12,890 nt of DNA from a virus. Taxonomy: Duplodnaviria > Heunggongvirae > Uroviricota > Caudoviricetes. The position numbers were made by a program, and so were the translations under genes. The stretch covers positions 1 through 12,890 of IMG/VR virus record IMGVR_UViG_2703718777_000025. One strand, 5' to 3'. How positions within the stretch are numbered: position 1 is the first letter of the stretch; each line of letters begins with the position of its first letter. Below, piece by piece: positions 1 to 12,890 of this stretch. A model generated the notes under the pieces. That model was not told where the DNA came from. It ran no database searches and was given only the letters and a program-made list of their open reading frames with translations.

Positions 1-342
1 ATGATGAAAAAAAGTATTCTGGCGTTTCTGTTACTCACCAGTTCTGCAGCGGCGCTGGCTGCACCGCAGGTGATTACCGTCAGTCGTTTTGAAGTGGGTA
101 AAGACAAATGGGCGTTTAATCGCGAAGAGGTGATGCTGACTTGCCGACCGGGTAATGCTTTGTATGTTATTAATCCGAGTACCCTCGTGCAGTATCCTTT
201 AAACGATATCGCACAAAAGGAAGTTGCCAGTGGGAAGACCAATGCCCAACCCATTTCGGTGATTCAGATTGATGATCCTAACAATCCCGGCGAAAAAATG
301 AGTCTGGCACCGTTTATAGAACGAGCTGAAAAACTCTGTTAA
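1..342 (+). CDS. yebY: Small secreted protein with N-terminal signal peptide, YebY-like (host chromosomal gene)
   Basis: 113-aa ORF starting [22 protein letters not shown] (hydrophobic core plus AxA-type cleavage site), followed by a terminator. The YebY name is recalled from memory, not searched. Confidence 0.7.
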
Positions 343-376
343 TTACCTAAAATAGCCTTTTGATTTCCAATAAAAA

Positions 377-413
377 AACCGCCTCAGTTCTTTCACCAGA
401 ACGGGCGGTTTTT
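377..413 (+). terminator. Rho-independent terminator after the yebY-like gene
   Basis: A-run, then stem CCGCC(379-383)/GGCGG(404-408) with inner stem GTTCT/AGAAC, then T-run 409-413. Confidence 0.7.
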
Positions 414-500
414 AACATTTCAGCTGATGACCACCACGCTTTTTATTGACCATTTTGCACGCAAACTGGAAAACCTGGCGTCGTCATCTATTCTTAAAGG

Positions 501-603
501 GCAAGGCAACTAAGCCTGCATTAATGCCAACTTTTAGCGCACGGCTCTCTCCCAAGAGCCATTTCCCTGGACCGAATACAGGAATCGTATTCGGTCTTTT
601 TTT
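501..603 (+). ncRNA. sdsR: sdsR (RyeB) sigma-S-dependent small RNA
   Basis: Starts GCAAGGCAACTAAGCCTGCATTAATGCC, matching my recollection of SdsR. Ends with an 8-bp-stem hairpin CCGAATAC/GTATTCGG (572-594) and a T-run to 603. Possible -10 CTATTCT at 488-494. RyeA/SraC would be antisense across this. Confidence 0.7.
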
Positions 604-734
604 AATTGTATTTAAAATCAATTAGTTGCAAACGTCTCCCCGAAATTCCCCGAAATTTACTCGAATTTCTGTATTCCGGTCTTTTTTGGTTATATCACAA
701 CCAAAATACATTTAACAATCCATTTACGTAAAAA
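604..734. other. Candidate attL junction region
   Basis: Lies between the sdsR terminator and the int stop codon. Contains an 11-bp tandem direct repeat (T)CCCCGAAATT x2 at 637-658 and a degenerate second copy of the sdsR 3' end, GTATTCCGGTCTTTTTT at 671-687 versus GTATTCGGTCTTTTTTT at 587-603. The exact core cannot be set without attR. Confidence 0.4.
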
Positions 735-1811
735 TCAGAGCAGTAAGTACGTTTTTTCTCTCTCATCAAGATACAGTTTTGTTGTCTTCTCCGATGTGTG
801 ACCAAGTAGGCGCTGGGCAAATTCTTCTCCACATGTTTCTTTGTACAATCGTCCAGCCAGACTTCTGATCTCGTGAAAAGTTGGTGGGTTTTCACTGAAC
901 TGAATACCTGTTAATTTTCTGGCTGCGACAAATTTTTTTGTCAGGCCATCCGGGTGAATGCTGCCGTCAGGGCTGTTTTTTCTAATCCCGGCACTGATTA
1001 GATAATCTCCCCGGCTTACCAGGCGGCACCGTTCAACTACTGTACCAAGCCGTAGGCCAGCGACAGGAAGGCTGAGTGACAAGGGGATAGCAATCATCAT
1101 TCCTGTCTTAATTTGCCTGATGTGGAGACGATCATCATAAATATCACTGAACCGCATATTCGTTATGTCTTCGCGACGTTGTCCTGTTACAAGGGCTAAA
1201 TCCATAGCTAATGGGAACCATGCCGGAAGTTGATCTGCTGCCTCCCTGATGCAGTTGTATGTCTTTAGTTTCAGTCGTTCTCTTGTAACTACTATTTTCG
1301 GTGCTCTTGTTGGTGTTACTGGATTTTGAGATATACGTCCTTCAACAATGGCCTCGCGGAACATATCAGATAACACAGAACGCATTGATCCTGCCATCGT
1401 GTTTTTCCCTCCTTCAATCCACAAATCAAGAAACTCGGCAATATGGCGAGTGGTTATTTCTGTCAGTAAAATCTCTCCCAATTTTTCTTTTATTGTCTCC
1501 AGTTGATTTACCCGAATTTTATAAGTATTTCTGGACACTTTTCTCCTTATAAGAATCGTTTTGTAACGTTCAATCCAGTCTGCCATAGTAAATGAGTCGA
1601 ACCCTTTAAGTTTTTCAATTAAGGCAGCAGTAGAGTAGTTTTTGTATATATAATGATTTGCTTCAATTGCCTGCGCGATTGCATCTCTTCTTGAAATTTT
1701 ACCTAGTGTAAATTCTTCTTTCGTCAGAGGGTTGCGCCAGTAATATGCTTTGTCCCTCCTTCGATATGTTAAGTTTTTAGGCAAATTGGGATCGTATTTT
1801 TTCCGCTGCAT
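735..1811 (-). CDS. int: Tyrosine site-specific integrase, lambda Int family
   Basis: 358 aa. The N-terminus aligns with lambda Int (NLPKNL...YYWRNPLTKEEF versus lambda DLPPNL...YYCYRDPRTGKEF) and the C-terminus has the PTFHEIRSLAGRLY and LLGH motifs. ATG confirmed at 1809-1811. Confidence 0.95.
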   Translation of the reverse strand: MQRKKYDPNLPKNLTYRRRDKAYYWRNPLTKEEFTLGKISRRDAIAQAIEANHYIYKNYSTAALIEKLKGFDSFTMADWIERYKTILIRRKVSRNTYKIRVNQLETIKEKLGEILLTEITTRHIAEFLDLWIEGGKNTMAGSMRSVLSDMFREAIVEGRISQNPVTPTRAPKIVVTRERLKLKTYNCIREAADQLPAWFPLAMDLALVTGQRREDITNMRFSDIYDDRLHIRQIKTGMMIAIPLSLSLPVAGLRLGTVVERCRLVSRGDYLISAGIRKNSPDGSIHPDGLTKKFVAARKLTGIQFSENPPTFHEIRSLAGRLYKETCGEEFAQRLLGHTSEKTTKLYLDEREKTYLLL

Positions 1812-2058
1812 GTTTTAACTTCTCCAGTAACGGACTGTCTCTCCCTTGTCGCCCATTAGGCTGATGGTGTGTTATATCGGTATCAACCTTATTTGGGTTG
1901 ATATAGAAAGCTTCCGGAACCACCCTGTAACTCCTCCCGTGTAGTTCAGGTGCAGGATAAATGTTTCCATTCCTTGCCCATCGTCTCAGCGTTGATATTG
2001 ATGGTGGGTTATCCGGATATCTGAGTTTTCCCCACGTTTTGAGTGTCACAAGATTCAT
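1777..2058 (-). CDS. xis: Excisionase (Xis-like)
   Basis: Directly upstream of int and overlapping it by 35 nt. The MNLVTLKTW...TLRRWARNGNIYP region resembles lambda Xis. Start placed at the second ATG (2058), which has AAGAGG 7 nt upstream; the ATG at 2064 is the alternative. Confidence 0.8.
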   Translation of the reverse strand: MNLVTLKTWGKLRYPDNPPSISTLRRWARNGNIYPAPELHGRSYRVVPEAFYINPNKVDTDITHHQPNGRQGRDSPLLEKLKHAAEKIRSQFA

Positions 2059-2080
2059 TGCCATACCTCTTACGATATGA

Positions 2081-2109
2081 CCGCCAGTAAATATACAGAA
2101 TACTGGCGG
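2081..2109. promoter_or_regulatory. Perfect 9-bp inverted repeat just upstream of xis
   Basis: CCGCCAGTA(2081-2089), 11-nt loop, TACTGGCGG(2101-2109), lying between the ydaC-like stop and the xis ribosome binding site. Confidence 0.3.
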
Positions 2110-2164
2110 GTGTGGTTGATTTTTAATAATCAGCTATGAAGTTCTAATTTGTATATAATGCAAC

Positions 2165-2353
2165 TCACGAGGACAGAAGTTTCTCGCAATTAAAATTTAT
2201 CAGCTTTACTTTCTGCTCTCTGGACACGCCTGCTTCTTTTTTCCCTGAGAGCATTTTTTCGCATTCTGATTTCGTTAATTTAGATTTTGAATATCTTGTC
2301 CAGTTAGTAGGAGTGCCACCTTCTTTTTCAATAGTGGCAGTTATTTTATACAT
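2165..2353 (-). CDS. Small hypothetical protein, YdaC-like, translationally coupled to lar
   Basis: 62-aa reading (MYKITATIEKEGG...) starting at ATG 2351-2353 with GGAGGTG upstream. This ATG lies inside the last codons of lar (GGA GGT GTT CAT GTA TAA). The longer 86-aa track ORF has no ribosome binding site. Confidence 0.6.
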   Translation of the reverse strand: MYKITATIEKEGGTPTNWTRYSKSKLTKSECEKMLSGKKEAGVSREQKVKLINFNCEKLLSS

Positions 2354-2540
2354 GAACACCTCCATTATTATTTCCAGTAGTTCGTTTATTCCATCTTTCG
2401 AGTGCTTCTTTTTCACTTCCACCATAGCCAGTTCGGGATTCGCATCCGTTGCATTTTGCCCGGTAATATCCTGAAATTGCTTTCACTGTAACAGATGGAC
2501 AACCACAAAACGGACATGGTTTAACATCGTCATATCTCAT
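2346..2540 (-). CDS. ralR: Restriction alleviation protein Lar/RalR (zinc-binding CxxC...CxxC)
   Basis: MRYDDVKPCPFCGCPSVTVKAISGYYRAKCNGCESRTGYGGSEKEALERWNKR, 64 aa from ATG 2538-2540, matching the Rac RalR length. Upstream in-frame ATGs at 2552 and 2579 are alternatives; none has a strong Shine-Dalgarno. Confidence 0.8.
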   Translation of the reverse strand: MRYDDVKPCPFCGCPSVTVKAISGYYRAKCNGCESRTGYGGSEKEALERWNKRTTGNNNGGVHV

Positions 2541-2596
2541 AATTTTTGTCATAAAAACTGTCTCGCGTTGGCGGTGCATTACACCGCCAGGCTGAA

Positions 2597-3406
2597 TTAT
2601 TCTTCTGAATTATCGATCACACTGTATTCCCCGGTTAATACAGAGGAGTCTGCCGGATCGATTGTCAGTGGTTCCTTTTCATCCATTGATACTGCACGCT
2701 GGATTTCAATTGAGACAGGCAGGTATTTAAACAGGCGACGAATAGCCGTTTTTTTTGCCATTTCTTCCCAGTGAGTTACCCATGGCCCGTTATTACCAGC
2801 CTTACTCTGGCTGCGCACCAGCTCAATCTGTTTGCGCGTCATAACTTCAAACTGAGTACCTCCGTCTTTCAGTCTTGCGACAGCATAGACGTGGGTAACC
2901 GGGGCATCTTCGTTTTCTCCTGGGCGGTGTATTAACTTTTCATCAAGGCCAAATTCGAAATTAAATTCGTCACCTTCACGGACAACACGGGCTGACAGGC
3001 TGGCGATTTGACCTGAACGGCGAGCCAGATCAATCATGCCGCGATAGCCAATGATTAGCTGAACGTTTTTTTTACCGCTCTTTTCGTTTTTATTACCAAA
3101 AGGCAGTAAATATGCATGACCGAGGGCGCTACCTGGCTCAAGCCCGAGCTGTGAACACTGTACGATTGCACTGACAAAACTCATAGTGTCACAGTTTCCT
3201 AACGCCGGAACTTTACGAATTTCTGTGGTGGCGATACGGATCATACGTTCAGCCGTCATATGGCGTGGAAGAGCTGCTGCCAGTTGCTCTTTCATTGATG
3301 GCTGGTTAATAAAACTAATCACGTCGTTATTTTTAATTGCTGCTGGTGCACGGTTTCCCTGAGTTTTTTGCAGATCGGCTTTTGCGATTGGTGGTTGCTT
3401 AGTCAT
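2597..3406 (-). CDS. recT: RecT single-strand annealing recombinase
   Basis: 269 aa from [23 protein letters not shown], essentially the Rac RecT sequence as I recall it. AAGGA ribosome binding site 8 nt upstream. Start overlaps the recE stop at 3399-3406. Confidence 0.95.
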
Positions 3407-6080
3407 TTGCATATTCCTTAGCCCAGCGGGGCAGTGATAACGTCTTAATAGCTGGCCATTCATTGGTATTGAGGCAGTCAGCCAGGGTTCGCAGATTGCG
3501 GTGATATTCCAGCTGACCTGCCAGTTTTGCTTCTTCGCCCATCATGAAAATTTCAACCGGATAACGTCCGCATTCAATAGTTGTGCTGGCAACCAGAAAA
3601 ACGAAAGTTGGCTGCACTCCAAACTGTGCTTCATAACCGTCACTGTAGAATGCATCCTGAACGTGATAGCGGTAGTCGTAATAAGCGGTTTTGAATCGTT
3701 GAATATCCGCCGTAGTTTTCACGTCCATGATCCAGTGAAATTCAGGGATAATTTTGTCCGGACGGCACCGACACAAAATTCCTGTTTCAGGATCTTCCCA
3801 GTAAATTGATGATTCAGCGTGTCCGGCGCTTTCAACAAGCCATTGCCCCAGCGGCAAAGCCATAACGCTTTGATACATGAGTTCAATTTTCAGACCTTCT
3901 TCCGCAGTGATAACCGTTTTTCCTGTGCTTGCGCATTCCATCAGAAACGCTTTCTCTTCTTCTTTTCCGGCGTTTGTACGGCGGTTAAATTCAGGTGCTA
4001 CGATAAAGCGGTTACTGAATTCTTCCGGTTCAAGTACCCGGCAGTGGAAAGCGGTTCCTAAATCGAGCGTTTTTGTCTTTGTGTTGTCCACGGGGGCATT
4101 TTTACGCCACAAATACAGTGCCGGAGTATCAGCAATGTCATCGAGCTGAGACTTACTGACACCGGGACCTACGTGGTAATTCTCATTCGAAATTCCGTAA
4201 TAAATACCTGGCTCTATGTCTTCTACGATTACGGGATCTGCGACTTCGCCAGTTTCATCACTGCAATCGCGATGCGGATCGCTGCCATCGTTCTCCTTGT
4301 GCGGATGTTCAGCACCTTCCATTTCCTCCAGACCTTTTTCCTGATATTCATTCTGATTTTCTTCATTAAAGGTTTTCTGATACGTTGCGTCGCCCATCAC
4401 CGCGCCGCAGTCAGGACAGTTGCCGCCGCCAGCCTGACCGCAGGCGATGCAAACTTTCTCCGTTTCCTGTTGTTGCACTACTGGCTCAGGCTGTTCCGTT
4501 TCTGGCTCGTTTTGTTGCGTATTTGGGTCGTTCTGTTCCGCTTTCTGGTCGTTATGTTCCGTTTCTGGCTGATTCTGGTACACAGAGTCGCGGGTCTGGA
4601 TCCCCTTAACCCATTTCGGATCATTCGGGTCGCTAATCCCTTCAACAAATTCTCCGCGAGAGGCAGCCAGTAATTTGTCTGCATCGACAGGATTTTTGGG
4701 CGGAATGTTTTTCCGGGCTTCATGGAGTTCTGCCCGCAGTTTCTGATATTTCGCATCAACAGAATTTACCTGTGACTGAGCATCCAGCGACTGCGTGTCC
4801 TGATGATGTTCAGTTGCATCCGGTTCCACTGTTTCAGCCGTTGCCTGTTCATCTGCCATTGCGCAAGATGGTTGCAGTTTTTCTTCATCATCCTGTTTTT
4901 CTTCTTCTTCTGTTACACGCTGCGGCATCGGGGCAGAGGAACGACCGCAGGCAATATCCACGATTTCCGGATCAGGGTTGGCATGATCAGTTTCAGTCAG
5001 TACTTTGTTCAGATATTCAGTGACGTGTGCGGGGGTAACCTCGATCCCAATTGGTGCTTCTTTTACGGACGCAACCACGATGGCGCGGGAATAATCCAGC
5101 CCGCCAGGCATGGTGATGAATTTGTCGCGGAAAACAGAAAAGGGCGGTTTATTTTCAGCGATAATTTCCTCGACACGTTTAGCGTGTGCCGGATGAAGGT
5201 TATAAATGTCCACGTCCATTGAACGAGCCAGTACGCCAGTGGCTACGTCGCGCGCCAGTGACGTCAGATCGTGAACGAAACCTTCGCCGCGATCGGTGAG
5301 GTTCCCGCCGCCAGCATTAGCGCCGGAAGCCGTGCGCGTGATGCGTGAAACACGATTTCCTTTCATCCACTCTTTTGTCAGCAGACCACGATCGGTGTAG
5401 TCTGCGTCCAGGTATGCTTCGAAAAAAGCAGTCATCAGCCCCAGGCTTGAATTGCCTGGATTAGGGAAAACTCTGTCAGTATCACGCACCAGTTTGTGGA
5501 GATCGCGAATTTCCAGCGGGTCGAGCAGGCTGGTTTTGTGGGAAACAGCCAGGGCAGTAACAGCTGGTAGTTCTTCAGCTCGTGCAATGTGTAATGCCTG
5601 GAGTTCGTCGCGTGAAACGTGCGTCACCGGTTTTTCGCTGCCGTGTTGAGCAAGCCAGCGAATGGGCAGCTCCTGACCGGAAATCGGGAGTAGCATATTC
5701 TCCTCAATCTCCGTCATGTCTTCGCCATTAACATTGGTATTGTCAGTGCTGGCTGGTTTGTCCTGCGCAGAGGATGAGGGCGCGATAAATACCATTGTGA
5801 TGCCATCTTCCCCGCCTTTTTCGTAACGGTTGCAGAATTCCGTATCAAATACGCCTTCTGGCGGGAGGTCATCAACAACGGGCAAATTGACGCGAACAGG
5901 TTTTTTGAAGTCATCTTCATCGTAGCCAGCATCATCAATCGCAACAGCACCACGGGAGATGGCAATGGATAATTTTTTCGCTTCAGCCCAGTAAAAACCG
6001 CCTTTAATACCGAGACGTTTTCTGACTTTGTCATTTTTTGCTTCGTAATACAGTGGGTAAACTTGTTTATCGGTGCTCAT
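3399..6080 (-). CDS. recE: RecE exonuclease VIII (5'-3' dsDNA exonuclease)
   Basis: 893 aa. The C-terminal two-thirds match my recollection of Rac RecE ([40 protein letters not shown]...[10 protein letters not shown]). Has an internal CxxC...CxxC motif ([16 protein letters not shown]). The first ~100 aa look different from the K-12 protein. Confidence 0.95.
4492..4575. repeat. Four imperfect 21-bp tandem repeats inside recE
   Basis: Units TGTTCCGTTTCTGGCTCGTTT / TGTTGCGTATTTGGGTCGTTC / TGTTCCGCTTTCTGGTCGTTA / TGTTCCGTTTCTGGCTGATTC. They encode heptad-like [28 protein letters not shown] in the RecE frame. Confidence 0.8.
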
Positions 6081-6151
6081 TGTTTTTTAACCTCAACTCA
6101 GATTAAAATTCGTTTTGTTCAGTGAATGATCTTGCCGGATACACACTGTTC

Positions 6152-6176
6152 ATAGCCTGCGCCATACGCAGGCTAT
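6152..6176 (+). terminator. Strong hairpin in the racC-recE intergenic region
   Basis: ATAGCCTGCG(6152-6161), loop CCATA, CGCAGGCTAT(6167-6176), followed on the plus strand by TTCTTTC. It reads as a terminator only for plus-strand (antisense) transcripts; on the minus strand no U-tract follows. Confidence 0.35.
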
Positions 6177-6181
6177 TTCTT

Positions 6182-6457
6182 TCAGATTTCACCTTTTAAT
6201 TTCATTGCAATTAGAGTTGCCAGAAATTCGGCTTTTTTTTCTGCGGGCAGATTCTTTCCGATATGCACCAGGCACATTTTTTTGACACCTTCATCAAGTG
6301 TTTTTACGTTGCCTGATGGACCATCGATATCAACCACAGTGAATGGGGTTTCTTTATTTTCTGTTTTAATTACGTAGCCAATGCGCTTTCCTTCCAGATT
6401 CACCTCGTGAACAATGTCATCGGTAGTTACAACAGTGGCTTCATAATTGGTAATCAT
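6182..6457 (-). CDS. racC: RacC
   Basis: 91 aa from MITNYEATVVTTDDIVHEVNLEGKRIGYVIKTENK, matching my recollection of Rac RacC. GGAG ribosome binding site upstream of ATG 6455-6457. Confidence 0.9.
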   Translation of the reverse strand: MITNYEATVVTTDDIVHEVNLEGKRIGYVIKTENKETPFTVVDIDGPSGNVKTLDEGVKKMCLVHIGKNLPAEKKAEFLATLIAMKLKGEI

Positions 6458-6531
6458 GTTTTTCTCCTTAATTAAGGTTGAGCGAATACCTGCCATTTCT
6501 GGCATAAATTCAGTTTCGAATAGTCAATTAA

Positions 6532-6702
6532 TTAAAGTTCATGTGCCATCTGGTCTTTTTCGGCACAAGATTCACTGCAATATTTTCTCGGTTCGTCTTT
6601 TGATAAAATCCCGTGCATGAAGTGAAGCATTCTTTCAATAGCTTTGCTTTCTTCAACGTCTTTTTTGCAAAGGTGGTAAGCACATTTTATTTTCTTAGTC
6701 AT
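6532..6702 (-). CDS. ydaE: YdaE-like small cysteine-rich (zinc-binding) protein
   Basis: Not in the supplied ORF track. My own translation of the minus strand gives 56 aa [56 protein letters not shown]. Its start codon overlaps the kilR stop codon. Confidence 0.85.
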   Translation of the reverse strand: MTKKIKCAYHLCKKDVEESKAIERMLHFMHGILSKDEPRKYCSESCAEKDQMAHEL

Positions 6703-6923
6703 CACCATGACTCCGCCTTTACAGGTAAACCATCACGACCGAGGAAGACTTTAATCATGCGGTCAGTAATGCATGTTTTTGTGGTCAGGTTACGAATATA
6801 TAGTTTTCGCTTTTTAATATTGTTTGCCGAGGCAATATATGTCCGGCCTTCATGAAGAACATAATCGCCAGGAGTCACACACTGACGTGGTATTTCATCA
6901 GTTCCGAAGTGATGTGCAATCAT
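6702..6923 (-). CDS. kilR: KilR cell-division (FtsZ) inhibitor
   Basis: 73 aa from [32 protein letters not shown], matching Rac KilR. GGAG ribosome binding site 6 nt upstream of ATG 6921-6923; the longer track ORF starts inside that site. Confidence 0.9.
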
Positions 6924-7096
6924 AATTATCTCCATTTTTACAAATGAACTTTGTTGATGCGGTGCCTGGTGCCTCCAGGTGACTGCAACCAGTTAACAAT
7001 TACAGTCGGCTTTCCCACCCAAACCAATAAGGACTAACATGACTTTTAACTGTGCCACGTGCGCTTAGCCGCATTCACCGCATCACAAAATTCACT

Positions 7097-7145
7097 TAAA
7101 AAAGGGCGGACATCAGCCGAACTTCAAGAAAAAACTGATGCCGCC
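7097..7145 (-). terminator. Candidate intrinsic terminator for leftward (minus-strand) transcription, upstream of kilR
   Basis: Stem GGCGGACATCAG(7105-7116)/CTGATGCCGCC(7135-7145), 11 bp with a one-base bulge and an 18-nt loop. On the minus strand it is followed at once by U6 (reverse complement of A-run 7098-7103). Confidence 0.35.
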
Positions 7146-7324
7146 AGGACTACACACAGCAATGTCGTTATTTACAACCGGAGGCGCACTCCCACCATTT
7201 AAATTTAACAGACAAGACCGACTCTTTATGGATATCGGAAATGCGCCTTCGTGTTGTGCCCGGTTTTATTTCACCACCTCCGGGCTTCGGTGGTTTTCGT
7301 TATTCCCCAACAGCGAAAATTAGG

Positions 7325-7675
7325 TTAATCTGAATATCCCCCAACAGATGGAAGGATTTTTCTATGCTCGAAAATCAGACCTTGAAGGTTGCCTGCCCTG
7401 ATTGCGGCAGTGAGATGCTCAAGCGGCCCGATGATTTTGACTTTGACACTAATTTCGTTGGCGTTAGTTGTGCCGAATGTGGTCGAGAAATCACTAAGGA
7501 CGATGTTATTAAGCAAGGAAAAAATGTAGTTCAGAAACAAGTCAATGACATGCTCCGGAACACCCTCAAAGGCAGCGGGTGGAAGTTTAAATAACCCATG
7601 TATCGCACTAAAGTGTTCCGTTACTTCTGTAGCGTCTATGGTAAGTTTGATAGGCGCTATTTTCACTCCCGTCAT
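7325..7675 (-). CDS. Hypothetical 116-aa protein, first ORF downstream of a strong leftward promoter
   Basis: ATG 7673-7675 with GAGGTG 6 nt upstream; about 70-nt leader from the promoter at 7752-7780. Fully overlaps the zinc-ribbon ORF on the other strand, so one of the two may be spurious. Confidence 0.45.
   Translation of the reverse strand: MTGVKIAPIKLTIDATEVTEHFSAIHGLFKLPPAAFEGVPEHVIDLFLNYIFSLLNNIVLSDFSTTFGTTNANEISVKVKIIGPLEHLTAAIRAGNLQGLIFEHRKILPSVGGYSD
7364..7594 (+). CDS. Small zinc-ribbon protein (CPDCG...CAECG), function unknown
   Basis: 76 aa, ATG 7364 with GGAAGGA 7 nt upstream. Two CxxCG motifs about 23 residues apart are typical of a zinc ribbon. Lies entirely inside the antisense ORF 7325-7675. 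Confidence 0.5.
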   Translation: MLENQTLKVACPDCGSEMLKRPDDFDFDTNFVGVSCAECGREITKDDVIKQGKNVVQKQVNDMLRNTLKGSGWKFK

Positions 7676-7751
7676 ACATCACCTCAAATCTTTTCCCTTA
7701 ACGCCGGGTGGCGGAACTAAAACCTACAGCGCCGTGCTGTTCTCGATAGAA

Positions 7752-7780
7752 ATATTAGTGACGCGTATATTTTAAGTCAA
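7752..7780 (-). promoter_or_regulatory. Near-consensus sigma-70 promoter reading leftward (candidate pL analogue)
   Basis: On the minus strand TTGACT (plus coordinates 7780-7775), 17-nt spacer, TAATAT (7757-7752). It sits just past the racR terminator and points toward the 116-aa ORF and the kilR-recET block. Confidence 0.5.
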
Positions 7781-7876
7781 CAGCAAGGCGTATTATATTT
7801 TTGATTTTGTAACTATGTAAATGTTTTTTCAAGGGAAAAATATTAGTTATACAGCTGATTTGCAGAAGTTATGGCA

Positions 7877-7910
7877 CAAAAAAAACCGACTAAGACGTCG
7901 GTTTTTTTTT
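7877..7910. terminator. Bidirectional rho-independent terminator downstream of racR
   Basis: A8 run, stem CCGAC/GTCGG, T9 run (AAAAAAAACCGACTAAGACGTCGGTTTTTTTTT), 27 nt past the racR stop. Confidence 0.75.
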
Positions 7911-7936
7911 GTTGTGGGTGGGGTAGTGAGCGGTGG

Positions 7937-8398
7937 CTACTGGTTACGTTTCTTTAGTGCCAGCATGTTCTCGAAGGCTTCCTCGTAGAGCTTGTTTAGT
8001 CCACGTAGCTGGTTAAGGAGTTTGGCTTTTTCTGACGCAGGTAGAATCTCGAAGAGGTTAAGTAACTCTGCCTGTTCTTCATTGACCAGCCTCCATCCTT
8101 TGCCTGAAAAGCTATCATCATAAGTATCTGATGATCTTACATAATTCATTAAGTCTTTAAGGTCTTCTCGAATGTCCTCTGGTTTTACCTTTAACAGAGC
8201 CGCAAATTTTAGCGCAGCGTCGGTATTTACCGGTATCTTGCCGTTCAGATACTGGCTAACGGTGCCTTGAGATTCGAATCCCAACAACTCAGCCGCCAAC
8301 TCTTGAGTCAGCTTCAGCTCTTTTTTTCTTGCATTCCATGCGGCTTTTAAATTCTTGCTCGCTTCTGGAGTTGCAATCACTTCGCGTGTTTTTTTCAT
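7937..8398 (-). CDS. racR: Prophage repressor, XRE/CI-type helix-turn-helix, RacR-like
   Basis: 153 aa with helix-turn-helix LTQELAAELLGFESQGTVSQYLNG. Divergent from the cro-like gene. No S24 peptidase-like C-terminal domain. ATG 8396-8398 has no Shine-Dalgarno and a -10-like TAAACT 6 nt upstream, suggesting a leaderless mRNA. Confidence 0.8.
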   Translation of the reverse strand: MKKTREVIATPEASKNLKAAWNARKKELKLTQELAAELLGFESQGTVSQYLNGKIPVNTDAALKFAALLKVKPEDIREDLKDLMNYVRSSDTYDDSFSGKGWRLVNEEQAELLNLFEILPASEKAKLLNQLRGLNKLYEEAFENMLALKKRNQ

Positions 8399-8404
8399 AC
8401 ATAG

Positions 8405-8475
8405 AGTTTATTTGTTTTACCAATATTATCAAAGATAGTCTGACTATTGATCTTTAAAATTAGTAGGGCTAATAT
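8405..8475. promoter_or_regulatory. Divergent promoter and operator region between racR and ydaS
   Basis: Plus-strand promoter TTGATC(8447-8452), 17 nt, TAATAT(8470-8475). Minus-strand promoter TTGATA (plus 8433-8428), 17 nt, TAAACT (plus 8410-8405). A 13-bp palindrome ATAGTCtGACTAT (8435-8447) lies between the two -35 boxes; a second inverted repeat ATTAG-N5-CTAAT is at 8458-8472. Confidence 0.5.
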
Positions 8476-8505
8476 TTGCTCGAGGCATAACGTAGAAGGT
8501 TGGCT

Positions 8506-8781
8506 ATGAACTTAAGAGACTATTTAAAAGAGAAACATATCACCCAGCTACAGTTTGGGAAGCTAACGGGTTTATCTCAGGTGCATGTAAGTCGAGTGCT
8601 GGGGGGCTATGAAAGATTCAGCCCTGAAAAAGCATTACGTGTTGCTGAAGTAACGAATTTCGAGGTTACACCTCATGAACTCCGGCCTGATATCTACCCG
8701 AATCCAACCGACGGTTTACCTGTTGGATGTAAGGCTAACACACAAAATACACAGGAGTTGATTCATGAAAATCAGGCATGA
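8506..8781 (+). CDS. ydaS: Cro-like helix-turn-helix protein, YdaS family
   Basis: Helix-turn-helix LTGLSQVHVSRVLGG. In the cro position and overlapping the start of ydaT. The track ORF begins at a TTG (8500); the first ATG is 8506 with GAAGG 6 nt upstream. Confidence 0.8.
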   Translation: MNLRDYLKEKHITQLQFGKLTGLSQVHVSRVLGGYERFSPEKALRVAEVTNFEVTPHELRPDIYPNPTDGLPVGCKANTQNTQELIHENQA

Positions 8782-9187
8782 GCACATCGAATCAGTGCTG
8801 TTAGCCCTGGCAGCTGAAAAAGGGCAGGCATGGGTAGCCAGTGCAATTACTGAAGAATATCTGCGCCAGGGAGGCGGCGAATTGCCCCTGGTACCAGGCA
8901 AGGACTGGAATAATCAGCAGAACATCTATCACCGTTGGTTAAAAGGTGAAACGAAAGCGCAAAGGGAAAAAATTCAGAAACTGATCCCTGCGGTTCTGGC
9001 AATTCTTCCGCGCGAGCTGCGTCACCGACTCTGCATCTTCGATACCCTGGAACGCCGTGCATTACTGGCGGCGCAGGAAGCGTTGAGTACGGCAATTGAT
9101 GCGCATGATGATGCAGTCCAGGCCGTTTACCGGAAAGCACATTTCAGCGGTGGTGGGTCGCCCGGCGATTCTGTCGTAGTGCATTGA
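8765..9187 (+). CDS. ydaT: YdaT (CII-like regulator of Rac-type prophages)
   Basis: 140 aa from MKIRHEHIESVLLALAAEKGQAWVASAITEEYLRQGGGELPLVPGKDWNNQQNIYHRWLKGE, near-identical to my recollection of Rac YdaT. AGGAG ribosome binding site upstream. Confidence 0.9.
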   Translation: MKIRHEHIESVLLALAAEKGQAWVASAITEEYLRQGGGELPLVPGKDWNNQQNIYHRWLKGETKAQREKIQKLIPAVLAILPRELRHRLCIFDTLERRALLAAQEALSTAIDAHDDAVQAVYRKAHFSGGGSPGDSVVVH

Positions 9188-9232
9188 TTGAAATTAATCG
9201 TGCCGGATTGTTTTGTTCGGTATCAGTTAAAT

Positions 9233-9251
9233 GTAACGCTGCGAGCGTTAC
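9233..9251. repeat. Palindrome GTAACGC-N5-GCGTTAC, copy 1, overlapping the ydaU ribosome binding site region
   Basis: GTAACGCTGCGAGCGTTAC, perfect 7-bp arms, 14 nt upstream of the ydaU ATG. Confidence 0.6.
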
Positions 9252-9264
9252 AAGGTGAAAACAA

Positions 9265-10053
9265 ATGGCTTCAAACTGGATAAAGCTCGAGGTTATTACG
9301 CCGGATAAGCCGGAAATATTCAGGCTTGCTGAGATTCTGAATATTGATCCAGATGCCGCATTAGGGAAGGTTATTCGCTTCTGGGCATGGGCGGATCAAC
9401 AAATGATAGACGGTAATGCAGATTGTAACGCTCGCGGCGTTACAAAAAGTGCAATAGATCGCATCACTTTTATGGCTGGTTTTGCTGATGCGTTAATTCA
9501 GGTTGGATGGCTGGTCGAAAATGACGGTGGGCTTTCTCTACCTAACTTTGAACGTCATAACGGGAAAAGCTCTAAAAAACGGGCGGTTACAAACGAGCGA
9601 GTTACAAAAATACGCGAACTGAAACGAAAAGGTAACGCTGGCAGCGTTACACAAACGGATCAAAAAGCGTTACCAGAGGAAGAGGAAGAGGAAGATATAA
9701 ATACTGATCTCCCCCTAAATCCCCCTCGCCAAAAACGAGCGTCTAAAAAATTCGAGCCGGAGGCTATCGAGCTGCCTGACTGGTTGCCGGAAACACTCTG
9801 GCATGAGTGGGTTCAGTTCAGGCAGGCATTGCGAAAACCGATTCGAACGGAGCAGGGCGCTAACGGGGCGATACGGGAACTGGAAAAATTCCGTCAGCAG
9901 GGTTTTACACCTGAGCAGGTGATTCGACACAGCATCGCCAATGAATACCAGGGCTTGTTCGTACCGAAAGGTGTTCGGCCTGAGACGTTGCTCCGACAGG
10001 TTAACACCGTCTCGTTGCCGGACAGTGCGATCCCGCCAGGCTTCAGGGGGTAA
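9265..10053 (+). CDS. ydaU: YdaU-like replication protein (O-like; DUF1376-type N-terminus recalled)
   Basis: 262 aa in the position of lambda O, directly upstream of a DnaC-like gene. Has an acidic linker PEEEEEEDIN. AAGGTGA ribosome binding site upstream. Confidence 0.8.
   Translation: MASNWIKLEVITPDKPEIFRLAEILNIDPDAALGKVIRFWAWADQQMIDGNADCNARGVTKSAIDRITFMAGFADALIQVGWLVENDGGLSLPNFERHNGKSSKKRAVTNERVTKIRELKRKGNAGSVTQTDQKALPEEEEEEDINTDLPLNPPRQKRASKKFEPEAIELPDWLPETLWHEWVQFRQALRKPIRTEQGANGAIRELEKFRQQGFTPEQVIRHSIANEYQGLFVPKGVRPETLLRQVNTVSLPDSAIPPGFRG
9425..9443. repeat. Palindrome GTAACGC-N5-GCGTTAC, copy 2, inside ydaU
   Basis: GTAACGCTCGCGGCGTTAC, perfect 7-bp arms; encodes CNARGVT. Confidence 0.6.
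9632..9650. repeat. Palindrome GTAACGC-N5-GCGTTAC, copy 3, inside ydaU
   Basis: GTAACGCTGGCAGCGTTAC, perfect 7-bp arms; encodes GNAGSVT. Related half-sites: GTTACAAA x2 at 9586-9608 and GCGTTAC at 9666-9672. Confidence 0.6.
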
Positions 10054-10059
10054 CAGACC

Positions 10060-10800
10060 ATGAAAAATATTGCGACAGGCGGCGTTCTGGAGCGTATCCG
10101 CAGACTGACCCCACCACATGTAACCGCCCCATTCAGAACGGTTGCGGAGTGGCGTGAGTGGCAACTTACTGAAGGCCAGAAACGTTGCGAGGAGATCAAC
10201 CGTCTGAATCGTCAGTTGCGGGTGGAAAAAATTCTGAATCGCTCTGGCATCCAGCCGTTGCACCGTAAATGCTCGTTTGCGAATTACCAGGTGCAGAACG
10301 ACGGCCAGCGATACGCGTTAAGCCAGGCGAAATCCATCGCTGATGAACTGATGACCGGGTATACAAATTTTGCGTTCAGCGGAAAACCTGGTACCGGGAA
10401 GAATCACTTAGCGGCAGCTATCGGGAATCGCCTGCTGAAAGACGGTCAGACAGTGATTGTGGTTACCGTGGCTGATGTTATGAGCGCCCTGCACGCCAGC
10501 TATGACGACGGGCAGTCAGGCGAAAAATTTTTGCGTGAACTGTGCGAAGTGGACCTCCTGGTTCTTGACGAAATTGGCATCCAGCGTGAGACGAAAAACG
10601 AGCAGGTGGTACTGCACCAGATTGTTGACCGCCGGACGGCATCACTGCGCAGTGTCGGGATGCTGACAAACCTGAATCATGCCGCAATGAGCACGCTTCT
10701 TGGTGAGAGGATTATGGACCGGATGACCATGAACGGTGGTCGTTGGGTGAATTTTAACTGGGAGAGCTGGCGGTCAAACGTTGGACGTCAGGGTATGTGA
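10060..10800 (+). CDS. ydaV: DnaC/IstB-like AAA+ helicase loader
   Basis: 246 aa with Walker A FSGKPGTGKNHLAAAIG and Walker B DLLVLDEIG. Confidence 0.9.
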   Translation: MKNIATGGVLERIRRLTPPHVTAPFRTVAEWREWQLTEGQKRCEEINRLNRQLRVEKILNRSGIQPLHRKCSFANYQVQNDGQRYALSQAKSIADELMTGYTNFAFSGKPGTGKNHLAAAIGNRLLKDGQTVIVVTVADVMSALHASYDDGQSGEKFLRELCEVDLLVLDEIGIQRETKNEQVVLHQIVDRRTASLRSVGMLTNLNHAAMSTLLGERIMDRMTMNGGRWVNFNWESWRSNVGRQGM

Positions 10801-10825
10801 GAATTTTTAACGAGGTGAATTTTCG

Positions 10826-11596
10826 ATGGAAACCGTATTACATGCACTGAAAGCGATGGGAAAAGCCAATTCTGTTGAACTGGCGGCACGAATTGATATC
10901 AGCCGTGAAGAAGTTCTCAACGAACTGTGGGAGCTCAAAAAAAATGGCGTTGTTGATAAAACGGGTCACACCTGGTTTCTGGCTGTCGAAGGTGAATCCC
11001 GGGTAACCGAAGAGCGGCCAGTAAAATCTGAAACACAGGATATGCTGACCGAAGAGGTCGCTCCAAAAGTTAGCGCTAACATGATGATTGAGTTTATCGC
11101 TCAGGAGGGGGCTAAAACCTGTGAAGAAATAGCGGGTAAGTTCGGTGTCAGTACTCGCAAGGTTGCTTCCACGCTGGCGGTGGTAACCGCAACGGGGCGG
11201 CTGGCACGCGTTAATCAGAACGGTGGATTTCGTTACTGCATGCCGGGCGATAATTTACCAGCAGAGCCGAAAGCCGCGCTGGTAACGGAAAGTGATGGTA
11301 AGGCCTTTCCTCAGCCAGCAGGTGCTGCGTTACCAGTCCGGGAAGCCGCAACACAGGAAGAAATTAAAACAGAAACTGTGGCGGACATTGTGCAGCCGTT
11401 GCCATCGTTTACCGAAACGCAAGCAGATGAGCTGATTTTTCCGTCCCTTCGCAGGGCAAACCTGGCGCTGCGCAGGGCGAAAAGTGATGTTCAGAAGTGG
11501 GAGCGAGTCTGCGCCGCGCTGCGGGAGCTGAACAAGCACCGGGATATTGTTCGGCAGATTGTCGATTCATCCGGTCGTATTGTGTCGGAAAAGTGA
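10826..11596 (+). CDS. Hypothetical prophage protein with two winged-helix-like segments (possibly YdaW/DUF1627-like)
   Basis: 256 aa, GAGGTGA ribosome binding site. Two segments of similar pattern (SVELAARIDISREEVLNELWELKKNGVV and CEEIAGKFGVSTRKVASTLAVVTATGRLARV). Family assignment from memory is uncertain. Confidence 0.75.
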   Translation: METVLHALKAMGKANSVELAARIDISREEVLNELWELKKNGVVDKTGHTWFLAVEGESRVTEERPVKSETQDMLTEEVAPKVSANMMIEFIAQEGAKTCEEIAGKFGVSTRKVASTLAVVTATGRLARVNQNGGFRYCMPGDNLPAEPKAALVTESDGKAFPQPAGAALPVREAATQEEIKTETVADIVQPLPSFTETQADELIFPSLRRANLALRRAKSDVQKWERVCAALRELNKHRDIVRQIVDSSGRIVSEK

Positions 11597-11611
11597 TTGC
11601 CGGAGGCGCTT

Positions 11612-12004
11612 ATGGCAAAAGTATTTACACCAGAAGAGCGGGAAGAAGTGAAGGCGCGCATTGTGGAATTCGTGCGCCTGAGCGGACGAGAAACTTTTCG
11701 ACAACTGGCAGATAAAACGGGTGTCAGTAAGACCGCTATTCGTCGTTTATCTGGTGCGCTTGCGGCCAGTGGTGATGTCTGGCTCTCTGGTTGCGGGGTA
11801 TTTCTATCAGAGCAGGCGTATCGCGTATGGCGTAAGACACCGGAGAAGGCTGCTGACCCGACACTGATTCGAAAGTTACCTGACGGAGAAATACGTCGTT
11901 ACAACAGACGGCAGAACATAATTTGTCGTGAGTGCCGCCAGAGCGAAGTTATGCAGCGTGTGCTGGCGTTCTATCGGGGTAATTTTCAGGAGGTGATGGA
12001 GTGA
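11612..12004 (+). CDS. Hypothetical protein with helix-turn-helix-like segment
   Basis: 130 aa from ATG 11612 (GGAGG 5 nt upstream); the track ORF starts at an upstream TTG. Helix-turn-helix-like FRQLADKTGVSKTAIRRL; C-terminal CRECRQ. Confidence 0.7.
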   Translation: MAKVFTPEEREEVKARIVEFVRLSGRETFRQLADKTGVSKTAIRRLSGALAASGDVWLSGCGVFLSEQAYRVWRKTPEKAADPTLIRKLPDGEIRRYNRRQNIICRECRQSEVMQRVLAFYRGNFQEVME

Positions 12005-12300
12005 GGGTGAGGGTTTATATCGCCGGTCCGATGACCGGGTATAAAAATTTCAACCGTGAGGCGTTCCACAAGGCGGAAGAGGAACTGAAACGGGAAGGGC
12101 ATACAGTCTTAAACCCGGCAGTACTTCCGGACGGGCTGACACAGCCGCACTACATGGATATTTGCATGTCAATGATACGCTGCGTGGATGCGATTTACAT
12201 GCTGAAAGGCTGGCAGCGGTCGGCAGGCGCTAAGGCAGAACTGGCACTGGCGGAGAAGCTGGGGCATACAGTTATTTTCCAGGAGGCAAACAGTGAGTAA
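12001..12300 (+). CDS. DUF4406-like protein (nucleoside 2-deoxyribosyltransferase-like fold)
   Basis: N-terminal VYIAGPMTG motif and DAIYMLKGWQRSAGAKAE segment characteristic of this family. GTG start at 12001 or 12007, overlapping the previous stop (ATGGAGTGAGGGTG). Confidence 0.7.
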   Translation: MRVRVYIAGPMTGYKNFNREAFHKAEEELKREGHTVLNPAVLPDGLTQPHYMDICMSMIRCVDAIYMLKGWQRSAGAKAELALAEKLGHTVIFQEANSE

Positions 12301-12757
12301 CCAATGGCGACCAGATATTTGCCCAATAACCGGACGTGCATTTTTCATGTGGATTGAGCATCCGAAATTGGGAAATGTACCGACGTATGGTGGCCCATTA
12401 GACAGTTACACCATTCCAACAAAGGACAGCGATGGTGAGTTTTCGTGTGAGCGTTACGATCATGATTTCGGTGGCTGGGTAGAAAGCGAATGTCTAGGGT
12501 TATATCTGATTGATGATGAAGAACAATGCAGAGTCTACGAACTCGAGGAGCGCGTTAAAGAGCTGGAAGCGCGGGAAGTTCATTTACCGACTCGCTACGG
12601 CCTTCGATATGGACATCCGATAAATGCTGATGAGCGCCACGTCATGATACCTAAAGAAAATGGCTGCTGGATTTATCTGGCTGATTTAGAGCACGTACTA
12701 CGTGTTGCTGGTATTCGCATCAAAGGAGAGGAGCATGGAAATCAAACCAGAAGATGA
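12293..12757 (+). CDS. Hypothetical prophage protein
   Basis: 154 aa, GTG start with AGGAGG 6 nt upstream, overlapping the previous stop. No family recognised. Confidence 0.65.
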   Translation: MSNQWRPDICPITGRAFFMWIEHPKLGNVPTYGGPLDSYTIPTKDSDGEFSCERYDHDFGGWVESECLGLYLIDDEEQCRVYELEERVKELEAREVHLPTRYGLRYGHPINADERHVMIPKENGCWIYLADLEHVLRVAGIRIKGEEHGNQTRR

Positions 12758-12890
12758 GTTAAGTAATATTGTTTTATTTCCGGTAAAAGAGGATGACCCA
12801 CGTAATCAGGTTAATTTTCTTTATGAGCCATCGGAAAGACCATATTGTCATCACGCCTCTGTCCGGGTTGACGAAAAAGAGCGTCAGGTC
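12735..12890 (+). CDS. Hypothetical protein, 5' partial (runs off window end)
   Basis: ATG 12735 with AAAGGAGAGGAG upstream. Open for 52 codons to the window edge (MEIKPEDELSNIVLFPVKEDDPRNQ...). Overlaps the end of the preceding gene. Confidence 0.5.
   Translation, partial: MEIKPEDELSNIVLFPVKEDDPRNQVNFLYEPSERPYCHHASVRVDEKERQV

Follow-up and report, generated by a model that had tools for sequence, protein, structure and literature searches.

The sdsR terminator as attachment site of a lambda-like prophage, with a proposed phage-borne promoter for the antisense RNA RyeA

The window, that is, the whole stretch of 12,890 nt that was analyzed, starts with the host gene yebY, which is followed by the locus of the small RNA SdsR and its antisense RNA RyeA and by the genes for an integrase and an excisionase (Table 1). 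The remainder of the window, a Rac-like early region, encodes RalR/RalA, RecT, RecE, a repressor-like HTH protein, YdaT, and a replication ATPase. Both sRNA matches are full-length matches to the covariance models and lie above the Rfam gathering scores in cmscan (38 for SdsR_RyeB and 37 for SraC_RyeA). These results corroborate a preliminary description of this DNA, made from the sequence alone, in which the segment from 501 to 603 had been read as sdsR/ryeA. By homology to K-12, RyeA should extend beyond its Rfam-matched part to a terminator at about 372-380 of the window; for this estimate, the RyeA 3' ends reported for K-12 (+261 to +270; PMC6610125) were projected onto the window via the K-12-type attB locus (L001). 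The int and ryeA genes lie on the same strand (minus), and the 3' end of SdsR is separated from the int stop codon by 131 bp (604-734), precisely the distance between integrase and SdsR terminator given in the preliminary description.

Table 1. Features of the sdsR/ryeA locus and the adjoining phage arm (positions in the window) and the basis of their assignment.
Feature	Position	Strand	Basis
yebY, host gene upstream of the sRNA locus	1-342	+	ORF; YebY family annotation in matching E. coli records
RyeA (SraC), Rfam-matched part	463-607	-	RF00101, 179.1 bits, positions 1-145
SdsR (RyeB), full length	504-603	+	Rfam RF00111, 118.1 bits, model positions 1-100
Dyad: SdsR terminator stem and 7-nt loop	570-596		10-bp inverted repeat
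att core, 27 bp	578-604		attL/attR/attB/attP comparison
IHF-like site AATCAATTAGTTG	616-628	+	Exact match to WATCAANNNNTTR
Arm-type-like repeats P'1, P'2, P'3	637-667	+	TCCCCGAAAT, TCCCCGAAAT, TTACTCGAAT
'Second copy' GTATTCCGGTCTTTTTT, P'-arm element	671-687	+	Resembles C' half-site plus T-run
Extended -10-like element TGTGATATAAC, oriented toward sdsR	689-699	-	Conserved block of P' arm
Lambda-type tyrosine integrase, 358 aa	735-1811	-	Pfam PF00589, PF22022, PF09003; PHROG 7244 integrase
Excisionase, 95 aa	1777-2064	-	PF07825 (Exc), E = 6.5e-14; annotated as excisionase in CD45

A 421-bp query spanning the junction gave matches in all 5426 complete E. coli genomes. Most of these matches end at about position 604 of the window, and in 228 of the 5426 genomes the match runs on into the phage arm. 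The downstream 131-bp segment alone is present in exactly these 228 junction carriers and in none of the other genomes, and 5191 genomes have an uninterrupted K-12-type sdsR-pphA spacer. Among the few genomes left over, that of strain 17MR471 has ISApl1 inserted at the same spot. Host DNA ends at about 604, where the homology to the 5426 genomes stops, and phage DNA occupies positions 605-734, followed by the int gene; the prophage begins directly after the SdsR terminator, as had been supposed. The carriers account for about 4% of the complete E. coli genomes, and many of them are Shiga-toxin strains of serogroups O26, O111, and O103. The same P' arm is carried by Shigella flexneri. For E. 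coli, the view of this site as a hot spot for many different elements was discarded, because the 5426 complete genomes contain one attP type and a few IS insertions. Diversity at the site is seen only across the IMG/VR contigs that have the same core, the hosts of which are not necessarily E. coli.

The other end of the prophage was located in strain CD45, where a prophage of about 42 kb extends from yebY/sdsR to just before pphA. There, the core is repeated about 42 kb from attL, in an attR adjoining pphA (position 22488 of the CD45 attR locus, L003), and the right end has the order P arm - ACAGGAATCGTGTTCGGTCTCTTTTTA - host. In addition, a free-phage attP is available in GenBank (PP818812.1; L004), in which the P arm, ACAGGAATCGTATTCGGTCTTTTTTTA, the P' arm, and int follow each other contiguously. 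The P' arm of this phage is 97% identical over the matched int/attP stretch.

The alignment with the uninterrupted site and with attR that had been recommended earlier, complemented by attP, defined a core of 27 bp, ACAGGAATCGT[A/G]TTCGGTCT[T/C]TTTTTA, with two polymorphic positions. The attL of the window has the phage alleles A590 and T599, and attR has the host alleles G and C. The same allele pattern was found in about 12 attL and 9 attR copies in IMG/VR: core position 12 is always A in the attL copies and position 21 is T in all but one of them, and the attR copies invariably have the host alleles G and C. The base preceding ACAGG also switches between host and phage. Because of the alleles A590 and T599 on one side and the base to the left of ACAGG on the other, the crossover is confined to the 11 bp of ACAGGAATCGT (578-588). 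This interval, 16-26 nt from the SdsR 3' end, contains the terminator loop AGGAATC, and the 11-bp stretch including the 7-nt loop is identical in attB, attP, attL, and attR. The terminator stem itself is a dyad, GACCGAATAC / AGGAATC / GTATTCGGTC, that is, a perfect 10-bp inverted repeat with a 7-nt spacer. Judging from this arrangement, the two 10-bp stem arms are most likely the inverted core-type Int sites, with AGGAATC (580-586) as the 7-bp overlap.

SdsR is a conserved, sigma-S-dependent regulator with reported targets that include ompD, tolC, and mutS, and it has been described as toxic when unchecked. Since the final ~27 bp of sdsR are also present in attP, a complete SdsR is rebuilt upon integration, and because strand exchange takes place inside 578-588, the last ~14-24 nt of SdsR in the lysogen are phage-derived. 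The 3' half of the stem and the U-tract of the rebuilt SdsR are phage DNA, with two substitutions. The phage-derived SdsR terminator that had been envisaged is thus borne out by the alleles A590 and T599 in attL, as opposed to G and C in attR. The SdsR terminator hairpin (569-597; -15.8 kcal/mol, z = -4.2) is followed by a T-run up to position 603. The idea that the phage terminator has a more stable stem than that of K-12 had to be dropped, since the stem energy is -15.8 kcal/mol in both versions; the difference is confined to the U-tract, which is uninterrupted in the lysogen (UUUUUUU vs CUUUUU in K-12). Thus, an improvement of the terminator by the phage finds only partial support. In K-12, most transcription of pphA is reported to come from the sdsR promoter by read-through (PMC6610125); in the lysogen, the two are about 42 kb apart, and pphA would be uncoupled from sdsR. 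The pphA gene matches a NinI-like phage phosphatase PHROG (E = 7e-88), and yebW matches another PHROG.

To judge from sequence and profile comparisons, the integrase is a full-length homologue of lambda Int that includes the N-terminal arm-binding domain. The lambda Int structures 5j0n and 1z1b match residues 8-353 (E = 2.2e-72), the Pfam domains PF00589 and PF22022 are found with 61.3 and 41.3 bits, respectively, and the arm-binding domain PF09003 (Arm-DNA-bind_1) covers residues 3-58 with 29.6 bits, at a cut-off of 22. The structure of the lambda Int N-domain (1kjk) also matches the integrase (E = 3e-4). The organization of the locus has much in common with the attP/Int/IHF/Xis system of lambda: int and xis adjoin the P' arm, the order is core, IHF-like site, and three tandem arm repeats, and arm-type motifs together with an IHF-like site are also present in the P arm of this phage. 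However, the core and arm sequences are unrelated to those of lambda, and integration takes place in the terminator hairpin of an sRNA gene, in contrast to lambda, which uses the gal-bio intergenic attB. To our knowledge, neither the extra C'-like element after P'3 nor the outward-facing promoter-like element, both discussed below, has a counterpart in lambda.

The tandem repeat of the P' arm had been described as an 11-bp unit present twice (637-658). The repeat is real, but it consists of 2.1 copies of TCCCCGAAAT at 637-657, 100% identical, with a period of 10 rather than 11, and it is followed by a degenerate third unit, TTACTCGAAT, at about 657-667. This third unit is evident only by comparison with related phages. 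A protein search of related loci with the single Int sequence returned two close loci; far more informative was a DNA-pattern scan of viral contigs for the core, which yielded about 120 loci with flanks that fall into about 41 clusters. About 23 of these clusters represent P' arms of the lambda-like kind, each followed by a gene for an integrase that shares 50-76% identity with the present one, and about 20 arm types share the order core, IHF-like site, three repeats, second copy, and TRTGnTAT. Three repeats of 10-11 bp are found at the same position in nearly all related arms (two in L054), and the repeat sequence varies with the Int lineage (CCCCGAAAT, GTCCGAAAAT, CCTCGAAAT, CACGAAAT). The motifs CCCGAAAT and ACTCGAA are found again, in the same orientation, in the P arm of the free phage, which also contains an inverted near-copy of the IHF-like site.

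The strict IHF consensus is present at the same offset (38) in seven of the 23 lambda-like arm types, including that of the window, and is partly conserved in the others; TCA...TT is invariant in the alignment of the related arms. Within the window, the IHF consensus has 2 matches vs 0.8 expected, which is near chance, and YCYCGAAWT has 3 matches vs 1.28 expected, a signal that is weak alone. In terms of sequence comparison, the real support for the arm elements is their constant position across many related attP arms, not the counts within the window. The repeats at 637-667 fit arm-type Int sites, as proposed in the preliminary description, because the integrase has the arm-binding domain of lambda Int, and their conserved position is consistent with this role. 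The segment from 616 to 628 is a putative IHF site between the core and the arm repeats.

The element at 671-687, GTATTCCGGTCTTTTTT, matches GTATTCGGTCTTTTTTT (587-603) with one inserted C, and when the 130-bp arm was shuffled 20,000 times, a 16-mer match at an edit distance of 1 or less never appeared. The junction therefore does contain a second copy of the sRNA 3' end, as described before, but this copy was not made by the insertion, because the attP of the free phage already contains it; the duplicate that integration does produce, that of the core, is located at attR, outside the window. An origin of the second copy and of the tandem repeat as insertion products or as host sequence was rejected: both are unchanged in the attP of PP818812.1, and both are absent from all 5191 uninterrupted sites, that is, from the prophage-free strains in which they had been proposed to be sought. 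The second copy is a conserved attP element of the phage and not an integration scar. TATTCGGTCT is found with at most two edits in 18 of the 23 lambda-like arm types, at an offset of 94-95 from the core start (84 in one), and a recognizable second copy is absent in the other five of the 23. In three arm types (L011, L032, and L088), the TATTC(C)GGTCT element is perfect (10/10 identity to TATTCGGTCT), and in L088 the second copy repeats 16 nt of the core without a mismatch. The constant offset and identity in diverged arms, together with the perfect repeat in L088, point to constraint on the second copy.

Two explanations of the second copy can be given tentatively. Possibly, the P' arm has in the second copy a further core-type (C'-like) site for Int, which would aid intasome assembly. 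The second copy lies directly 3' of the third arm repeat, and its spacing to the real C' site is constant (84 bp, ~8 helical turns). It resembles the C' half-site, whose sequence is kept from drifting by the fixed host target, and it has retained this resemblance across Int lineages with different arm-type repeats. This interpretation sits uneasily with the five of 23 arm types that lack a recognizable second copy and with the conserved T-run, which is not expected of a core-type site; moreover, we know of no such extra core-type site in lambda attP. Rather doubtful is the alternative of a fossil without function, in which the second copy would descend from an earlier att core that nested or tandem integrations had left behind and that was inherited from one attP. 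In its favor, the site has seen repeated use, some loci contain two cores (L020, as well as L012 and L024, which are from one contig), even the 'empty' host site appears to hold a decayed phage arm, and all arm types may share one ancestor. However, a fossil would hardly account for the offset of 94-95 and the identity of up to 10/10 to TATTCGGTCT, which were kept though the spacer and the arm repeats diverged, or for the retention of the element in arms with integrases that are only 50-70% identical.

The T-run at the end of the second copy also raised the question of a backup intrinsic terminator, which would halt SdsR read-through, documented in K-12 (PMC6610125), before it enters int in antisense direction. 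Such a function is highly improbable: the region from 630 to 692 has a minimum free energy of -8.5 kcal/mol (z = -0.45), 58 of 200 shuffles fold as well, and a terminator scan flagged the SdsR terminator only. The second copy was rejected as a terminator because its T-run lacks a preceding stable hairpin.

RyeA is an antisense antagonist of SdsR, and the -10 box of ryeA in K-12, TATGGT, has been defined by mutation (PMC6610125). When the data of that study are projected onto the K-12-type locus, the RyeA start comes to lie about 37 nt past the 3' end of SdsR. Because the K-12 DNA with the -10 box and the start lies to the right of the crossover, the native ryeA promoter is moved about 42 kb, to attR, where it adjoins pphA and points into the P arm of the prophage. 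Together with the native promoter, the 5'-terminal ~50 nt of RyeA are displaced to attR, and the remaining ~220 nt lie downstream of the P' arm. It had been surmised that the insertion separates RyeA from its promoter or replaces its 5' end. Indeed, the K-12 promoter is now found at attR; however, RyeA is probably not promoterless, because the phage arm carries a counterpart of the extended -10 of ryeA.

This counterpart, GTTATA(T/C)CACA at 689-699, is better conserved in the alignment of related arms than any other block of the P' arm, the core excepted. Its minus strand, TGTG(A/G)TATAAC, matches TRTGnTATAAT in 10 of 11 positions, with the final T missing, and TGTGATATAAC is invariant across 13 arm types. 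The motif TRTGnTAT is located at an offset of 107-111 in most arm types (100 in one) and of 71-100 in the host arms. It is present in every other host flank but one, and the K-12 -10 of ryeA is the same motif at a similar position. These comparisons suggest that the phage probably brings its own ryeA promoter at 689-699, for which a RyeA start near 680-684 is predicted in the lysogen. SraC of Shigella and Salmonella is ~35 nt longer than that of E. coli, with a -10 box ~35 bp further upstream (Froehlich et al., PMC3333887). The -10 element proposed for the lysogen is 40 bp further from the core than in K-12, vs the ~35 bp of that study, and the longer SraC of Shigella indirectly supports a phage-borne promoter, with the proviso that the Shigella strain studied is not necessarily a carrier of the arm. 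According to PMC7380047, PhiW104 lysogeny lowers ryeA expression in Salmonella, and the phage-borne promoter may therefore be weak.

A scan with consensus promoters did not flag the TATAAC element at 689-699; the same scan flagged TTTGCA-16-TACAAT at 632-605 on the minus strand. It is conceivable, but unlikely, that RyeA of the lysogen starts from this proximal site (-35 at 632-627, -10 at 610-605, minus strand) or is produced by read-through from int, which has the same orientation as ryeA and is not separated from the core by any predicted intrinsic terminator on the minus strand. The single match of the proximal hexamers equals the chance expectation of 1.0, and the pair is not conserved across the arm types. 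Furthermore, a start near 598 would make RyeA ~45 nt shorter than in K-12, whereas a longer SraC is seen in arm-carrying Shigella.

Very probably, the segment from 578 to 734 is the attL of a lambda-like prophage of about 42 kb, in which the SdsR end is rebuilt and for which we propose a phage-borne ryeA promoter. The prophage would have arisen by Int-mediated site-specific recombination into the terminator hairpin of sdsR. The 131-bp P' arm would comprise the IHF-like site, three arm-type repeats, the C'-like second copy, and the extended -10-like element, and transcription from the latter would give a RyeA that is ~40 nt longer and has a phage-derived 5' end. The observed junction, core, allele pattern, attP origin of the repeats, population frequency, and conservation across related phages stand next to what we infer about Int and IHF binding, the exact overlap, promoter activity, and effects on the levels of SdsR, RyeA, and pphA.

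Integration into sdsR/ryeB has been known since 2008, and the present case is an E. coli/Shigella example with standard lambda-type anatomy. In Salmonella DT104, PhiW104 integrates in the last 23 bp of ryeB (Balbontin 2008, J Bacteriol 190:4075, as cited in PMC7380047), which agrees with the initial assumption that a known attachment site is involved. [quoted passage not shown] 'RyeB' is already used as a target label in island catalogues (PMC10111431), and a Yersinia prophage adjoining yebY has a 27-bp att (PMC12653942). PhiW104 and other Salmonella ryeB elements share with the present prophage the target, that is, the last ~23 bp of ryeB, internal to ryeA, as well as the rebuilding of the ryeB end by the phage and the alteration of the 5' part of ryeA. 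The present junction has the features of ryeB targeting, with a crossover 16-26 nt from the SdsR 3' end and phage alleles downstream of it in attL. There are also differences. The E. coli/Shigella prophage has a Rac-like early region (RalR/RalA, RecET, KilR), and in the complete E. coli genomes the site is used by essentially one attP/int type (228 genomes) rather than by many types. In Salmonella, the site is reused by horizontally acquired DNA according to PMC7380047.

Integration at the 3' ends of tRNA and tmRNA genes (Williams 2002, as cited in PMC3603311) provides a second parallel: the core overlaps the 3' end of a structured RNA and contains a dyad with a 7-nt loop, and the target gene stays intact because the phage carries a replacement 3' end. 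Unlike tRNA and tmRNA genes, sdsR/ryeA is transcribed on both strands, so that the phage must replace the SdsR 3' end as well as the promoter and 5' end of RyeA. In the carriers, the SdsR terminator is in part phage DNA, the RyeA 5' end and promoter would be different, and pphA would be uncoupled from sdsR; therefore, results obtained with K-12 may not transfer to them. A literature search, of which the 2008 paper by Balbontin was not a part, retrieved nothing on a conserved second copy, a phage-borne ryeA-type promoter, or an integrase origin of the K-12 promoter. The core phenomenon is known; the comparative data make the anatomy clear for an entire clade of integrases that target sdsR, and this anatomy, as well as the possible phage origin of the ryeA promoter, is worth experimental follow-up.

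The latter possibility concerns the K-12-type site itself. In one group of arms ('family I', with 25 loci in the largest cluster), the integrase ends with ...EYVMV-stop, and the codons GTT ATG GTT contain TATGGT. The K-12-type 'empty' spacer and the spacers of other hosts can be aligned with the 3' end of the family I int gene over ~65-75 bp, with the shared blocks AACCATA..GTCCAG..TTTTT..TTGTTAA. In BLAST comparisons of the host spacers with this int 3' end, the scores were above those of every shuffle for five of seven spacers and within the shuffle range for the other two. The E. coli spacer (L001) reached 40.1 bits (73% over 64 nt; best shuffle 26.5 bits), and the spacers of L017 and L099 reached 48.2 bits (77% over 61 nt; best shuffle 31.0 bits) and 63.5 bits (81% over 73 nt; best shuffle 28.3 bits), respectively. 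The neighboring genes pphA and yebW, with their PHROG matches, look phage-derived as well. The 'prophage-free' site thus has the appearance of an ancient attL whose prophage has decayed, and the native ryeA promoter resembles what is left of integrase codons. A search for a second core copy downstream of pphA in K-12, with up to three mismatches allowed, found none. As a separate candidate, the segment from 689 to 734 was considered as a fossil of yet another int C-terminus (...ILVVI*) and was dismissed because the similarity is too weak.

The comparative data suggest that the promoter of an antisense sRNA arose from the remnant of an integrase gene, an idea that is directly testable. In its general form, namely that the ryeA/sraC promoter is a phage part renewed in each lysogen and that the K-12 version is a fossil of the int codons Val-Met-Val-stop, we consider this idea about evenly balanced between right and wrong. 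If it is true, the phages that target sdsR carry an outward-facing TRTGnTAT at the end of the P' arm or of the int gene, and each lysogen acquires a new ryeA promoter as well as a new half of the SdsR terminator. The int fossil would then sit in a decayed prophage that also left pphA and yebW, and RyeA would have been born from, and repeatedly renewed by, integrating phages. This would also explain why the sraC promoter varies strongly between species despite the conservation of sdsR.

The 'empty' sdsR site of the K-12 type looks like an ancient, decayed prophage. Outside the window, the spacer that separates sdsR from pphA in the host aligns to an integrase 3' end, in the K-12-type uninterrupted site (L001) as well as in L017, L029 and L099. 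The alignment covers ~22 codons at the end of the gene in one family of integrases that target sdsR, and the final Val-Met-Val codons of these integrases coincide with the mutationally defined −10 element of ryeA (TATGGT; PMC6610125). In addition, pphA matches a PHROG of NinI-like phage phosphatases, and yebW matches a different PHROG.

The consensus 5' end of the Rfam RyeA family (RF00101, SraC_RyeA), AAUUAAAAAAAGACCGAAUAC, agrees with the phage-type junction of the window and not with the K-12 sequence (CAGAUAAAAAGAGACCGAACAC). This agreement indicates that the seed of the family probably derives in part from attL junctions of lysogens.

A third group of elements, represented by four IMG/VR loci, uses the same sdsR core and has an arm very unlike the others; this difference suggests that an unrelated integrase lineage has converged on the sdsR target. 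In E. coli 17MR471, a copy of ISApl1 has inserted directly behind the sdsR core, at the boundary that the phage also uses; with no prophage involved, it cuts sdsR off from pphA and from the promoter of ryeA. Of the 228 E. coli genomes with the phage junction, 5 carry the 131-bp P' arm twice (for example, NZ_CP074951.1); either tandem lysogeny or integration at a secondary site could account for this.

Features in and around the sdsR attachment site
Feature	Location	Details
Host spacer aligned to integrase 3' end	L001:1800-1880
Junction compared with RF00101	window 607-578 (-)
Third-group arm	L048, L049, L066, L070	TTTTTTTGGTTGG..., then 1 or 2 IHF-like sites, CCTGTT-type repeats
ISApl1 copy	L127, NZ_CP051158.1 3566089-3567063
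RalA antitoxin sRNA and adjoining ralR toxin gene	window 2169-2347 (+) and 2346-2540 (-)	RalA: Rfam RF02694, 219 bits

The prophage in the window has a Rac-like early region, as shown by the presence of ralR/RalA, the type I toxin-antitoxin pair of the Rac prophage. The early region (RecET, KilR, YdaT) resembles that of Rac, whereas the integrase and the attachment site differ. A free phage, deposited as 'Actinobacillus phage vB_Apl-pPE4' with Actinobacillus pleuropneumoniae as the host (PP818812.1), carries an int/attP module, including the sdsR core, that is 97% identical to that of the E. coli prophage in the window. This host assignment looks odd because the attP targets an enterobacterial sRNA gene.

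Follow-up and report, generated by a model that had tools for sequence, protein, structure and literature searches.

The 21-bp tandem repeats of a prophage recE gene vary the length, and not the reading frame, of an acidic linker

Introduction

Do tandem repeats inside the coding sequence of recE, the gene of exodeoxyribonuclease VIII, switch the reading frame of the protein, or do they only change its length? The question is raised by a recE gene located on 12,890 nucleotides of DNA from a virus of the Caudoviricetes (positions 1 to 12,890 of IMG/VR record IMGVR_UViG_2703718777_000025). This whole stretch is called the window below, positions are numbered within it, and the features of recE and recT that we describe are all on its minus strand. 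The gene contains four imperfect 21-bp repeats, and an earlier note, made from the sequence alone, held that this array is a likely site of both length and frame variation, that an indel in it would exchange an acidic linker for a basic one, and that the first hundred residues or so of the protein appear divergent. We found no description of the RecE repeats, or of the cysteine motif beside them, in the literature. The alleles compared here answer the question plainly: the array is a length polymorphism, not a frame switch.

The recE gene and its prophage

The gene (3399..6080) is an ORF of 893 codons in a Rac-like lambdoid prophage of E. coli O157:H7. Its product is RecE, and it is an ordinary annotated prophage allele: the gene is 100% identical to the annotated O157:H7 recE (WP_045893700.1, in NZ_CP062782.1), and the protein scores 1836 bits against the NCBIfam equivalog NF007259 (cut-off 1269), residues 1-893 being aligned with positions 1-877 of the 877 of the model. 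Pfam finds PF06630 and PF12684. The latter corresponds to the PD-(D/E)XK 5'-3' exonuclease domain (aa 632-893, 3402..4187), which also matches PDB 3h4r in sequence (E = 1e-175) and, according to a Foldseek comparison of the RecE model with that structure, in fold (E = 2e-25, TM-score (target) 0.84). The RPD...MDVK motifs, which we take to be catalytic from the work on 3H4R, are intact. The 5'-3' exonuclease activity on double-stranded DNA and the RecT-dependent recombination activity are presumably retained, judging from a nuclease domain that is about 97% identical to that of the characterised K-12 enzyme.

The gene of the annealing partner, recT, lies directly downstream; its annotated extent, 2597..3406, shares 8 nt with the end of recE (the longest ORF extends to 3463). 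It is identified by Pfam RecT (9e-57) and by the annotation of the identical O157:H7 locus. According to the latter, the prophage neighbours of recE and recT are Kil, a YdaE-family gene, ralR, excisionase and integrase. The setting is thus that of the early-left region of a lambdoid prophage, with recT as operon partner. The RecE of the K-12 Rac prophage (866 aa; nuclease structure PDB 3H4R) occupies a similar position, with recT, ralR, kil and a ydaE-family gene nearby. The two prophages differ in their integrase and in their site: the one described here has an integrase of the lambda type and lies beside yebY/copD, whereas K-12 Rac has intR and lies beside ttcA.

The K-12 recE gene is 92% identical to that of the window at the DNA level, but this homology begins only at gene nt 339 and then runs to the end. 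The N-terminal segment (aa 1-113, 5742..6080), which we call A-type, contains a predicted small alpha/beta domain (aa 6-100, pLDDT about 80) and shows only weak homology with the K-12-type N-terminus (40% identity over 40 aa). The suspected divergence is therefore real with respect to K-12, for the first 113 residues or so, but not in the sense of a rarity: the A-type N-terminus occurs in 709 of 5426 complete E. coli genomes, in recE and in other "exonuclease" genes, and the curated model NF007259 covers it. As far as these sequence comparisons tell, the N-terminus of this RecE is a common alternative allele, unlike that of K-12 and not unusual.

AlphaFold2 models of full-length RecE and of aa 1-490 predict helical domains at aa 190-245 and aa 262-385 (4926..5513, pLDDT 67-93), followed by a first acidic linker (aa 387-440, 4761..4922; net charge -13) that is predicted to be disordered (pLDDT 27-40). 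This linker contains a run of glutamates with a one-codon polymorphism, EEE, EEEE and EEEEE being found in otherwise identical alleles. Foldseek searches of PDB and BFVD matched only the nuclease domain; the N-terminal two-thirds gave no match below E = 0.1, in searches whose sensitivity is limited by the use of multi-domain models (pTM 0.33).

The repeat array and its neighbours

Tandem Repeats Finder places the array at 4491..4577 (aa 503-530; the earlier note gave 4492-4575), with a period of 21, 4.1 copies, 75% matches and a score of 102. In the recE frame, the four units read NQPETEH, NDQKAEQ, NDPNTQQ and NEPETEQ, and are followed by a degenerate PEPVVQQ. The units are 10-18/21 nt identical to one another, the closest pair being units 1 and 4 (18/21). 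The repetition does not merely reflect the composition of the protein: the array matches itself at a lag of 21 at 47 of 63 positions, against 27.9 +/- 1.9 in a codon-shuffle null whose maximum was 36 (0 of 1000 shuffles reached 47), and the significance is unchanged when the local acidic region is shuffled alone.

The 28 residues of the array have a net charge of -7, consist to 93% of Q, N, P, T, S, E, D, G and K, and include no hydrophobic residue, which confirms the acidic, Q/N/P-rich character first attributed to them. AlphaFold2 gives the array a pLDDT of about 30, against values reaching 80-93 in the flanking domains, and its model shows aa 492-542 devoid of secondary structure; the disorder is a prediction, based on composition and on a model built from 31 sequences (pTM 0.33). 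We note that the heptad period could evoke a coiled coil, a reading that we rejected since the units lack hydrophobic a/d positions and three of the four contain a proline.

On its upstream side, the array is preceded by a 22-aa motif (aa 469-490, 4611..4676), the sole invariant stretch of the family: in 31 diverse homologues, R475, G481, I482, S483, D484, D487, K489 and W490 are invariant. In the Salmonella phages Gifsy-1, Gifsy-2 and SPN3UB, conservation at the DNA level is limited to the part that encodes this motif. On the downstream side, 13 residues past the last good unit, begins a CxxC-x7-CxxC motif (aa 544-559, 4404..4451; C544, C547, C555 and C558), as the earlier note had seen. All four cysteines are present in 200 of the 207 sequences that were scanned, and Cys547 is replaced by arginine in the other 7. 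The motif may be a zinc ribbon that binds zinc; against this, its pLDDT is low (45-49), it has no Pfam match, and it is absent from distant homologues. An acidic tail (aa 560-631, 4188..4403; net charge -16, pLDDT 26-35) then leads to the nuclease domain. The 22-aa motif, the cysteine motif and the acidic tail are common to the RecE of the window and that of K-12.

Length variation between alleles

The expectation that the array varies in length is borne out. In homologues, the stretch from KGIQTRD to the first cysteine measures 24, 30, 37, 38, 44, 45 or 52 aa, which corresponds to one to five heptads and to linker lengths that step by 7 aa. The RecE of the window has four heptads and a linker of 45 aa, while that of K-12 has two degenerate heptads and a linker of 30 aa. 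Four copies are found in about 81% of the sampled E. coli matches. One allele (P0042) is identical to the protein of the window, with 0 substitutions, save for an exact deletion of 21 aa (three units) between units 1 and 4; in another (P0074), the unit NDPNTQQ is duplicated. The structure of these alleles suggests that heptads are gained and lost by replication slippage or unequal recombination; they would come and go as whole units because the DNA repeats have a length of 21 bp and an identity of 62-86% between them.

In this respect the array resembles the general class of in-frame, variable-number repeats found in disordered linkers, whose features are imperfect units of a multiple of 3, polar or acidic low complexity, a copy number that differs between near-identical alleles, and predicted disorder. 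Tandem repeats are reported to be enriched in intrinsic disorder (PMC7230257). The RecE array departs from the general class in the narrowness of its range (1-5) and the dominance of a single state (4), and in that it lies between two short elements that are strongly constrained.

The reading frame

The +1-frame ORF pointed out in the earlier note (4478..4759, 93 aa, TTG start) is present and does read basic across the repeats. It ends with a TAG just past them, and three-frame translation reveals stops of the +2 frame within them, so that an indel shifting the frame would truncate RecE before the cysteine motif and the nuclease, instead of exchanging an acidic linker for a basic one. Such indels are not seen. 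The frame is kept at all 79 scorable IMG/VR loci and in each of the 59 rows that span the array in the sample of E. coli genomes, where the difference in length is 0, -3, -21, -24 or -45 nt, so that neither a variation of the frame nor any homologue that reads the array in an alternative frame is found among them. More generally, the array-spanning matches in the E. coli and phage samples are all in frame save for one assembly artefact: the apparent -31 nt allele of phage vB_EcoS-683R6, whose gene is annotated as two CDS, contains a run of 23 N and is not a frameshift. A comparison of the +1 peptide with 5.8 billion proteins yielded no shared words and no match.

These observations bear on the idea of a contingency locus, in which indels in the repeats would make RecE phase-variable, alternating between the full-length protein and a truncated or basic-linker form. 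The locus has in common with the simple-sequence contingency loci a tandem repeat within coding sequence, and its +1 frame is indeed open and basic across the repeats. The resemblance ends there: since 21 is divisible by 3, slippage of whole units preserves the frame; no informative allele departs from it, the one apparent exception being due to a run of N; both alternative frames terminate; and the +1 peptide has no counterpart in the databases. We consider phase variation to be largely refuted already, and hardly credible.

It could also be argued that 4478-4759 is a genuine overlapping gene for a small basic protein, on the grounds that 93 codons are open there, from a TTG, on the strand that encodes recE. 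The equivalent frame is however 52 codons or less in K-12, in locus L002 and in more than 41 of 97 loci, where it is closed before the repeats. Eight synonymous changes of recE in the 22-codon motif, which all fall within the ORF, would each alter an amino acid in the +1 frame, and besides the failure to find a homologue, no promoter-like site was found in 4100-4900. For practical purposes this hypothesis is refuted, and its probability is close to nil; we judge that the ORF is not a gene. The basic reading would simply be a by-product of shifting codons rich in GAA, CAG and AAC by one base, and would never be used.

A mosaic block of 450 bp

A conserved block of 450 bp (aa 466-615, 4235..4685), which includes the heptads with the 22-aa motif before them and the four-cysteine motif after them, is common to prophage genes of mosaic structure that otherwise have unrelated N-terminal and C-terminal modules. 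A 321-nt probe that spans the array (window 4400-4720) matches 4729 of 5426 E. coli genomes (about 87%), with a median of 2 copies and up to 9, and the block has matches in 41 phage records. The junction at which C-terminal modules are exchanged is at about aa 612-618 (window 4228-4244), homology to the genes of other nucleases ceasing at gene nt 1837-1853.

Among these genes are lambdoid "exonuclease" or "3'-5' exonuclease" genes (PHROG 2082/20376; PF16473 at the C-terminus), which contain the motif, four heptads and the cysteine motif at 82-86% DNA identity. They encode a C-terminal DEDDh 3'-5' exonuclease where RecE has its PD-(D/E)XK domain, and they are not followed by recT: excisionase and integrase come directly after them. 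DnaQ-like nucleases of lambdoid Rec modules have been noted before (PMC12315714). In the 814-aa form from O157, the whole N-terminal 615 aa are also common with RecE. In the 823-aa Rv2179c-like exonuclease gene of strain N767, on the contrary, the N-terminal 465 aa are unrelated to those of RecE, and the sole DNA homology is gene nt 1396-1846 (82.7%). Two further members (P0164 and P0180) have a C-terminal domain with no PDB, Pfam or NCBIfam match, and PHROG matches that are annotated only as "exonuclease".

Selection on the protein and on the DNA

Nei-Gojobori counts for the gene of the window against that of L002 give dS of about 1.0 and dN = 0 in the 22-aa motif, which indicates selection on the protein. 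The dN/dS ratio is about 0.06 in the cysteine motif, 0.26 in the heptads and 0.7 in the acidic tail. In the array, dS is 0.35-0.6, as high as in the flanks, which implies that there is no constraint at the DNA level.

This is relevant to a proposal in which the repeats act as DNA, either as iteron-like sites or as a homology patch for recombination between lambdoid prophages, the peptide being incidental. Four direct repeats with a period of 21 bp (two helical turns) do resemble origin iterons, and the iterons of the lambda origin are located inside the coding sequence of gene O. Moreover, the 450-bp block constitutes a homology shared by unrelated genes, which most E. coli genomes carry, often several times. 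But besides the synonymous rates, which are no lower in the array and are even about 1.0 in the adjacent motif, a DNA element is difficult to reconcile with a copy number that ranges from 1 to 5 and with the degenerate units of K-12. The mosaic junctions are at gene nt 1396 and about 1846, outside the array; the interval without promoter-like sites mentioned above includes it; and it is the O-like gene, at 9423-9750, that contains palindromes of the iteron type. The iteron or DNA-element reading is unlikely, and we give only a very small probability to any role of the repeats as DNA.

An interdomain spacer or binding units?

The explanation that we favor, with good though not full confidence, is that the 21-bp repeats encode a disordered, acidic, proline-containing interdomain spacer of RecE, whole units of which are gained and lost in frame. 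The spacer would separate the 22-aa motif, upstream, from the CxxC-x7-CxxC motif, downstream, which is followed by the acidic tail that leads to the PD-(D/E)XK nuclease. A change in copy number would probably do no more than lengthen or shorten a flexible tether, and catalysis would be little affected. As expected of a spacer, in distant homologues (P0145, P0147, P0152 and L095) the heptads and the cysteine motif are replaced by unrelated acidic low-complexity sequence of another length. The spacer reading also agrees with the report that the nuclease domain of RecE can by itself replace the full-length protein genetically (PMC11611040).

Two observations sit less well with a pure spacer: the predominance of four copies in the E. 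coli sample, and a dN/dS below 1 in the heptads. They imply that neither length nor composition is free, and that the array may be more than a filler.

Alternatively, the heptads might be units with a binding function, for instance as a multivalent short linear motif, a mimic of DNA by acidic residues or a metal site, and their number would tune the affinity or valency for whatever the block of conserved motif and cysteine motif docks to. The predominance of four copies and the ratio of 0.26 indeed denote some constraint, and the array lies within the sole block that survives the exchange of N-terminal and nuclease modules. It is also reported that full-length RecE performs better than the nuclease domain in linear-linear recombination (PMC11611040), which shows that the region upstream of the nuclease does something. 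Against this reading, the heptads diverge, both from one another within the array and between alleles. K-12 RecE, the reference whose activity has been established by experiment, has only two degenerate units, the heptads are wholly absent from distant homologues, and they have no known partner. We find this second explanation improbable, and retain that of a spacer.

A related and rather doubtful idea, which we put forward tentatively, is that aa 466-560, from the 22-aa motif through the heptads to the cysteine motif, might form an autonomous docking module for a common partner from the host or the phage, in which the number of heptads would set the reach. Prophages may then keep the block while they swap the scaffold upstream and the effector downstream. 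The effectors seen downstream are the RecE-type nuclease, a long PD-(D/E)XK nuclease, the DEDDh 3'-5' exonuclease and tails that are not nucleases.

Implications

As first posed, the repeat finding is of little importance: it concerns a common annotated allele of RecE with an in-frame polymorphism of linker length. It is of some use to those who engineer full-length RecE for linear-linear recombineering, since natural alleles tolerate one to five heptads, and since the constrained parts of an otherwise uncharacterised region of the protein come down to 22 residues and four cysteines. If the docking module were real, it could account for what linear-linear recombination gains from the N-terminal two-thirds of RecE. 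Last, the 450-bp block marks a family of prophage genes that is highly mosaic and that about 87% of E. coli genomes carry, and as such it helps to interpret many of the "exonuclease" annotations in these genomes.

Identity and genomic setting of recE

E. coli O157:H7 strain Z869 has, adjoining yebY/copD, a Rac-like lambdoid prophage that the 12.9-kb window matches at 100%. The minus strand carries, in this order, the genes for the integrase (735-1811) and the excisionase, a DUF1187 gene, ralR, recT (2597-3406), recE (3399-6080, 893 aa), a racC-like ORF upstream of recE (6182-6505), a ydaE-family gene and kil; past kil lie the repressor region and then, on the plus strand, O-like and DnaC-like replication genes. 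RefSeq annotates the racC-like gene of the identical locus as a frameshifted pseudogene; the ORF here codes for 107 aa. RacC is reported to block a retron toxin triggered by RecE (bioRxiv 10.1101/2020.06.22.160242). The O-like gene (262 aa, ORF 9265-10053, plus strand) contains palindromic GTAACGC..GCGTTAC iteron-like repeats and a 14-bp tandem repeat (9423-9750) just upstream of the DnaC-like gene (10060-10800), and these repeats are probably the replication origin of the prophage.

By all the sequence tests available, the 893-aa ORF is RecE. The protein matches the NCBIfam equivalog NF007259 over its full length (1836 bits, for a cut-off of 1269), Pfam detects Exonuc_VIII and the PD-(D/E)XK-like DUF3799, residues 632-893 align with the solved RecE nuclease domain 3H4R (E = 1e-175), and a Foldseek search with the predicted model finds 3H4R again.

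The N-terminus does differ from that of K-12 RecE, as the earlier note had it, since the alignment with K-12 recE begins only at gene nt 339, but it is not unusual: the first 113 aa are a common alternative allele that occurs in 709 of 5426 E. coli genomes, where it is part of recE and also of other genes from the RecE family. It has weak homology to the K-12 N-terminus around a shared PVV(N/D)DLPxEG (40% identity over 40 aa, pairwise E = 7e-8), the curated RecE model extends over it, and it is predicted to fold (pLDDT ~80). No structural relative of aa 1-490, whole or in part, was found in the PDB or BFVD, in agreement with a 2023 review in which the N-terminal two-thirds of RecE are a domain of unknown function (PMC11611040).

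The repeat array and its copy number

Tandem Repeats Finder places the array at 4491-4577 (period 21, 4.1 copies, 75% matches). Its lag-21 matches amount to 47 of 63, to be compared with 27.9 ± 1.9 (maximum 36) in codon shuffles; none of 1000 shuffles reaches 47, and the result is the same for shuffling of the whole gene and of the local acidic region, so the periodicity is no artefact of composition. In the recE frame the array reads as 28 residues, followed by a degenerate PEPVVQQ; these 28 residues have a net charge of -7, 93% of them are polar, charged or proline/glycine, and none is hydrophobic. The 16-residue cysteine motif, CxxC-x7-CxxC, starts 13 residues past the array, and an ORF in the +1 frame (4478-4759) is indeed present and basic over the repeats. 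Together with the difference from K-12 RecE, these results confirm the four-part observation from which the analysis started.

The prediction that the array varies in length is also borne out. The linker, measured from KGIQTRD to the first cysteine, is 24, 38, 44, 45 or 52 aa long in the 120 closest proteins and 30, 37, 38, 44 or 45 aa long in 79 IMG/VR prophage loci. These length classes are 7 aa apart, apart from a separate one-codon QQ/QQQ difference, and correspond to every heptad number from 1 to 5, K-12 having two and the window four. Of 5426 complete E. coli genomes, 4729 have matches to a 321-nt probe across the array (window 4400-4720), the median being 2 places per genome and the maximum 9. 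We sampled 60 records at even intervals down the ranking of these matches; 59 of them span the array. Compared to the window, 47 are shorter by 3 nt and one is of equal length (four heptads in both cases), one is shorter by 21 nt and one by 24 nt (three heptads), and nine are shorter by 45 nt (two heptads), so that four units are found in about 81% of the sampled records, three in 3% and two in 15%.

Such changes can be recent. The homologous protein P0042 (8 contigs) matches the window protein at every one of 872 aa and lacks exactly 21 aa; the deletion fuses unit 1 to unit 4, two units that are identical at 18 of 21 nt; in another homologue, P0074, NDPNTQQ is duplicated. One-codon length polymorphisms also occur at other sites of the linkers in alleles otherwise identical to the window protein, in an E-run (EEE/EEEE/EEEEE; 4908-4919, minus strand, aa 388-391) and in a G-run (GG/GGG; 4422-4430, minus strand, aa 551-553).

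The reading frame is conserved

The earlier note also expected the frame to vary, an indel turning the linker from acidic to basic. The 21-bp unit is a multiple of three, and the flanks of the array are in one frame in all 79 scorable IMG/VR loci and in all 59 sampled E. coli genome matches; the informative alleles among species representatives and phage records are likewise in frame, so that no informative out-of-frame allele was found in any of these four sets. In one phage record the length differs by 31 nt and recE appears as two separate CDS; the sequence at this place includes a run of 23 N, so the difference is an assembly artefact. Nor would a frameshift exchange the linker: translation would stop at a TAG right behind the repeats in the +1 frame and within them in the +2 frame, so any product would be about 530 aa long and devoid of the cysteine motif and of the nuclease. 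The frame-swap reading is refuted.

An overlapping gene at 4478-4759 is refuted. A search of 5.8 billion database proteins found none with three 5-residue words in common with the +1 peptide, and there is no promoter-like site in window 4100-4900. Neither in K-12 nor in the N767 gene does the corresponding frame stay open as far as the repeats, and it closes as early in more than 41 of 97 loci. The basic character of the peptide results from GAA-, CAG- and AAC-rich codons being read one base over.

A probable flexible spacer between conserved elements

An AlphaFold2 run based on a 31-sequence alignment predicts no secondary structure for aa 492-542, at a pLDDT of about 30, against 67-93 for the nuclease, the N-terminal domain (aa 6-100) and two helical domains (aa 190-245 and 262-385). 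The heptad period does not reflect a coiled coil, which is excluded by the lack of hydrophobic positions and by a proline in most units.

Nei-Gojobori counts between the window and N767, likewise a four-unit allele, give a dS of ~1.0 and a dN of 0 for the 22-aa motif (4611-4676, minus strand, aa 469-490), 0.59 and 0.035 for the cysteine motif, 0.61 and 0.16 for the heptads, and 0.34 and 0.23 for the acidic tail; the counts are small, and the same pattern is seen in other pairs. In 31 diverse homologues the sole invariant columns are R475, G481, I482, S483, D484, D487, K489 and W490, and the 22-aa motif is the one invariant stretch of the family. The distant members P0145, P0147, P0152 and Citrobacter L095 retain the 22-aa motif; where the heptads and the cysteine motif would be, they have low-complexity sequence that is also acidic, though unrelated and different in length. 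Taken together, the predicted disorder, the selection pattern and these replacements point to the array being a spacer, an acidic, flexible stretch that drifts in length by entire units. It lies between two short elements on which selection at the protein level is strong. It is unlikely that the array acts at the DNA level instead, as iterons or as a homology patch, since it shows no drop in synonymous divergence and is not where the mosaic junctions of the gene family lie.

Substitutions in the cysteine motif, namely Cys547 to Arg (CAARGQ), Cys to Tyr (CTAYGQ) and CPDCA, occur in P0082-type alleles (7 proteins) and in loci L022, L074 and L063; either the motif is dispensable in some prophage copies, or these copies are decaying.

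A conserved block in a mosaic gene family

DNA comparisons reveal a strongly mosaic family. This recE gene is homologous to K-12 recE over gene nt 339-2682, to the O157 814-aa "exonuclease" over nt 1-1853, to a 1049-aa form over nt 1-1837, and to the 823-aa "3'-5' exonuclease" of strain N767 over nt 1396-1846 only. The latter segment, a 450-bp block (window 4235-4685, minus strand, aa 466-615; L002:6001-6283 and L003:5001-5318 in two homologous loci), is the sole DNA homology of recE with the gene of this Rv2179c-like 3'-5' exonuclease, the N- and C-terminal parts being unrelated. Within it lie the 22-aa motif, the heptads and the cysteine motif, together with a portion of the acidic tail. The C-terminal partners found in the family are the RecE-type PD-(D/E)XK nuclease, a longer PD-(D/E)XK carrying an insertion, the Rv2179c-like DEDDh 3'-5' exonuclease (PF16473), short tails without nuclease and, in P0164 and P0180, a domain of ~270 aa in place of the nuclease. 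This last domain has no Pfam or PDB sequence match, and PHROGs name it 'exonuclease', apparently by association only. P0134 (703 aa) is an in-frame RecE-RecT fusion with its junction within the cysteine motif; in P0133 (756 aa), an internal deletion links 'ANAGGGN' (aa ~255) to 'GGGNCPDCG', apparently via a short repeated run of Gly codons.

The block is narrowly distributed, with only 77 matching representatives in a 1.84-billion-protein library. Among species representatives, the form with heptads and cysteine motif is found in Escherichia and Shigella, and in MAG contigs labelled Roseburia, Veillonella and Proteobacteria; the block also occurs in isolated phages (Tritos, Evi, mEp460, Rac-SA53 and Stx phages, for example). 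An E. coli-type recE is present on L087 (MAG 'Roseburia sp.'), L093 (MAG 'Veillonella parvula') and PP818812.1 ('Actinobacillus phage vB_Apl-pPE4'), at 76-80% to the window block, with a linker like that of Rac K-12 in L087; mis-binning, contamination or a questionable host label is the likely cause in the Firmicutes-MAG and Actinobacillus-phage cases.

A 2025 survey of lambdoid Rec modules described DnaQ-like nucleases, nuclease-less "RecE-2" proteins and probable domain shuffling (PMC12315714), so that the mosaicism is not new in outline; our literature search found no description of the shared motif-spacer-cysteine block. That this block could be a docking module, kept while other modules are shuffled around it, is an idea to which we give rather little credence. 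As for the array, it is an in-frame variable-number repeat in a RecE linker that is predicted to be disordered, the RecE itself being a standard, annotated one.

What the first reader, a model, noticed from the sequence alone, without database searches (positions are those of the whole stretch)
6936..7936. Accessory locus between kilR and racR: two fully overlapping antisense ORFs where sieB sits in Rac
In classical Rac the kilR-racR interval holds sieB (superinfection exclusion), and in lambda the equivalent cI-proximal slot holds rexAB. No sieB-like ORF is present here. A 76-aa zinc-ribbon ORF on the plus strand (7364-7594, SD GGAAGGA) lies entirely inside a 116-aa minus-strand ORF (7325-7675, SD GAGGTG). 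The minus-strand ORF is served by a near-consensus promoter (TTGACT-17-TAATAT, 7780-7752) about 70 nt upstream. A chance zinc-ribbon signature (CPDCG...CAECG) in an antisense frame is unlikely, and so is a 116-codon open antisense frame with its own SD and promoter. So this is either a real overlapping gene pair or a protein gene with a dedicated antisense regulator. Immunity-region slots like this are classic sites for exclusion, abortive-infection or toxin modules, so this is the best candidate in the window for an undescribed system.
Basis: partly seen in the sequence, partly recalled or inferred. Interest (0 to 1): 0.75.

Follow-up and report, generated by a model that had tools for sequence, protein, structure and literature searches.

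The report
Two proteins on opposite strands
In place of sieB, this prophage carries a 367-bp cassette that appears to encode two proteins from the same codons read on opposite strands; the pair is conserved across many enterobacterial phages, which would make it an unusually old antisense overlapping gene pair, though its function is unknown.

Summary
Both ORFs exist as described. They sit in a 367-bp cassette (7321-7687) that replaces sieB-ydaF-ydaG of K-12 Rac.

The plus ORF (7364-7594) belongs to the catalogued ECs_2282 zinc-ribbon family (NCBIfam NF047912) and is under clear purifying selection (pN/pS 0.25; invariant Cys codons).

The minus ORF (7325-7675) reads the exact reverse-complement codons, the frame most prone to chance "shadow" ORFs. 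It does not behave like a shadow:
- It is intact in 66 of 67 distinct homologues, down to 23% identity.
- It keeps its own Shine-Dalgarno and start codon.
- Its 24-30 N-terminal codons outside the overlap are under purifying selection (pN/pS 0.57).
- Synonymous codon choice in the plus gene preserves minus-frame residues site by site.

The pair moves as a unit between three phage contexts. The minus ORF usually runs with the host operon (30 of 37 flanking ORFs) and the zinc-ribbon gene against it, behind the same leader architecture as Rac sieB and ending in its own covarying terminator hairpin.

RefSeq annotates only the plus frame; phage records annotate only the minus frame. The best reading is a real antisense gene pair whose two strands are expressed in alternation (lysogeny versus lytic growth). 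A role in phage exclusion is inferred, not shown. All evidence is computational.

The parts
7321..7687 (.). 367-bp cassette that replaces sieB-ydaF-ydaG of K-12 Rac
   Evidence: blastn: window 6501-7316/7320 and 7688-7720 match K-12 Rac and prophage H1, and the stretch between them does not. The exact cassette is in only 2 of 5426 complete E. coli genomes.
7364..7594 (+). ECs_2282-family zinc-ribbon protein gene (76 aa): CPDCG...CAECG followed by a C-terminal helix
   Evidence: NF047912 scores 81.6 bits against a cut-off of 37. RefSeq annotates it in H26. pN/pS is 0.25. The four Cys are invariant, or nearly so, across the aligned lineages. AF2 gives pLDDT 69: zinc ribbon plus helix 45-71.
7350..7356 (+). 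Shine-Dalgarno GGAAGGA of the plus ORF
   Evidence: Read from the sequence. A purine-rich SD is present before the start codon in all deep lineages examined.
7325..7675 (-). 116-aa ORF (PHROG 29546 family) in the codon-aligned antisense frame, first ORF of the early-left operon. Residues 1-27 are encoded outside the plus ORF.
   Evidence: Intact in 66 of 67 distinct homologues. The homologue in HK639 is gene 45, directly after pL and putL. The N-terminal extension has pN/pS 0.57, the lowest of the six frames. Site-specific synonymous constraint in the plus frame preserves minus-frame residues. AF2 gives pLDDT 69.7.
7680..7685 (-). Shine-Dalgarno GAGGTG of the minus ORF
   Evidence: A strong SD 5-8 nt before a conserved ATG in 13 diverse lineages whose farther-upstream flanks differ.
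7629..7663 (+). Hairpin B plus T-run: probable intrinsic terminator of the plus gene, embedded in codons about 5-16 of the minus ORF
   Evidence: dG -14.9. It sits at a fixed position (stop+33 to +36) in most lineages, with fully compensated stems in different lineages and a U-rich tail on the plus strand only.
7258..7297 (+). Hairpin A: two mutually exclusive helices (GCCCGG/CCGGGC and CCACC/GGTGG followed by TTTT) in the leader upstream of the plus gene. Identical in the K-12 sieB leader.
   Evidence: The helix assignment is my reading of the sequence; the covariation was judged by eye only.
7303..7347 (+). Two copies of the motif TYCCCCAACAG (7303-7313 and 7337-7347) between hairpin A and the SD
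   Evidence: One or two copies (TTCCACAGTCAA, TTCCCCAACAG, TTCTCACACAGCCAG) precede the SD in most lineages. K-12 sieB has CCCCTACAG and CCCTTACAG in the same places.
7688..7720 (-). 33-nt conserved leader with hairpin CCGCC-ACCC-GGCG, also found upstream of K-12 ydaG
7752..7821 (-). Two tandem sigma-70-like promoters (TTTACA-18-TATAAT at 7821-7792; TTGACT-17-TAATAT at 7780-7752): candidate early-left (pL-type) promoter region
   Evidence: They lie in the immunity module shared with H1. Repressor control is not shown: no shared operator was found.
7099..7196 (-). kilS sRNA homologue in the kilR 5' region, downstream of the cassette on the early-left transcript
   Evidence: 98.7% identity to K-12, where kilS is annotated. 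A DicF-like Rfam match at 7104-7158 scores 37.6 bits, below the gathering score of 48.

Best explanation
The slot holds a small mobile accessory cassette that encodes two proteins from the same codons on opposite strands.

Plus strand: a stand-alone zinc-ribbon protein (ECs_2282 family). It has its own SD, the same leader architecture as Rac sieB, and its own one-directional terminator hairpin. It runs antisense to the phage operon it sits in.

Minus strand: a 93-155-aa protein (116 aa here). It has its own SD and ATG, and it is read as part of the host operon, which here is the early-left operon leading to kilS-kilR-recET. Its N-terminal 24-30 codons lie outside the plus gene. The rest are the reverse-complement codons of the plus gene.

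Shown: both frames are maintained, each with its own selection signature, and the pair moves as a unit.

Inferred: the two transcripts are convergent and fully complementary, so their expression should be mutually antagonistic through transcriptional interference and duplex RNA. That would give the zinc-ribbon protein in the lysogen and the minus-strand protein once the lytic operon fires.

More speculative: the pair is a superinfection-exclusion or defence moron in which the lytic-strand product is either a second exclusion factor or the phage's own escape factor.
For: Plus frame:
- pN/pS is 0.25.
- The minus-frame third position is frozen (ACA/GCA only) at the Cys codons of the loci examined.
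- An orphan copy survives without the minus ORF.

Minus frame:
- It is open in 66 of 67 distinct homologues, down to 23% identity.
- Chance openness over 18 lineages has log10 P of -12.7 with local codon usage and -5.2 with a conservative gene-family null. The unconstrained extension adds -12.0.
- SD and ATG are conserved.
- The distance from the plus stop to the minus ATG is 81 nt, with variants of 75 and 84 nt, all multiples of three.
- The extension has pN/pS 0.57 (CI 0.43-0.73).
- Four-fold sites are 43.1% identical between deep lineage pairs, against 33.2 +/- 1.5% under shuffling.
- Arg67 uses AGG/CGG in 10 of 12 lineages (reads as Pro in the minus frame). Pro24 uses CCC in 13 of 14 (Gly). 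Pro12 uses CCT/CCG in 17 of 19 (Arg).
- Plus-synonymous differences give more similar minus residues (BLOSUM62 0.68 against 0.36 +/- 0.06).

Unit and orientation:
- The same pair occurs after pL/put or N, upstream of baseplate genes, and after a tape-measure gene.
- Flanking ORFs are co-directional with the minus ORF at 30 of 37 flanks.

Plus-gene transcription signals: a covarying terminator hairpin and a sieB-type leader.

Functional leads:
- It replaces sieB.
- 17 of 20 plus-family members weakly match the PADLOC candidate PDC-M14A.
- Phage Fc02 olg1/gene 10 has the same architecture and was shown by experiment to exclude phages (PMC9936078).
Against: - There are no expression data for either strand.
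- Inside the overlap the minus frame has pN/pS 1.13, and the plus synonymous rate is not visibly reduced (0.65 against 0.63 in the extension). Minus-frame constraint there is therefore weak, or masked by saturation.
- Part of the conserved minus N-terminal motif coincides with hairpin B and its U-run.
- The shuffle nulls ignore residual shared ancestry.
- Both AF2 models are only moderate (pLDDT about 69-70), and neither has a structural neighbour.
- No plus-strand promoter reached the scan threshold upstream of the plus ORF.
- Exclusion or defence function rests on position, analogy and one remote HMM hit.
- The minus family has no PADLOC hit.
Confidence: 0.62

Rival explanations
1. Only the zinc-ribbon protein is functional. 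The minus ORF is kept open and translated as a 'pass-through' frame, so that the operon transcript crossing an antisense moron stays covered by ribosomes and escapes Rho-dependent polarity. Translation matters, but the minus product's sequence does not.
For: The minus frame has pN/pS 1.13 in the overlap, and the plus synonymous rate is not reduced. Flanking ORFs are mostly co-directional with the minus ORF. The one copy outside a phage operon, L008, has lost it. The C-terminal 13-20 residues are dispensable: the Klebsiella-type group is truncated by a TCA at plus codon 2.
Against: The extension has pN/pS 0.57, including codons beyond the hairpin (0.58). Asp14 is invariant and Ala91 and Arg93 nearly so in 43 sequences. 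Site-specific synonymous codon choices preserve particular minus residues. A hydrophobic periodicity is conserved at low identity. AF2 gives a compact fold that joins the extension to the overlap.
Confidence: 0.22
2. The minus ORF is an untranslated shadow ORF produced by the RNY-like codon bias of the zinc-ribbon gene. Phage annotators called the wrong strand.
For: It is the codon-aligned antisense frame, which is the most prone to chance ORFs. Plus third positions are strongly pyrimidine-rich. In this single sequence the openness has a chance of 0.25-0.5.
Against: SD and ATG are conserved at a fixed distance. A 24-79-codon extension with no plus-frame constraint is open in every lineage (log10 P about -12). 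Purifying selection and length differences in multiples of three are seen there. Census: 66 of 67.
Confidence: 0.06
3. Only the minus ORF is real. It is an ordinary early-operon or tail-module gene, and the zinc-ribbon frame inside it is the artefact.
For: Phage GenBank records annotate only this strand. It is co-directional with its neighbours in most contexts.
Against: By plus codon position, substitutions are 94/57/226, so minus-frame position 1 is the most variable. The Cys codons and the frozen minus third positions need plus-frame selection. A plus SD and start are present in all lineages examined. The L008 orphan keeps only the plus frame. About 100 clusters of small stand-alone homologues exist.
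Confidence: 0.03

Closest known systems
Pseudomonas phage Fc02 olg1 (sie1) / gene 10 module (PMC9936078)
   Same: A small soluble protein (7.9 kDa) is encoded on the lysogen-transcribed strand. It is overlapped in antisense by an early gene of the lytic operon next to the immunity region. Both products excluded superinfecting phages when expressed.
   Different: Different phage type (Mu-like, Pseudomonas). Sequence relatedness was not tested here. Fc02 Olg1 is not described as a zinc ribbon. In Fc02 the forward transcript also carries the repressor gene. Expression and function are shown for Fc02 and not for this cassette. Here the pair is a mobile unit found in three kinds of context.
sieB of Rac, lambda and P22, with Esc and the sas antisense RNA
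   Same: The cassette occupies the sieB slot, in the same orientation (antisense to the early-left operon), behind the same leader architecture as Rac sieB. In P22 an antisense RNA from the lytic strand switches sieB translation to Esc, the phage's own escape factor (PMC12197685). The proposed antagonism between the strands is modelled on this.
   Different: There is no sequence similarity to SieB. The plus protein is a 76-aa zinc ribbon, against 162 aa for Rac SieB. Here the antisense strand encodes a conserved protein rather than only a small RNA.
Embedded antisense overlapping genes of E. coli O157:H7 and Pseudomonas aeruginosa (for example PMC9927249, PMC8850804)
   Same: A second ORF embedded antisense in an annotated gene, with its own SD and evidence of selection (abstracts only).
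   Different: The Pseudomonas pair is described in its abstract as evolutionarily novel. This pair is conserved to 23% identity across Enterobacterales and moves between phage contexts. The ORF that annotators treat as the 'mother gene' differs between databases.
NCBIfam NF047912 (ECs_2282 family) and PHROG 29546
   Same: The two products are members of these catalogued families.
   Different: Both families are of unknown function, and neither library says anything about an antisense partner. No paper in the searched library mentions ECs2282.

Membership tests
NCBIfam NF047912, ECs_2282 family putative zinc-binding protein (plus ORF) | HMM score at or above the curated cut-off of 37 bits over the full model | tested here: met
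   81.6 bits, model positions 2-60 of 60. RefSeq uses this name for the identical gene in H26.
NCBIfam NF047912, ECs_2282 family putative zinc-binding protein (plus ORF) | Two CxxC pairs (zinc-ribbon signature) | tested here: met
   CPDCG and CAECG. C14, C36 and C39 are invariant and C11 is conserved in at least 90% of 20 sequences. All four are kept in the deep lineages. Metal binding itself is not testable here.
PHROG 29546 (minus ORF) | Significant profile match over most of the protein | tested here: met
   The window protein scores E 3.2e-6 over residues 9-97. 37 of 43 family members match, best E 1.7e-61.
SieB superinfection exclusion protein | Sequence homology to SieB | tested here: not met
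   tblastn of K-12 SieB against the window: best E 4.8. No SieB family appears among the Pfam, NCBIfam or PHROG hits.
SieB superinfection exclusion protein | Position and orientation: between the first early-left genes and kil, antisense to the early-left operon, behind the sieB leader | tested here: met
Lysogeny/lytic antisense overlapping exclusion module (Fc02 olg1/gene 10 type) | Two protein-coding ORFs overlapping in antisense next to the immunity region, one of them in the early lytic operon | tested here: met
   Placement in the early operon is by position only.
Lysogeny/lytic antisense overlapping exclusion module (Fc02 olg1/gene 10 type) | Opposite-strand transcription in the lysogen versus after induction | not testable with these tools
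   No transcriptome data are available. The plus gene has its own terminator and leader.
Lysogeny/lytic antisense overlapping exclusion module (Fc02 olg1/gene 10 type) | Exclusion of superinfecting phages by the products | not testable with these tools
   Needs plaque assays.
Type I toxin-antitoxin (small toxin plus antisense RNA) | Small hydrophobic toxin and a non-coding antisense RNA | tested here: not met
   The plus protein has no hydrophobic stretch long enough to span a membrane (sequence). The antisense strand carries a conserved, selected ORF.
PADLOC candidate defence system PDC-M14 | Match to component A and presence of the partner component(s) | tested here: inconclusive
   17 of 20 plus-family members match PDC-M14A (best E 5.4e-8), but only over profile positions 18-89 of 152. 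The minus family has no PADLOC match.
HK022/HK639-type put antiterminator RNA in the minus-strand leader | Two-stem put-like RNA between pL and the first gene | tested here: inconclusive
   HK639 has an annotated putL-like RNA directly before the homologous ORF. The 76-nt window leader shows no evident similarity to it and no Rfam match.

The most novel reading that the evidence does not exclude
The cassette is an ancient, horizontally mobile 'two-faced' gene. One stretch of about 230 bp encodes, codon for codon on opposite strands, a lysogen-expressed zinc-ribbon exclusion or defence protein and a lytic-operon protein that counteracts or complements it. Antisense transcription acts as the built-in switch between them. 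This would be a self-regulating exclusion/escape module of a kind so far shown by experiment only once, in an unrelated Pseudomonas phage.
Probability: 0.3. Interest if true: 0.85.

Novelty: new variant of a known kind. Interest (0 to 1): 0.72.

Why it matters
Fully overlapping antisense protein-coding pairs in bacteria are few and contested, and at least some reported cases are evolutionarily young. This one is small and deeply conserved, and it recurs in three phage contexts. It can also be dissected cleanly: single-base changes stop one frame while staying synonymous in the other.

It also exposes a systematic annotation conflict. RefSeq calls one strand and phage GenBank records call the other, so each database hides one of the two genes.

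If the two strands are expressed in alternation, as proposed, the cassette would show how a prophage can pack a lysogeny-specific function and a lytic-specific function, plus the switch between them, into about 370 bp.

Tried and rejected
- Rfam has no family for either hairpin or for the minus-strand leader.
- I looked for a put-like RNA by comparing with HK639 putL and saw no similarity.
- I looked for operator repeats shared between the minus-strand promoters and the repressor/cro intergenic region and found none, so repressor control of these promoters is not shown.
- The literature search for ECs2282 and KilS found no occurrence of ECs2282; the KilS term returned only unrelated matches.
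- Stop-codon avoidance alone is weak evidence once the gene's own low frequency of A at third positions is allowed for.
- The rate comparison of plus synonymous sites against the extension is uninformative because divergence is near saturation.
- My crude ORF-based flank test mislabelled Edno5. The deposited annotation shows the minus ORF co-directional there.
Full report
**Observation**

The window is a Rac-like prophage. On the minus strand it carries int, xis, ralR/RalA, recT, recE, a racC-like gene, ydaE and kilR. These are followed by an HTH repressor on the minus strand and by ydaS-like and ydaT genes on the plus strand.

Both ORFs of the finding exist at the stated coordinates, with the stated Shine-Dalgarno sequences. 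The TTGACT-17-TAATAT promoter match is real but scores only 9 of 12. A better match, TTTACA-18-TATAAT (11 of 12), lies at 7821-7792. SieB is absent.

**Mosaic structure**

- Window 6501-7320 is 98.7% identical to K-12 Rac. This stretch covers kilR, the kilS sRNA region and the sieB leader.
- Window 7688-7720 is a 33-nt leader that also precedes K-12 ydaG.
- The 367 bp between them replace K-12 sieB-ydaF-ydaG.
- From 7688 rightwards, the immunity module is shared with other prophages that lack the cassette.
- The minus-strand promoters therefore belong to the immunity module and serve the whole early-left operon.
- The exact cassette occurs in 2 of 5426 complete E. coli genomes, and 31 more carry diverged versions.

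**The plus ORF**

It is a member of NCBIfam NF047912, the "ECs_2282 family putative zinc-binding protein" (81.6 bits against a cut-off of 37), and RefSeq annotates it under that name. Homologues occur in E. coli, Cronobacter, Hafnia, Klebsiella, Citrobacter, Yersinia and Atlantibacter. An exhaustive profile search finds 103 clusters at 50% identity, nearly all small stand-alone proteins of 58-109 aa. AlphaFold gives a zinc ribbon followed by a long helix (pLDDT 69), with no informative structural neighbour.

**The frame relationship**

The minus codons are the exact reverse complements of the plus codons. This is the classic "shadow" frame, which is open whenever the sense gene lacks TTA, CTA and TCA codons. 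For this one sequence, openness has a chance of about 0.25-0.5. The question therefore had to be settled by comparison with related sequences.

**Comparative evidence for the plus frame**

- On a tree of 46 unique sequences, substitutions by plus codon position are 94/57/226.
- pN/pS is 0.25 (CI 0.18-0.31).
- At the four Cys codons, the minus frame in the loci I examined shows only Thr (ACA) or Ala (GCA). Its four-fold-degenerate third position is frozen, which only plus-frame selection explains.
- An orphan copy in Leclercia (L008) sits between arsBC and an AraC/EamA pair. It keeps the plus ORF while the minus frame is broken by stops.

**Comparative evidence for the minus frame**

1. Census. 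Across 194 loci there are 67 distinct plus proteins, and 66 have a spanning antisense ORF. That is 14 of 15 clusters at 70% identity. It includes lineages where the minus protein is only 23-40% identical: Edno5, KP12, 2b LV-2017, and the Brenneria, Rahnella and Yersinia prophages.
2. Chance openness. Over 18 lineages, log10 P is -12.7 with local codon usage and -5.2 under a deliberately conservative gene-family null. The lineages are not fully independent, so these figures overstate the significance.
3. The N-terminal extension. The minus ORF extends 24-79 codons beyond the plus stop, where there is no plus-frame constraint. This part is open in all lineages (log10 P about -12.0).
   - It begins at a conserved ATG preceded by a strong SD, while the sequence farther upstream is unrelated between lineages.
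   - The distance from the plus stop to the ATG is 81 nt in 65 of 70 unique sequences, with variants of 75 and 84 nt.
   - pN/pS is 0.57 (CI 0.43-0.73), the lowest of the six frames. It is 0.58 for the codons beyond the hairpin.
   - It carries a conserved motif (h.h[ST]hD[TA][ST] followed by an amphipathic helix), with Asp14 invariant in 43 sequences.
4. Constraint inside the overlap. The plus gene's synonymous sites are constrained site by site.
   - Four-fold sites between lineage pairs below 55% amino-acid identity are 43.1% identical, against 33.2 +/- 1.5% under synonymous shuffling (0 of 1000 shuffles reach the observed value).
   - The choices make sense in the other frame:

     | Plus residue | Codons used | Minus-frame reading | Chance per lineage from local usage |
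     |---|---|---|---|
     | Arg67 | AGG/CGG, 10 of 12 | Pro in both | 0.21 |
     | Pro24 | CCC, 13 of 14 | Gly | 0.12 |
     | Pro12 | CCT/CCG, 17 of 19 | Arg in both | 0.58 |

   - Plus-synonymous differences yield more similar minus residues (BLOSUM62 0.68 against 0.36 +/- 0.06). They are also more often synonymous in the minus frame as well (9.6% against 5.7 +/- 0.6%).
   - Leu is CTC in 35 of 49 codons, against 13% in long ORFs of the same loci.
5. Structure. AlphaFold on a 43-sequence alignment gives a compact beta-alpha-alpha-beta-beta-alpha model (pLDDT 69.7). The N-terminal strand, encoded outside the overlap, is modelled as a strand (residues 10-14) alongside two strands encoded inside the overlap. 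No known fold matches it.

**Counter-evidence**

- Inside the overlap the minus frame has pN/pS 1.13, and the plus synonymous rate is not visibly reduced. Divergence is near saturation, and this frame arrangement inflates the ratio in any case.
- Part of the N-terminal motif coincides with a conserved hairpin (see below).
- The shuffle nulls do not model phylogeny.

**Context**

Phage annotators call the minus frame.

- In HK639 it is gene 45, directly after pL and the putL-like antiterminator RNA.
- In Edno5 it is gp50, and Klebsiella phage ST974-OXA48phi18.2 carries it as QBP28601.1.
- In other prophages it follows an N-peptide gene.
- In the Brenneria prophage and the prophage-like contigs L099 and L100 it sits immediately upstream of the sheath-initiator, Baseplate_J and wedge genes, sometimes after Arc, Bro-N or ORF6N genes. 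In KP12 it follows Rha and KilA genes and lies upstream of unannotated ORFs and a tail-fibre gene.
- In Klebsiella phage 2b LV-2017 it follows the tape-measure gene.

In all these loci the antisense zinc-ribbon frame is intact, with a start codon (ATG in all but L100, where it is TTG). In every annotated context examined the minus ORF runs in the same direction as its neighbours. In the cruder ORF-based count, flanking ORFs are co-directional with it at 30 of 37 flanks. The pair thus behaves as one mobile cassette, with the zinc-ribbon gene antisense to the host operon.

**Signals of the plus gene**

- About 35 nt after its stop lies hairpin B (window 7629-7660, dG -14.9). It is followed by a U-rich tail on the plus strand only.
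- Hairpin B sits at the same position in most lineages, with fully compensated stems: GTAGCGTCTAT/ATAGGCGCTAT, GGTAGTGTCT/AGACACTACC and AGTAGTATCG/CGATACTACT.
- I read hairpin B as the plus gene's one-directional terminator, embedded in the minus ORF's first codons.
- Upstream lie hairpin A (two mutually exclusive helices, 7258-7297) and one or two copies of a CCCCWACAG / TTCCACAGTCAA motif just before the SD.
- K-12 sieB has the same leader: hairpin A is identical and both motif copies are in place. So sieB and this gene are alternative cargoes behind one regulatory leader.
- No plus-strand promoter reached the scan threshold, so the promoter itself has not been located.

**Mechanism**

Shown:
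- The locus is dual-coding.
- Each ORF has its own translation signals.
- The plus gene has its own terminator.
- The pair is mobile as a unit, and the minus ORF usually shares the orientation of the host operon.

Inferred:
- The plus gene is expressed like sieB, from the prophage.
- The minus ORF is translated from the early-left or late operon transcript.
- The two RNAs are convergent and fully complementary, so each strand's expression should depress the other's.

More speculative:
- An exclusion or defence role. The grounds are the sieB slot and leader, the remote PDC-M14A similarity in 17 of 20 family members, and the Fc02 precedent. In Fc02, a 7.9-kDa protein from the lysogen strand and the antisense-overlapping early lytic gene 10 both exclude phages (PMC9936078).
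- P22 sieB/esc/sas shows that lytic-strand antisense RNA can switch a sieB locus to production of an escape factor (PMC12197685).

**Main rival**

The minus ORF may be only a translated pass-through frame that protects the operon transcript from polarity while it crosses an antisense moron. This fits the co-directionality and the loss of the ORF in the non-phage orphan copy. It fits less well with the protein-level signals listed above.

**Verdict**

Each product family is already catalogued separately (NF047912 and PHROG 29546), both with unknown function. I found no description of the two as a conserved antisense pair. Function is unproven, and every result here is computational.

Noticed in passing
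window 7099-7196 (-); Rfam matches 7104-7158 (-) and 6916-7115 (-): The kilR 5' region carries the homologue of the K-12 sRNA KilS. It gives sub-threshold Rfam matches to DicF (37.6 bits against a gathering score of 48) and STnc100 (37.7 against 47). This suggests KilS is a DicF-like sRNA placed upstream of kilR, as DicF is placed upstream of dicB in the Qin prophage (the Qin comparison is from my own knowledge).
   Followed up: partly
window 7303-7313 and 7337-7347 (+); K-12 locus L003 about 2110-2165: A tandem CCCCWACAG motif between a switch-like hairpin and the SD is shared by the leaders of Rac sieB and of this zinc-ribbon gene, and by most family members in other phages. It may be a regulator-binding site or an RNA element. 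No explanation was found.
   Followed up: partly
RefSeq records H26 and H78-H107; phage records HK639, Edno5, KP12, 2b LV-2017 and ST974-OXA48phi18.2: There is a systematic annotation conflict. RefSeq annotates only the zinc-ribbon strand at this locus, and the five annotated phage GenBank records examined annotate only the opposite strand. Each collection hides one of the two ORFs.
   Followed up: yes
window 7726-7740 (-): A small GC-rich hairpin followed by AGGTTTTAGTT lies between the minus-strand promoters and the minus ORF. It looks like a terminator and could be an attenuator in the early-left leader, which would imply antitermination. In HK639 the homologous ORF is preceded by a putL-like antiterminator RNA whose annotated 3' end overlaps the ORF start.
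   Followed up: partly
window 7878-7909: A perfect 13-bp inverted repeat flanked by A8 and T9 (AAAAAAAACCGAC...GTCGGTTTTTTTT) forms a bidirectional terminator between the repressor gene and the early-left promoters.
   Followed up: no
window 1-625: The left end has SraC/RyeA and SdsR/RyeB sRNA genes (Rfam 179 and 118 bits) next to the integrase. So this Rac-like prophage sits at the ryeA/ryeB locus. From my own knowledge, this is not where K-12 Rac is integrated.
   Followed up: no
window 2169-2347 (+) and 2346-2579 (-): RalA antitoxin sRNA (Rfam 219 bits) lies next to a 77-aa CxxC ORF at the ralR/lar position. This is probably the Rac type I RalR/RalA toxin-antitoxin pair, but the ORF itself was not scanned.
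   Followed up: no
L008 4001-4231 (Leclercia adecarboxylata NCTC13032): An orphan zinc-ribbon gene (53% identical) lies in a non-phage context between arsBC and an AraC/EamA pair, co-directional with its neighbours. It is the only homologue in which the antisense frame is broken.
   Followed up: partly
L101 803-1834: In one lambdoid prophage carrying the pair, a eukaryote-type Ser/Thr protein kinase gene (Pfam Pkinase) sits between the CI repressor gene and the N gene.
   Followed up: no

Follow-up and report, generated by a model that had tools for sequence, protein, structure and literature searches.

The interval 6936–7324 of the window (the whole stretch of DNA analysed here, 12,890 nucleotides) is probably a Rac-type prophage's regulatory module for kilS and kilR, in which the KilS terminator would act as a leaky attenuator ahead of kilR and the leader of the read-through RNA would be a target of RNase III. 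The small RNA of this module, KilS, is an Hfq-dependent RNA that has already been published and annotated; the finding is genuine and was placed at the right position, but its core is mostly known. Three elements of the present analysis were not found in the searchable literature: that the KilS terminator and the kilR leader are homologous to DicF and the leader of dicB, that the kilR leader has an STnc100-like fold which is supported by covariation and contains a probable RNase III helix, and that KilS carries an RprA-like seed; a dicF-like sequence next to the kil gene of Rac may already have been described by Faubladier & Bouche (1994) and Conter et al. (1996). These additions are modest extensions of known biology and do not represent a new kind of system. 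KilR is a toxic cell-division inhibitor whose controlled release underlies both the lethality of bicyclomycin and Rho defects and the growth arrest induced by OxyS, and for this reason the sequence directly upstream of kilR matters. The module offers a testable model in which read-through, RNase III processing, and the production of a small RNA by-product are coupled ahead of division inhibitors.

Prophage Setting and Identity of KilS

Rfam and BLAST comparisons with complete E. coli genomes identify the origin of the window as a Rac-type lambdoid prophage of E. coli. In the BLAST comparison, positions 6700–7700 match YdaE, KilR, and an ECs_2282-family zinc-binding protein, and the closest full-length relative, in strain R1 (95.5% identical), has the annotated order int, xis, ralR, exo, bet, gam, recE, ydaE, kilR, ECs_2282, racR, ydaS, ydaT. 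The interval 6936–7324 is far from random, at least 80% of it being present in about 1771 of the 5426 complete E. coli genomes. The kilR coding sequence (6702–6923, minus strand, 73 aa), placed from the RefSeq annotation of homologues and coordinate mapping, is preceded by a Shine-Dalgarno sequence, GGAG (6930–6933, minus strand), recognized from the sequence. To the right of the interval lie a rightward zinc-ribbon gene of the ECs_2282 family (7364–7594, plus strand, 76 aa, with CxxC...CxxC), which holds the slot occupied by sieB in the Rac prophage of K-12, and a racR-like HTH repressor gene on the minus strand (7937–8398). An open reading frame of 116 aa on the minus strand (7325–7675), which has no family match and is fully antisense to the ECs_2282-family gene, is probably spurious. 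Just downstream of the racR-like gene there is a perfect 13-nt inverted repeat (AAAAAAAACCGAC / GTCGGTTTTTTTT, 7878–7909) with flanking A/T runs, which looks like a bidirectional intrinsic terminator. Elsewhere in the window, RyeA/SdsR (463–607) and the RalA antitoxin small RNA (2169–2347) were both matched by Rfam at the gathering score; the presence of the former indicates that the integrase end of the prophage adjoins ryeA/sdsR and not the site of K-12 Rac near ttcA.

In the RefSeq annotation of K-12, the ncRNA gene kilS (b4833, 1418405–1418502) lies between kilR and sieB, on the same strand as kilR. Mapped by alignment, it corresponds to 7195→7099 on the minus strand of the window, a length of 97 nt as opposed to 98 nt in K-12, although the 3' end of the transcript may take in one more U at 7098. 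The placement is that of K-12: intergenic, on the kilR strand, and directly upstream of kilR. There is identity at 96 of the 97 aligned bases, the sole internal difference being one U fewer in a loop, and the terminal U tract has been lengthened from five residues in K-12 to six by one substitution just past the annotated 3' end. Both published northern probes for KilS occur verbatim in the window, and the RNA has a predicted folding energy of −34.4 kcal/mol (z −3.2). In K-12, KilS was predicted from RIL-seq data and confirmed by northern blot (Bar et al. 2021; PMC8175672). It is present in the wild type, absent in Δhfq, and accumulates in stationary phase; its start site is at 1418502 (Suppl. 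Table 6 of that study), an internal RNase E site is at 1418471 (about nt 32), and yncL is a reproducible partner of KilS in RIL-seq chimeras (PMC8175672). The first-pass annotation had suggested, as an alternative function of this noncoding DNA, that it might encode a small RNA, and this was well founded, the hairpin and U run that it pointed out being the terminator of the annotated and northern-verified KilS.

Upstream of the mapped 5' end there is a candidate extended −10 promoter, TGTTAAATT (7202–7210, minus strand), with TAAATT at −12 to −7 and a weak −35 element. This sequence is identical to that of K-12, and we infer that it is the kilS promoter. Given the identical promoter, body, and terminator, a discrete, Hfq-dependent KilS transcript would be expected in this strain.

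The KilS Terminator and Its Relationship to DicF

The terminator of KilS (7098–7145, minus strand), as defined by folding and by an Rfam match to DicF, is of the DicF type and consists of a stem at 7145–7105 with the arms GGCGGCAUCAG...CUGAUGUCCGCC, a C, and a U6 tract at 7103–7098. The stem has a folding energy of −19 kcal/mol, with a z score of −3.73 and no equally good fold among 200 shuffled sequences, which bears out the earlier proposal of an intrinsic terminator for minus-strand transcripts at this position. It is missing from a simple terminator scan because the loop of the hairpin exceeds the 8-nt limit of the scan, and direct folding was used instead. The hairpin is identified as the KilS terminator by the coincidence of 7145–7098 with the mapped 3' end of KilS. 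Conservation of the stem pairing among homologues, which had been regarded as important for this proposal, is seen in part: the GGCGG/CCGCC base and the U5–6 tract are invariant in 12 of the 13 aligned homologues, with the CCGCC arm and U tract kept in the thirteenth, and one compensatory change of C-G to U-A was found by eye in the stem of one homologue (L125), but RNAalifold detected no covariation in the terminator hairpins. That there is little support from covariation reflects the invariance of the base and the differing lengths of the loops.

In an Rfam scan at the gathering thresholds there was no match in the region, and the similarities to DicF, STnc100, and RprA appear only in a scan ranked by E-value. 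The match to the DicF model (RF00039) covers the full model at 7104–7158, with 37.6 bits and an E-value of 1.2e-6, a score below the gathering score of 48; true DicF scores 76.7 bits with the same model. The two RNAs share the terminator frame GGCGG.AUCAG...CCGCCC-U5, and in each the hairpin is positioned in an early-left operon directly before a homologous leader of ∼175 nt and the gene of a cell-division inhibitor. Both bind Hfq, and both have a 5' end generated by RNase E that exposes a single-stranded seed. However, the 5' seed and the loop of DicF differ from those of KilS, KilS unlike DicF has its own promoter, and the downstream gene is kilR as opposed to dicB. The genes surrounding these elements are also arranged in parallel, the Rac order ydaG, ydaF (DUF1391), kilS, kilR corresponding to the Qin order ydfA (DUF1391), ydfB, ydfC, dicF, dicB. 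A DicF-like pairing of KilS with ftsZ was considered and rejected, since the duplex of the hairpin with the ftsZ ribosome binding site (−24.9 kcal/mol) was equaled by 63 of 300 shuffles, whereas that of DicF with the same site (−27.9 kcal/mol) was equaled by none of 300.

It should be noted that the DicF terminator is known to be leaky: Rho-independent termination in dicBF gives the 53-nt DicF, but a full-length dicBF mRNA also exists (PMC5069750).

Structure of the kilR Leader

The 175-nt 5' leader of kilR (6924–7098, minus strand), as delimited by Rfam, BLAST, and covariation, resembles STnc100 and is homologous to the dicF-dicB spacer. In a distant BLAST search with 6936–7324, the segment 6943–7146 was found to be ∼78% identical to regions annotated as DicB/DicF in many E. 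coli genomes and phages, including phage Tritos, in which DicF is annotated in the matching region. The STnc100 model of Rfam (RF02076) is matched over its full length by 6916–7115 with 37.7 bits and an E-value of 1.1e-6, below the gathering score of 47, and the dicF-dicB spacer of K-12 gives the same below-threshold match. A three-way alignment of kilS-kilR with dicF-dicB indicates that the homology extends from the 5' foot of the terminator hairpin to a point just short of the Shine-Dalgarno sequence; the seed regions upstream are unrelated, as are the kilR and dicB coding genes.

Taken as a whole, the transcript of kilS and the kilR leader (7195→6920) has a folding z score of −4.9, far better than shuffled sequence. 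Within the 175-nt leader, a helix of 21–23 bp closes a multi-branched domain made up of three inner helices and the hairpin CCUGG-AGGCA-CCAGG. The fold was examined in 17 non-identical homologues from Escherichia, Shigella, Scandinavium, Pseudescherichia, Citrobacter, Lelliottia, and phage D6, for which the RNAalifold prediction comprises 45 pairs and shows compensatory changes at 15 of these. When the pairing partners were slid, the number of covarying pairs fell to 2–6, and no value as high was obtained in 500 shuffles; in an explicit count, 96.3% of the leader cells are paired, as compared with 34–44% with the partners slid. An alignment of homologous prophages had been recommended as a check on the region, and for the leader it gives firm evidence of a conserved structure. 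The 5' arm (7076–7097, minus strand) of the closing helix of 21 bp pairs with a 3' arm at 6942–6964 (minus strand), which is defined by the fold and by covariation and ends ∼8 nt before the kilR Shine-Dalgarno sequence; 9 of the 21 pairs covary. The CCUGG-AGGCA-CCAGG hairpin, at 6965–6979 on the minus strand, is the core motif of the STnc100-like family and shows a U-A to G-C covariation in its middle pair.

The closing helix has a counterpart with a known processing event. In dicBF, RNase III cuts the read-through mRNA to yield a 72-nt form of DicF (PMC5069750), and the 3' end of this form, 19 nt past that of the 53-nt species, falls in the arm homologous to 7076–7097. Because of this position, the closing helix is by analogy a putative RNase III site in the kilR read-through RNA.

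An RprA-like Stretch in KilS

Nucleotides 22–48 of KilS (7148–7174, minus strand) form a single-stranded stretch, identified by local alignment to nt 50–75 of K-12 RprA, that is likely to be the seed. KilS and RprA have in common an exact run of 16 nt, AUUGCUGUGUGUAGUC, at 7163–7148, and over the longer alignment 25 of 26 positions are identical with one gap; the corresponding Rfam match to RprA (RF00034) has an E-value of 0.4. By simple arithmetic, a 16-mer common to a 97-nt RNA and ∼10 kb of E. coli small RNA sequence is expected ∼2e-4 times. The stretch is kept in KilS-like variants of ∼80% identity whose flanks differ, in E. coli 23CRST049 and the phages phiSTEC1589-Stx1c and GER2. RNase E cleavage near nt ∼32 of KilS would give a ∼66-nt RNA that begins with this stretch and continues into the hairpin, and a 5' seed before a hairpin is also the architecture of DicF.

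The stretch is complementary to positions −40 to −16 of the yncL 5' UTR. The duplex calculated for the restricted seed (−18.9 kcal/mol) exceeds background only modestly and is weakly significant, since an equally good value was reached in 6 of 500 shuffled sequences and in 19 of 170 genomic windows. RNAduplex runs with the full-length RNAs, which over-extend, were set aside in favor of the restricted seed duplex. The mRNA of yncL is listed among the targets of RprA found by both TRIC-seq and RIL-seq (bioRxiv 10.1101/2025.09.11.675593). Both yncL as a reported partner and a short form processed by RNase E are features that RprA shares with KilS; neither RprA nor DicF is mentioned in the study of KilS by Bar et al. 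2021 (PMC8175672). However, the likeness between the two RNAs is confined to the single-stranded segment that immediately precedes the terminator, and the part of RprA that pairs with rpoS was not found in KilS. KilS, unlike RprA, is borne by a prophage, and nothing points to control of KilS by Rcs.

The sequence relationship suggests that the RprA-like stretch of KilS is a prophage copy of a pairing stretch of RprA. A broader proposal, which we offer tentatively and regard as possible without favoring it, is that KilS is a prophage-made chimera of one of the single-stranded pairing stretches of RprA with a DicF-type terminator scaffold and that the DicF/KilS hairpin and leader constitute a portable cassette processed by RNase III. 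If this is true, Rac-type prophages could control some of the targets of RprA or compete for them, yncL being the first such target in common, and KilS may overlap in this way with the targets of a small RNA of the core genome.

Transcription into kilR and Alternative Readings of the Region

A promoter resembling PL, TTTACA-18-TATAAT (7821–7792, minus strand), is suggested by 11 of 12 matches to the consensus. It points left from a position downstream of the repressor gene, and transcription from it would cross the ECs_2282-family gene in the antisense direction on the way to kilS, a location that puts the KilS terminator in the path of early-left transcription. The silence of kil and recET has been attributed to control by the repressor, as shown by zygotic induction (PMC5917428), and to a NusG-dependent Rho terminator, trac, inside racR, which is weakened by defects in rho or nusG or by OxyS so that kilR is turned on (PMC4150792; PMC5793797). 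Neither of these published mechanisms involves the KilS hairpin. Because impairment of Rho/NusG alone is enough for kilR expression, and because expression of dicB passes through the homologous hairpin, the KilS hairpin must presumably be leaky.

These considerations bear on an alternative in which the hairpin is chiefly an operon terminator like lambda tL1, blocking transcription from PL before kilR-recET when no antiterminator is present and causing the silence of recET, with KilS as a by-product. The first-pass annotation had proposed such a layout, and part of it is seen in the sequence: an intrinsic terminator lies between the PL-like promoter and kilR-ydaE-racC-recE, as tL1 lies in the leftward early operon upstream of kil and recombination genes; its base and U tract are invariant across lineages; and in 23CRST049 and phiSTEC1589-Stx1c a KilS-like element with the same terminator is found downstream of an annotated N antiterminator gene. 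However, tL1 is suppressible by N, and there is no N-like open reading frame between 7937 and 7196, where the sole frame, of 116 aa, has no Pfam match; R1 and the Rac prophage of K-12 are likewise annotated without N between the repressor and kilR. In the absence of N both here and in K-12 Rac, it is mainly the repressor and Rho/NusG that keep kilR and recET silent, and the suggestion that the hairpin explains why recET is silent is not supported, given these published causes and the read-through of the homologous DicF terminator. Further, the KilS terminator has no sequence similarity to tL1 and is also the 3' end of a small RNA with its own start site, a dependence on Hfq, and an RNA partner, so that a role principally as a tL1-type terminator appears doubtful. 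An alternative that is a little less probable still, and that we consider unlikely, is that the 175-nt segment is a trans-acting small RNA of the STnc100/PasD type and not a cis-acting leader of kilR. STnc100 and PasD are described as base-pairing small RNAs, and they share with the leader a GGUGAAU...CACC closing helix, the first hairpin, and the invariant CC(U/G)GG-AGGCA-CC(A/C)GG hairpin, together with a prophage context and a covariation-supported fold; the match to the STnc100 model is full length, and in other genera many members of the family have a terminator of their own downstream, which makes them resemble free-standing small RNAs. Nevertheless, the score of the segment is below the gathering threshold, and, whereas many other STnc100 members look like terminated, free-standing RNAs, the element here and upstream of dicB is fused to a coding gene, running into a Shine-Dalgarno sequence and start codon with no terminator between.

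Other readings concern the plus strand. The block upstream of the kilS promoter (7196–7324, no strand assigned) is conserved, being identical to K-12 up to ∼7295, and contains the inverted repeat ACCACC/GGTGGT at 7273–7294; its homology to other Rac-type prophages ends at ∼7300–7335. That the block acts on the plus strand, either as the promoter or 5' UTR of the ECs_2282-family gene (sieB in K-12) or through a terminator or small RNA at 7273–7294, would accord with its conservation alongside each of the two rightward genes to within ∼70 nt of the start and with the survival of the ACCAC/GTGGT stem in a diverged relative (L130), but no σ70-like plus-strand promoter was found, and we regard such a function as quite improbable. 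The plus-strand hairpin followed by TTTT, which had been listed as a second terminator candidate, was rejected: it folds no better than shuffled sequence (z −1.1, 24 of 200 shuffles as good), the fold on the minus strand is modest (z −2.3), and the T run is not conserved, TTTT being absent in K-12 and other relatives, which have GGTGGTCTCGG or GGTGGTATAC. It is highly improbable that the region encodes a small protein, from either the 61-aa frame at 7138–7323 or a 9-codon frame (MTFNCATCA) beginning with the ATG at 7039. The open reading frames of at least 30 aa in 6936–7324 comprise those of 47, 61, and 30 aa on the plus strand and one of 33 aa on the minus strand. Both of the small frames in question are open, and the second stands behind an AAGGA sequence, as had been reported. 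However, there was no Pfam match for the 61-aa or 47-aa plus-strand frames, and the 61-aa frame is broken by indels of 1 and 4 nt in the close relatives L130 and L030, in agreement with the initial view that the interval contains no credible open reading frame. The 9-codon frame lies in the hypervariable insert of the leader, antisense to it, and in relatives that are 90–95% identical overall this segment is replaced by unrelated sequence, and the frame is not confirmed as significant; the 61-aa frame and the 9-codon frame are antisense to a verified small RNA or a structured leader.

The reading as a kilS-kilR regulatory module can be set out as a series of steps. As indicated by identity with K-12, transcription of kilS proceeds leftward from its own start at 7195 and ends at the intrinsic terminator (stem 7145–7105, U run to 7098). 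The product would base-pair through the exposed stretch CAUUGCUGUGUGUAGUCC, which matches the yncL 5' UTR just upstream of the ribosome binding site. The terminator would act as a leaky attenuator at which most polymerases from the kilS or the PL-like promoter stop, and the fraction that reads through would, as judged from dicBF, make the kilR mRNA. RNase III may then cleave this read-through RNA at its closing helix, as happens in dicBF, and the cut would separate a longer form of KilS from the kilR mRNA and set the stability or translation of the latter. In relatives that encode N, this protein would override the KilS-type terminator.

Distribution of the Cassette

KilS, DicF, and the STnc100-like leader belong to one mosaic cassette common to Rac- and Qin-type prophages. 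The motif CACC(G/U)GGAGGCACC(C/A)GGCAC, taken from the core of the leader, occurs in >120 loci across Enterobacterales (L004–L123), among them Kosakonia, Enterobacter, Pantoea, Erwinia, Rahnella, and plasmids, and 2–3 copies ∼220–570 nt apart are present in L043, L071, L077, and L099; a few matches, in unrelated genomes of high GC content, seem to be accidental. In a sample of 28 loci, most of the enterobacterial matches represent the wider STnc100-type family (GGUGAAU, the CCCCCUAAGCGGAGGGG hairpin, and then the core hairpin), and several have a downstream terminator of their own. As a probe for leaders of the kil/dic type, the motif CACCNGGAGGCACCNGGCAC was discarded, because a kil/dic-type 5' core is present in only 19 of 132 instances and the rest belong mostly to the wider STnc100 family; with so few instances, a census of the downstream genes is too small to be used. 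If the cassette proposal is correct, the hairpin and leader have been placed by lambdoid phages before kilR, dicB, and other early genes, such as those of the Rha family and tciA, and the seeds have been swapped by recombination, of which E. coli HB6 provides one observed example.

In HB6 (L129, NZ_CP040305.1, ∼1475–1806), the 5' half of KilS, with the RprA-like stretch, is joined to a true DicF-type hairpin, and this chimera is followed by the same leader before a gene for a Rha-family regulator, with kilR after it; the arrangement indicates that the modules exchange. In the Stx phage GER2 (L126, MG710528.1, 2501–2589), a KilS-like small RNA of ∼78% identity with the same terminator lies between two hypothetical genes; its RprA-like stretch has two changes, and BLAST gave no match to the kilR leader downstream of it. 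The same STnc100-like leader is found in the P1-like phage D6 (L132, ∼1459–1695) upstream of tciA, and P7 (H102) also carries a match to it, so that the cassette is not restricted to lambdoid early-left operons.

Follow-up and report, generated by a model that had tools for sequence, protein, structure and literature searches.

In phage lambda, the -10 hexamer of PRM is located 6 nt upstream of the cI start codon (TAGATT-TAACGT-ATG), and E34 and D38 of CI are positive-control residues. An S24 autocleavage domain is not universal among lambdoid repressors. It is missing from PaaR2, the repressor of the CP-933P (Sp12) switch in E. coli O157:H7. The leaderless start of PaaR2 was mapped by 5' RACE and N-terminal sequencing, the protein at low level activates its own promoter, and it was reported to be unresponsive to mitomycin C (PMC8630535). 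In the same system, several operators lie over both promoters, a PL/OL region is present, and YdaS and YdaT are Cro and CII analogues (PMC8630535). PaaR2 forms octamers. In the Rac prophage of E. coli K-12, the leaderless promoter PracR3 is the strongest of the racR promoters and is activated by RacR in vitro, and three inverted-repeat operators are present (PMC9638921). Leaderless repressors with several operators have thus already been published for lambda cI, PaaR2, and K-12 racR.

We analyzed a window of 12,890 nt (the whole stretch of DNA under study, positions 1 to 12,890 of virus record IMGVR_UViG_2703718777_000025). It corresponds to a Rac-like prophage with intR, xisR, recET, and kilR, adjoining ttcA. 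The initial annotation had described this locus as the divergent-promoter switch of a lambdoid prophage, and the analysis supports this description. The repressor gene and a cro-like gene are divergent and separated by 107 bp (100 bp in lambda), as in lambdoid CI/Cro switches, and two predicted sigma-70-type promoters stand back to back over positions 8399 to 8505 (Table 1). We consider it likely that positions 7688 to 9187 are a Rac-like immunity region at ttcA, in which 8399 to 8505 form a lambda-like OR with three operators, serving a leaderless repressor without an S24 domain. The same immunity type was found in 180 E. coli genomes, and approximately 3% of the complete E. coli genomes carry the cassette; carriers include O157:H7 strain 2571, NCTC86, and VR50. 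The locus adds one more, unremarkable case of a familiar switch design. It leaves the understanding of phage switches unchanged, the design having been described for lambda, CP-933P, and K-12 Rac, and it yields a concrete predicted operator and promoter map for a previously uncharacterised immunity type.

Table 1. Predicted features of the immunity region (window coordinates)
Feature	Position	Strand	Details
PL-like promoter	within 7752..7793	-	TTGACT 7780-7775, 17 nt, TAATAT 7757-7752
Candidate OL1	7768-7754	-	ATACG-CGTCA-CTAAT
Candidate OL2 (weak)	7793-7779	-	ATACG-CCTTG-CTGTT
Bidirectional intrinsic terminator 3' of repressor gene	7878..7910	.	hairpin 7886-7901, flanking A/T runs
Repressor gene, 153 aa	7937..8398	-	ORF and translation
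-10 hexamer of repressor promoter (PRM-like)	8405..8410	-	TAAACT, 6 nt 5' of ATG
O-left (OR3-like) candidate dyad	8410..8424	.	ATTTG-TTTTA-CCAAT, centre 8417, -19 from ATG
-35 hexamer of repressor promoter	8427..8432	-	TTGATA, spacer 16 nt
O-centre (OR2-like) candidate dyad	8434..8448	.	GATAG-TCTGA-CTATT, centre 8441, -43 from ATG
Rightward (PR-like) promoter	8447..8475	+	TTGATC 8447-8452, 17 nt, TAATAT 8470-8475; predicted start near 8482
O-right (OR1-like) candidate perfect dyad	8459..8473	.	ATTAG-TAGGG-CTAAT, centre 8466, -68 from ATG
Shine-Dalgarno	8495-8499	+	GAAGG, anti-SD duplex -5.8 kcal/mol
Cro-like YdaS-family gene, 91 aa	8506-8781	+	ATG at 8506; Pfam YdaS_toxin and HTH_3
YdaT box	8758-8775		TTGATTCATGAAAATCAG, across ydaT start codon
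ydaT (CII analogue)	8765..9187	+	94% identity to K-12 YdaT

The 153-aa repressor gene occupies the place that racR has in Rac, and it had been named racR. By homology this name is wrong: a BLASTP comparison with K-12 RacR (b1356) gave E = 26, and a second BLASTP run returned no match. Repressor residues 12 to 78 matched the N-terminal structures of lambda CI (phmmer against PDB, E 2.6e-4 to 7e-3). In contrast to this lambda-type N-terminal domain, the C-terminal domain was 38% identical to that of DicA over 42 aa (BLASTP, E 8e-6), and PHROG 5736 matched residues 103 to 152. Comparison by hhalign gave 95% and E 5e-8 for DicA, and 90% and E 2e-6 for PaaR2, with an HTH and a C-terminal ELLxxFxxxPxxE motif common to the repressor and PaaR2. 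Conservation of the protein begins at M1, in keeping with the leaderless start described below. An AlphaFold2 monomer model showed a confident N-terminal domain, while the C-terminal domain was modeled as two long helices with low confidence (pLDDT 40 to 52). At the level of sequence, the protein is not RacR but a fusion of a lambda-CI-type HTH with a C-terminal domain of the DicA/PaaR2 type. It has the composition of the short-repressor type, namely, an N-terminal HTH and an approximately 50-aa helical C-terminal domain with ELLxxFxxxPxxE, without a peptidase.

The resemblance to the two short repressors is partial. DicA of the Qin prophage is likewise short and without S24, but it has another subtype of HTH at its N-terminus, and dicA and dicC are separated by 83 bp with different repeats. 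PaaR2 is homologous, yet the pairwise identity is only approximately 19%, and the N-terminal domain found here is much closer to those of lambda-type and Stx-phage CI. The toxin-antitoxin operon headed by PaaR2 (paaA2-parE2) has no counterpart here, and the PaaR2 operators are GTTTAGTAA-type repeats arranged as four inverted repeats. For annotation, this means that the gene at the racR position in many Rac-like prophages is not RacR. Results on the operators, essentiality, and cross-talk of K-12 RacR should not be transferred to strains with this cassette. The repressor of phage Rac-SA53 is 100% identical to the protein analyzed here; in the Rac-SA53 record the gene is named dicA.

The proposal that the 153-aa repressor lacks an S24 domain held: the ORF length was confirmed, Pfam reported HTH_3 only, and PF00717 (S24) had no Pfam match in the repressor. 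A check for Ala-Gly/Ser/Lys cleavage features, which had been suggested, revealed neither an S24 domain nor an AG or CG dipeptide in the protein. Loss of the domain by truncation had been raised as an alternative. However, the 153-aa form represents a conserved family of full-length proteins, and no S24 remnant was present in any frame of the window. Because domain, Ala-Gly site, and remnant are all missing, RecA-stimulated self-cleavage of this repressor is unlikely, as the initial annotation had supposed. In this predicted respect the switch differs from that of lambda, where the C-terminal domain is an S24 peptidase. With a DicA/PaaR2-type helical domain in its place, the switch should ignore RecA-stimulated autocleavage, and candidate triggers would be dilution or zygotic induction, an antirepressor, or stochastic bistability. 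No exact LexA box was found, and matches with one mismatch occurred at chance level.

The repressor promoter was analyzed with respect to the start codon (8398 to 8396, minus strand). The previously noted TAAACT, 6 nt before the ATG, was confirmed at 8410 to 8405. For the upstream TTGATA, the position (8432 to 8427) was correct, while the spacer had been given as 17 nt and is 16 nt. The lack of a Shine-Dalgarno sequence was also borne out, with an anti-SD duplex of +1.6 kcal/mol vs -5.8 kcal/mol for the rightward gene. In 13 of the 14 related lineages, the distance from a TAnnnT motif to the repressor ATG was exactly 6 nt; in the remaining one it was 7 nt. TAnnnT has a background rate of 4.9% per position, and the nucleotides separating the -10 from the ATG are themselves unconserved among lineages. 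In PaaR2 (GATAAT-TACCAC-ATG), the -10 is likewise 6 nt before the ATG. The likeness to leaderless lambda cI transcribed from PRM, which had been pointed out for this locus, is thus strengthened by shared geometry, conservation, and the PaaR2 precedent. Transcription is predicted to begin at the A of the repressor ATG (8398), which would leave no leader; the repressor mRNA is very probably leaderless.

Alternatively, the repressor could be made mostly from leadered transcripts, initiated upstream in the spacer or at a YdaT-activated PRE-like promoter in ydaS/ydaT, with the ATG-proximal -10 being incidental or minor. Three promoters have been mapped for K-12 racR, of which two are leadered (PMC9638921), a PRE-type promoter exists in lambda, CP-933P, and K-12 Rac, and a YdaT box is present here (Table 1). 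However, the distance between -10 and ATG is fixed in 13 of 14 lineages, which speaks in favor of a selected start at the ATG. Longer transcripts would have no Shine-Dalgarno sequence, and in K-12 it is the leaderless promoter that is strongest (PMC9638921). A PRE route would, moreover, supplement rather than replace leaderless maintenance expression. A mainly leadered mode of expression is therefore improbable, and a leaderless start remains the preferred reading.

The -35 hexamer TTGATA of the leaderless promoter is weak, variable, and poorly conserved among relatives, as would be expected of an activator-dependent, PRM-type promoter. Repressor residues E33 and E37 correspond to E34 and D38 of lambda CI in the alignment of the two proteins and are always acidic in the repressor alignment. 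Together with the PaaR2 and RacR precedents, the weak -35 and these acidic residues make self-activation by the repressor plausible.

The rightward promoter, proposed as TTGATC-17-TAATAT, was found as described. Its hexamers match 8 of 12 consensus positions, which is below the scan threshold, yet both are conserved in most related loci. The 13-bp palindrome ATAGTCtGACTAT was confirmed at 8435 to 8447. It had been said to abut the rightward -35 box and to lie next to that of the repressor; the shared location holds, but its overlap with the rightward -35 is 1 nt, and 2 nt separate it from the leftward -35. The spacer has a G+C content of 32%, and a perfect 6+1+6 palindrome occurred in 4.4% of its dinucleotide shuffles (14% if loops of 0 to 3 nt were allowed). 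The palindrome alone is therefore weak evidence. Its inner bases 8440 and 8443 differ in relatives that are otherwise at least 97% identical, and thus only ATAG..CTAT is kept.

We searched without bias for the highest-scoring triple of dyads, in a format (5-N5-5, 15 bp, arm consensus ATTAG) that was picked after inspecting the sequence. The search returned the centres 8417, 8441, and 8466 with a score of 25/30, which was reached by 1 of 1,000 dinucleotide shuffles. As a positive control, the same search recovered the annotated OR3, OR2, and OR1 of lambda. The centres are 24 and 25 bp apart, and their distances from the ATG (-19, -43, and -68) resemble those of lambda OR3, OR2, and OR1 (-19, -42, and -66), although the lambda operators are 17 bp long. 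Similar triple positions were obtained in L005, L006, L007, L011, L017, L018, L021, and L026, whereas in the related loci L004, L022, L010, and L024 the best triple was in another register or elsewhere. O-left covers the -10 and the spacer of the repressor promoter, and its dyad peak is at the same offset in most lineages. O-centre contains the palindrome and overlaps the rightward -35 by 2 nt. Both have 4 of 5 arm pairs each, a level common in AT-rich DNA. O-right overlaps the rightward -10, is the top PWM match in the window, and is the best-conserved site: the form AT..[G/A/T]-N5-.TAAT is kept in 18 of 18 related loci with varying N5. Since its right arm coincides with the -10 hexamer, this conservation is partly due to the promoter.

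Sequence variation also speaks for the three operators. Among variants sampled from the 180 E. coli genomes with the same immunity type, 7 of the 10 polymorphic spacer positions fell within the 15 central N5 positions (P = 9e-5). In O-centre, 2 of the 3 positions variable in close relatives are in the N5 (8440 and 8443) and one is in the right arm (8446); in O-right, all five N5 positions differ among prophages at least 97% identical. Operator arms were more alike within than between genomes (P = 0.003 and 0.016). A dyad profile at fixed offsets gave a sharp cross-lineage peak only at -19; the other two sites were smeared by register shifts of 1 to 3 bp, and a promoter-anchored comparison was therefore used. 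Two further searches were discarded: additional ATAGTCNGACTAT sites with up to 3 mismatches did not exceed chance in the window, and the degenerate pattern WTWG-N5-CWAW was too loose to inform across the whole window.

The initial annotation had inferred a single shared operator, simpler than the lambda arrangement, and did not include the dyad at 8459 to 8473. In such a minimal switch, repressor or Cro bound to the palindrome between the -35 boxes would control both promoters. Indeed, the spacer contains no other perfect 6+1+6 inverted repeat, and no further copy of the palindrome with up to 2 mismatches was detected elsewhere in the window. However, palindromes of this kind arise in 4.4% of shuffles, the inner bases vary among near-identical relatives, and the perfect dyad over the rightward -10 is better conserved. 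The triple layout is non-random and matches lambda, and several operators are also present in the PaaR2 and K-12 RacR systems and in the related Stx phage. We regard a sole operator as a poor explanation with little chance of being right. Instead, the palindrome is the middle one of three 15-bp candidate operators in an OR3/OR2/OR1-like layout that overlie both promoters.

With three operators, a lambda-like mechanism can be proposed, in which lambda, PaaR2, and RacR serve as the models for cooperativity, self-activation, and the order of Cro preference. Repressor dimers would fill O-right and O-centre cooperatively, blocking the rightward -10 and -35 and silencing the genes of the Cro-like YdaS and the CII-like YdaT. 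Repressor at O-centre, beside the weak -35, would stimulate its own promoter, and at high concentration O-left would be filled and this promoter shut. The Cro-like protein would prefer these sites in the opposite order. No paper containing these operator sequences or the protein accession numbers was found in the literature.

Similar operators were found in an Stx phage (Lys12581Vzw, NC_049917). The N-terminal domain of its CI is 50% identical to that of the repressor, and the recognition helices are similar (QGxVSQ). In the OR of this phage, the same half-sites recur in a three-site layout (ATTAG.., AATAG-CTAGA-CTATT, and ATCAG-GTAAG-CTAAT; score 26/30), and AATAG-CTAGA-CTATT abuts TTGACA, the same place as O-centre here. 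In contrast, the Stx-phage CI has 239 aa and a LexA-type S24 domain, and its gene has a GGAGG Shine-Dalgarno sequence and 10 nt between -10 and ATG. A tentative reading, which we hold to be possible though doubtful, starts from an SOS-inducible phage with an S24-type CI, of the Stx-phage lineage: its DNA-binding domain and three-operator OR would have been combined with a grafted DicA/PaaR2-type C-terminal domain, which is unable to sense SOS, to give this immunity type. If so, operator geometry would have been kept while the SOS sensor was exchanged, and the new domain would answer another signal or an antirepressor. The variable OR1 centres would then reflect selected tuning of the switch threshold and not a mere lack of constraint. 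As a comparative case, the locus combines a lambda-type operator layout and a predicted leaderless promoter with a changed repressor C-terminal domain.

Compared with Rac of K-12, the prophage backbone and the position of the repressor gene are the same, the main racR promoter is leaderless there too, and the rightward -10 is also TAATAT. YdaT is nearly identical (Table 1), and in both prophages a YdaT box lies over the ydaT ATG; the K-12 box has been footprinted (PMC11879457). Unlike these parts, the repressors are unrelated, the YdaS proteins are 32% identical, and the K-12 operators are (T/A)TAGGC-n3-GCCTA(T/A) vs ATTAG-N5-CTAAT here. These differences point to a heteroimmune cassette replacement from 7688 to approximately 8790.

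The start of the YdaS-like gene at 8506 agrees with the PGAP-annotated start in L001. As in lambda, a CII analogue is encoded downstream of cro, but an unrelated YdaT stands in place of CII and a YdaS-family HTH protein in place of Cro. The Pfam families are named YdaS_toxin (PF15943; 30.9 bits vs a cut-off of 30) and YdaT_toxin (PF06254; 43.3 vs 21), and two 2017 papers on K-12 RacR took the view that a toxin-antitoxin-like module is involved. Under that explanation, the region would be no lysis-lysogeny switch, and an essential repressor would hold off the toxins YdaS and YdaT. This function is disputed in the literature, and Jobling's critique likewise argues against it. Here, the surrounding genes are those of a complete lambdoid early region. 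YdaT is a DNA-binding CII analogue (PMC9986795, PMC11879457), and in CP-933P YdaS and YdaT are Cro and CII analogues (PMC8630535). We consider a toxin-antitoxin-like module very improbable and retain the lambdoid switch. No PRE-like promoter could be convincingly assigned by eye near the YdaT box.

On the left side, the terminator downstream of the repressor gene folds with -16.8 kcal/mol (z = -5.1), and its stem shows a compensatory change from CCGAC/GTCGG to CCGCC/GGCGG in L004 and L005. A candidate PL/OL is located 160 to 240 bp beyond the repressor gene, as in lambda, and inside the co-inherited immunity block, the left border of which is at approximately 7688. The register of OL1 and OL2 on PL equals that of O-right and O-centre on PR, and 13 of the 18 related loci have this arrangement. 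When matches in the window were ranked with a PWM derived from the OR sites, OL1 came only 12th, and OL2 is weak. The candidate PL/OL may permit looping. The conserved leader at 7680 to 7750 folds no better than shuffles (z = +1.4), and a search of positions 7000 to 9300 against Rfam returned nothing at the gathering threshold. A DicF-like RNA is located in the left operon.

The repressor gene was named racR in the initial annotation. This identity is ruled out by BLASTP comparison with K-12 RacR (E = 26); its sequence places the product outside the RacR family. HTH_3 is its sole Pfam domain. In a PDB search, residues 12-78 hit the lambda CI N-terminal domain (E = 3e-4); they also share ~50-60% identity with the corresponding domains of S24 repressors of 234-259 aa, Stx-phage CI among them. 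Residues 78-153 are kept in a family of 153-aa proteins from Escherichia, Enterobacter, Hafnia, Serratia, and Salmonella, and this part of the protein shows homology to the DicA (BLASTP E = 8e-6; hhalign 95%) and PaaR2 (hhalign 90%) C-terminal domains. Comparison places the repressor, by its N-terminal domain, with lambda-type and Stx-phage CI and, by its C-terminal domain, with the DicA/PaaR2-type short repressors. An AlphaFold2 model was confident for the N-terminal domain alone; the C-terminal domain was modeled, with low confidence, as two long helices. The lack of an S24 domain, noted initially, was borne out, with no Ala-Gly dipeptide in the repressor and no trace of S24 across all frames of the window; like the domain make-up, it can be read from sequence and comparison. 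Loss of S24 by truncation was considered and is not the case. Since the DicA/PaaR2-type C-terminal domain is conserved across the 153-aa family and no S24 remnant is present, a different C-terminal domain explains the short protein.

Predicted elements of the switch region (window positions)
Feature	Position	Strand	Details
Repressor ORF	7937-8398	-	153 aa; ATG at 8398
Repressor promoter -35	8432-8427	-	TTGATA; then 16-nt spacer
Repressor promoter -10	8410-8405	-	TAAACT; then 6 nt, ATG at 8398
Rightward promoter PR	8447-8452, 8470-8475	+	TTGATC, 17 nt, TAATAT; GAAGG Shine-Dalgarno, then ATG 8506 (Cro-like gene)
Palindrome ATAGTCtGACTAT	8435-8447		6+1+6; highlighted initially
O-left	8410-8424		ATTTG-TTTTA-CCAAT; centre -19 from repressor ATG (lambda OR3, -19)
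O-centre	8434-8448		GATAG-TCTGA-CTATT; centre -43 (lambda OR2, -42)
O-right	8459-8473		ATTAG-TAGGG-CTAAT; centre -68 (lambda OR1, -66)
Bidirectional terminator	7886-7901 (hairpin)		3' of repressor gene; z = -5.1
Leftward promoter PL	7780-7775, 7757-7752	-	TTGACT, 17 nt, TAATAT; beyond terminator
OL1	7768-7754		ATACG-CGTCA-CTAAT; register on PL exactly that of O-right on PR
Candidate OL2	7793-7779		ATACG-CCTTG-CTGTT; register on PL that of O-centre on PR

The repressor promoter proposed initially holds in its hexamers and in the 6-nt gap to the ATG; its spacer, given as 17 nt, was counted as 16. The PR pair was not listed by the promoter scan because its hexamers match only 8/12 consensus positions. 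Leaderless translation was assessed in 14 lineages with repressors 43-99% identical to that of the window. In 13 lineages, TAnnnT is located exactly 6 nt 5' of the repressor ATG, with 7 nt in the remaining lineage, and the six intervening bases are not conserved. Given a TAnnnT background of 4.9% per position, the binomial P is ~1e-16 for these partly non-independent lineages. In the 20 nt 5' of the ATG, anti-SD pairing is absent for the repressor (+1.6 kcal/mol) versus -5.8 for the Cro-like gene. Lambda PRM (TAGATT, 6 nt, ATG) and paaR2 of prophage Sp12/CP-933P (GATAAT, 6 nt, ATG) have the same geometry. Leaderless translation of paaR2 was proved by 5' RACE, N-terminal sequencing, and mass spectrometry (PMC8630535), and the dominant promoter of the unrelated K-12 racR is also leaderless (PMC9638921). 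The conserved spacing, the missing anti-SD pairing, and these parallels make the predicted leaderless start well supported; it is a feature already established in the closest systems. In Stx phage Lys12581Vzw (L038; region 754-858), the S24-type cI is preceded by a GGAGG Shine-Dalgarno, its -10 lies 10 nt from the ATG, and its operators belong to the same family as those of the window. Therefore, leadered and leaderless versions occur within one N-terminal-domain/operator lineage.

The initial annotation also proposed a single shared operator, simpler than in lambda. This was not supported: the palindrome is the middle one of three predicted dyads, and its inner bases vary. By itself it proves little, because 4.4% of dinucleotide shuffles of the spacer (32% G+C) yield a perfect 6+1+6 palindrome. 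A script searching for three 15-bp dyads (5-bp arms, 5-bp centre N5) with centres 22-26 bp apart, a format picked post hoc from looking at the sequence, returned O-left/O-centre/O-right as the best triple (25/30), equalled in 1/1000 dinucleotide shuffles. Run on lambda, it placed the three centres where OR3, OR2, and OR1 are annotated. O-right, unmentioned initially, is the best PWM match in the window, and its right arm overlaps the PR -10 hexamer; its form AT..[G/A/T]-N5-.TAAT is kept in 18/18 related loci with a varying centre. O-left and O-centre are unremarkable dyads when taken singly. Comparable triples occur in eight further loci (L005, L006, L007, L011, L017, L018, L021, and L026), and the best triple is in a different register in four lineages. 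The S24-type CI of Stx phage L038 is related in its recognition helix, and this phage carries a triple of the same layout (ATTAG-CAACA-CAAAT, AATAG-CTAGA-CTATT, ATCAG-GTAAG-CTAAT; 26/30).

Among nine close variants of the immunity type, 7/10 polymorphic spacer positions fall within the 15 central N5 positions (P = 9e-5). Variable positions 8440 and 8443 break the "perfect" palindrome and leave ATAG..CTAT whole. Arms are more alike within than between genomes, both for O-right and O-left (P = 0.003) and for O-right and OL1 (P = 0.016). Among prophages at least 97% identical, all five central bases of O-right (8464-8468) differ and both arms are invariant; this centre is either the sole unconstrained stretch of the spacer or subject to selected tuning of operator strength.

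In the left part of the cassette, PL and OL1 are likely and OL2 is tentative. The PL/OL arrangement was found in 13/18 related loci, with arms tracking each genome's own OR, as in L018 (OL1 ATACG-CAGAG-CTAAT, OR1 ATACG-CGGAG-CTAAT) and L004 (ATGAA..TTAAT). L004 and L005 carry a compensatory change in the terminator stem. Immediately 5' of predicted PL and overlapping candidate OL2, the strongest promoter-like match of the region (7792-7821, minus strand; TTTACA, 18 nt, TATAAT; 11/12 positions) may be either a coincidence or a second leftward promoter in tandem. Immediately 3' of the predicted PL start, a 45-bp block TTAACGCCGGGTGGCGGAACTAAAACCTACAGCGCCGTGCTGTT (7697-7741) is nearly invariant, even in L004 and L005, which have a different immunity type. 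It folds no better than shuffles (z = +1.4) and is a possible leader element of the nutL or put type. Further along the leftward operon, a full-length match to the DicF-like antisense RNA family (Rfam RF00039; 7104-7158, minus strand; E = 5e-6) scored 37.6 bits, below the gathering score of 48; such an RNA fits a DicA-like repressor.

Sequence and comparison show the gene order, the two promoters, the leaderless geometry, and three dyads with a probable PL/OL copy; every feature of a lambdoid CI/Cro switch looked for at this level was found except the S24 domain, the second operator set as a candidate. By analogy, the region probably works like lambda OR. As in lambda, PaaR2, and RacR, the repressor would fill O-right and O-centre cooperatively and shut PR, stimulate its own weak-(-35) promoter from O-centre, and, at high level, fill O-left and repress itself; the Cro-like protein would prefer the sites in reverse order. 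Self-activation fits the poor conservation of the repressor-side -35 in relatives and residues E33 and E37, which align with the positive-control residues E34 and D38 of lambda CI and are acidic throughout the family. It also fits PaaR2 and RacR, each of which stimulates its own promoter when present at low dose (PMC9638921 for RacR). Induction by RecA-stimulated self-cleavage is unlikely, as initially supposed: the repressor lacks Ala-Gly and S24, and mitomycin C reportedly has no effect on PaaR2. The window contains no LexA box. The initial observation was largely correct: support was found for the leaderless start and for the lack of S24, but not for the single operator. Multi-operator, S24-less leaderless repressor genes are already published for CP-933P and K-12 Rac, and the region is therefore a further example of a known design, of modest interest.

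The 1.4 kb surrounding the switch is identical in a prophage of E. coli O157:H7 strain 2571 (L001), whose ttcA site and genes intR, xisR, ralR, recT, recE, and kilR identify a Rac backbone. A phage Rac-SA53 gene named "dicA" encodes the same repressor (100% identity); identity with the K-12 proteins is 32% for the Cro-like protein (to YdaS) and 94% for YdaT downstream. Same-immunity relatives share a single homology block from ~7688 to 8790 or further, therefore a heteroimmune cassette inserted in the Rac backbone. With every such relative, homology begins at an abrupt mosaic junction (7688-7691), which marks the left edge of the exchangeable immunity cassette. The cassette spacer is present in 180/5426 complete E. 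coli genomes (identity at least 95% in all). Two overlapping ORFs on opposite strands, alternative candidates for the gene here, of 116 aa (7325-7675, minus strand; PHROG 29546) and 76 aa (7364-7594, plus strand; zinc ribbon, PHROG 4852), were also noted; the 7325-7675 segment is absent from the O157:H7 and Rac-SA53 relatives.

The Cro-like gene and ydaT share 17 nt (8765-8781) where the former ends, and a YdaT box, TTGATTCATGAAAATCAG (8758-8775), straddles the start codon of ydaT, where YdaT also footprints in K-12 (PMC11879457). The same study described two Rac sites only, none of them upstream of xis/int. A second box, TTGATTTTTAATAATCAG (2116-2133; 1 mismatch to TTGATT-N6-AATCAA), lies just 5' of the xis (1777-2064) and int (735-1811) genes, which run leftward, and also occurs in strain 2571 (position 2016); it may serve integrase expression as a PI-like site of CII type.

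Follow-up and report, generated by a model that had tools for sequence, protein, structure and literature searches.

Organization of the locus and of the initiator

The window, meaning the whole 12,890-nucleotide stretch that was analysed, is a Rac-like lambdoid prophage of E. coli. It carries a gene for a replication initiator followed by the helicase-loader gene ydaV, and a 19-bp palindrome recurs in and just upstream of the initiator gene. The features of this region are as follows (coordinates, strand, feature).

9233-9251, unstranded: site 0, GTAACGC-TGCGA-GCGTTAC (GTAACGCTGCGAGCGTTAC), between ydaT and ydaU, its last base 1 nt ahead of the Shine-Dalgarno sequence
9252-9267, plus: Shine-Dalgarno sequence AAGGTGA (9252-9258) and ATG (9265) of the initiator gene, from sequence; 2 of 13 positions polymorphic in the E. 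coli clade
9265-10053, plus: replication initiator gene, 262 aa, encoding an N-domain, a basic arm/linker and a C-domain
9413-9443, unstranded: site I, GTAATGC (9413-9419) plus the palindrome GTAACGC-TCGCG-GCGTTAC (9425-9443, GTAACGCTCGCGGCGTTAC), with a homologous site in most relatives
9583-9605, plus: GCGGTTAC (9583-9590) and GCGAGTTAC (9597-9605), a pair of like-oriented, imperfect candidate half-sites preceding site II
9632-9650, unstranded: site II, the core palindrome GTAACGC-TGGCA-GCGTTAC (GTAACGCTGGCAGCGTTAC), within DNA encoding the disordered linker
9667-9674, plus: terminal half-site GCGTTACC, directly abutting the polypurine tract and universal in the family
9675-9695, plus: uninterrupted 21-nt polypurine tract (AGAGGA)n, encoding EEEEEE and abutting the terminal half-site
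9696-9709, unstranded: A+T-rich stretch TATAAATACTGATC with a GATC site, following the polypurine tract
9711-9725, unstranded: CCCCCTAAATCCCCC element, encoding PLNPP; in many relatives, part of an inverted repeat CCCCCT...AGGGGG
10060-10800, plus: ydaV, DnaC-like helicase loader (NCBIfam PRK12377, 2.3e-151; DnaC, 5.9e-91; PHROG 50)

The N-terminal domain of the initiator (approximately residues 10 to 95) is winged-helix-like, and its model is similar to DNA-binding domains of the winged-helix type, some of them from replication proteins; the structural matches are weak, an example being the N-domain of pSK41 RepA (PDB 4pta/5kbj). The structure alignment was built from a search with the full-length protein; a search with the N-domain alone gave mostly fragments. 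The basic arm and linker (approximately residues 100 to 159) are predicted to be disordered (pLDDT < 50 over residues 100 to 159), and the C-terminal part is a three-helix domain common to K-12 YdaU. A Pfam search with the window initiator gave no match, leaving its N-domain without a Pfam family, and the "O-like" PHROG match is limited to residues 77 to 236. An NCBIfam DnaT match falls far short of the cut-off (E = 0.0038) and covers only the last 19 residues, whereas the C-terminal domain of the epsilon15 homologue matches the Pfam DnaT domain (PF17948) at 1.4e-12. YdaV is presumed to be the partner recruited by the initiator C-terminal domain.

The K-12 Rac prophage has the same gene context, racR-ydaS-ydaT-ydaU-ydaV. 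The label "ydaU" given in the first-pass annotation is appropriate for the C-terminal part of the window protein, since K-12 ydaU is 93% identical at the DNA level from window position 9796 to the end of the query, a similarity confined to the C-terminal third; it is not appropriate for the N-domain and linker, which are unrelated to those of K-12 YdaU. The K-12 N-domain is DUF1376 (PF07120, E = 2.7e-26), which the window protein fails to match even at E ≤ 10, and homology between the two N-domains was rejected (hhalign probability, 0.9%). No GTAACGC palindromes were found in K-12 ydaU, with its shared C-domain and DUF1376 N-domain; its linker region contains TGTTCAAACA repeats of its own at +391 to +458, two of them direct and one inverted. 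The CCCCCTAAATCCCCC element is found in K-12 ydaU too. Rac has been reported to carry an origin, oriJ (PMC3945230). No nucleotide-level mapping of oriJ was found in the literature searched, so any equivalence to the palindrome region is tentative. Replication defects are common among Rac-type prophages (PMC11014345), and the element in the window may therefore be inactive.

The motif GTAACGC-N5-GCGTTAC occurs perfectly three times in the 12.9-kb window against 0.04 expected, and three copies were reached in 0 of 200 shuffles, which confirms the original impression that the palindromes are far beyond chance. No further match was found in the window when up to two mismatches were allowed. The half-site GCGTTAC occurs nine times in the window, with seven of these inside 9233 to 9673 (expected 1.36). 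Some details of the first description had to be corrected: the palindrome that had been placed over the ribosome binding site ends at 9251, directly 5' of the Shine-Dalgarno sequence; the isolated perfect half-site exists but lies at 9667 to 9673 rather than 9666 to 9672; and the half-sites described at 9586 to 9608 are two imperfect ones. The degenerate half-site GTAATGC precedes the left arm of the site I palindrome by exactly 12 bp. Site II is at +367 of the initiator gene, with full copies 207 and 399 bp upstream of it.

Site I encodes a low-confidence surface loop (residues 50 to 60, pLDDT ~58), and the site II cluster (9583 to 9674) encodes approximately residues 107 to 137 of the predicted disordered linker. 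The recurring peptides that the palindromes were said to impose are present as CNARGVT (residues 54 to 60) and GNAGSVT (residues 123 to 129). The DNA from 9675 to 9709 is 80% purine and 63% A+T; we propose that the polypurine tract is part of an unwinding and loading region, and the A+T-rich stretch that follows it is a candidate DNA-unwinding element.

Distribution of the sites across the initiator family

We defined the family by an N-domain homologous to our analysis alignment together with the boxes, the terminal half-site, the polypurine run and A+T-rich DNA. It comprises 6,798 clusters at 50% identity (E ≤ 1e-3), and the window has every family element: a box at ~+150, a box at ~+350 to +420, the terminal half-site, the polypurine tract and A+T-rich DNA. 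In related phage genes, which number in the thousands and range from E. coli to Planctomycetes, this DNA module is nearly identical in sequence. Whether the palindromes are kept where the protein diverges had been suggested as a check, and they are: about 90 non-redundant homologues, down to 27 to 45% identity, carry the 19-bp palindrome at ~+150 and ~+350 to +420 of the gene. Site II is present in 82 of 91 non-redundant relatives (at +328 to +424), and most relatives have a site I homologue at +136 to +160. Site 0 is restricted to one subgroup (E. coli/Yersinia/Serratia/Erwinia/Pantoea), where it occurs at -32 to -44.

Phages of Klebsiella, Enterobacter, E. coli, Xanthomonas and Ralstonia have the palindromes at the same gene positions, and their neighbouring regulators and helicase loaders differ. 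The palindrome was found in ~80 genomes, including those of Pseudomonas, Burkholderiales, Planctomycetes and Verrucomicrobia. In the reciprocal test, 165 of 187 exact motif occurrences lay in or beside an N-domain homologue (120 viral-contig stretches), and at least 4 more of the 187 were in family members cut off by the end of the locus. In these comparisons, the palindromes track the initiator N-domain rather than the genes around it.

The surroundings of site II are also shared. Perfect extra half-sites occur in relatives at 11- to 12-bp steps on either side of site II, and in 54 of 60 loci the polypurine run starts immediately after a terminal half-site. In relatives, the longest purine run after the sites has a median length of 21 nt; for the opening 300 nt of the gene, the median is 7 nt. 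The run after the sites is read in two frames, as REEKRRED or PEEEEEED. The 14 nt past the purine run average 71% A+T family-wide, high-GC hosts included. No consistent helical phase between sites I and II was found across the family, in which their distances range from 189 to 288 bp.

In epsilon15-like phages (Uetakevirus), the "replication initiation protein" or "primosomal protein I" has a homologous N-domain (27 to 34% identity). Their genes share the layout of the window gene: inverted half-sites form two clusters, and after the second come AGAGAAGAGAAGAGAAGA and A+T-rich DNA. Their half-site, GTCCGC, forms 6-bp arms with a 7-bp spacer, unlike the 7-bp arms and N5 spacer of the window, and the first cluster lies at +65 instead of ~+150. 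The epsilon15 GenBank record has repressor and IHF sites annotated and no origin.

Constraint on the DNA and switches of site specificity

Relatives read site II in all three frames (59, 17 and 6 relatives), and at site I the synonymous codons GGT (64 of 65), AAC (65 of 65) and GTT (63 of 65) are fixed, compared with usages of 21%, 71% and 31% elsewhere in the same genes (P = 3e-39, 6e-10 and 7e-28, respectively); these frame and codon statistics overstate independence because the sequences are phylogenetically related. Polymorphism within the E. coli clade is ~12 times lower in the arms than in the spacers, and at site II the arms do not vary at all, whereas the spacer does.

The half-site itself has also changed. 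GTCACG, GTTGCG or GTCCGC replaces GTAACG at all 7 to 9 half-sites of a gene, including the terminal one, which becomes GCGTGACC, GCGCAACC or GCGGACC according to specificity type. The GTCACG type has 8 representatives in at least four to five lineages, and the GTCCGC type is the epsilon15 group. Judging from these sequences, the switch from GTAAC to GTCAC appears to have happened at least four to five times. Since the boxes overlap initiator codons, each change of specificity would have to rewrite the protein and all 7 to 9 sites together. Taken together, these comparisons of sequence show that the sites are under selection at the DNA level, are tied to the N-domain and co-vary as a set.

Of the 12 representatives assigned to non-GTAAC types, 11 have a different residue in place of Thr109, which lies where the basic arm begins; Thr109 is a candidate specificity residue. 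The Asn55/His column is one of only two alignment columns that track half-site type. We rejected Asn55/His as a required base-reading residue: the column holds Asp/Glu or something else in GTAAC-type genes that lack site I, and Ser in one GTCAC-type gene. As read from the alignment, Asn55/His is a passenger of the overlapping DNA site. This agrees with the earlier suggestion that the DNA forces the peptides, since the Asn/His that site I encodes varies along with the DNA motif and is dispensable in genes without site I.

A probable prophage origin inside the initiator gene and its alternatives

The palindromes are probably initiator boxes that, together with an unwinding element, constitute a prophage replication origin inside the initiator gene. 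The idea of initiator-binding palindromes and an origin inside an O-like gene, raised in the first-pass annotation, is strongly supported by the comparative evidence (co-occurrence with the N-domain, reading frames, codons and concerted switches) and by the polypurine/A+T-rich tract that follows the sites at the position of lambda ori in O. Binding, unwinding and origin activity of the palindrome region are proposed by analogy with lambda O and ori. Our searches of the literature on oriJ, ydaU, ydaV, the motif and DnaT-like phage initiators found no description of the palindrome sites, and no binding, unwinding or origin assay for the initiator family was found in the searchable literature.

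The analogy with lambda covers several features. In both systems, the sites lie inside the initiator gene, between the DNA-binding N-domain and the loader-binding C-domain, starting some 350 bp from the beginning of the gene (in O, the lambda iterons occupy +348 to +432; site II is at +367). The sites are dyad symmetric (19 bp here, 18 bp per lambda iteron in the GenBank annotation) and are followed by a purine-rich A+T tract, and a helicase-loader gene lies immediately 3' of the initiator. The N- and C-domains are swapped as modules between phages, as in the lambdoid O/P module. The systems also differ. The loader here is DnaC-like, whereas that of lambda is P; the post-site tract of the initiator family is a (GAGAA)n or (GAGGAA)n repeat, unlike that of lambda; and the sites here hardly vary in sequence from phylum to phylum, in contrast to lambdoid iterons, which are not the same even in close relatives. 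BLASTP of the window initiator gave no sign that its N-domain is homologous to lambda O (E > 1), and no Phage_rep_O Pfam match was found. Lambda has four adjacent iterons, whereas here there is one full palindrome with satellite half-sites, spaced at 11- to 12-bp steps or multiples of these, and one or two full copies 200 to 400 bp upstream; the single full palindrome in the core counts against the origin reading, as does the missing helical phase between sites I and II. The concern that the three palindromes are too widely spaced for an origin is resolved by taking the site II cluster with its flanking half-sites as the core and the distant copies as accessory. Iteron-type plasmid origins are also comparable: there, a winged-helix Rep recognizes repeated sites beside an A+T-rich unwinding region.

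By this analogy, the origin core would be the site II cluster (9583 to 9674), consisting of one perfect 19-bp palindrome and flanking half-sites, with the palindromes recognized by dimers of the winged-helix-like N-domain. Initiator dimers would occupy site II and its satellite half-sites; sites I (9413 to 9443) and 0 (9233 to 9251), ~200 and ~400 bp upstream, would then contribute through cooperative binding or looping; the neighbouring polypurine/A+T tract (9675 to 9709) would be destabilized; and the initiator C-terminal domain would recruit the DnaC-like loader YdaV with host DnaB. We read site I, from its conservation, as an accessory initiator box. Site 0, a lineage-specific element, we likewise read as an accessory box, and it is a candidate autoregulatory site: since it abuts the Shine-Dalgarno sequence, initiator bound there could damp the expression of its own gene, making autoregulation through the upstream copy possible, as had been suggested. 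The polypurine tract also encodes the charged linker, so selection on it may act at the protein level. A bolder version, in which the boxes and the (GAGAA)n/(GAGGAA)n tract form one origin machine conserved across phyla and the tract serves as a landing strip for sequence-specific single-stranded DNA binding, seems doubtful to us; the tract would then be bound single stranded by the basic arm or the C-terminal DnaT-like domain, in a manner comparable to the DnaA-trio of bacterial oriC.

It is unlikely that the initiator binds the palindromes solely as operators or roadblocks for its own and the downstream replication genes, with the origin elsewhere. Inverted repeats serve initiator autoregulation in iteron-type plasmids, and it is established that plasmid initiators commonly autoregulate in this way; moreover, site 0 abuts the Shine-Dalgarno sequence, and transcription of the gene passes through sites I and II. 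Between ydaT and ydaU no sigma-70-like promoter was found, so a bound initiator could alter the read-through of transcription that starts at the early promoter. However, 100 of 169 family loci lack the upstream copy, and what is universally kept (site II, the satellite half-sites and the abutting polypurine/A+T tract) is typical of an origin rather than an operator, at a position that matches lambda ori in O. The operator and origin roles are also compatible. A role as mRNA hairpins governing translation, stability or processing of the ydaU transcript is very improbable. Each palindrome could fold into 8 to 10 base pairs (-10 to -12.6 kcal/mol), the site 0 hairpin would stop 1 nt short of the Shine-Dalgarno sequence, and site II has a terminator-like score on the minus strand. 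Stems require complementarity alone, however, yet the arms are identical at all sites of the gene and across phyla, and unpaired satellite half-sites in direct orientation are conserved too; the joint switching of all half-sites to the same new sequence is unexpected for RNA stems.

Regulation by other proteins was also considered, since control of the upstream copy by YdaT had been suggested. The YdaT box footprinted in Rac and CP-933P is (A/T)TGATT-N6-AATCAA (PMC9986795, PMC11879457); in the window it lies at 8758 to 8775, over the ydaT start codon, and the palindrome arms are unrelated to it. The location of site 0 between ydaT and ydaU would suit such control, and a weak YdaT-box-like sequence at 9184 to 9201 has 2 mismatches, a match not above chance. 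Against this, the palindromes occur in phages that have unrelated regulators and no YdaT, and site 0 and YdaT dissociate in both directions (49 loci have both, 14 have site 0 without an upstream YdaT homologue, and 6 have YdaT without site 0), so the suggested control by YdaT was abandoned. No host factor can account for conservation that reaches from Enterobacteria to Planctomycetes and is combined with lineage-specific switches. There is accordingly little reason to regard the palindromes as operators of YdaT (CII-like), YdaS (Cro-like), a RacR-like repressor or a host transcription factor. As for a purely protein-level constraint on a peptide NAxxVT, with no function in the DNA, two window copies do encode (C/G)NAxxVT in the same frame. 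One copy is noncoding, however, and what the other two encode is a loop of low model confidence and part of a disordered linker; the Asn is missing from relatives without site I. The tests of reading frame and codon use, with three frames in use at site II and synonymous positions fixed, contradict the peptide explanation, to which we assign a negligible chance.

Since an origin within the initiator gene is already the lambda paradigm, the prophage origin proposed here extends that paradigm rather than introducing a new principle. If it is correct, both a function and an exact origin sequence could be assigned to a very large phage and prophage initiator family (~6,800 clusters at 50% identity), whose DNA-binding domain has no Pfam model and whose members are mostly annotated "hypothetical protein" or "primosomal protein I." It would also identify the likely replication origin of Rac-like prophages in O157:H7 and O111 E. 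coli strains. The series GTAACG, GTCACG, GTTGCG and GTCCGC would be a natural one in which to follow the co-evolution of an initiator with sites in its own gene, and the succession of box, half-site, GA-repeat and A+T-rich DNA would provide a signature with which to find the origins of thousands of temperate phages that infect Proteobacteria, Planctomycetes and Verrucomicrobia.

Palindromes and the gene that carries them

Scanning the 12.9-kb window recovered the perfect palindrome GTAACGC-N5-GCGTTAC at all three places named in the first-pass annotation, namely, 9233-9251 (site 0), 9425-9443 (site I) and 9632-9650 (site II), with no further copies in the window even when two mismatches were allowed. 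Three copies compare with 0.04 expected, and 0/200 shuffles reached this number. The window contains nine copies of the half-site GCGTTAC (1.36 expected), seven of them within 9233-9673. The perfect single half-site reported earlier is present but lies at 9667-9673, and the pair placed at 9586-9608 proved to be imperfect and to occupy 9583-9590 and 9597-9605. Site 0 is indeed near the ribosome-binding site, although it ends one base before the Shine-Dalgarno sequence.

Features of the window
Minus strand, first in gene order: integrase, recT, recE
7937-8398, minus strand: CI/RacR-like repressor
8500-8781: Cro/YdaS-like gene
8765-9187: ydaT, CII-like
9252-9258: Shine-Dalgarno AAGGTGA (ATG at 9265)
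9265-10053: putative replication initiator gene
9413-9419: degenerate half-site GTAATGC, 12 bp before site I
9583-9590: imperfect half-site GCGGTTAC, upstream of site II
9597-9605: imperfect half-site GCGAGTTAC, upstream of site II
9667-9674: terminal half-site
9675-9695: polypurine tract
9696-9709: A+T-rich stretch
10060-10800: ydaV, DnaC-like loader
After ydaV in gene order: DUF1627 gene

The window is a Rac-like lambdoid prophage of E. coli, and a 1-kb query (9100-10100) was 100% identical to O157:H7 and O111:H8 chromosomes. The protein encoded by 9265-10053 matched PHROG 2509, "replication initiation protein" (1.9e-89). Pfam searches assigned it to no family and returned nothing for the first 125 residues even at E ≤ 10. 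In the AlphaFold2 model, a confident N-domain (residues ~10-95; four helices and a beta-hairpin) containing a low-confidence loop (residues 50-60) is followed by a disordered stretch (residues 100-159) and a three-helix C-domain. Similarity to K-12 ydaU is confined to 9796 onward (93%); the K-12 N-domain is DUF1376, and no relation to the window N-domain was detectable. Modular exchange at the linker is further indicated by E. coli proteins P0067-P0113: many E. coli genomes carry a 376- to 380-amino-acid variant that is 93-100% identical to the window protein over the first 57% only, its N-domain and linker being of the window type and its C-terminal part different and longer. Positions 9413-9424 are a 12-bp insertion (GGTAATGCAGAT) that most family members lack; it creates a second copy of the left half-site of site I, 12 bp (one step) further upstream, and adds four residues (NADC) to a surface loop of the initiator protein.

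Association with the N-domain and constraint on the DNA

K-12 ydaU shares the neighbourhood and the C-domain, has a different N-domain and lacks GTAACGC palindromes. Conversely, three phages with N-domains 51-67% identical to that of the window (Klebsiella ST11-OXA245phi3.2, Enterobacter BUCT554 and E. coli TL-2011b) carry perfect copies at +148 and +357 of the gene, with unrelated upstream regulators, no YdaT, and loaders that are P-like or absent. The palindrome is also found in Xanthomonas and Ralstonia phages at 42-46% identity. When relatives were sampled from 80 viral contigs and 80 genomes, nearly all had a palindrome at ~+136 to +160 and at ~+328 to +424, the genomes including Enterobacterales, Pseudomonas (where the outermost base is the sole difference), Burkholderiales, Planctomycetes, Verrucomicrobia and others. 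A reciprocal scan of viral contigs for the exact motif yielded 187 occurrences in 120 stretches; 165 were within or next to an N-domain homologue, and no fewer than 4 others were in family members cut off by the locus end. Co-occurrence and the reciprocal scan thus indicate that the palindromes belong to the N-domain, whose family comprises 6,798 clusters at 50% identity (E ≤ 1e-3).

A few exact copies lie outside detectable N-domain homologues (loci L177, a Xanthomonas CP2-like contig, at 528-546; L194 at 7603; L223 at 1377; L191, L195, L212 and L234). Some have extra GTTAC half-sites nearby, as in GTAACGCGCGGTGCGTTACcgaatGCGTTACtggtttcGTTAC, just upstream of an opposite-strand gene start. 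These copies may mark additional initiator sites in other parts of those phage genomes, or may belong to relatives that escaped detection.

Several patterns indicate that the constraint acts on the DNA. Among 82 non-redundant genes, site II is read in all three frames (59/17/6) within a linker whose amino acid sequence is poorly conserved. Site I encodes G-N-A-x-x-V-T with fixed synonymous positions: GGT encodes Gly in 64/65 genes (against 21% in the rest of these genes, P = 3e-39), AAC encodes Asn in 65/65 (71%, P = 6e-10) and GTT encodes Val in 63/65 (31%, P = 7e-28), P values that overstate independence among related sequences, although the effects are large and hold across phyla. In 35 distinct E. 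coli-clade sequences, mean minor-allele frequency was lowest in the arms (0.007), compared with 0.084 for the spacers and 0.054 for third codon positions. Arm changes in this clade were confined to two visibly decayed copies, one with a deletion through site II and one with a point mutation. The deletion (L044, +370 onward) begins within site II, takes out the polypurine tract and leaves the gene truncated; in the other copy (L018, +367), G has become A in the left arm of site II (GATAACGC). Both are consistent with inactivated candidate origins in cryptic prophages.

The half-sites also change in concert. In the epsilon15 group (27-34% identity), both clusters read GTCCGC-N7-GCGGAC, while GTCACG/CGTGAC was found in eight representatives and GTTGCG/CGCAAC in one. 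Essentially all half-sites of the GTCACG and GTTGCG genes, the terminal one included, carry the new sequence, with most GTCACG genes having seven to nine new-type half-sites and at most one of the old type. Since the GTCACG genes form at least four or five groups, each nearer to GTAACG-type genes than to the other groups, repeated switches are suggested. Two protein columns track half-site type. Asn55, which becomes His, was rejected as a required specificity residue: its codon lies within site I, and this Asn is missing from GTAAC-type genes without site I, so it is a passenger, which bears out the earlier remark that the palindromes impose peptides on the protein. Thr109 lies where the basic arm begins, behind the winged helix. 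It is retained by 94% of GTAAC-type genes, whereas 11 of the 12 genes of other types have a different residue there, making it a candidate specificity residue.

The module around site II

Anchoring all genes on site II revealed a common module. A half-site in the same orientation lies ~12 bp upstream of the palindrome, and the terminal half-site lies 12 bp downstream of the right arm, or 23 bp in the window, one helical turn more. Directly abutting it is a polypurine tract, (GAGAA)n or, in enterics, (GAGGAA)n, followed by A+T-rich DNA. The median longest purine run was 21 nt, versus 7 nt for the opening 300 nt of each gene; runs of at least 15 nt occurred in 60/91 genes, directly after the last half-site in 54 of these 60, and the following 14 nt averaged 71% A+T, high-GC hosts included. 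The tract is read in two frames, as REEKRRED or PEEEEEED. It varies in detail while staying purine- and A-rich: Vibrio phage 1.211.A (L007, GTCAC type) has a tandem GATAAGAGTAGAGTA x2 in place of the GA-repeat (+377 to +440), and some Pseudomonas members have GAAGATGTAGAGAAGAATAAAGA in place of a pure purine run.

Beyond the A+T-rich stretch, the window carries CCCCCTAAATCCCCC (9711-9725), which encodes PLNPP and also occurs at ~+424 to +455 in L001, L008, L075, L078, L083, L085, L100 and L142. Many relatives, like K-12 ydaU, have a longer form that makes up an inverted repeat, CCCCCT-N-AGGGGG (encoding PPxNPPxG), and the element is kept across different N-domain types. In the lambda origin, too, an inverted repeat lies past the A+T-rich region. 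In lambda O, four annotated iterons (+348 to +432) are followed by ACAAAAGAAAAAAGAAAAGATTATT, but the O protein has no similarity to the window initiator. GATC (Dam) sites at 9658-9661 and 9706-9709 bracket the terminal half-site and polypurine tract, although with only two this may be chance.

Site 0, competing explanations and the K-12 origin

Site 0 was found only in the subgroup with the 12-bp site I insertion (E. coli, Yersinia, Serratia, Erwinia and Pantoea), at -32 to -44. A YdaT homologue was encoded upstream at 49 loci with site 0 and was missing at 14, and site 0 was absent from 6 loci with YdaT. The box footprinted for YdaT reads (A/T)TGATT-N6-AATCAA (PMC9986795, PMC11879457). The window has such a box, TTGATTCATGAAAATCAG (8758-8775), which departs from the published box at one position and is almost the same as the box footprinted in Rac, ATGATTCATGAAAATCAA (PMC11879457); it overlies the ydaT start codon (ATG 8765), as described for Rac, so YdaT autoregulation probably also operates in this prophage. 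A YdaT-box-like sequence with two mismatches, TTGATTGAAATTAATCGT (9184-9201), overlies the ydaT stop codon and precedes site 0 by 32 bp, but such matches were not above chance (4 found versus 1.4 expected). The suggested control of the palindromes by YdaT was therefore not upheld. Given this dissociation, the separate YdaT box and the lack of a sigma-70-like promoter between ydaT and ydaU, site 0 is best read as a third putative initiator box, and its position beside the ribosome-binding site could allow autoregulation of the initiator gene.

In the best-supported reading, which we consider probable, the palindromes serve as initiator boxes for an origin that lies within the initiator gene; initiator binding as such is more probable still. 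N-domain co-occurrence, DNA-level constraint, concerted switches and the polypurine/A+T module lend comparative support to the first-pass view of an origin in an O-like gene; binding, unwinding and origin activity are inferred by analogy with lambda O and its origin. The site II cluster and its polypurine/A+T tract would form the core, with sites I and 0 as accessory boxes. That the palindromes are operators only, with the origin elsewhere, seems improbable, and operator function is compatible with an embedded origin, the two not being exclusive.

Hairpins in the mRNA would be stable, but they leave unexplained the identical arms at all sites, the conserved unpaired satellite half-sites and the concerted switches, and we regard them as very unlikely. 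Another regulator or host factor is just as hard to sustain, given the different YdaT box and the palindromes in phages with unrelated regulators. Protein constraint alone is scarcely credible in view of the three frames of site II and the fixed synonymous codons of site I.

Rac is said to carry an origin, oriJ (PMC3945230), for which no nucleotide-level mapping was found in the searchable literature. K-12 Rac differs from the window in its N-domain and has its own linker repeats: in ydaU (L004, ~2292-2359), TGTTCAAACA occurs at +391 and +425 and is inverted as TGTTTGAACA at +448, with purine/A-rich DNA and a C-tract element next. These repeats are candidate iterons of a DUF1376-type initiator and a possible position of the genetically defined oriJ. 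No earlier description of GTAACGC sites or of an origin for the N-domain family was found in the searchable literature, which covers older phage work thinly and leaves absence unproven. An origin inside its initiator gene is the lambda paradigm and an already known principle; new here are the initiator family, which is distinct and very large, the scattered layout of its boxes and half-sites, the conservation of the GA-repeat tract and a site that is near-invariant across phyla.
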